DNA of 32,000 nt, taken from NCBI GenBank assembly GCA_039194325.1, contig JBCCWC010000035.1, positions 1 through 32,000 of the forward strand. The letters run 5' to 3'. Under the pieces are notes generated by a model. It did not search any database, was not told the origin of the DNA, and saw only the letters and a list, made by a program, of their open reading frames with translations. Shown one piece after another: positions 1-32,000 of the stretch (its first letter is position 1; the number at the start of each line of letters is the position of its first letter). The position numbers and the translations under genes were made by a program. The stretch is from Myxococcota bacterium (lineage in GTDB: Bacteria > Myxococcota_A > Polyangia > Nannocystales > Nannocystaceae).

Positions 1-345
1 GTCGCCAAGAGCGACGCCCAGTTCGAGCAACTCGCCGCGGAGGATCCGATCATGAAGTTGGCCAAGCAGACCCTCGAAGATCTGTCGCAAGACCCTGAGG
101 CTCGTCGTGAGGCCTGGGAGCGGGAGGAGGCGCTCGCGCTATACAATAATAGCCTCGCGGCCAGCAAGGCCGAGGGAGTGCTCGAGGGAATGGCCAAGAC
201 GCTGGCCAACCTGCTCGGTCTGCGCTTTGGTCGTCTTCCCGACCGGGTGCGGGTGCGGCTCGAGACAGCCACCGTCGAGCAGCTGGGTGTGTGGACCCAG
301 CGCGTACTGACGGCCAAGACGCCCGATGAGGTGTTCGCGTCATAG
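1..345 (+). CDS. 3' end of a DUF4351-domain protein (C-terminal domain typical of Rpn-family PD-(D/E)XK recombination-promoting nuclease / putative transposase); 5' end is outside the window
   Basis: Frame 1 is open from base 1 (VAKSDAQFEQLAAEDPIMKL...) to TAG at 343-345. The tail AEGVLEGMAKTLANLLGLRFGRLPDRVRVRLETATVEQLGVWTQRVLTAKTPDEVF fits the DUF4351 pattern as I remember it. Third codon positions are GC-rich. Confidence 0.55.
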   Translation, partial: VAKSDAQFEQLAAEDPIMKLAKQTLEDLSQDPEARREAWEREEALALYNNSLAASKAEGVLEGMAKTLANLLGLRFGRLPDRVRVRLETATVEQLGVWTQRVLTAKTPDEVFAS

Positions 346-416
346 CCCGAAGACACGGTGCCGCTCTCGCCGTTTGCCGAAGCAGGTCGGTCGACCCGTG
401 CACCGGCCAGGACAGT

Positions 417-1262
417 TCATCCCTCGGGCGCGCGTCGATCCACCACGTAGACCAGCTCGGGGCCCACCTCGAAGCGGTCGGCCGACCACCCTCGCGCCGA
501 CAATAGCGCCTCGAAGCGGTCGGCATAGGTCCGCCCCATGCCCTTGGCTCGGCCGCCGAGCGATCGGGTCGGAAAGCTGACCACCAGCCGGGGCGCCGGG
601 ATGGAGCCGAGCAGGGCGTCACTGGCCCCCGCCTGCTGCTGCTCGAGGCACGGGAGGGTCTTGAGCACGAGGGCGACCTCGGTCGAGGGCCAGGGGGGAG
701 ACCCGAGTAGATCGACCACCGCCGCGTGGGGCCGGTGACCCAGCAGCTCCAGGCACGTGCCCACGAACTGCACCAGGGCACGGTCGATGTCCCACGCGTG
801 ATACTCGACGCCGGGATCCAGCCACCAAGGGCTGGCCAAGGGCTGGAGCCCGCACGCCACGTCGAGCACCGATCGAGGGGAACCCAGGCGCCCGACGAGG
901 GCCGCGGCGAGGGCCTCGAGGTAATCGAGGCGCTCTTTGGTGGAGGCGTGCTGGACCATCGCGCGGCGCAACACATCCCGCTGCGCGGCTGGGTCCGGCG
1001 CATCCCGCAGGGCCGCGAGCCACCGGTCATACCGCGGCGGCTGAGGCAGGTACGCGCCGAAGATCTGGTGGAGAGCCCGCTTGGTCGCCTTGATCGCGTC
1101 GACCGGCCGTCGGTGCTCGCCCCGGCTGAGGGTACGCTGCGCCAGCCGCCGCACGGTGGCCGGATGCACGCTGCGATAGCGTCGAGAGGCAAGCACGGCC
1201 TTCACCACGTCGTCGACCATCTCGTCCGCCGCCTCGTCCGCCGCCTCGCTAGGGCTCACCAT
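417..1262 (-). CDS. 16S rRNA (guanine1405-N7)-methyltransferase, FmrO family (Sgm/Kgm/Rmt/ArmA-like aminoglycoside-resistance type)
   Basis: Blocks SRRYRSVHPATVRRLA, KATKRALHQIFGAYLP, HASTKERL, LDVACGLQPLASPWW, AWDID, LVLKTLPCLEQQQAG, VVSFPTRSLGGRAKGM and ELVYVV are near-collinear with Sgm/Rmt-type methyltransferases as I recall them. The start is set at the ATG at 1262 (MVSPSEAADE...). The ORF is open up to 1394, and ATG 1220 is an alternative start. Confidence 0.85.
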   Translation of the reverse strand: MVSPSEAADEAADEMVDDVVKAVLASRRYRSVHPATVRRLAQRTLSRGEHRRPVDAIKATKRALHQIFGAYLPQPPRYDRWLAALRDAPDPAAQRDVLRRAMVQHASTKERLDYLEALAAALVGRLGSPRSVLDVACGLQPLASPWWLDPGVEYHAWDIDRALVQFVGTCLELLGHRPHAAVVDLLGSPPWPSTEVALVLKTLPCLEQQQAGASDALLGSIPAPRLVVSFPTRSLGGRAKGMGRTYADRFEALLSARGWSADRFEVGPELVYVVDRRAPEG

Positions 1263-1362
1263 TGCGCGCACACCATAGCCGAGCCCGATCCCTTTGCCCG
1301 CCCTGGACGGATCGCGCTCGGGCACCCAAGGCACCGCAAGGCTGCTAGCATCGCGGTCGGCC

Positions 1363-2991
1363 ATGCGCTGGAGCCGACGACGCGTGCTGGGCACCGCCGC
1401 CCCGGGGCTCGCCGGCCTGGCGGCGAGCTGCCGCCAGCCGCCGTCGGTCGAGCGCGCCTTCGTGGGTCAGGATCCCGAGCGAGGCCACCGGCTGCGCGAC
1501 GGGTCGATCACGGCCGCCCCGGTCTCCGAGCGGATCCGCTGCGACATCGTGGTGGTCGGCGGCGGAGCAGCGGGCATGGCCGCCGCCTGGCGGCTGGCCC
1601 GGGCCGGCTCGACCGACGTGCACGTGCTGGAGCTGGAACCGGAGCTGGGCGGGACCTCGCGCGGCGGCCAGACGCCACGATCGCGCTATCCGATGGGCGC
1701 GCACTACCTGCCCGCCCCCCACGCCGAGTTCGCGGCCCTGCACACGCTGCTCGACGATCTGGGCGTGGTCTTGCGGCGCCCAGCCGCCGGCCCGCCCGAG
1801 TACGACCCGCGCGTGATCTGCCGCGCACCGCTGGAGCGTCATCGCCACCGCGGCCGCTGGGACGAGGGCCTTTACCCCGCGGCGGGACAGACCGACCAAG
1901 AGCACACGCAATGGCAGCGCTGGCGCGACCACCTGCGAACGCTCGACGCGCGGCGCGGGGCAGACGGCCGGCGCTTGTTCGCCCTGCCGGTGGACAGCAG
2001 CAGCACCGAGCTCCGCCACCTGGATCGGATCACCATGGCCGCCTACCTCGACGGCCTGGGTCTGGACAGCTGGCGGCTGCGCTGGGCGGTGGACTACGCC
2101 TGCCGCGACGACTACGGCTGCACCCTGGCGCAGTGCTCGGCCTTCGCCGGTCTGCATCACTACCTCAGCCGCGGGCTCGAGGGCGTACACGAGCGCCTGC
2201 TGCTGGCCTGGCCGCAAGGCAACGCCTACCTGGTGGAGCGCATGGCCGAGGCGGCCGCGCTCGGGGATCGCCTGCACCGCGACACGGTGGCCGTTGCCGT
2301 CGATCCCGACGACGGCACGGTCCGGGCCTACGACATGGCGGCCGGGCGCAGCCGCGTGTGGCAGGCCCAGCAGATCCTGTGGGCCGCCCCGCGCTTCATC
2401 CTGCCGCGCGTGCTGCCCCCGGGCCGCGATCCCCTCCCGCCCGACACGCTGACCTACGCCCCCTGGTTGGTCGCCAACGTAGAGGTCGCCCGGCGCCCGG
2501 GAGGGATCGGGGCTCCGCTTTGCTGGGACAACGTGGCGGTAGGCACCGATCACCTGGGCTATGTGGTCGCCACCCACCTCGAAGATCTCCAGCAGCGCCG
2601 CACCCCGGGCAGCGTGCTGACGTTTTATGAGCCCTTCGTGGCCAACGACACCGAGGGCCTGCGAGCTCGACGCGCCGCGCTGCTGTCCGGCTCGCTCGAT
2701 CACTTCTGTGATCACGTGACCACGCAGCTCGAAGACATGCATCCTGGGATCGGCCCCCAGATCCGCCGGATCCACATCGCCCGATGGGGTCACGCGATGG
2801 TCCGCCCCACGCCCGATCACCTGTTTGGACCCGGCCGGGCGATCGCACGCCGCCCCGTGGGCCGGGTGCTGCCCTGCGCGGCCGACGTGGGCGGCTTGCC
2901 GCTGTTCGAAGAGGCGTTTGCCGGGGGCGTCGCGGCGGCTGAGGAGGCGCTGCGGCGGCTCGGCCGTTCCCCGCGGGAGGTCTTGGGATGA
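1363..2991 (+). CDS. TAT-signal FAD/NAD(P)-binding oxidoreductase (amine-oxidase / desaturase-like fold)
   Basis: N-terminus MRWSRRRVLGTAAPGLAGLAASC has a twin-arginine motif plus a hydrophobic core ending in Cys. A Rossmann dinucleotide motif DIVVVGGGAAGMAAAWRLARAG follows, then LE...LGG. The start is chosen at the ATG at 1363 inside the longer ORF 1294..2991. The gene is divergent from the methyltransferase. Confidence 0.8.
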   Translation: MRWSRRRVLGTAAPGLAGLAASCRQPPSVERAFVGQDPERGHRLRDGSITAAPVSERIRCDIVVVGGGAAGMAAAWRLARAGSTDVHVLELEPELGGTSRGGQTPRSRYPMGAHYLPAPHAEFAALHTLLDDLGVVLRRPAAGPPEYDPRVICRAPLERHRHRGRWDEGLYPAAGQTDQEHTQWQRWRDHLRTLDARRGADGRRLFALPVDSSSTELRHLDRITMAAYLDGLGLDSWRLRWAVDYACRDDYGCTLAQCSAFAGLHHYLSRGLEGVHERLLLAWPQGNAYLVERMAEAAALGDRLHRDTVAVAVDPDDGTVRAYDMAAGRSRVWQAQQILWAAPRFILPRVLPPGRDPLPPDTLTYAPWLVANVEVARRPGGIGAPLCWDNVAVGTDHLGYVVATHLEDLQQRRTPGSVLTFYEPFVANDTEGLRARRAALLSGSLDHFCDHVTTQLEDMHPGIGPQIRRIHIARWGHAMVRPTPDHLFGPGRAIARRPVGRVLPCAADVGGLPLFEEAFAGGVAAAEEALRRLGRSPREVLG

Positions 2992-4097
2992 ACGCCGCCG
3001 CGGCTCCGCGGACAATGGCGATCCTGGGCCGCCCCGGGTGGGACTTCGCGTGGTTTCTGGGCCCGGGCGTGCTGGCGGCGGTTGTCGCCCTGGCCCTGGG
3101 CCTGGGAGATCCGCGGCCGGCCTCCGCGGATACCGGCGTGGGCCTTTGGATCGTGGGGGTGCTGCTGGTCGACGTGGCGCACGTGTGGGCGTCGCTCTAC
3201 CGCACGTACCTCGACCCGGTCGCCCGGCAGCTCCATCGACGCCGCCTCATCGTCACGCCACTCTTATGCGCGTGGGTGGGGCTGATGCTGCACCTGGAAT
3301 CGCCGCGGCTATTTTGGGGCGTGCTGGCCTACGTGGCGATCTTCCACTTTATCAAGCAGCACGTCGGGTTCGCGCTGCTCTATGTGCGAGCCGGAGGCGA
3401 GAGCCGGTACGACCGTCGACTGGTGGAGGCGGCGGTGTGGGCGGGCACGGCCGGTCCGGTGCTGTGGTGGCACGCCCACCTACCGACCCGGTTCGTATGG
3501 TTCATGCCCGGCGATCTGGTCACCGGCCTGCCCGCATGGCTGGGCCCGGCGGCGCTGTGGGGCCAGGTGCCGGTGTGGCTGCTGTTCTTCGGCCGGCGGC
3601 TGCAGCTGGGGCGCCGCGGCCAGGGGCACCCCCTGGTGCCCTGGCTCGTGCTGGTGCCCGCGATCAACTGGCACCTGGGTATCGTGATCTTCGACGACGA
3701 CCGGATCTTCACGATCACCAACGTCTTCCTCCACGGCGTGCCCTACTTGGCGCTGGTTTGGGTCGCCGGCGGGCGCGAGCGTGTAGGGCGGGCCCTCGGG
3801 ATCCACGGGACCGGTCGTCTCGTCCCGCTCCTCGCCGCCTACTACGGCGTGTTGGTCGCCCTGGCGACAAGCGAGGAAGCGCTTTGGGATCGCCTGGTGT
3901 GGCACGATCACCCGGGCCTGTTCGGGGCCAGCGCGGTCGATCTGTCGACCCAGCCGGTCGTGATGGCCGTGGTAGTGGCCCTGCTGACGGTGCCGCAGGC
4001 GACCCACTACGTGCTCGACCGGTTCATCTGGCGGGTGGGACCGCAAAACCCCGCGCTGGCCGAGCAGTTGGGGCTTTACCCAAGGGCGGGATCATGA
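2988..4097 (+). CDS. Polytopic integral membrane protein of unknown function with conserved-looking His residues
   Basis: 369 aa with about 8-9 hydrophobic spans. His-containing blocks are DVAHVWASLYRTY, FHFIKQHVGF, WWHAHLP, FLHGVPYL and ATHYVLDRF. Its ATG (2988-2990) overlaps the upstream TGA (2989-2991) as ATGA. GGGAGG lies 7 nt upstream. Confidence 0.7.
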   Translation: MNAAAAPRTMAILGRPGWDFAWFLGPGVLAAVVALALGLGDPRPASADTGVGLWIVGVLLVDVAHVWASLYRTYLDPVARQLHRRRLIVTPLLCAWVGLMLHLESPRLFWGVLAYVAIFHFIKQHVGFALLYVRAGGESRYDRRLVEAAVWAGTAGPVLWWHAHLPTRFVWFMPGDLVTGLPAWLGPAALWGQVPVWLLFFGRRLQLGRRGQGHPLVPWLVLVPAINWHLGIVIFDDDRIFTITNVFLHGVPYLALVWVAGGRERVGRALGIHGTGRLVPLLAAYYGVLVALATSEEALWDRLVWHDHPGLFGASAVDLSTQPVVMAVVVALLTVPQATHYVLDRFIWRVGPQNPALAEQLGLYPRAGS

Positions 4098-5113
4098 GCG
4101 ACGATCCCCTGGCCCTGCCCGCTTCGCCCGCCCTGCCCCACTTGGCCCACTTGGCATCCGGCGGCGTGATGTTGCTGGATGGCGGCGTGGCCACGGAGCT
4201 AGAGGCTCGGGGATACGACCTCGATGATCCGCTGTGGTCGGCCCGCCTGCTGCTCGAGGATCCGGCGGCCATCACCGCCGTTCATGCCGACTACCTGCGC
4301 GCCGGCGCCGACGTGGCCACGGCCGCCACCTATCAGGCCAGCCTGCCGGGGCTACGCGCACGCGGCCTCAGCGACGAGCAGGCGCGCGCGGTGCTGGTCG
4401 ACGCGATCCTGCGAGCTCGCCAGGCCTGCCTGGATGCCGCACGAGCGCGAGCCCCGGGCTCCCCTCGCCCGGGCTCCCCTCGAGAGTGCCCTCGACCCCT
4501 GGCGATCGCCTCACTGGGTGCCTACGGGGCCTATCGAGCCGACGGATCGGAATACCGAGGCGACTATGGGGTCGACGATGCCACCCTGGTCGCCTTCCAT
4601 CGCGAGCGGGTGGAGGTGCTCGCCCCGCACGCCGATCTGCTGGCGTGCGAGACGATCCCGAGCCTTCAAGAAGCGCGCTGCCTGGCCCAGGTGCTCGCCG
4701 ACCAATCGTGTCCCGCCTGGGTGAGCTTTTGCTGCCTCGACGACGCCCACGTGGCCCACGGCGAGCCCATCGAGGACTGCGCGGCGGCCCTGGCCCCGGT
4801 GCCCTCGGTGGTCGCGGTGGGGATCAACTGCGTCGCACCGCAGCACGTAGAAGGCCTGCTGCTCCGGCTACGTGACGCCACCGGTCGCGTGCTGGTGGCC
4901 TACCCCAACGCGGGGGAGCGCTACGCGAACGGCCAGTGGTGCGGGCCGCGGAGCACCCCGGCGCAATTCGTATCGTGGGCGGATCGATGGGTGGCAGCCG
5001 GCGCACGGATCATCGGCGGCTGCTGCCGCACAACCCCCGCACACGTGGCCGCGCTCCACCGCTGGCGCACGGGCTCGTCGGATCCCAATGAGCCCAGGCC
5101 TAGCGAGGACTGA
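4094..5113 (+). CDS. mmuM: Homocysteine S-methyltransferase (MmuM/YagD-like, Pfam S-methyl_trans type)
   Basis: LLDGGVATELEARGYDLDDPLWSARLL, HADYLRAGADVATAATYQAS, LLACETIP, VGINCV and IIGGCCRTTPAHV (zinc-ligand Cys pattern) are present. Its ATG (4094-4096) overlaps the upstream TGA (4095-4097) as ATGA. This is the C-terminal part of track ORF 2825..5113. Confidence 0.85.
   Translation: MSDDPLALPASPALPHLAHLASGGVMLLDGGVATELEARGYDLDDPLWSARLLLEDPAAITAVHADYLRAGADVATAATYQASLPGLRARGLSDEQARAVLVDAILRARQACLDAARARAPGSPRPGSPRECPRPLAIASLGAYGAYRADGSEYRGDYGVDDATLVAFHRERVEVLAPHADLLACETIPSLQEARCLAQVLADQSCPAWVSFCCLDDAHVAHGEPIEDCAAALAPVPSVVAVGINCVAPQHVEGLLLRLRDATGRVLVAYPNAGERYANGQWCGPRSTPAQFVSWADRWVAAGARIIGGCCRTTPAHVAALHRWRTGSSDPNEPRPSED
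4453..4482. repeat. Perfect 15-bp tandem duplication (cccgggctcccctcg x2) in frame inside mmuM
   Basis: Read directly from the sequence. It encodes PGSPRPGSPR in a Pro/Arg-rich segment that looks like an insertion. Confidence 0.85.
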
Positions 5114-5146
5114 GCCAAGACCCGTATCCTCGAACTGTTCGCCGCC

Positions 5147-5944
5147 ATGGAGCAGCTCCAGCTCGCGCTTTTGGGGGCCGCCCCCGCCCTTGTCGCCATG
5201 GCGATCTTCGACCGCTTGGACCACAAGCGGCCCGAGCCCCTGCGGACCTTGCGACGGGTCACCCTGGCCGGCTCGATCTCCGCCCTGCCCGTGATCTTGG
5301 TGGGCGAGCTGCTCAAGCTGGTCGGCCCCACCCAAGGCTACGCCGGCGCGCTGTGGATGTCGTTCATGATCGCGGCCGTCCCCGAAGAGTCGGCCAAGCA
5401 GGGCAGCGTGTTCCTGATGGCCTGGCGTCGCCCGGAGTTCGACGAGCGCATGGACGGGATCGTCTACGGGGCACGAGCGGGGCTGGGCTTTGCCCTGGTG
5501 GAGAACGTGGCCTACCTGCTGCTATTGCCCCACAGCCTCGGCGAGTACATCACCGTCTACATCGGCCGCGCCGTGCTCGCCGTGCCCGGGCACGCGATCT
5601 GGGGGGGGATCGCCGGCTACTTCGCGGCCCGCCGGCGCTTCGACGGGCGGGGCCCGGGGTGGTCGGGGGGCCTGCTCATCGCGGTGCTCATGCACGGGGC
5701 CTACGATGCGTGGCTGTTTTGCGCCCCGGTGGCGATCGCCAACGGACATCACTGGCTGGCCACCACGGTCGGTGACTTGCCGGTGGTGATCTATCTGGTG
5801 CCCACGTTGATGATCCTGGGCAGCGCGGCCCTGCTGCGCGAGCTGGCCCGCCGGGCGATCGAGGACGACGACGCCGACGAAGCGGCGATGATCGGCCGCT
5901 GGGCGCATCCGCATCACTACCACCCACGACCGCCTCGGACGTGA
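5147..5944 (+). CDS. prsW: PrsW-family intramembrane glutamic/metallo-protease
   Basis: Motifs FDRLDHKRPEP, VPEESAKQ (EExxK), GLGFALVENVAY, PGHAIWGG and MHGAYDAW sit on a multi-TM scaffold. The gene starts only 33 nt downstream of mmuM. Confidence 0.8.
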   Translation: MEQLQLALLGAAPALVAMAIFDRLDHKRPEPLRTLRRVTLAGSISALPVILVGELLKLVGPTQGYAGALWMSFMIAAVPEESAKQGSVFLMAWRRPEFDERMDGIVYGARAGLGFALVENVAYLLLLPHSLGEYITVYIGRAVLAVPGHAIWGGIAGYFAARRRFDGRGPGWSGGLLIAVLMHGAYDAWLFCAPVAIANGHHWLATTVGDLPVVIYLVPTLMILGSAALLRELARRAIEDDDADEAAMIGRWAHPHHYHPRPPRT

Positions 5945-5968
5945 TCGAGCCGGTGGCTCGCACAGGAT

Positions 5969-6000
5969 CGCGAGCACCACCGCGAGCACCACCGCGAGCC
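5969..6000. repeat. 12-bp tandem repeat cgcgagcaccac x2.7 in the prsW 3' intergenic region
   Basis: Read directly from the sequence. The upstream segment cggtggctcgc (5951-5961) can pair with either repeat copy. A T6 run at 6010-6015 follows, so this may be a terminator region. Confidence 0.7.
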
Positions 6001-6058
6001 TGGGCCGGTTTTTTGGGCTCGATGCGGATCTGACTTACATCAGAGCACAGGAGCTCTC

Positions 6059-6619
6059 ATGAGCGTACAGACGCAGCGATGGATGCGACGGGAGCTGGAC
6101 CAGTTGCTGGCTCAGCGGGCTCGCTATGTACAGGCCGAGGCCGCGTCCCGAGACGTACACCAGAAGGTTCAGCACACGACGCAGCGCCTGCGTCTAGACG
6201 AAGAGATCCTCGGTCGCCGACAGGCCCTGCACGCCCTGGAGCGACAAGCGGTCGACGCCCGGGCCGAACGGCGCGACCGAGGCCTTGGGCGCCCCCGGCC
6301 AACGGTGAGCAACCCGGTGCTCCGCCCGGTGCTCCGCCCGGTGCTCCGCCCGGTGGCCTCGATGCCGTCCGGTGCCGTGGATCGCATGGTGCTACCGCTG
6401 GCCCTGGGCGTGTGCATCGCGACGTTCTGCCTGGGCTTCGTGCTCACCGGCAGTGCGCTCTCGTCCGACGACGACCGCTCGCGTGCGCCCGCCCCGACCA
6501 TGGTGAAGACGCCACGCTATCGGCGCCTGAATCCACCGGCTCCGACACCACCGGCGCCCGCTCAGCACGATCGGGTCATGGCCGCCAGCGCGCGACCGAC
6601 CGCGCCTTCTGCTCGCTGA
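6059..6619 (+). CDS. Single-pass membrane protein: helical/coiled-coil N-terminal domain, one TM segment, Pro-rich C-terminal tail
   Basis: AGGAG lies 6 nt upstream of the ATG. The N-terminal roughly 85 aa are charged and helical-looking (RRELDQLLAQRARYVQAEAASRD...). The TM segment is MVLPLALGVCIATFCLGFVLTG. An in-frame PVLR x3 repeat is present. The antisense ORFs over this span look non-protein-like. Confidence 0.55.
   Translation: MSVQTQRWMRRELDQLLAQRARYVQAEAASRDVHQKVQHTTQRLRLDEEILGRRQALHALERQAVDARAERRDRGLGRPRPTVSNPVLRPVLRPVLRPVASMPSGAVDRMVLPLALGVCIATFCLGFVLTGSALSSDDDRSRAPAPTMVKTPRYRRLNPPAPTPPAPAQHDRVMAASARPTAPSAR
6314..6355. repeat. 12-bp tandem repeat ccggtgctccgc x3.5, in frame (PVLRPVLRPVLRPV)
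   Basis: Read directly from the sequence. There are three perfect copies and a 6-bp partial copy. Confidence 0.9.
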
Positions 6620-6627
6620 GCGGGGAA

Positions 6628-7269
6628 TCAGCTCGACGACTCGTCGTCCTGCTGGCGCTGGGCCAGCTTCTCGCGTAGCGAGCGGGCCCAGTTTTCCACG
6701 TCGTCCGCGGTGGTCTCGCGCAGCGCGACCGGGAATTGCTCGGCCTCGAGGATCTGCTCGCGCACCAGCCGACGCGCTCGGTTCAGGCGGCTCTTGATCG
6801 TACCGGAGGGCACTCCACACACCTGGGCGATCTCGTCGATCTTCATCTCTTCCCAGTAGTGAAGCTCGACGGCGATCTGCAGGTCGATCGGGATCTTGCG
6901 CAAGGCGGTAAGCACGAGCTTTTGCTCGTCCCTGCCCGCCACCACCACCGAGGGCGAACCCAGCACGTCGGCGATCGAGGCTTCGAGCGCTTCGACCTTC
7001 TTGCCCTTGCGCGCGTACTTGCGCAGGTGCATCAGCAGCTGGGTTCGGGCGATCGCCAGCAGGTAGGTCTTGAAGCTCGAGTCCCCTCGGAAGCGATGAG
7101 CCCCCTCGGCACACGCGAGCATCGTCTGCTGGACCAGATCCTCGACGCCATGGCTGAGCTTGCTACGAAAGAACCGAAACAACGTACGAAAGTGGCGGCG
7201 AAGCAGCGCGGACCCGGCCGCGTTGTCCCCCGCTCGCCACGCCTCCAGCAGTTCCATGTCCTCGTTCAC
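6628..7269 (-). CDS. ECF-type RNA polymerase sigma-70 family factor with a short acidic C-terminal extension
   Basis: The region 2 match is LLRRHFRTLFRFFRSKL..VEDLVQQTMLACAE. The region 4 helix-turn-helix match is ELHYWEEMKIDEIAQVCGVPSGTIKSRLNRARRLV. The start at 7269 is GTG, and ATG at 7257 is an alternative. The gene lies 113 nt downstream of the kinase gene on the same strand. Confidence 0.9.
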   Translation of the reverse strand: MNEDMELLEAWRAGDNAAGSALLRRHFRTLFRFFRSKLSHGVEDLVQQTMLACAEGAHRFRGDSSFKTYLLAIARTQLLMHLRKYARKGKKVEALEASIADVLGSPSVVVAGRDEQKLVLTALRKIPIDLQIAVELHYWEEMKIDEIAQVCGVPSGTIKSRLNRARRLVREQILEAEQFPVALRETTADDVENWARSLREKLAQRQQDDESSS

Positions 7270-7382
7270 GTCGCGCGCGTCTTCCGTGAGCCCCGGTCAC
7301 CTCCGGGACCCCTACCGTATCACCACGCCTCCCTCGCTCGATCCTCCCCGTGATGATCCCGAGAACCGACCGAACCACTCGC

Positions 7383-10300
7383 CTAGGGACCGCGCGGCCC
7401 CGGGCCGTGGTCGAGGCAGAACAAGTTGCGATCGTGGCCGGCCACGAAGACCTCCTGGCGACCATCCCCGTCGACATCACCCACTGCGGGCGAGGCCTCG
7501 ATCTCCTCGCGCCCGGTGTCGAAGCGCCAGACCAGATCACCCCGCATGGCGTCCACCACGTGCAGCGAGCCGTCCTCGAACCCAGCGATCACCTCTCGCC
7601 ACCCGTCGCCGTCGAGATCGACGACCACCGGTGACCCTGCCCCGCCCGCCTGGTGCCCGTCGGGATCGACGAAGCGGTGGCGCCAGCGCACGGCCCCCTC
7701 GCCGTCGAGGCTCAGTAGCCCCCGGGTCCGGCTGCTGACGAAGATCTCGGGTCGACCGTCACGATCGACGTCGCTGACCTGCGGTCGAGCTCGCCGCGTG
7801 GCCACGCCGAGCCAGCGACCGCGCTCGCGACCGTCTGTGCCCTCGAGCACCACCAGCGGATCGTCGTCGTGGTGGGGAGTCACGAGGATCTGCCGGGTCC
7901 CGTCACCCCGTAGATCGGCCACCGTGGGCTCGAAGTTGAGGCGGGCCCCCACGTCGGCCACCCACTGCGACTGGCCCGTGGCCGACAGGCAGACGACCCG
8001 GCCGTCGAGCGTGGCCACCACCACCTCGACCTCTCCATCCCCGTCGACATCGCTGACATGGGGCGCCCCGAAGGAGCCCAACGAGCCCAACGAGGCGCTC
8101 CACTCCAGGCCGAGGGTCTGGGCATCGAGCACGTGGATCTCGCCGGGGTCTTGCCAGGTCACGATGATCACCTCGAGCTGCCCGTCGCCGTCGACGTCGG
8201 CCACCGTGGGGCTGGCGTAGCCGATCCCGGCGTCGAACGACCCTTGCAGCGTCGCGTCGGTGCCCGAGAAACGACGCAGGCCCTTCGATCCCACGGCCAG
8301 CAGATCGAAGCCCCGCTCGACCGGCAGCAAGGCGGGCGGGCGGATCACGGTCGGCGTGTCGCGGGACACGCTGGAGGCCTGCACTCGGCCCGTTCGGGCG
8401 TCGATGATCTCGAGCTGCTTGGCCTCGCCCAGCATGCCGAACAGCGCCACCTCGAGCGCGCCGTCGCCGTCGAGATCCTCGACCACCGGGGTCGCGCGGA
8501 CGGCATCGAGCGGGCGTCGATCCCAGCGGACCTTGGGCCCCACCACCACCGCGGGGCCTCGCGCCTCGAGCAATAGATCCACGAACCCGTCGGCGTTGGC
8601 GTCACGGCTGGCCTCGATCGTGCTGGCCGGGATCCGCAGGGGCACCGTGCCCAGGGGGCGCAGGCGAGTGTCGAAGGCCCGCAGCACCCCGTCGGCCGTG
8701 CCCAGCACCAGATCGTCACGCCCGTCGCCGTCCCAGTCGGCCAAGGCCACCGCCGAGCTGGGCGCTCGGGGGAGCACGTGGCGGGCGTAGGGCGTCCCGG
8801 TGATCGCATCGAGCAGCCCCAGGCACTCGGGCTCGCCGTCCATGCGACCGAGCGCCACCAGCGGTGCCGGCGCGATCATCAGCAGTCGAGCCCGTAGTCG
8901 AGCCGATGACGCGGTGGGAGTGGGTCGGTTCCAGATCGGACGGCCGCGGCGTCCCGAGACGAGCGCAAGCTCGGGCGCCTGGCCCCCGTGTAGCACCAGC
9001 AGATCGTCGGCGCCGTCGCCGTCGACATCTCCCAGCGTATGGCCCGGGCGTAGCACCGGGCGCGCACGCACGTCATCTCGCCAGCGCTCGTCCCCCTCCT
9101 CCCCGCCCAGAGCGACCACGGTCGCGCCTCGCTCGCGCGCCAGCAGCCCCACGAGCACGCCCTGACCCGGTCGCGGCTCGAGGGACGCGGCGACGACCCA
9201 CGGCAGCATCCGCTCGACCCGCGCCCACGCTTCGCGAAGCCAGCGCTCGTCCACCGCGCCGTCGACCGTTCGCGGGGCCACCGGCAAGGCGGTGGACCAG
9301 CGCAGCGCGCCATCGGGGCCGAGCCCGTAGACCCCGTCGAGCCCGGCCACCACGGGGGCGAGCGCGCCCGCCGGATCGCGGCGCACCGCGACCTCGACCG
9401 GCTCATCGGGCAGTAGCCCGACCCATCGCGCCTGCCCCGATGCCGTATAGGCCGTAAGCGCGCCGGGCCTCAGCCCGGCCACCCAAAGATCGGCGCCGGC
9501 GACCTCCGGCGGCGCCCGGCTGTCTCGCCGTGCTCCGCCGCCCTGCCGCGTCCTCCCCTCCCTCGGTGCGCATGCGATCGCACCGAGCCCCACGCGGGGC
9601 TCGGTGCCCGCCGGGACGGCGACCGTCCACCGCGGCGACGGCTTCCGCCCGCGGACCCGCCCGTCGTAGAGCAGCAGCTCGCGGCGCTCAAGGTCCAGCG
9701 ACAGCACGGCGATGTCACGAACCCCGTCGCCGTCGGTATCACACAGCCGATAGAGCGCCCGCTCGGGGGGCAGCCGGACCTGCGAGACCTCGCGATCGTT
9801 CCAGGGATCGTAGACCGTCAGCAGGTTGAAGCGGCGCTGCACCAGATCGTCGAGGCCGTCGCCGTTGGCGTCACCCACCCAGTAGGCCTCGAGCAGGGCG
9901 CCCGAGGCGGGCCGCGACCAGGCCAGGGCCTTGCGCAGCGCCACGAACCCGGCGTTGGTCTGGCCGGCCACCGCCGTCCACTCCATGCGCTCGTCCACGT
10001 ACCCCTCGTGGCGCAGCAGCAGCTCGTGGGGCCCGGTGTCGACCGCGAGCGACCGCAGTCGCGAGCCGTAGTCGCGGCCGTCGATCAGGATGTGACCCCC
10101 GGCGGGCTCGAGCTCCAGCTCGAACATGCCCTGCTCGTGCCGTAGCTCGACCGCGACCTCGTGCACCCCACCGCGCTGCACGTCGAGCACCGTCTGGGCC
10201 GGCTCGTGGTCGGGCGCGATCACCTCGACCCGATGCAGGCCCGCCGGCACCTCCCCCCGGCCCCCGGCCAGTTCCTGCTCGTCCACGTAGATCCGCACCC

Positions 10301-11555
10301 CGGGGACCGGCTTCCCGCCGGCGGTCACCTCCACCTGCACCTGGCCGGGGCGGGTGGCCAGCCAGCCCGCATAGCCCAGCGCGCCCACGGCCAGCGGCAC
10401 CGAGCTCCACCGCATCAGACGAGCCCGGCGGCGCGCGGGATCGGCCATCAGCGCCCGGAGCAGGTCCTCCATGCTGGCGAAGCGATCCGAGGGCTCGGGC
10501 GCCAGGCCCCGCATCACCACGCGATCGACCCACGCCGGCACCCGACGGTCGTCGGGCGCCGGGCGCACCCGGGCGGCGACCTTGCTGTCGAACAGCTCCC
10601 GCAGCGTGTGGCCGGCGTAGGCATGCTGCCCGTAGAGCGCCCGATAAAGCGACGTACAAAACGCGAACTGATCCGCCTTTTGGTCGGCGGGCTCCCCTCG
10701 ATGTTGCTCGGGCGCCATGTAGGCGGGCGTGCCCAGCAAGACCCCCGTGCGGGTGAGCTTGTCCATCGCCACCGAGTCCTCGACCGGCAGGCTCAGCAGC
10801 TCCGGGGGCGCGGTGGTCGGCGTGAGCGTGTCGGGCGGGACCGACGACGACGCGCCGGGGCTATAGGTCAGCGCCAGCCCGAAGTCGACCACCTTGATCC
10901 GGCTGTCGTCGCCTACCAGCACGTTGCCCGGCTTGAAGTCGCGATGCACGATCCCCGCGGCGTGAGCCGCGGCCAGCCCCTGCCCCGCGGCCAGGAACAC
11001 GTCGACCACCTCGCGCCAGCTCCGTGGGTGGTGCTCGAGCCAGGTGGCCAGGTCGTGGCCCTCGACCAGTTCCATCACGATGAAGATCCCGGCGTCCGGC
11101 CCCGCCCGGCCGGGCCCCCCCTCGCGAGTGCCCGGGGTCAGCTCGTCCGCACGGTAGGTGCCCACATCGTGCACCGCGATCACGTTGGGGTGGGACAGGC
11201 GAGCGATCGACTGGGCCTCGCGGACGAAGCGCGCGCGAGCCCGGGCCGCCGACTCACCCGGGCGCCCCGCCCGGAGCACCTTCACCGCCACCCGACGGGC
11301 CAGCTCGGGATCGTAGCCGTCGTAGACCACGCCCGTGCTTCCCGAGCCCAGCGTCCGCAGCAGCAGGTAGCGCGATAGCTGGAGCGGCTCGCGAGCACGG
11401 GCGAACAGGCTCGACTCGACCTGGGCCAGCGCTCGCTGCTCCTCGATCGCGTCGAATTCCAGGGCCCCGTCGATCGCGTGGCCGAGCATGTCGACCGTCT
11501 GGATCGTCGCGTCGGGCTCCGGCGTCGGCGCGTCGATCCGCGGTGGCTCCCGCAC
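7383..11555 (-). CDS. Membrane Ser/Thr protein kinase with PEGA-like and FG-GAP/VCBS (beta-propeller) extracytoplasmic repeats
   Basis: Hanks kinase motifs are GSGSTGVVY, VAVKVL, HRDFKPGN, DFGLA and GTPAYMAPE. A TM segment WSSVPLAVGALGYAGWLAT lies near aa 383-401. At least 12 D-x-D/N-G-D-G-x-x-[DE]-hydrophobic repeats follow (DVDGDGADDLLV, DWDGDGRDDLVL, DVDGDGQLEVII and others). The start at 11555 is GTG, and an in-frame ATG at 11489 is an alternative. Confidence 0.9.
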   Translation of the reverse strand: MREPPRIDAPTPEPDATIQTVDMLGHAIDGALEFDAIEEQRALAQVESSLFARAREPLQLSRYLLLRTLGSGSTGVVYDGYDPELARRVAVKVLRAGRPGESAARARARFVREAQSIARLSHPNVIAVHDVGTYRADELTPGTREGGPGRAGPDAGIFIVMELVEGHDLATWLEHHPRSWREVVDVFLAAGQGLAAAHAAGIVHRDFKPGNVLVGDDSRIKVVDFGLALTYSPGASSSVPPDTLTPTTAPPELLSLPVEDSVAMDKLTRTGVLLGTPAYMAPEQHRGEPADQKADQFAFCTSLYRALYGQHAYAGHTLRELFDSKVAARVRPAPDDRRVPAWVDRVVMRGLAPEPSDRFASMEDLLRALMADPARRRARLMRWSSVPLAVGALGYAGWLATRPGQVQVEVTAGGKPVPGVRIYVDEQELAGGRGEVPAGLHRVEVIAPDHEPAQTVLDVQRGGVHEVAVELRHEQGMFELELEPAGGHILIDGRDYGSRLRSLAVDTGPHELLLRHEGYVDERMEWTAVAGQTNAGFVALRKALAWSRPASGALLEAYWVGDANGDGLDDLVQRRFNLLTVYDPWNDREVSQVRLPPERALYRLCDTDGDGVRDIAVLSLDLERRELLLYDGRVRGRKPSPRWTVAVPAGTEPRVGLGAIACAPREGRTRQGGGARRDSRAPPEVAGADLWVAGLRPGALTAYTASGQARWVGLLPDEPVEVAVRRDPAGALAPVVAGLDGVYGLGPDGALRWSTALPVAPRTVDGAVDERWLREAWARVERMLPWVVAASLEPRPGQGVLVGLLARERGATVVALGGEEGDERWRDDVRARPVLRPGHTLGDVDGDGADDLLVLHGGQAPELALVSGRRGRPIWNRPTPTASSARLRARLLMIAPAPLVALGRMDGEPECLGLLDAITGTPYARHVLPRAPSSAVALADWDGDGRDDLVLGTADGVLRAFDTRLRPLGTVPLRIPASTIEASRDANADGFVDLLLEARGPAVVVGPKVRWDRRPLDAVRATPVVEDLDGDGALEVALFGMLGEAKQLEIIDARTGRVQASSVSRDTPTVIRPPALLPVERGFDLLAVGSKGLRRFSGTDATLQGSFDAGIGYASPTVADVDGDGQLEVIIVTWQDPGEIHVLDAQTLGLEWSASLGSLGSFGAPHVSDVDGDGEVEVVVATLDGRVVCLSATGQSQWVADVGARLNFEPTVADLRGDGTRQILVTPHHDDDPLVVLEGTDGRERGRWLGVATRRARPQVSDVDRDGRPEIFVSSRTRGLLSLDGEGAVRWRHRFVDPDGHQAGGAGSPVVVDLDGDGWREVIAGFEDGSLHVVDAMRGDLVWRFDTGREEIEASPAVGDVDGDGRQEVFVAGHDRNLFCLDHGPGPRGP

Positions 11556-11601
11556 ATGGCGAGTCTACGCGGTCCCGACCGGTGGCGGCTATGCTCAAGC
11601 C

Positions 11602-12717
11602 ATGGAGCCCCGACTGGACGCAGTGGTGGTGGGCGCGGGCGTCGTCGGCCTAGCGGTGGCCCGAGCCCTCGCACAGGCCGGGCGCGAGGTGGTGGTCATC
11701 GAGGCCGAGCGCTCGATGGGCCAGCACGCGTCTTCGCGCAACAGCGAGGTGCTCCACGCGGGGATCTACTACCCCCCCGGGAGCCTCAAGGCGCGGCTGT
11801 GCGTCACGGGCCGACGCGCGCTGGTGGAGTACTGTCGGCGACGCGGCGTGGCGCATCGGCTCGTGGGCAAGCTCATCGTGGCCACCCGGCCACACCACCG
11901 CGCCACCCTGGCGCGACTTCGGGCACGGGCACGGGCCAACGGGGTGGGCGACCTGCCGCTGCTCGAGGCCGCCGACGTCACCGCGATGGAGCCCCAGGTC
12001 CGCGCCCTGGCCGGGCTATGGTCGCCGGTGACCGGGATCATCGACGGGCACGGGCTGATGCGAGCGCTGTGGGCCGACGCCGAAGAGCACGGCGCCATGA
12101 TGGCCCTGGACACCCGCTTGGTGACCGCGGCGCCGAAGGATCGCGGGCTCGTGGTGCAAACCGGGGATCTGACCCTGCGCTGCGCACTGCTGGTCAACGC
12201 GGCGGGGCTCGGGGCGACGGGGGTGGCCGCGGCGATCCAGGGGCTGCCGGCCGGGGCAGTGCCGGTCGCTCGGCTGTGCAAGGGCAGCTACTTCTCGCTG
12301 CCAGGGATGCAGTTCTCGCACCTGGTCTATCCGGTACCCGACACGGCGAGCCTGGGGATCCACGTCACGCTCGATCTGGGAGGCGGCGTGCGGGTGGGGC
12401 CCGATCAGCAGTGGGTCGATCGCGTGGACTACGAGGTCGACCCCGGCCGGGCACCGGCCTTTGCCGCCGCGGTGGCACAGTATGTGCCGACGCTCGATCC
12501 GGCCGTGCTCGCGCCCGACTACGCCGGGATTCGTGCCAAGATCCACGGGCCCGGGCAGCGACCGCCCGATTTCGTGATCGCGGGGCCAGCCGAGCACGGG
12601 ATCGCAGGACTGTGCAACCTGCTGGGGATCGAGAGCCCCGGGCTGACTGCATGCCTGGCGATCGCACAGGAGGTGCTGCGAACGCTGGGGATCGAGCCGT
12701 CGGCGGGTGAGCCATGA
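11602..12717 (+). CDS. FAD-dependent oxidoreductase, L-2-hydroxyglutarate oxidase/dehydrogenase (LhgO-like, DAO family)
   Basis: DAVVVGAGVVGLAVARALAQAG, SSRNSEVLHAGIYYPPGSLKARLCV and GKLIVAT closely parallel E. coli LhgO blocks (NSGVIHAGVYYTPGSLKAQFC, GKMLVAT) from memory. The start is chosen at the ATG at 11602 inside ORF 11488..12717. Confidence 0.85.
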   Translation: MEPRLDAVVVGAGVVGLAVARALAQAGREVVVIEAERSMGQHASSRNSEVLHAGIYYPPGSLKARLCVTGRRALVEYCRRRGVAHRLVGKLIVATRPHHRATLARLRARARANGVGDLPLLEAADVTAMEPQVRALAGLWSPVTGIIDGHGLMRALWADAEEHGAMMALDTRLVTAAPKDRGLVVQTGDLTLRCALLVNAAGLGATGVAAAIQGLPAGAVPVARLCKGSYFSLPGMQFSHLVYPVPDTASLGIHVTLDLGGGVRVGPDQQWVDRVDYEVDPGRAPAFAAAVAQYVPTLDPAVLAPDYAGIRAKIHGPGQRPPDFVIAGPAEHGIAGLCNLLGIESPGLTACLAIAQEVLRTLGIEPSAGEP

Positions 12718-12836
12718 AGGCCATGAATGGTCGCTCGGCCGTGTGCTGGTGTCCGTAGCGGCCTACTGCTACTACTAACTAAACTGTTAGTAAGGTTCGT
12801 CTCGAGCAAACAGCGATCGCCGAGTTCGTCGCGGGT

Positions 12837-12863
12837 GGGGTGCATCGCCCGGCGACGCACCCC
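12837..12863. terminator. Candidate hairpin between convergent genes (12-bp stem with 1 mismatch, 3-nt loop), no U-tract
   Basis: ggggtgcatcgc-ccg-gcgacgcacccc was read directly. It lies between the stop at 12717 (+) and the stop at 12892 (-). An unusually AT-richer patch precedes it at about 12765-12800. Confidence 0.3.
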
Positions 12864-12891
12864 CTTCGCTACGATCGTAGCTCCGCCGTGC

Positions 12892-15690
12892 TCAGCACAC
12901 GCCGGGTTGACATTGATCGTTGACGCAGCAGTAGCCGCCGGGCCAGCCGAGGGCCTGGTCGCAGTGGGCGTTGAGGGTGCACTCGTTGGTGCACCCATTG
13001 CCGTTGGGCTGACAGACGAGTTGGCTGTCGGCACAGATCATCGACTCGGGTCCGGAGCAGGCGAAGACCGGCTCGCACCGGGCCTGCGACGCGTAGTGCT
13101 CGCAGAACATCTCGTCGTCACCCCAGTAGGGCGCTTGGCCGCAAGGACTGTCGCACTGCCACGAGGGCGGCCCTGCGTTGGTGTCCCAGCACGTGCCCTG
13201 GCCAACGCCAAAGTCTTCTCCCCAGCACGACATCGCCGGGTCCGAGACATTGAACGACACGCAATCGTCCTGTTCGCCGCAGGGGCAGCCGAGCAGCGTG
13301 TTGTCCACGCCGTCCGTGGCGTCGCAGCGTCGGCACACGCCCCATCCGTTGTCGTCGGCGCAGACTCGCGACTCACCGCCGACATTGGCACAGTAGTAGA
13401 GATCGCCCTGGTCGTCGCGATACGTGCCGTCGGGGTGAAACTCGCCGCCGTCCTCATTGTGCCGATCGAGCAGAGAGCCCGCGCCGCGATCGCTGGGCTG
13501 CGTGGGTCGGCAGGGGCCTCCGACGCAGTCACGATCTCCGTACAGCTGGGCGCAGGCGGCCGGCCCGACCGCCTCGCAGTTCTGGCGCTCGGCGGGGTTG
13601 AGACAGTTGGCGTAGCTGCCGGGCGAGTCGGTCGACGTCCCGCCGTTGCAGGTGGCGGTGCTGATCACGGTACACGAGGCCTCACACGACAGATCGCCCT
13701 GCGCAAAGCCATAGTCGCCGCAGTCGAGCCCCATGGGGAACAGGCCCGGCTCGCAGGCCTCGCCCGGGTCGAGGACCCCGTTGCCGCACATGTTGCACAG
13801 CGCGGTGTCGAAGCGACACTCCTCGTTGCAGCCCAAGAGCCCGCCGACGAAGCCGAAATCGGCGCACGTCAGCCCGTCCAGATCGTCGCCATCACAGCTC
13901 TCCGGCGCCTCGATCTCGTCGTTGCCGCAGTATTTGGCGTTGTCGACCGCTTCGATGCTGTCGATGAACATCGCGCCGAGGGACTCTCCCATCCCATCAT
14001 CGACCCGGATCTCGATCTTCTGGATGTGCTCGAGGTCCACCCCCTCGAAATCGGCCAGTGGCACGCGGATCGTCTGCGCGTGCGGCTCGGGACCGACGGG
14101 GCCCATGTCACAATCGGGATGGGAGAGATCGACGTAGGCGCTGGCCAGCACCTCGTGCGACTCGGTCACCCCCAGAAATTCCGACTCGACGTAGATCGCC
14201 AGATCGAACGACGGGGGGGGATCGACGCACGGAGTCACGAGATCCGCCAAGATTCCCGCCCGAAGGCTCAGCACGTCGTAGCGCTGCAGATCGAGATCGT
14301 TGATGAACTCCAGCGTGGCCTCCGTCGAGGACCCGTTCCACTGCATCGCCAGGGCCGTCGTCCTTCGGCTCCCGCCGGGATTGGCGTAGAGATCCACGTC
14401 CGTCGCCCCCTGGAGCGGCAGCAGCGAGCCGGGAATCCGGGGGTCCCAGTCCACCTCGAAGTCGTGGATGACAAAGCGACCCCCTCCGCCCTTGGTGCCC
14501 TCTACGTACTCGGTGAATACCGTCGGCCGCTCGAACCCGAGATCGCACGCGGCGGGCCACGCCACGCAAAAGGGCGGCTTCCGGTTACCTTGAAAGTGGT
14601 TCGAGAACTCGTGTTCACCCCCGACGTTCCAGCGCAAGAATGCCGTGATGTAGGCGTTGGCGATGGTGGTCGCGCGCTCGCTGGGGTTGTTCATCGCGCC
14701 TCCCCAGTGGCCGTGGGGCACATCGAACCCCCACACCATGCTCTTGCGCATGTAGGGCCCGGGAACGGGGAACTCCTGAGACGCCATGTCGTAGAGCCCC
14801 AGGCTCTCCCCGTCGATGTCGTGGTCGCGGGATCCCTGGAGGACCAAGAATGCATCGGTCGCGTCGTCCGACAGGTAGGTGAGCTGCTTGAGCGCTTCTT
14901 TGTCGGCGGCGTTCAGCGGGACGCCGTCGGCATCGATGAAGCCACATCCGCTATCGTTGTCGATACACCCCTTCGAGGGGGCGATGCCGATCACCGCGGG
15001 TACGTCGACCGATAGATCGATCGCGTGGGTGCTGGCCACCAGCCGATTGGCGACCATGACCGCGCCCTCGCCCCCGCGGCTGTGCCCGGCGAGCACGACC
15101 GTCGTCGGATCCACGTGCGGGCCCAGGTCCGTGTCGTCGATGATGTGCCGCAGCACGCACTGCATCATCTCCGCGCGGCGAGAGACGCCCGCCGCGAACG
15201 GTGTGCCCACGGACACCGCGACCACGCCGAGACTGGCAAAGTGCTCGAGGATGCCGTCGTAGCGGTCGTAGTGCATGCCATTGCCGGGACCGAGCAGCAG
15301 CAGGGGCAGCGCGCCGGGGGGCCACGCTCCACCGTCATCGGGCCGAAACACATCGGCGACGATGGTGCCGGGGCTGCCGTTTTCGAAGGCTTCGTCCACC
15401 GCATGTGGCAGATCCCCGCACAGCTCGACGTCTTGCTCGGTGGGGCCGATGATGAACGAGTGCAGGGTGTTGACGACAGAAAAGGGCCCCGGGCAAGACG
15501 GCGAGTCACCGGGACACCCGGCCCCGAGGGCTCGTGGGGCAGCCGCGAGATCGCCGTCCGTGCTCGGTAACGGCAGTGGCTCGCCCTCGAAGGTCTCCGC
15601 GTCGATGCTACTGCTCGTGCAGGCGCCGGGTCCTGCGGCGAGGACAGTCATGATGGCAATGGTGGGAATAGTGGAGAAGCGTGGCTTCAT
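12892..15690 (-). CDS. Secreted/lipoprotein alpha/beta hydrolase (chlorophyllase/PAF-acetylhydrolase-like, GHSRGG nucleophile elbow) fused to Myxococcus-type Cys-rich repeats and a very Cys-rich C-terminal region
   Basis: The signal peptide is MKPRFSTIPTIAIMTVLAAGPGAC. The hydrolase block is VVLAGHSRGGEGAV. Two repeats are present: CGNDEIEAPESCDGDDLDGLTCADFGFVGGLLGCNEECRFDTALC and CGNGVLDPGEACEP...C. The last roughly 290 aa are extremely Cys-rich and end in ...CQPGVC. The start is set at the ATG at 15690; a GTG at 15711 is the alternative. Confidence 0.8.
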   Translation of the reverse strand: MKPRFSTIPTIAIMTVLAAGPGACTSSSIDAETFEGEPLPLPSTDGDLAAAPRALGAGCPGDSPSCPGPFSVVNTLHSFIIGPTEQDVELCGDLPHAVDEAFENGSPGTIVADVFRPDDGGAWPPGALPLLLLGPGNGMHYDRYDGILEHFASLGVVAVSVGTPFAAGVSRRAEMMQCVLRHIIDDTDLGPHVDPTTVVLAGHSRGGEGAVMVANRLVASTHAIDLSVDVPAVIGIAPSKGCIDNDSGCGFIDADGVPLNAADKEALKQLTYLSDDATDAFLVLQGSRDHDIDGESLGLYDMASQEFPVPGPYMRKSMVWGFDVPHGHWGGAMNNPSERATTIANAYITAFLRWNVGGEHEFSNHFQGNRKPPFCVAWPAACDLGFERPTVFTEYVEGTKGGGGRFVIHDFEVDWDPRIPGSLLPLQGATDVDLYANPGGSRRTTALAMQWNGSSTEATLEFINDLDLQRYDVLSLRAGILADLVTPCVDPPPSFDLAIYVESEFLGVTESHEVLASAYVDLSHPDCDMGPVGPEPHAQTIRVPLADFEGVDLEHIQKIEIRVDDGMGESLGAMFIDSIEAVDNAKYCGNDEIEAPESCDGDDLDGLTCADFGFVGGLLGCNEECRFDTALCNMCGNGVLDPGEACEPGLFPMGLDCGDYGFAQGDLSCEASCTVISTATCNGGTSTDSPGSYANCLNPAERQNCEAVGPAACAQLYGDRDCVGGPCRPTQPSDRGAGSLLDRHNEDGGEFHPDGTYRDDQGDLYYCANVGGESRVCADDNGWGVCRRCDATDGVDNTLLGCPCGEQDDCVSFNVSDPAMSCWGEDFGVGQGTCWDTNAGPPSWQCDSPCGQAPYWGDDEMFCEHYASQARCEPVFACSGPESMICADSQLVCQPNGNGCTNECTLNAHCDQALGWPGGYCCVNDQCQPGVC

Positions 15691-15864
15691 GGACCCGTCT
15701 AGTTCCCGCACCGGGCCTACTGGATCTCGAAGTCGTTGGGCTCCCCGGGCGTGAGCATCGCCCGCGTCGTGATCCGATCGTACGGCCGCGGGAACTAAAG
15801 GAGTGAGTCCTCACCCGAGCGAGCACTGACGCCGTTGCCACCCATTCGCTCCACCCCCGGATCC

Positions 15865-16503
15865 TCAGCGACGACGCTGGTGAGCCCGAAGCTTGTCCAC
15901 GAAGCGAGCCAGCTCCGGCACGGTCTTCAGCCAACGAGCATCGGTAACCTTGGAGCGCAGAGGCCGAGCAAGCTCCTCATAGCGTCGGGATCGCTTGTCC
16001 GGCACCCGTACGCCCCGCTTCTTACCCGTCCTCGCATCGAGCAACCCGTGGTCGAGCAACGCTGTGGCGGGATCCTTGAGCACCTCGGCAGTCTTGACCC
16101 TGGTGTGAGCGGCCAAGAGCCAGGTCTCGATCTCCTCTCGCGGTAGCGTGATCACGACTGCGTCGGGAACGGCCTCACCCATCCATCCTTTGACATGGTC
16201 ACACAAGTCATCGAGTTCGTCAGAGTCGACCTGTCGCGCCACCGAAACGAGGCGACGAATGCTCGCGTCGACCTGAACGACGACGAGGTCGAGAGTCGAC
16301 ATGGCCACCGCGCCAGACTGCAAGAACGAGCGCACCGCCTGCCAGCCCGTCGCGGGCTTGCGGATCCCAGGAGGCCGGGACAGGGCGTCGAAATCGGGCT
16401 GCAGCAGGGAGAACGTCGGATGGCGGGTATGGAGGATCTGGGCGACGATCTCACGGAGGACCGGGAAATCAGTGCTCCCTTCACAGATGATCCCGACACG
16501 CAT
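15865..16503 (-). CDS. Small TOPRIM-like protein (DUF4276 / RloB-like), putative nuclease partner of the upstream ATPase
   Basis: 212 aa. The N-terminus is MRVGIICEGSTDFPVLREIV (strand-CEG-xTD, like TOPRIM motif 1). Later blocks are LDLVVVQVDAS and LPREEIETWLLAAH (like the E-x-W-L-L block of DUF4276/RloB as I recall it). GGGGGAG lies immediately upstream of the ATG at 16503. The gene starts 22 nt after the ATPase stop. Confidence 0.7.
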   Translation of the reverse strand: MRVGIICEGSTDFPVLREIVAQILHTRHPTFSLLQPDFDALSRPPGIRKPATGWQAVRSFLQSGAVAMSTLDLVVVQVDASIRRLVSVARQVDSDELDDLCDHVKGWMGEAVPDAVVITLPREEIETWLLAAHTRVKTAEVLKDPATALLDHGLLDARTGKKRGVRVPDKRSRRYEELARPLRSKVTDARWLKTVPELARFVDKLRAHQRRR

Positions 16504-16525
16504 CACTCCCCCGAACGAGCTCGGA

Positions 16526-17767
16526 TTACAGCGGAGGAACCGCCCCCAGCAGCCCTCGGGTCCACATCTGAGAGATCGTCAGACCACTGACCTGTGCGCG
16601 CTCGATGGCCTCGGAGTGGGCGATCCGGGTGATCTTGGTGTGACCGCCCGCGGTACGTTCGACGGCCAGCAGGCGCACTCGCTCGTCGGCCAGTTCCAGG
16701 GAGTCGAGCACGAGCGGGTTGTGGGTCGTGACGATGATCTGGCGTCGGTGACGTCGAGCAAGGCGGGCCAAGGTGGCGAAGAGCTTTCGCGCCAGACGAG
16801 GGTGCAGAGCATGGCCTACGTTTTCGATCGCAAAGAACCGAGGTGAGCGTGGATGTAGGACCATCGCGAGGGCGAACAACACGTAAAGAGCCCCCTCGCT
16901 GGCGTCATAGGCCGATAGCTGGTTGCGATCGTCGCGGAGGAAGCGATCCGAGAAGCGCACCACCTCCGACGTCACGGGGATCGACGGCGAGATCAGATCG
17001 GGCGTAGGCGCAGCCACGGCGATACTCGACGCCCACTCGACCAGGGACTCGAACTCGGCGTGGAGCCGCTCGGCCTGCTTCGAGGACTTGAGAAACGCAA
17101 CAGCCTCGGCCAGGCGTCCGCCCCCGAGACCAAGTGGATCTCGCTGGAGGAGATCAGGCTGGGTTCCCCGCAGGATCGAGGTCTGCGGATCGTAGATCGC
17201 AAAGCCCTTGAGGCTCCCGAGCATGAGGCTGACCCCCGGCGACTTACGCTCTCTGAGCGAGAGCCCTCCACGGGACAGACCGATGAAGGGGTCCAAGTCC
17301 GAGAGGGTCGTCTTTTCATCCGGGGCGTGCCAGATGTTGCCGCCACGGGGGCTGCGGCTGAGCAGCTTGGACTCACGGCGGCCGATCATCTCCGATTGGA
17401 ACCTCCACGGCGAGGCCGACGTCTCCTGGGGATTGTCCAGCCCCACCCGGTAGTACGCCCCGGCCCGAGAGCTCGCCCGCAAAGAGATCACGCGACGGAG
17501 CTTCTTCAGATCCGCAAAAGCGCTCTTGTAGAGCTTGGGTACCCCGGGACGAACCCCTCGACGCAAGAGTTCGGTATCATCGACACGACCGTCGGCTGCC
17601 GCCCCGAGGACCCCGATCGCCTCGAGCACCGCCGTCTTGCCCGAGCCATTGGCGCCGATCAAGACGTTGAGCTGACCCAGCTCGATCCGCTGCTCCACGA
17701 GCGACTTGAACCCCTTGATCTCCAACGACTCGATGAAGCCGGCATGCGCTAACTCGGAGCGTGGCAT
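16526..17767 (-). CDS. Soluble SMC/RecF-like ABC ATPase (AAA_21/AAA_15-type), OLD/AriA/RloA-like
   Basis: N-terminus FIESLEIKGFKSL...LNVLIGANGSGKTAVLEAI carries the Walker A motif. Further motifs are a signature-like LSAYDASEGALYVL, a Walker-B-like RFFAIENVGHALHP and an H-loop IVTTHNP. No TM segments are visible. The start is uncertain among ATG 17767, ATG 17782 and GTG 17809. Confidence 0.8.
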   Translation of the reverse strand: MPRSELAHAGFIESLEIKGFKSLVEQRIELGQLNVLIGANGSGKTAVLEAIGVLGAAADGRVDDTELLRRGVRPGVPKLYKSAFADLKKLRRVISLRASSRAGAYYRVGLDNPQETSASPWRFQSEMIGRRESKLLSRSPRGGNIWHAPDEKTTLSDLDPFIGLSRGGLSLRERKSPGVSLMLGSLKGFAIYDPQTSILRGTQPDLLQRDPLGLGGGRLAEAVAFLKSSKQAERLHAEFESLVEWASSIAVAAPTPDLISPSIPVTSEVVRFSDRFLRDDRNQLSAYDASEGALYVLFALAMVLHPRSPRFFAIENVGHALHPRLARKLFATLARLARRHRRQIIVTTHNPLVLDSLELADERVRLLAVERTAGGHTKITRIAHSEAIERAQVSGLTISQMWTRGLLGAVPPL

Positions 17768-17843
17768 CGTGGAGCGGGCCATCGTCGCAGACCACGGTGA
17801 CGGTAGCACGGGGCTGCACCCTACTGTGCCGCATGCCCGGCGG

Positions 17844-17880
17844 CTCGGCTCGACTCGGCTCGACTCGGCTCGACTCGGCC
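17844..17880. repeat. 10-bp tandem repeat cgactcggct x3.5 upstream of the ATPase gene
   Basis: ctcggct cgactcggct cgactcggct cgactcggcc was read directly. It sits in the roughly 290-bp spacer between the tRNA-Ala 3' end (18098) and the ATPase start region. Confidence 0.85.
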
Positions 17881-18064
17881 ACGATGTAGCCCGTTCCTCG
17901 AGTCGACCTCCGTTGAGCGTGACACCATGAGGCGAACCAAGCGTGCATCGAGCTCCGATAGGAGAGCGACGCGCACCACGGATCCCCCGTAGGTCGACCG
18001 GTCACGAGCCCAACGCCGACCAAGACGACCGGCTGTGCCCGCTGTGTACCCACGGGGCGAGCCC

Positions 18065-18093
18065 AAAAAACAAACGGCCCCGTCAGGGGCCGT
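18065..18093 (-). terminator. Rho-independent terminator of tRNA-Ala
   Basis: On the minus strand: ACGGCCCC-TGAC-GGGGCCGT (perfect 8-bp GC-rich stem, 4-nt loop) followed by TTGTTTTTT. It begins 4 nt after the tRNA 3' end. Confidence 0.85.
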
Positions 18094-18097
18094 TGGG

Positions 18098-18170
18098 TGG
18101 AGGATACCGGGATCGAACCGGTGACTTTCGGCTTGCAAAGCCGACGCTCTCCCAGCTGAGCTAATCCCCC
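18098..18170 (-). tRNA. tRNA-Ala (anticodon UGC)
   Basis: The minus-strand sequence GGGGGAT TA GCTC AGCTGGGA GAGC G TCGGC TTTGCAA GCCGA AAGTC ACCGG TTCGATC CCGGT ATCCTCC A folds as a 73-nt cloverleaf. It has the G3:U70 alanine identity pair, a GTTCGATC T-loop and anticodon TGC. CCA is not encoded. Confidence 0.95.
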
Positions 18171-18297
18171 GGGCGAGCATGGGGCCACAACGCCCCACCG
18201 GCGGCGGAGTATAGGCGCGACCCGCCACGGGGGCCACGACCCTCCCTTGTCACCTTGCGCAAAGGGCGCAAAACCTATTCCTACTGGCTTGTAGCGT

Positions 18298-18318
18298 CCT
18301 TCTGGCGCCCTTCTGGCG
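18298..18318 (+). promoter_or_regulatory. Direct repeat ccttctggcg x2 with 11-bp periodicity, about 100 bp upstream of the molybdoenzyme start
   Basis: Copies at 18298-18307 and 18309-18318 were read directly. The one-helical-turn spacing suggests a tandem regulator binding site. Function is inferred only. Confidence 0.25.
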
Positions 18319-18420
18319 TCTTGTGTCGCCTGCGCGCTCCTCTTTGCCGTGGTCCTGCCTTGACGCCCGCACGACCGCGCATTCACCACCGCCCCCCGCC
18401 TGCGGATATCCTCGCCCCCC

Positions 18421-20640
18421 GTGACCGCCCCGCGTCAGCACTTTCGTACCTGCAACCTCTGCGAGGCCATGTGCGGCCTGAAGATCGAAGTCGACGGCGA
18501 GCAGATCCTCTCGATCCGCGGCGACGACGACGACCCATTCAGCCGCGGTCACATCTGCCCCAAGGCGCCCGCGCTGGCCCAGCTACAAGCCGACCCCGAT
18601 CGCCTGCGCCAGCCCATGCGTCGCACGGGGTCGGGCTGGCAACCGCTACCGTGGGACGAAGCGCTGGACGAGGCCGCCACTCGATTGCACCAACTCCAGC
18701 GAGCACACGGCCGCAACGCCATCGCCGCCTACTTGGGCAACCCCAACGTCCACAACCTCGGCGCGATGCTCTTCGGCCCACGCTTGTTGCGACAGCTCCG
18801 CACCAAGAACCTCTACTCGGCGACCTCGGTCGATCAGCTGCCGCACATGCTGGCCGCGCACCTGATGTTCGGCCACCAGCTGCTGCTGCCGGTGCCCGAC
18901 GTCGATCGCACCTCGCTGCTCATCATCCTCGGCGCCAACCCCATGGTCTCCAACGGCAGCCTGATGAGCGCTCCGGACATGGCCAACCGGCTGCGCGCCC
19001 TCCAAGAACGCGGCGGCCGGCTGGTGGTGATCGATCCCCGGCGCAGCGAGACGGCGGCCCGAGCCGACGAGCACCTGTTCATCCGCCCCGGCACCGATGC
19101 CCTGCTGCTGCTGGGCATGTTGCACACGATCTTCGCCGAGAACCGCGTGCGCCTGCGCGAGCTCGAAGACATCGTCGACGGCATCGCCCACCTGCGCTCG
19201 CTGGTCCGCGACTATACCCCCGAGCGCGTGGCTCCCCTGACCGGGATCGAAGCCTCGCGGATCACCGGGCTGGCCCGGGCGCTGGCCGACGCCGACGCCG
19301 GGGTCTGCTACGGCCGGATCGGCACCTCGATCCAGCCCTATGGCGCTCTTTGTGCCTGGCTCCTCTATGCGCTCAACATCGTCACCGGCCACCTCGATCA
19401 CCCCGGCGGGGCGATGTTCACCACCCCCGCGGTGGATCCGATCGGCGCCCCCAAGGGTATGAGCGTCAGCCGGGGCGGGTTCGGCCGCTGGCGCAGCCGC
19501 GTGCGCTCGCTGCCCGAGGTGGGCGGTGAACTCCCCGTGGCCACGCTGGCCGACGAGATCCTCACCGAGGGCGAGGGCCAGATCCGCGGGCTCGTCACGA
19601 TCGCAGGCAACCCGGTGCTGTCCACCCCCAACGGAGCCCGACTCGAGCGCGGCTTGGCGGGCCTCGAGACCTACGTCGCGATCGACTTCTACATCAACGA
19701 GTCCACCCGCCACGCCCACCTCGTGCTCCCACCCACCTCACCCCTGGAGCGCAGCCACTATGATCTGATCTTCCACACGCTGGCGATCCGCAACGGGGCC
19801 AAGCTCTCCGGTCCCCTGCTGGACCCCCCGCCCGGAGCCCGGCACGACTGGCAGATCCTCCACGAGCTGGCCGTACGCCTCAAGCAGCAGCGTGGCCGCT
19901 ACCCGCTGGCCGACCGCCTCGCCGACGCGGCGCTGGCCCGCCTGGGACCGGAGGGGCTCGTGGGCGTGGGCCTGGCCATGGGCCCCTACGGCCTGCGCGC
20001 CCGTGGGCGCAATGCACTCTCGCTGGCCGCGCTGCGTCGGGCGCCGCACGGCGTAGACCTGGGCCCGCTCGTGCCCTGCCTGCCCGAGCGCCTACCCAAG
20101 GGGCGGATCGACCTGGTGCCCAGCCCCATGGTGGCCGATCTGACCCGACTACGCGCCGATCTGGTCGAGCCTCGGATCGAACCAACGACGACGAGCAACC
20201 CGGACGACCCCGCCGCGGACAAGCCGAGCGACACGAGCCGCGGCGAAAGCTCGCTGCGGCTGATCGGGCGCCGGCAGCTGCGGACCAACAACTCCTGGAT
20301 GCACAACATGCCCGGCCTGGTCTCCGGCAAGCCCCGCTGCACGCTCCTGATGCACCCCGAGGACGCGGCGGCCCGCAGCGTGGAGCAGGGCGACGAGGTC
20401 TGCATCGAGTCCCGAGTGGGTCGGGTGATCGCCCCGGTCGCGATCACCACCGACATGATGCCCGGGGTGGTGAGCCTGCCCCATGGGTTCGGCCACGGGC
20501 GCGAGGGGATCCAGATGAAGGTGGCCCAGGCCCACGCGGGAGTCAGCATCAACGATCTGACCGACGAGTCCCGGATCGATGCGCTCAGCGGTAACGCAGC
20601 GCTCTCGGGCGTACCGGTCACGGTGACCGCGGTCAGCTAG
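18421..20640 (+). CDS. Molybdopterin (bis-MGD) oxidoreductase family protein with N-terminal 4Fe-4S Cys cluster
   Basis: The start is GTG. The N-terminal block is TCNLCEAMCGLKIEVDGEQILSIRGDDDDPFSRGHICPKA (CxxCxxxC...C). Typical blocks are LGNPNVHN, LLIILGANPMVSNGS and VVIDPRRSETA. The C-terminal barrel block is LMHPEDAAARSVEQGDEVCIESRVGRV...GVVSLPHGFGH. Confidence 0.9.
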   Translation: MTAPRQHFRTCNLCEAMCGLKIEVDGEQILSIRGDDDDPFSRGHICPKAPALAQLQADPDRLRQPMRRTGSGWQPLPWDEALDEAATRLHQLQRAHGRNAIAAYLGNPNVHNLGAMLFGPRLLRQLRTKNLYSATSVDQLPHMLAAHLMFGHQLLLPVPDVDRTSLLIILGANPMVSNGSLMSAPDMANRLRALQERGGRLVVIDPRRSETAARADEHLFIRPGTDALLLLGMLHTIFAENRVRLRELEDIVDGIAHLRSLVRDYTPERVAPLTGIEASRITGLARALADADAGVCYGRIGTSIQPYGALCAWLLYALNIVTGHLDHPGGAMFTTPAVDPIGAPKGMSVSRGGFGRWRSRVRSLPEVGGELPVATLADEILTEGEGQIRGLVTIAGNPVLSTPNGARLERGLAGLETYVAIDFYINESTRHAHLVLPPTSPLERSHYDLIFHTLAIRNGAKLSGPLLDPPPGARHDWQILHELAVRLKQQRGRYPLADRLADAALARLGPEGLVGVGLAMGPYGLRARGRNALSLAALRRAPHGVDLGPLVPCLPERLPKGRIDLVPSPMVADLTRLRADLVEPRIEPTTTSNPDDPAADKPSDTSRGESSLRLIGRRQLRTNNSWMHNMPGLVSGKPRCTLLMHPEDAAARSVEQGDEVCIESRVGRVIAPVAITTDMMPGVVSLPHGFGHGREGIQMKVAQAHAGVSINDLTDESRIDALSGNAALSGVPVTVTAVS

Positions 20641-20813
20641 CGAACAGGGGCGACGGCTGACCCGTTCAGGTCGATCCGCGCATGGGTCGACCGAGCCGCC
20701 AGCGCATGGTTGGGGCCGCGCGGACCTTCGGTCAAAAGGGAGGTCAGAGTCTTGCGCCGTCGGCATTAATCTCCATGTAGACGAACAAGACGCTCACCGT
20801 GCGGAGCCATTGC

Positions 20814-21719
20814 ATGACCCTTTTGGACCCTGTGCCGAGCCCTGCTCGACCTCCACCCGCCTACACGAGCGCATCCACGAGCGCATCCACGAGCGCATAT
20901 GATGGACCCGCTCGTGCCGAAGCCCCTGGTACCGCGAAGCACCGAGCATGTGTGCCTCTTTTGGCCATCAGCCTCGTCGGCTGCCCCTCCTCGGAGCTCG
21001 TCGGTCCCCACGACGCCTCCGCAGACCGGGTCAGCGCCGCCGAGGTGACCAGCTGGGTCCGAGAGATCAAACGCGACATCCACCCCGGACCTCGAGCGAG
21101 CAGTGTCTCGCTGTTCGTGATCCCCCGTGATGGGCGCGCTGCCGAGCGCCCCCCCTGTCTCGAGTCCATGATCCAGCCCGCGAGCATCGAGACGATCATC
21201 CCCTCTCCCGACTACCAAGAGCTCTACGCCAGCGACATCGACGGACGCTTGCTGCGTCGACGGGAATCGACCTGGATCCCCGTGCCCAGCCCCCCCCAGA
21301 TCCCGCCGATCCAGGCCCTGCTGGGCTTCGTACGGGCCCGCTCCCCGCTGGAGCTCGTGGTGGGTGTAGACACGGGAGAGCAATCGGACCTATGGACGCT
21401 CGTCCTGGCCGCCGGCCAAGTCAACAGCGCCGGACCGACGGATCTCGATGCGCCGCCCTATACCGACGCGATCCAGTTCCTCCAGGCCCACCACACGCCC
21501 TCGTGTCGCGATGGCGCTCGCGACTGTTTGGTGTGGACCGGGGTCGACGATCGCACCTTCATCGACCGACTCCCGCATCGCCACGCCTCGAGCAGCCTGC
21601 CTCTTTTGGAGCTCACCGGAGAGCTCGCGGTGGCCGATGTTGCATGGGCCGACCCCGACGGCCACTCGATCTACCTGGCCACCGCAGGCACCCCGTGTGT
21701 GATCGAAGACTCGGGATGA
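20814..21719 (+). CDS. Hypothetical protein (possible lipoprotein; start uncertain)
   Basis: The ORF has GC-rich third positions in its 3' half. It contains a lipobox-like LLAISLVGC about 57 aa after the first ATG, with no in-frame ATG closer. GTG at 20799 and an internal GTG just before PLLAISLVGC are alternative starts. I recognise no family. Confidence 0.45.
   Translation: MTLLDPVPSPARPPPAYTSASTSASTSAYDGPARAEAPGTAKHRACVPLLAISLVGCPSSELVGPHDASADRVSAAEVTSWVREIKRDIHPGPRASSVSLFVIPRDGRAAERPPCLESMIQPASIETIIPSPDYQELYASDIDGRLLRRRESTWIPVPSPPQIPPIQALLGFVRARSPLELVVGVDTGEQSDLWTLVLAAGQVNSAGPTDLDAPPYTDAIQFLQAHHTPSCRDGARDCLVWTGVDDRTFIDRLPHRHASSSLPLLELTGELAVADVAWADPDGHSIYLATAGTPCVIEDSG
20865..20898. repeat. 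12-bp tandem repeat acgagcgcatcc x2.8 (encodes TSASTSASTSA if translated)
   Basis: Read directly from the sequence. It lies in the uncertain N-terminal/5' region of the hypothetical gene. Confidence 0.85.
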
Positions 21720-21785
21720 CCCCGCGCGACGCGACACCGCGTTGCGATCGATGGCGTCGGAGCGTCGACTGGGTGCAGTCCACGT

Positions 21786-21845
21786 GAGATGAGATGAGAT
21801 GAGATCGGCAGGATCCGGAGATACCATCCCGAAGATACCATCCCG
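21786..21845. repeat. Compound repeat: GAGAT x4 (21786-21805) then 14-mer (g/a)agataccatcccg x2 (21818-21845), ending 3 nt before the S41 peptidase ATG
   Basis: Read directly from the sequence. There are six (G/A)AGAT cores within 60 bp of intergenic DNA. Confidence 0.85.
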
Positions 21846-21848
21846 GAC

Positions 21849-24173
21849 ATGCGTCCCCTCTACCGAACCGCCCTCGCGCTCGGCATGCTGGCGGGCTGTC
21901 GCCCCGCGGCGTCCGAGCGGGTGAAGGCGCCCCCGTCCGCGGTCGTCGACACCACGCCCACCACCAACGCCGAGGAGCTGCGAGCCTTCGCCAAGCTCTA
22001 CGGGTACGTTCGCTTCTTCCACCCGACCGACGCGGCGGCACAGGCCGACTGGGATCGGCTGGCGATCGAGGGGGCGCGGCGGGTCACCGAGGCGTCCGAC
22101 CGAGCGGAGCTGAGCGAGGCGCTGAACGAGCTCTTCAAGCCCGTCGCGCCCACGATCGCGCTCTATCCCGAGGGCACGCCCGTCCCGTCGGGCGGGGCGC
22201 CCGGGCAGGGCCCGCTGGTCGCGTGGCAGCACCGGGGCTTCGGCTTCGGTCGCATGCACTCGATCTACGACAGCGTGCGGACCGAGCGTACGCACGAGAT
22301 CCCCGACGGGTTCGCAGGCGGCTGGGCGCCGGTGGTCAACGCGGTGGATGCCGCGCCACTACGCGGCAAGAGGGTGCGCCTGCGAGCCCGGGTGCGGGTG
22401 CAGTCCAAGTCGCGCATCGACGCCGCCGGCCTCTGGCTACGGATCGACCGGCCCGACAACGAGAGGGGCGCGTTCGACAACATGAACGATCGGCCGATCC
22501 GCACGAGCGACTGGACCTTCTACGAGATCGAGCTGCCCGTAGCCGAGGACGCGGTCAAGGTCGCCTTCGGGGGCATCCTCAAAGGCTCGGGGCCCGCGTC
22601 CTTCGACGACTTCTCGCTGGTCGTGGTGCAGGGCGAGACGACCACACCCGTGGAGATCGACAACCCGAGCTTCGAGGCGGCCGAAGAGCCCACGGGCTGG
22701 AGCGCGCGCAAGCCGGGCTATGTGTTCGACGTACGGCAAGAGGGCGACGGCAAGATCCTGCGGATCTCTCGGGCCATGCGGACGCAGACCGAGGCGCTCT
22801 TCGACGCCCGTCCCGCCCGCGGGGAGGTGCTCGATCGGGCTTTGGGAGCCGGCCTGCGCGTACGCTTGCCCGTCGCGCTGCCCGACTCGAGCGCCGCCCG
22901 GCCGTCGGTGGGGGCCGCCCCCAAAGCGTCCGATCCGCTGCCGGGGGCCGAGGACCCGGCGGTACGAATCGCCGCAGTCATCGTGGGCTGGAACGTGCTG
23001 CAGCACTTCTATCCCTACTTTGACGTGATCGACGAGGACTGGGACGAGGTGCTCGACGCGACCCTCGAGGACGTACTCGACGACGAGGGGCCCGGCGATC
23101 TGCGGGACACCCTCGAGCGGATGGTGGCGCGGCTGCACGACGGTCATGGACGGGTGGCCGGGCCACTGCCGCCCAGCGGACGGATCCCCGCGTCGCTCAT
23201 CCGGATCGGCGAGCAGATCGTGGTGGCCAGGGCCAAGCCAGAGTCCGGCCTCCAGCGCGGGGATCGGGTGCTGTCGATCGACGGGACCCCGATCGAGCAG
23301 CGCGTGGCCGAGGTCGCGACCCGGACCTCCGGATCACCGCAGTGGATCGAGCATCGCGTGCTGGGCAGGGCACGCGTCAGCGAGGGGCCCGCCCAGTCCG
23401 AAGCCCGCGTGGAGATCGAGCGCGGCGGGGCCACCCAGACCGTCGAGATCGTCCGCGAGGTGGGGTTTCCCGCCAAGCCCTTCGAGCACCCCCCCTTGGA
23501 GCGCCGGCCCGACGGAGTATTCTATGTGGATCTCGATCGCGCGTCCTGGCCCGAGATCCAGGCGCGCCTGGACGAGATCGCGACCGCGCCGGGGGTGGTG
23601 TTCGACCTGCGGGGCTACCCCAACTCCAACGACCAGATCCTCGCGCACCTCATCACCGAGGCCGATCACGCCAAGTGGATGTTCGTGCCGCTCTACATCT
23701 ACCCCGACCAACAGCGCCAGGTCGGCTGGCAAGAGGAAGGCTGGGGGATAGTGCCCGCCCAGCCGCACATCGAGGGCAAGGTGGCGTTCATCACCGGCGG
23801 CGGCGCCGTCAGCTACGCCGAGTCGGTGATGGGCCTGGTGGAGGGATATCAGCTCGGGGAGATCGTGGGCTCGGCCACCGCCGGGGCCAACGGCAACGTC
23901 AACCCCTTCGAGGTGCCGGGCGGTTTCACGATCACATACACCGGCATGAAGGTCACCCGCCTCGACGGTCGGACGCACCACGGGATCGGGGTCGAGCCCA
24001 CCGTGCCGGCCCAGCCCACGCGTGAGGGGATCACCGCGGGGCGCGACGAGCTGCTCGAGGTGGCACTGAAGATCGTTCGCGGGGGGCAGGAGTCGGGCGA
24101 CGAGGCGAAGGGGGGCAAGAAGACGGGTCGCAACCGGGGCTTGCCTGGCGCACCATCGATACACCATCGATAG
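21849..24173 (+). CDS. S41-family (tail-specific / C-terminal processing type) serine peptidase lipoprotein with PDZ-like and CBM-like inserts
   Basis: The signal/lipobox is MRPLYRTALALGMLAGC. The PDZ-like block is LQRGDRVLSIDGTPIEQ. The S41 core blocks are GVVFDLRGYPNSN and VAFITGGGAVSYAESV (Ser nucleophile context). The NPSFEAAEEPTGWS block resembles a carbohydrate-binding-module strand. Confidence 0.85.
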   Translation: MRPLYRTALALGMLAGCRPAASERVKAPPSAVVDTTPTTNAEELRAFAKLYGYVRFFHPTDAAAQADWDRLAIEGARRVTEASDRAELSEALNELFKPVAPTIALYPEGTPVPSGGAPGQGPLVAWQHRGFGFGRMHSIYDSVRTERTHEIPDGFAGGWAPVVNAVDAAPLRGKRVRLRARVRVQSKSRIDAAGLWLRIDRPDNERGAFDNMNDRPIRTSDWTFYEIELPVAEDAVKVAFGGILKGSGPASFDDFSLVVVQGETTTPVEIDNPSFEAAEEPTGWSARKPGYVFDVRQEGDGKILRISRAMRTQTEALFDARPARGEVLDRALGAGLRVRLPVALPDSSAARPSVGAAPKASDPLPGAEDPAVRIAAVIVGWNVLQHFYPYFDVIDEDWDEVLDATLEDVLDDEGPGDLRDTLERMVARLHDGHGRVAGPLPPSGRIPASLIRIGEQIVVARAKPESGLQRGDRVLSIDGTPIEQRVAEVATRTSGSPQWIEHRVLGRARVSEGPAQSEARVEIERGGATQTVEIVREVGFPAKPFEHPPLERRPDGVFYVDLDRASWPEIQARLDEIATAPGVVFDLRGYPNSNDQILAHLITEADHAKWMFVPLYIYPDQQRQVGWQEEGWGIVPAQPHIEGKVAFITGGGAVSYAESVMGLVEGYQLGEIVGSATAGANGNVNPFEVPGGFTITYTGMKVTRLDGRTHHGIGVEPTVPAQPTREGITAGRDELLEVALKIVRGGQESGDEAKGGKKTGRNRGLPGAPSIHHR

Positions 24174-24174
24174 C

Positions 24175-26868
24175 TCAGCCCGAGGCGACCTCCCCCAACG
24201 CCGCCTCGAGCGCCCCCCGCTGCGTGGCCGACTTGGGCGCCACCAGAAGGTCGAGCGAGCAGGGATCGGCGTCATCGGGGCACGCCACCGAACGCAGACC
24301 ACTGCAGGCGCCGTCGACCAGCGACGACTGACCGTCGGGCAACGCCTCGCGCAAGCCAAGCAGCGTCTGCGCATCGGACGGCGCCCGGGTGACCAACCAG
24401 CGCAGATACACGAGGGTCAGCGCGAGCGGAAGCTCCTCGGGAGGCACCGGATCGGCAAACAATTCGCGACGAAGCTCGGCAACGAGCAGCGCGCGCGACG
24501 ATGGATGGAGAGGCTCGTGAAGCAACGCCTCGGCCCAGGCCAGTAGATAGCGCCGACTGACCGGCTCGAGCTGGTAGGCGCGATAGAAGTCGGCCGCCGC
24601 GCGATCGTAGCGCTGCCGGTCCCGGTAGATCACGGCCCGGCGCGCCAACGCGTCGGCCCCCCCCACGCACCCCGCCGGATCGAACGACGCGAGCCGAGCG
24701 AGCAACGCCCGCTCCGATCCGCTCCCCGAGTCCAGGTGAGGCACCAACGGGATCGCGTTGACCAGCGCGCATGCGTCCGCTGGGCGGTAGTCCTCGAGCG
24801 CCGCGAGGACCAACGACGCCGCCTCGGCGGGCCGCTGCCCGGCGATACACTCCGCCAGCGACAGCCGACCCAAGACGGCGAGGATCGGAACGGACTCATC
24901 GCCAAGGCGGCGGAGGACCGGCTCGATGCGCCCACAAATCGCCGGGTGCTCCAGCTCTCGACTGGCCACCAGATACCGCGCCACGTCGCACAGTCGCCGG
25001 TCCTCGGCGACCTCGTCTCGAGCGCCCTCGCATCGGGCCAACCGACGCAGCGCAGCGATCGGCTCGAGGGTGACGTCCCGCGCATGCAGGCGACGCAAGA
25101 GCGCCGCGATCGTGGCCCAGCGATACCCCACGTGCTCGACGTCGAGCACGGGCACGTCGAACCGGTCGTGCTCCGCGGCCCGGGGAAGCACCACCAGCAA
25201 GGGAGCCAGCGACTCGAAGCGTTCCAGATCGCTCAGCTCGAGCGTCGGCAGAAGCTCGAACAAGGGCAGCGATGCCAACGACGACTCGGGCACGATCTGG
25301 GCCCGCGCCTGGTCACCCACATGGATCGCCATGCTCGCTCCGCTCCCCAGGGCCCACGGGGGATAGCGGGTGGGCCCTGCGTTCCACCGTGAGACCCGAC
25401 GGCAACGAACCCGGGGCTCGGCGACCTCGCGCAGGGCGGCGCAAAGCGCCTCGTAACGCGTCACCAGCTCACCGGATGCCCACATCGGAGCGGTGACGAG
25501 GATCCCCCCCGACTCGGCAAAGACGGCAGGCACGCCCCACGGCCACAGCAGCGCGAACACCAGCCCGAGTCCAAGCCCGAGTCCAAGCCCGAGTCCAAGC
25601 CTGAGTCCAGGCCTGAGTCTAGCCGCGACCGACACGGCCAGCGCGCTCGACCCCATCCACCAGGCCCGCCGCGCTCGCCCACGGCCCCGAACGCCCCCCC
25701 CCAAAAGAGCACGAGCCTCGGCTTCGGTCCCACCGCTAGCGTTCGGCTCCCGCGGGGTCGTCCCCGAACGAACGACCGATGACGAGCGCTCGGGTCGCGT
25801 CGCACGAAAGACCTCGAGCATCTGGTCCGCCGTGTTCGGACGCTGGGCTGGCTCTCGGTCGATCGCCCGCCGCACCAGCTCGCGAACCGCCGAGGGTATG
25901 TCGGGTCGATCGATCCGAGGCGGTCGCGTGGTCGCACCGATGACCTGCTGCAAGAAGCCCACGAGATCGGTGCCCTCGTCCACCGGGTAGGGCACACGCC
26001 CCGTGAGCATCTGATAGAGCACCACGCCGACCGAATAGAGGTCGGTCGACACCGAGGCATCCACACCGGGCGAGGCCAGCAGCTCCGGCGCCATATAGAG
26101 CGGCGTGCCCATGATCGCATCGCGGGCGGTCAGTCGCATCGAAGTCTTGGCCAGACCGAAGTCCAGCATCTTGACTCCCCCCCCGGCCCGGTCGGCGAGC
26201 ACGAAGATGTTGTCCGGCTTGATGTCACGATGCACGATCCCGTGCGCGTGGATCTCGGCCACCCCCCTTAGGATCTCCACCGCGAGGCGCTCGAACTGTG
26301 CGCGGGCCATCGGTCGCCCCGCCTCGAGCCGCTCCCCCAGCGCCTCCCCGTCGAGCCGCTCCATCGCAAAGAAGGGCAGCCCCTGGTGCTCCCCATAGTC
26401 GTGCACCTGCACCAGGTGATCGCCCCGCAGCTGGGCCATCACCCGGGCCTCCTGCACGAAGCGCTGGCGCAATTGCTCGTCGTCGGCGAGGTGCGGGTGC
26501 AGGAACTTCAGCGCATCGTCTCGTTCGAGCGCTCGGTGCCGAGCGGTAAAGACCAGCCCAAAGCTGCCCTTGCCGACCAGTTCCTGCAGCTCCCAAGTCC
26601 CTTTGACGATCTGACCCACCCGCGGGGCGACCAGGGAAGGCGAGTTGGAAGGCGATTTGGAAGGTGAGGCGGAACGTGACGCGGTCACAGCCGATCGCTT
26701 ATCGGTGGCGACACCGTCGTCGATCGCGGACGGCTGGCTGCCCCCCGCCACTCCGTCTCGGATCGCTCCCAAGAGTCGCTCGAGGTGCTTACCCGCGGTA
26801 TCGTCGAGCTCGCCGTGTCTACGCCTCATCGGTAAGGCGGGGATGATAGCCGACCCCCGCATGCCCAT
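24175..26868 (-). CDS. Membrane Ser/Thr protein kinase with a large helical (TPR-like?) C-terminal domain
   Basis: Kinase motifs are GKGSFGLVF, ALKFL, HRDIKPDN, DFGLAK and GTPLYMAPE. A (GL)n/TM region follows, then a roughly 480-aa Leu/Ala/Arg-rich domain. The start is uncertain among ATG 26868, 26862 and 26829. The ORF is open to 27240, but that part is not protein-like. Confidence 0.85.
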   Translation of the reverse strand: MGMRGSAIIPALPMRRRHGELDDTAGKHLERLLGAIRDGVAGGSQPSAIDDGVATDKRSAVTASRSASPSKSPSNSPSLVAPRVGQIVKGTWELQELVGKGSFGLVFTARHRALERDDALKFLHPHLADDEQLRQRFVQEARVMAQLRGDHLVQVHDYGEHQGLPFFAMERLDGEALGERLEAGRPMARAQFERLAVEILRGVAEIHAHGIVHRDIKPDNIFVLADRAGGGVKMLDFGLAKTSMRLTARDAIMGTPLYMAPELLASPGVDASVSTDLYSVGVVLYQMLTGRVPYPVDEGTDLVGFLQQVIGATTRPPRIDRPDIPSAVRELVRRAIDREPAQRPNTADQMLEVFRATRPERSSSVVRSGTTPREPNASGGTEAEARALLGGGVRGRGRARRAWWMGSSALAVSVAARLRPGLRLGLGLGLGLGLGLVFALLWPWGVPAVFAESGGILVTAPMWASGELVTRYEALCAALREVAEPRVRCRRVSRWNAGPTRYPPWALGSGASMAIHVGDQARAQIVPESSLASLPLFELLPTLELSDLERFESLAPLLVVLPRAAEHDRFDVPVLDVEHVGYRWATIAALLRRLHARDVTLEPIAALRRLARCEGARDEVAEDRRLCDVARYLVASRELEHPAICGRIEPVLRRLGDESVPILAVLGRLSLAECIAGQRPAEAASLVLAALEDYRPADACALVNAIPLVPHLDSGSGSERALLARLASFDPAGCVGGADALARRAVIYRDRQRYDRAAADFYRAYQLEPVSRRYLLAWAEALLHEPLHPSSRALLVAELRRELFADPVPPEELPLALTLVYLRWLVTRAPSDAQTLLGLREALPDGQSSLVDGACSGLRSVACPDDADPCSLDLLVAPKSATQRGALEAALGEVASG
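25564..25623. repeat. 12-bp tandem repeat cccgagtccaag x5 (3 perfect + 2 degenerate), in frame in the kinase gene (encodes LGLGLGLGLGLG on the minus strand)
   Basis: Read directly from the sequence. It lies at the predicted juxtamembrane/TM segment LRLGLGLGLGLGLGLVFALLWPW. Confidence 0.9.
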
Positions 26869-27451
26869 GGACCCGCACGAGCCGATCGAACGGCGATCTG
26901 CCGACCATCGACACAACCCGTTCGGGTCATTCACGCCACTATCGGAAGTCCGTCGCCCATCACGAGGCTCACCCCGACGATCGACCCACGGCGAATGTTC
27001 GGGAAAACGAACCAACACCGAGCCGGTGAAGACCACTCCTCGGCCAACACCGAGGCACCACCGATCGCCAAGCACCGCGGCGGTGCTCGACCACCGGATC
27101 CACATGAACCGGCCGACGCGAACCCGTCGACGCGGGCATGCCCATCGAAACGCGAACCCGTTGCGCCAACGAGCACGACGATCGGCAGGTCCGAGCTCGA
27201 CCACCCCGAACCGAATTTGCCTTCCGGCCGCGGTCGTCAAGTCGTTCGTTCATCGTCGCACTGCCCCAAAATGCCCCAAAACCTCGATTCCTGGCTGCTA
27301 CGATCAAGCTCAGGCAATCCCTCACGGCAGCGCCCGCAAGGCGATGCCCGTGGGAGGGCTACGAAATGAGCGGTTGCGGTTGCGATTCGGTCAGCGAACG
27401 GACCACCATAGGGCCTCGTGTTGGACTGCAACAACCGATAGGCCAAGGACC

Positions 27452-29578
27452 ATGACAGAGCAGAGACGGCTGACGACCACCCCTTCACTGACCATTCTAC
27501 TCGCACTCGCGCTGGGCACCGCGTGTGGCGATGATACCGCGGTCGACCCCACGACGGGCGACGAGAGCAGCACGGGGAGTACGACGTCCGATCCGACGAC
27601 GCTCCCCGATCCGACCACGCCCTCCGATCCGACCACGACGACGGATCCGACGACCGATCCCGACACCACGGGAGGCGAGTGCGGCAATGGGATGGTCGAG
27701 GGCGACGAGGATTGCGACGGCGACGACCTGGCCGGCTCGGACTGCACGACGGAGGGCTTCGAGGGCGGCACTCTGGCCTGCGGCGACGACTGCACCTTCG
27801 ATACCTCCATGTGTGAAGGAGCGCCGCGCACGTGCGGCAACGGCCAGCTCGACGAGGGCGAGGATTGTGACGGCGACGAGCTCGACGGCCAGGACTGTGA
27901 GTCCCTGGGCAAGGGCTTCGATGGCGGCGATCTAGCCTGCGGCGACGATTGCACCTTCGACACCTCGATGTGCACCATGGTCAGCTGCGGCAACGACATG
28001 ATCGAGGGCATGGAGGTCTGCGACGGCATGGAGCTGGCCGGCCAGGATTGCGCGATGCAGGGCTTCGACGGGGGGATGCTGGCCTGCGCCAAGGACTGCA
28101 CCAGCCTGGACACGTCGGGCTGCTTCAGCTGCGGCAACGACATGGCCGAGGGCCCCGAGGCCTGCGACGGCATGGACTTGGCCGGCGAAGACTGCACCAC
28201 CCAAGGCTTCATGTTCGGCACCTTGGCCTGCGACGACATGTGCCAATTCGATCCGTCGGGCTGTACCAACGATCCGGTCTTCTGCTCGGCGCCAGGCACT
28301 CCCATCGGGCCCGATGCCGGCGTGATGACGGTCGACACGGTGATGGTCCCCGTGCTCGGAGAATTCGTGGCCGACGTCAACGTGATCCTCGATGCCAACC
28401 ACACCTTCGTGGGCGATCTCGAGATCGACATCCGCCATGTCGATACCAATACCTCGCGACGAATGGCCGACAATACCTGCGGCGGGGTCGACGACATCAA
28501 CGCGACCTTCGATCAGAGCGCCATGGCCCCGCCCGATTGCATGGCTCCTATCGCGATCGAAGGCGACGTGCTGCCGCTCGAGAGCCTGGATGGCTTCACG
28601 GGCCTGCCCGACCCGACCGGCACGTGGGAGATCACCATCACCGACACCGCGGGGGGTGACGGCGGCATGCTCAACAACTGGTGCGTCAGCTTCCAGACCT
28701 CGGCGATGGATCCCAACAACTGCGGCGACGGGATCGCCACGTTCAGCGAGACTTGCGACGGCATGGACGTGAGCTCACAGACCTGCGTGTCCCAGGGCTT
28801 CGACGGCGGCATACTGGGTTGTGCCCCGGATTGTGCGAGCTTCGACACCTCGGCCTGCACCACATGCGGCGACGGCATGCTCAGCCCGCCGGAAGCATGT
28901 GACGGCATGGATCTGGGGGGGGAGACCTGCGTGTCCCAGGGCTTCGACGGCGGCATGTTGGCGTGCGATGCCGCGTGTGCATTCGATACGACCAACTGCT
29001 TTGTGTGCGGCAATGGGATCATCGAGGCCCTCGAAGACTGCGACAACCAGGAGATCACCGGCACCACCTGCGAAGATCTCGGGTTCGCGGGCGGTTCGCT
29101 GAGCTGCGATCCCGGGATGTGCAGCTTCGACACCAGCGAGTGCTCGAACACGGTGACCGCGGTCTGCGCCACCCCGGCCGCGCCCATCGACAGCGTGCTC
29201 CCGACGACCACCTCGACCGTCAACGTACCCGCGGGGCTCAACGTGCTCGACGTCGATGTCTTCGTCGACATCACCCACACCTTCAACGCGGATCTCGATA
29301 TGTTCCTCGTGCACAACCCAACCGGAACCACGGTGGAACTGACGACCGATCAATGCGGCGGAGACAATGATCTGTTCGCATTCTTCAACGATGAGGCGGC
29401 CGCGCTGCCCGACTGCATCGAGCCGGTGGGGATCGAGGGCAACGTCCAGCCCGAGGGGCTGCTGAGCGACTTCGACGGCGAAGCGGCCGCGGGCGACTGG
29501 ACGCTCGAGGTCACCGACGACGCCGCAGGGGACGTCGGCACGCTCAACGAGTGGTGCATCTACATCCTAGAGGGCTAG
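27452..29578 (+). CDS. Modular lipoprotein: Thr/Pro linker, 4 Myxococcus-type Cys-rich repeats, P-domain (proprotein-convertase type), 3 more Cys-rich repeats, second P-domain; no protease domain
   Basis: The signal/lipobox is MTEQRRLTTTPSLTILLALALGTAC. There are seven repeats of the form CGNG..E..E.CDG.DL.G..C...GF.GG.L.C...C.FDTS.C, at 27680-28264 and 28721-29143. The P-domain-like blocks are NHTFVGDLEIDIRH...GTWEITITDTAGGDGGMLNNWCVSF and THTFNADLDMFLVH...GDWTLEVTDDAAGDVGTLNEWCIYI. Confidence 0.85.
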   Translation: MTEQRRLTTTPSLTILLALALGTACGDDTAVDPTTGDESSTGSTTSDPTTLPDPTTPSDPTTTTDPTTDPDTTGGECGNGMVEGDEDCDGDDLAGSDCTTEGFEGGTLACGDDCTFDTSMCEGAPRTCGNGQLDEGEDCDGDELDGQDCESLGKGFDGGDLACGDDCTFDTSMCTMVSCGNDMIEGMEVCDGMELAGQDCAMQGFDGGMLACAKDCTSLDTSGCFSCGNDMAEGPEACDGMDLAGEDCTTQGFMFGTLACDDMCQFDPSGCTNDPVFCSAPGTPIGPDAGVMTVDTVMVPVLGEFVADVNVILDANHTFVGDLEIDIRHVDTNTSRRMADNTCGGVDDINATFDQSAMAPPDCMAPIAIEGDVLPLESLDGFTGLPDPTGTWEITITDTAGGDGGMLNNWCVSFQTSAMDPNNCGDGIATFSETCDGMDVSSQTCVSQGFDGGILGCAPDCASFDTSACTTCGDGMLSPPEACDGMDLGGETCVSQGFDGGMLACDAACAFDTTNCFVCGNGIIEALEDCDNQEITGTTCEDLGFAGGSLSCDPGMCSFDTSECSNTVTAVCATPAAPIDSVLPTTTSTVNVPAGLNVLDVDVFVDITHTFNADLDMFLVHNPTGTTVELTTDQCGGDNDLFAFFNDEAAALPDCIEPVGIEGNVQPEGLLSDFDGEAAAGDWTLEVTDDAAGDVGTLNEWCIYILEG

Positions 29579-29593
29579 ACCGGTGACGCCGGT

Positions 29594-29626
29594 CACGGCC
29601 GACCGACGCAGCATCGGTCGGCCGTG
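29594..29626 (+). terminator. Perfect 13-bp GC-rich hairpin (7-nt loop) 16 nt after the lipoprotein stop; no U-tract
   Basis: CACGGCCGACCGA-cgcagca-TCGGTCGGCCGTG was read directly. A perfect stem this long is unlikely by chance in 32 kb. Confidence 0.5.
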
Positions 29627-29705
29627 CACTGGCGATCCCGGCGCGGCCCTTGAACCTCGTTCCACGCCCCTGCTACCGTCGCGGCCCTTTTCACGGAAGG
29701 CCGCG

Positions 29706-30227
29706 ATGATCGAGTTCACCCTCCGCCACCCACTCGACTGCACTCCCGCACGCCACTGGGAGCTGTTCTTCGATCCCGAGTGGACCCGCTCCCTCATCAT
29801 CGACGGTCTGGGGTTCTCCACCTGCGAGGTCAAGCCGGTGCGACAGGACGGCACCACGCGCCACCGCGACATGACCGTCACCCCCAAGCTCGACCTGCCC
29901 GCCGCGGTGGTCAAGCTGGTCGGCAACAAGCTCGGCTACACCGAAAAAGGCCGCTACGACGAGACCACCCAGGCCTGGACCTACCAACTGACTCTCAACG
30001 TGCTCACCGACAAGATCCGCATGGGCGGTGAGGTCACCCTCGAACCGCTCGGCTCCGACCGCAGCACCCGCGTGTCGAAGATGTGGGTCGAGGCCAAGCT
30101 GTTCGGCGTGGGGGGCATGGTGGAGAAGGCAGCCGAGAAGAACATGCGCGACGGCTGGAGCCGCAGCGCGGCGTGGATCAACCGCTGGCTCGCCGACCAC
30201 CCCGAAGACCACCCGGACGGCGCCTGA
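29706..30227 (+). CDS. SRPBCC-superfamily (START/polyketide-cyclase-like, DUF2505-like) protein
   Basis: 173 aa beginning MIEFTLRHPLDCTPARHWELFFDPEW. Later blocks are LDLPAAVVKLVGNKL and VEAKLFGVGGMVEKAAEKNMRDGW, which fit the DUF2505 pattern from memory. GGAAGG lies 5 nt upstream of the ATG. Confidence 0.65.
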   Translation: MIEFTLRHPLDCTPARHWELFFDPEWTRSLIIDGLGFSTCEVKPVRQDGTTRHRDMTVTPKLDLPAAVVKLVGNKLGYTEKGRYDETTQAWTYQLTLNVLTDKIRMGGEVTLEPLGSDRSTRVSKMWVEAKLFGVGGMVEKAAEKNMRDGWSRSAAWINRWLADHPEDHPDGA

Positions 30228-30455
30228 GCCTTCCCCCTGCGCCCACCCCGAAGGCTCGGCGCCCACACCGGGCCAGGCCCCGGGCATTGCGCAACCTGCG
30301 AGATCCTCGACCGGTTTTGCGGAAATCCCGCAATCCCGCGCCCTGGGGAGGGTTTGCGGGATCACCTCCCCCGAGCGCTCGTAAATTGCCTCTAAACGCC
30401 GTCTATCTGGCATTTAGAACCATCATGCCATCCCGTTCAATCAACGTGCATGTTT

Positions 30456-30474
30456 CTGCGCAATGACTGCGCAG
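30456..30474. promoter_or_regulatory. Perfect inverted repeat CTGCGCA-n5-TGCGCAG about 50 bp upstream of the next gene (candidate operator)
   Basis: Read directly from the sequence. It lies in a locally AT-richer stretch that also contains TGGCAT-n11-ATGCCA (30408-30430) and TTGCGCAA (30287-30294). Confidence 0.3.
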
Positions 30475-30526
30475 GCTATTGCACACCCGGGCAGGATCCG
30501 CCATCTTGAAGGGGCGGAAGACGGCG

Positions 30527-31354
30527 ATGAACGGCTTGAAGACCCTACGACACAAGGCCCGGCCGTGGGCGCTCGTTCGGCAGACGATGGGCGGCCCGCA
30601 GGCCATACGGACCAAGATCCGTGATCTCGTCACGGCTGTGTCTCATTATGGCCGCGAGGATCTGGTGCGCCGCCGGCTCGAGCGGCTCGAGCGGCTCGGT
30701 CACATCGACTCGATCCCCAACCGGATCCAGCGGGTGGTGGGGGCGATCGACATGATGCGCTTCTTCATCGTGCCCGCCGCGGCCGACTATTACGAAGAGA
30801 AAGGCCTGGACTTCCACTTCCACCAGCTGCTGCGCTTCCTCGACGATCCGGCCTCGCTCATCGATCCTACCGGCTTGCATTCCACCCGCGACAACATCAT
30901 CGGCCACGTGATGCAGGTGGTGCACGCCAACCCCGAGTATGACTTCCAGCTGCTCGACACCTTCGAGGACGGCATGGAGCAGATGGAGCGTCAGGTGCGT
31001 GAGCTCCTGGCGGGGACCCACCCGCGCGCCGCTTCGATCCGGGCGATCGTCGAGGAGCCCGACTACCACGAGCGCCTGCTGGCCCACATCAAGGCTTACC
31101 GGGCCAACTCCGAGCAGACCACCCGCTTCGTTCGCCCCAACGTGGCCGCCAAGTTCCGCGCCGAGGAGCGCACCTTCGGCACCGTGCCCGCGGCCATGCG
31201 CTACTTCTCGCGCATGCCCAGCACCTTGCCCGACGCGGTCACCCACCTGATGCTGGTGCGGCGGTTCCCGATCCACCTCGCCGAGCCCGAGCCACCGCCC
31301 GCGATGGCCCCGTCCCGGGTTCACCGCGAACGGGTGGCGCACGCCTCCTCGTAG
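30527..31354 (+). CDS. Hypothetical protein, family not recognised
   Basis: The ORF has strong GC3 bias and an ordinary globular composition (…FFIVPAAADYYEEKGLDFHFHQLLRFLDDP…). The start is set at the ATG at 30527 (GGAAG upstream). TTG at 30479 is an alternative. Confidence 0.6.
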   Translation: MNGLKTLRHKARPWALVRQTMGGPQAIRTKIRDLVTAVSHYGREDLVRRRLERLERLGHIDSIPNRIQRVVGAIDMMRFFIVPAAADYYEEKGLDFHFHQLLRFLDDPASLIDPTGLHSTRDNIIGHVMQVVHANPEYDFQLLDTFEDGMEQMERQVRELLAGTHPRAASIRAIVEEPDYHERLLAHIKAYRANSEQTTRFVRPNVAAKFRAEERTFGTVPAAMRYFSRMPSTLPDAVTHLMLVRRFPIHLAEPEPPPAMAPSRVHRERVAHASS

Positions 31355-31368
31355 TTTTGGTGCGTGAG

Positions 31369-31392
31369 ATCGAGGCCGGCCTCGGCCTCGAT
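31369..31392. terminator. 10-bp perfect hairpin (4-nt loop) between convergent genes
   Basis: ATCGAGGCCG-gcct-CGGCCTCGAT was read directly. It lies between the stop at 31354 (+) and the stop at 31409 (-). There is no U-tract. Confidence 0.35.
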
Positions 31393-31408
31393 ACCTCAGC
31401 TCCAGCCC

Positions 31409-32000
31409 TCAGCTCCAGCGCCGCCGGCGAAACGCCCCCAGCAGCACCAGCCACCCCAACGCCAGCGGCGTGGCGTTGGTGCCCATCGAGCATCCCTTGG
31501 ACGTCGCGCCGGGCTCGCCCTCGACCGGGGGCGGCCCGCCGTCGCCGTCGCCGTCGCCGTCGCCCCCCCCGTCGCGATAGTCAAGGTCGTCACCCCCGCC
31601 GTCGCTCAGCAGCGAGCCATCGTCGCCGCCGTCGTCGTCACCCCCGCTGAGGTCTTCGTCGCCCCCGCCGAGCGCCTCACCGCCGCCCGAAGACGCTCCG
31701 CCGCTGGGCTTGTCGTAGTCGGCGTACTTGTCCGGGAGCTCGGGCAGCGTAAAGCCCGGCGGGCGGGCACGCGCGCCGGACAGGCGTTGCCAGCGGCCGG
31801 GGATCTGCCCCCCCGCCCCTGGCTTGCTGAACGCGATGAGATAGAGCGCTCGCCGGTTGCGGACCTCGTCGACGTTGTCGTCGGTCTCCACCCGCAGGCC
31901 CCGCTCGCCCATGCCCGCGTAGAAGATCTCGGCCCAAAACCCCTCGTCGTAGAAATACTTGGCGATCGACTTGGCGCGGCCATTGCTGAGCTTTTGGTTC
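31409..32000 (-). CDS. 3' part of a cell-surface protein: OmpA/MotB-like peptidoglycan-binding domain, acidic Gly/Asp-rich linker, MYXO-CTERM sorting tail; 5' end is outside the window
   Basis: The minus frame is open to base 32000. NQKLSNGRAKSIAKYFYDEGFWAEIFYAGMGERGLRVETDDNVDEVRNRRALYLIAF fits the OmpA_C pattern (LS..RA..V..YL....I...G.GE......T.EG...NRRV). The tail GCSMGTNATPLALGWLVLLGAFRRRRWS fits MYXO-CTERM (Gly-Cys, hydrophobic span, Arg cluster). Confidence 0.8.
   Translation of the reverse strand, partial: NQKLSNGRAKSIAKYFYDEGFWAEIFYAGMGERGLRVETDDNVDEVRNRRALYLIAFSKPGAGGQIPGRWQRLSGARARPPGFTLPELPDKYADYDKPSGGASSGGGEALGGGDEDLSGGDDDGGDDGSLLSDGGGDDLDYRDGGGDGDGDGDGGPPPVEGEPGATSKGCSMGTNATPLALGWLVLLGAFRRRRWS

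Follow-up and report, generated by a model that had tools for sequence, protein, structure and literature searches.

Genetic organization of the locus

The window, i.e. the whole stretch of 32,000 nucleotides that was analysed, contains two adjacent genes, here designated A and B, which form a genuine two-gene operon from a myxobacterial genome (Table 1). As described in the initial annotation, the genes are co-directional, both on the minus strand, with a 22-nt gap carrying GGGGGAG, and the cassette is flanked by tRNA-Ala with its terminator on one side and by an exoprotein gene on the other. The start codon of gene B (ATG) follows the GGGGGAG sequence at a distance of 2 nt, and the stop codon TAA of gene A ends at position 16526. 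All motifs quoted in that annotation were found in the translations, namely GANGSGKT, SEGALYVL, FFAIENVGHALHP and TTHNP in protein A and MRVGIICEGSTD, VVVQVDAS and EEIETWLLAAH in protein B.

Table 1 Features of the locus (positions refer to the window)
Feature	Position	Strand	Description
Exoprotein gene	12892-15711	(-)	939 aa; downstream of gene B
Terminator-like hairpin	15801-15816	(-)	6-bp stem, T-poor tail; 49 nt past the gene B stop
Gene B	15865-16503	(-)	212 aa from ATG; PDC-M31B family; DUF4276-like
A-B spacer	16504-16525	(-)	22 nt exactly; GGGGGAG at 16506-16512
Gene A	16526-17782	(-)	418-aa ABC ATPase; PADLOC PDC-M31A family; Pfam AAA_21/AAA_15/SMC_N
Gene A, longest ORF	16526-17809	(-)	427 aa from GTG
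Upstream spacer	17783-18072	(-)	290 nt between tRNA terminator and gene A
tRNA-Ala intrinsic terminator	18073-18094	(-)	9-bp stem and T-run
tRNA-Ala(TGC)	18096-18170	(-)	Context, outside the system

The true start of gene A is uncertain within 14 codons. The longest reading frame opens with GTG, the public gene call begins at the ATG at 17782 (418 aa), and a further in-frame ATG at 17767 was the start chosen initially. The ATG start of gene B is supported by its homologues, all of which have the N-terminus MRVGI. The spacer upstream of gene A presumably carries its promoter and contains a 10-nt tandem repeat of approximately four copies (17841-17879); a promoter scan of these 290 nt detected no sigma-70-like promoter. 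The hairpin beyond gene B may, on weak evidence, mark the end of the operon: two terminator-like sites of this kind were found against 1.3 expected by chance. In an Rfam scan, the tRNA was the sole match.

The third codon positions of the cassette had been described as clearly less GC-biased than those of the flanking genes. A dip in GC3 does exist, with 0.79 and 0.75 for the cassette genes against 0.80-0.91 in nine neighbouring genes, but it is moderate rather than marked. In 200-codon windows, the GC3 of the cassette (0.755-0.825) falls within the lowest 2-14% of the flank windows (mean 0.870, sd 0.048), and one native-looking kinase gene has a GC3 of 0.797. This modest dip is the part of the proposed acquired islet at the tRNA gene that held; on the other hand, neither a direct repeat of the 3' end of the tRNA nor an att-like repeat was found, and a scan of the 18 other ORFs of the window, made without a defence-gene library, revealed no integrase or transposase and no other gene linked to defence or mobile elements. 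An integrated islet is hence only weakly indicated.

Affiliation with the candidate system PDC-M31

Profile searches assign the pair to the PADLOC candidate PDC-M31, as a divergent member from a Myxococcota clade. In the PADLOC run, which had been proposed as a check, both proteins matched PDC-M31 models. Protein A aligned with PDC-M31A over model positions 2-394 of 395 (E 1e-128, 428 bits) and, at full length, with Pfam AAA_21 (4e-27), both at scores that chance could not plausibly produce. Protein B matched the PDC-M31B models with its N-terminal half (1.8e-18) and its C-terminal half (4.4e-15). The PDC-M31B models were also matched by all 82 diverse relatives of B (best 4.8e-71) and by the consensus of the B family (9e-53). 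Canonical pairs from an Enterobacter conjugative plasmid and from a phage-labelled contig scored 4e-184 / 3e-92 and 1e-157 / 9e-108 against the same models, respectively. The arrangement that defines PDC-M31, gene A followed by an adjacent gene B on the same strand, is present with the 22-nt gap.

Gene order, adjacency and protein sizes are shared with canonical PDC-M31 pairs, and so is the replacement of the catalytic Walker-B glutamate, with E-N here and D-N, D-S or E-G elsewhere. In contrast, proteins A and B are only 41% and 23% identical to the pair from the Enterobacter plasmid, protein B has D-A-S instead of D-x-D, and the window pair lies outside any RM or BREX locus. Embedding in such loci was the basis of the original prediction: in a 2024 preprint, Payne et al. 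(bioRxiv 10.1101/2024.01.29.577857) used guilt-by-embedding to predict 145 'phage defence candidates', among them PDC-M31 (cassette CAS_00126, 102 instances), which was found inside loci of the BREX, DISARM or type I RM kind. In the literature searched, we found no paper with an experimental test of PDC-M31 and no mention of it in a main text. The earlier statement that this subtype was not known to be characterised experimentally thus holds as far as studies are concerned, but computational work has already listed this subtype as a PADLOC candidate, and hence it is experimentally uncharacterised but not unrecognised. What the locus adds is a further member of a listed candidate, not a new kind of system.

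Protein A, an ABC ATPase without the catalytic Walker-B glutamate

Protein A contains a Walker A motif (GANGSGK49T), a signature motif (S295-E-G) and an H-loop (TTH354NP); residues G43, N45, G46, G48, K49, S295-E-G and H354 are invariant in the A family. Its Walker B motif reads FFAIE320, followed by N321 where the catalytic glutamate is expected. Across the whole A family this position is occupied by Asn, Ser or Gly, a loss that constitutes a new detail. Position 323, a glycine in the window protein, is Asp in 52 and Gly in 11 of 64 relatives.

The AlphaFold model of protein A (pLDDT 94.2) resembles most closely the heads of PtuA, SMC, Rad50, RecN and TsOLD among solved folds (E 1e-11 to 1e-13), with a Foldseek probability of 1.00 to the PtuA, SMC and Rad50 heads. 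Protein A is a compact ABC ATPase with a head of the SMC/Rad50/PtuA/OLD kind, in which a beta-rich insert takes the place of the coiled coil. Together with the Pfam AAA_21 match, this head fold confirms the first assignment of gene 1 to the soluble SMC/RecF-like ABC ATPases. The catalytic Walker-B glutamate is missing throughout the A family, and protein A is therefore more likely to work as a latch or switch that binds ATP than to hydrolyse it fast.

Protein B, a putative TOPRIM-superfamily nuclease

Protein B was modelled with high confidence (pLDDT 91.8) in a beta-alpha-beta-alpha-beta-alpha-beta-alpha order, which is the succession of elements expected of a TOPRIM fold, with a C-terminal helical region at approximately residues 140-212. 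The putative metal-site residues are E8, D12, D79, S81 and E126, of which E8 and D79 sit after predicted strands 2-6 and 73-77. All 82 relatives have E8, G9, D79 and W128, while D12 is shared by 81 of them and an acidic residue at position 126 (E/D) by 79; a lack of conserved acidic metal ligands, which had been named as an argument against a TOPRIM-like protein, is therefore not what the alignment presents, with E8 and D79 kept in 82/82. The E-x3-[DE] spacing, the DxD motif and the acidic helix residue correspond to E400, E404, D455, D457 and E508 of BpOLD.

The similarity to described domain families is remote. Window protein B reaches 15.0 bits (E 0.029) against Pfam DUF4276 (PF14103), and the consensus of the B family 23.9 bits (E 5.6e-5) over positions 1-192 of 192, both below the gathering threshold of 30.2 bits. 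DUF4276 was matched by 12/82 relatives and RloB by 2/82 (E of 0.01 or better for DUF4276). By its sequence, protein B is a remote DUF4276/RloB-like relative and not a DUF4276 member by Pfam's rule. Both DUF4276 and RloB have been placed in the Toprim superfamily (PMC12065111). In an hhalign comparison of the B profile with the single sequence of P2 Old, the sole match, at the level of a motif, was the TOPRIM glutamate motif (LLVEGKTETNVL vs IICEGSTDFPVL, E 0.056). With the TOPRIM region of P2 Old as query, 5 near-identical fragments only were recovered, and a tblastn search against plasmids, aimed at an independent OLD-TOPRIM profile, returned nothing.

When the PDB was searched with the B model in Foldseek, no match reached significance; the 50 highest-ranking hits (best E 0.017, TM < 0.3) included no TOPRIM protein and were generic alpha/beta proteins of flavodoxin-, TIR- and PurE-like type. 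Sequence-profile searches of the PDB likewise gave no meaningful match, and PHROGs contained no family for B. Among the viral structures of BFVD, the match with the best TM was an RloB-like protein (TM 0.46, probability 0.87, E 0.095). The proposal that gene 2 encodes a TOPRIM-like protein is thus supported by the invariant glutamate after strand 1 and the invariant aspartate after strand 3 and was not corroborated by the Foldseek and profile searches of the PDB; remote homology and motif placement are what point to this fold. On these grounds, we regard B as a putative TOPRIM-superfamily metal-dependent nuclease with an OLD-type two-metal site. Likewise, the initial pairing of an ATPase with a TOPRIM effector is backed by family, gene pairing and residues, while the fold of the effector stays a prediction.

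In the clade of the window, the second aspartate of the DxD motif is a serine, and N321 and Gly323 of protein A are non-acidic as well. Owing to these three residues, the window copy could be catalytically weakened. A degenerate or repurposed copy, with B as a non-catalytic adaptor or with a system inactive in this genome, would agree with the rarity of Ser at position 81 of B (14/82, against Asp in 66/82) and of Gly at position 323 of A, and with the match of window protein B to the PDC-M31B models in two halves only at modest scores. We nonetheless consider it quite unlikely. Both ORFs are intact and of full length, N321 is a feature of the whole A family and not a lesion of this copy, and D-A-S is common to many members of the clade that keep E8, D12, D79 and E126, which argues for purifying selection. 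Furthermore, the second Asp of the DxD motif in BpOLD reaches the metal solely via water, and the single mutation D457A was tolerated without discernible effect (PMC6755086).

Distribution and genomic neighbourhood

Gene A was followed by an adjacent gene B on the same strand in 12/12 distinct loci examined. The distance between both genes in homologous loci ranged from a short overlap to approximately 55 nt, and therefore A and B form an operon whose translation may be coupled. The flanking genes differed in every locus. Most copies seen were chromosomal, located among ordinary genes without a mobile element to stabilise, and approximately half of the chromosomal loci, including the window, had no defence or mobile genes nearby. 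The cassette was also present on conjugative and mobilisable plasmids. Defence genes lay directly beside the pair in several loci: in one plasmid locus, the pair adjoins a CBASS cyclase and a SAVED effector (1e-166, 2.5e-207), and in another locus type III RM-like genes; a KAP NTPase resembling PifA/QatA was a further such neighbour. Decay was occasional, with B frameshifted in one locus (L013) and A broken in another (L009). The B-family profile matched 1,138 cluster representatives in public data at E of 0.001 or better, and 2 loci were confirmed among 185,579 species genomes by a motif scan that detects only copies with two short peptide patterns taken from B. As a two-gene cassette, the pair is mobile and occurs sporadically.

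This distribution bears on a housekeeping role of the pair in DNA repair or recombination. RecF (ABC ATPase) and RecR (TOPRIM) follow the same logic of an ATPase plus a TOPRIM domain, the N-terminus of A weakly matches recF, recN and Rad50 models, and its fold resembles SMC, Rad50 and RecN heads. However, the NCBIfam matches were all far below their cut-offs and confined to the Walker A region, and the catalytic acidic residues of B are conserved. A core locus in fixed synteny, which the initial annotation had named as a contrary finding, was not encountered; synteny is not conserved, plasmid copies occur beside CBASS, and the pair is as rare in the genome scan as stated above. A RecF/RecR-like function is highly improbable and was ruled out on distribution.

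The plasmid copies and the sporadic decay would be compatible with a toxin-antitoxin-like addiction or stabilisation module, in which B is a toxic nuclease neutralised by A and serves mainly the upkeep of itself or of a mobile element rather than phage defence. TOPRIM_OLD toxins neutralised by AAA ATPases have been validated as toxin-antitoxin pairs (PMC10440598), and PARIS itself behaves as a type II toxin-antitoxin system (PMC13064643). Such a main role is unlikely, given the chromosomal setting of most copies, and toxin-antitoxin behaviour and defence by abortive infection are not mutually exclusive.

Relation to known systems and proposed function

[quoted passage not shown] HEC-01 shares the ATPase superfamily with PDC-M31 (FAM_00005 in the source tables) and also has a TOPRIM-like partner. 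In contrast to PDC-M31, this partner derives from another protein family, and the curators kept both systems apart. Membership in HEC-01 was rejected, since the model scores of the window proteins (3.7e-30 for A against HEC-01A, 9e-4 for B against HEC-01B) are far weaker than those for PDC-M31. HEC-01 conferred no protection in its first test; in one study, the HEC-01 pair, which is related to PDC-M31, protected E. coli (PMC12881386).

PARIS likewise comprises two genes, of which the first encodes an ABC ATPase of the AAA_15/21 type and the second, as a distinct protein, a TOPRIM-type nuclease. Protein A matched the AriA model at 1.3e-26, compared with 1e-128 for PDC-M31A, and AriA was absent from its top 50 structural neighbours. 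AriA possesses a catalytic Walker-B glutamate (E393) and measurable ATPase activity, whereas window protein A has N321 at this position. For protein B, neither PADLOC nor Pfam gave an AriB or DUF4435 match with E values up to 1. The earlier label 'PARIS-like', taken as membership in PARIS, was therefore discarded.

The OLD family (P2 Old, TsOLD, BpOLD and Gabija GajA) resembles the pair in the head of protein A (6p74, matched at 2e-11 in the sequence-profile search and also by fold) and in protein B, whose E-G-x-T-[DE], DxD and acidic helix residue are like those of the OLD two-metal site. OLD proteins, however, fuse ATPase and TOPRIM domains and have EE in Walker B, while the window proteins are split and have E-N. 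The Pfam OLD-like TOPRIM model did not match B, and membership in OLD classes 1-3 was excluded because A and B are distinct ORFs, divided by a stop codon and the 22-nt spacer. AbiL (AbiLi/AbiLii), RloA/RloB and MAD3/MAD4 of MADS also combine a split ABC ATPase with an RloB- or DUF4276-type TOPRIM protein and are linked to defence or RM; protein A matched AbiLi at 2e-16 and mad3 at 3e-19, but the partner models do not match window protein B. PtuA of Septu and of retron type I-A provides the closest solved structures to protein A (E 4e-13, TM 0.42-0.45). It differs in its pairing with the HNH nuclease PtuB, its DE Walker B, its larger size and its different insert.

On balance, we consider it probable that the locus is an anti-phage operon of the PDC-M31 type, in which the ABC ATPase A would gate the TOPRIM-superfamily nuclease B. 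The mechanism that we propose follows solved ABC-ATPase/TOPRIM systems, especially PARIS. There, AriA sequesters AriB, and an ATP-dependent trigger releases AriB, which leads to tRNA cleavage (PMC11464382); this sequence of sequestration, sensing and release is likely the mechanistic template for the pair. By analogy, ATP-bound oligomers of A would hold or regulate B until a phage-derived cue, sensed by A, releases or activates it. Protein B might then cut nucleic acid, either tRNA or other RNA like AriB of PARIS or DNA like OLD and GajA, and this cleavage would halt phage replication, probably at a cost to host growth. In this scheme, the catalytic activity of B, its binding to A, the triggering cue, the nucleic acid that is cut and the protection against phage are predictions, as is the TOPRIM fold.

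To our knowledge, phage defence in Myxococcota has been little studied. If the PDC-M31 family does defend, the locus would be a defence system in this phylum.

A more speculative view, to which we assign a minor yet appreciable chance, sees PDC-M31 as a mechanistically distinct branch of the ABC-ATPase/TOPRIM immune systems. Its ATPase, permanently devoid of the catalytic glutamate, would control a two-metal nuclease of the OLD-like kind either as a latch that stays bound to ATP without hydrolysing it or by sensing how much ATP the cell contains, with the myxobacterial D-x-S clade as a working variant of the metal site. Such a latch or sensor would contrast with the ATPases of PARIS, OLD and Septu, which depend on ATP turnover. 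The family-wide loss of the catalytic glutamate offers nature's own test of whether nucleases of this kind can be gated merely by the binding of ATP.

Affiliation with PDC-M31

The ATPase gene (gene A) and the adjacent gene for a small protein (gene B) both affiliate to PDC-M31, a phage defence candidate in PADLOC. Gene A matched the model PDC-M31A with an E-value of 1e-128, covering positions 2-394 of its 395; this is better by about 100 orders of magnitude than the matches to HEC-01A, AriA, PtuA, GajA or Old. Gene B matched the PDC-M31B models with 1.8e-18 and 4.4e-15. On these profile matches, the pair is placed as a divergent Myxococcota-clade member of PDC-M31, a subtype that is already catalogued. 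The initial annotation had regarded the subtype as uncharacterised, which agrees with the literature searched, where no main-text mention of PDC-M31 was found; its cautious reading as an ATPase/TOPRIM defence pair is supported overall, with the corrections described here. PDC-M31 was first described by Payne et al. (bioRxiv 10.1101/2024.01.29.577857), whose supplementary table lists the cassette CAS_00126 (FAM_00005>>FAM_00304) with 102 instances and the remark 'Assign as candidate PDC-M31'. The same source assigns this ATPase family with other partners to HEC-01, PDC-M07 and PDC-M29.

The ATPase

Gene A matched Pfam AAA_21 over its full length (4e-27) as well as AAA_15 and SMC_N, and no model reached the cut-off in an NCBIfam scan. 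AlphaFold models it with confidence (pLDDT 94.2, pTM 0.93), and the nearest solved structures are PtuA of Septu and of retron type I-A complexes, the heads of SMC, Rad50 and RecN, and Thermus OLD (E 1e-11 to 1e-13, TM 0.4-0.5). Gene A is therefore a compact ABC ATPase head that carries a beta-rich insert and lacks a coiled coil.

HMMER alignments to PtuA VLIDEIDLHLHP and to Thermus OLD (TsOLD, IEEPEMYLHP) identified E320 as the Walker-B acidic residue and N321 as the position of the catalytic glutamate. Among 64 relatives, 59 have Asn at position 321, three Gly and two His, and none Glu; canonical PDC-M31A proteins carry D-N, D-S or E-G at the Walker-B pair. Throughout the PDC-M31A family, including the proteins from the homologous loci L006, L010, L011 and L014, the residue next to the Walker-B acidic one is Asn, Ser, Gly or His; Glu does not occur there, in contrast to PtuA, OLD, AriA, Rad50 and SMC, which all have the catalytic glutamate. 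The nearby position 323, usually a conserved Asp, is Gly in the window. E-to-Q mutants of ABC ATPases bind ATP and retain engagement, with loss of hydrolysis. Based on this behaviour and on the replaced glutamate, PDC-M31A likely acts as an ATP-dependent switch with slow or no hydrolysis. AriA keeps its Walker-B glutamate, and the E393A exchange abolishes its ATPase activity (PMC11464382). An identity with PARIS was rejected, as the defining features were lacking and AriA has the catalytic glutamate where gene A has N321; an identity with OLD was likewise rejected for lack of its defining features.

The small partner protein

The Pfam scan that placed gene A in AAA_21 and AAA_15 gave nothing above threshold for gene B, with DUF4276 at 15 bits (E 0.029). 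A word-indexed search retrieved 34 close homologs, and an exhaustive search of 1.84 billion cluster representatives with the B-family profile yielded 1,138 matches at E <=0.001 and 370 at <=1e-10. When 82 diverse members were aligned and scanned against family libraries, all 82 matched PDC-M31B, 12 matched DUF4276 (best 1.2e-6), 15 matched one HEC-01B model (four other HEC-01B models were matched by fewer), two matched RloB and one an RT-Toprim model. The family consensus aligned with all 192 positions of DUF4276 (1-192; E 5.6e-5, 23.9 bits) and stayed below the Pfam threshold. Both DUF4276 and RloB have been placed in the Toprim superfamily; they carry a Glu in the first loop between strand and helix, and a DxD behind strand 3 (PMC12065111).

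The confident model of gene B (pLDDT 91.8) has the order beta1(2-6)-alpha-beta2(30-33)-alpha-beta3(73-77)-alpha-beta4(116-119)-alpha, and its C-terminal region is helical. All 82 relatives share E8 and G9 directly after beta1 and D79 directly after beta3, and D12 (81/82) and E/D126 (79/82) are kept. In Burkholderia OLD (BpOLD), metal is bound by E400 and, four residues further, E404, by D455 and D457, and by E508, which sits on the helix that follows the Toprim core (PMC6755086); by spacing and position, these residues correspond to E8, D12, D79, residue 81 and E126 of gene B. The sole hhalign match between the B-family profile and phage P2 Old was the TOPRIM glutamate motif of Old, LLVEGKTETNVL versus IICEGSTDFPVL (E 0.056), and among predicted viral structures the best match by TM was an RloB-like protein (TM 0.46, probability 0.87, E 0.095). 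Against the PDB, Foldseek returned nothing significant for this model; its top 50 contained no TOPRIM protein, the best matches were generic three-layer alpha/beta folds, and sequence-profile searches of the PDB found nothing. The TOPRIM-like fold proposed in the initial annotation is thus favoured by residue placement and remote DUF4276 homology and not by the PDB comparison; we consider gene B a probable member of the TOPRIM superfamily.

In the window and its nearest clade the DxD reads D79-A-S81. Of the 82 relatives, 66 have Asp and 14 have Ser at position 81, while E8, D12, D79 and E126 stay conserved. Ser81 need not inactivate the putative metal site, since the equivalent D457 of BpOLD reaches metal A only through water, and the D457A exchange by itself showed no visible effect (PMC6755086).

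Distribution and genomic context

HMMs of both families located gene A directly followed by gene B on the same strand in 12 distinct loci: the window, Paraliomyxa, Chondromyces apiculatus, C. crocatus, Sorangium, Polyangium aurulentum, four metagenomic contigs, a conjugative plasmid of Enterobacter hormaechei and a phage-labelled gut contig. The distance between the genes ranges from a short overlap to ~55 nt. Each of these loci has its own set of flanking genes, so the pair is not a housekeeping locus in fixed synteny, the alternative named in the initial annotation. Identities to the window pair are 59% (A) and 42% (B) in C. apiculatus, 50% and 45% in Sorangium, and 41% and 23% on the Enterobacter plasmid. 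Ranked by divergence, the loci come in one order for both proteins, which fits co-inheritance, with B evolving faster.

Defence genes directly adjoin the pair in several loci. The Enterobacter plasmid carries a complete CBASS-like cluster (cyclase 1e-166, SAVED-endonuclease 2.5e-207, E1 and JAB genes) and a tyrosine recombinase; L006 has type III RM-like genes, Paraliomyxa a KAP NTPase resembling PifA, QatA and PDC-S20, and L009 a HerA-like gene and a DDE transposase. Other loci, including the window, have ordinary neighbours only. On the plasmid (pE5_001, NZ_CP042572.1, 96893-114071; L010), the canonical PDC-M31 pair lies between traI/dsbA and the CBASS-like genes (SAVED-endonuclease, SMODS cyclase, E1-like ThiF, JAB) with the recombinase, so that this stretch of the conjugative plasmid is in effect a small defence island. 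Gene B looks frameshifted in P. aurulentum (L013, 11222-11902), split across two reading frames, and gene A looks broken in L009 (9023-9993), truncated or frameshifted close to the transposase.

In Sorangium sp. So ce1389 (CP150364.1, 4176-7850 of L004), an RtcR-RtcB-PrfH-like (RF-1 domain) RNA-repair/ribosome-rescue cluster lies directly upstream of the pair. This is of note because PARIS-type TOPRIM effectors cleave tRNA; as a single occurrence, it may be a coincidence. In the unverified 'Bacteriophage sp.' gut contig (MT837299.1, 483-4256 of L011), a gene upstream of the pair codes for a protein of 1257 aa that has HD-CE and HATPase_c_3 (MORC-like) domains, and an HTH protein is encoded ahead of it. 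The 1257-aa protein was without a match in PADLOC and may represent a further gene of the defence type.

Related systems and proposed mode of action

The recognised broader class comprises PARIS, AbiL, RloAB, MADS3-4 and AAA-neutralised TOPRIM_OLD toxins. HEC-01, a sister ATPase and TOPRIM pair, was not protective when first tested, and one cold-seep homolog protected E. coli (PMC12881386). In PARIS, AriB is scaffolded and sequestered by AriA and released upon ATP-dependent recognition of the phage protein Ocr, and the toxicity is attributed to tRNA degradation (PMC11464382). The components of our pair and their conservation are observed directly; for every functional step we infer a PARIS-like logic as the best-supported reading. 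ATP-bound A would hold or regulate B, a phage cue would release or activate it, and B would then cut RNA or DNA and so abort the infection. The pair is a reasonable target for experiments and would not surprise a specialist.

Locus organization

The window derives from a Myxococcota metagenome-assembled genome, in which locus tag AAGF11_16140 is 100% identical to the B protein. The co-directional arrangement and the ribosome-binding site reported by the initial annotation were confirmed, and every motif it quoted was found in genes A and B; its start for gene A is an in-frame ATG, and the public call takes another.

Features of the window
Feature	Positions	Strand	Remarks
Gene A (ORF)	16526-17809	-	public call starts at ATG 17782 (418 aa; 16526-17782); other in-frame ATG 17767
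Codons E320-N321 of gene A	16821-16826	-	
A-B spacer	16504-16525	-	22 nt; GGGGGAG at 16506-16512; TAA stop of A ends at 16526
Gene B	15865-16503	-	212 aa; start backed by MRVGI N-terminus conserved in homologs
Codons D79-A-S81 of gene B	16261-16269	-	
tRNA-Ala(TGC)	18096-18170	-	upstream of gene A
Strong intrinsic terminator	18073-18094	-	between tRNA-Ala(TGC) and gene A
Tandem repeat	17841-17879		10 nt, ~4 copies
939-aa protein gene	12892-15711	-	secreted-looking; downstream of gene B
Ser/Thr protein kinase	7383-11555	-	
Ser/Thr protein kinase	24175-27240	-	
ECF sigma factor gene	6628-7269	-	

GC3 is 0.79 in gene A and 0.75 in gene B versus 0.80-0.91 in nine neighbouring genes, and in 200-codon windows the cassette ranks among the lowest 2-14% of flank values. 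The lower GC3 noted initially is hence real yet moderate. It would fit the proposed acquired islet at the tRNA; an integrase and an att-like repeat of the tRNA end were both sought in the window and neither was found, and acquisition at the tRNA is weakly indicated.

Between the terminator of tRNA-Ala and gene A lies a 290-nt spacer with the CGACTCGGCT-like tandem repeat, which could serve as a promoter or operator element or have been left behind by slippage. The 939-aa neighbour is an uncharacterised secreted protein with a signal-like N-terminus, a long Cys-rich C-terminal region and a weak chlorophyllase/alpha-beta-hydrolase match (E 8e-6). The two large kinases are of a kind typical of Myxococcota, one with PEGA and FG-GAP/beta-propeller repeats and the other with TPR.
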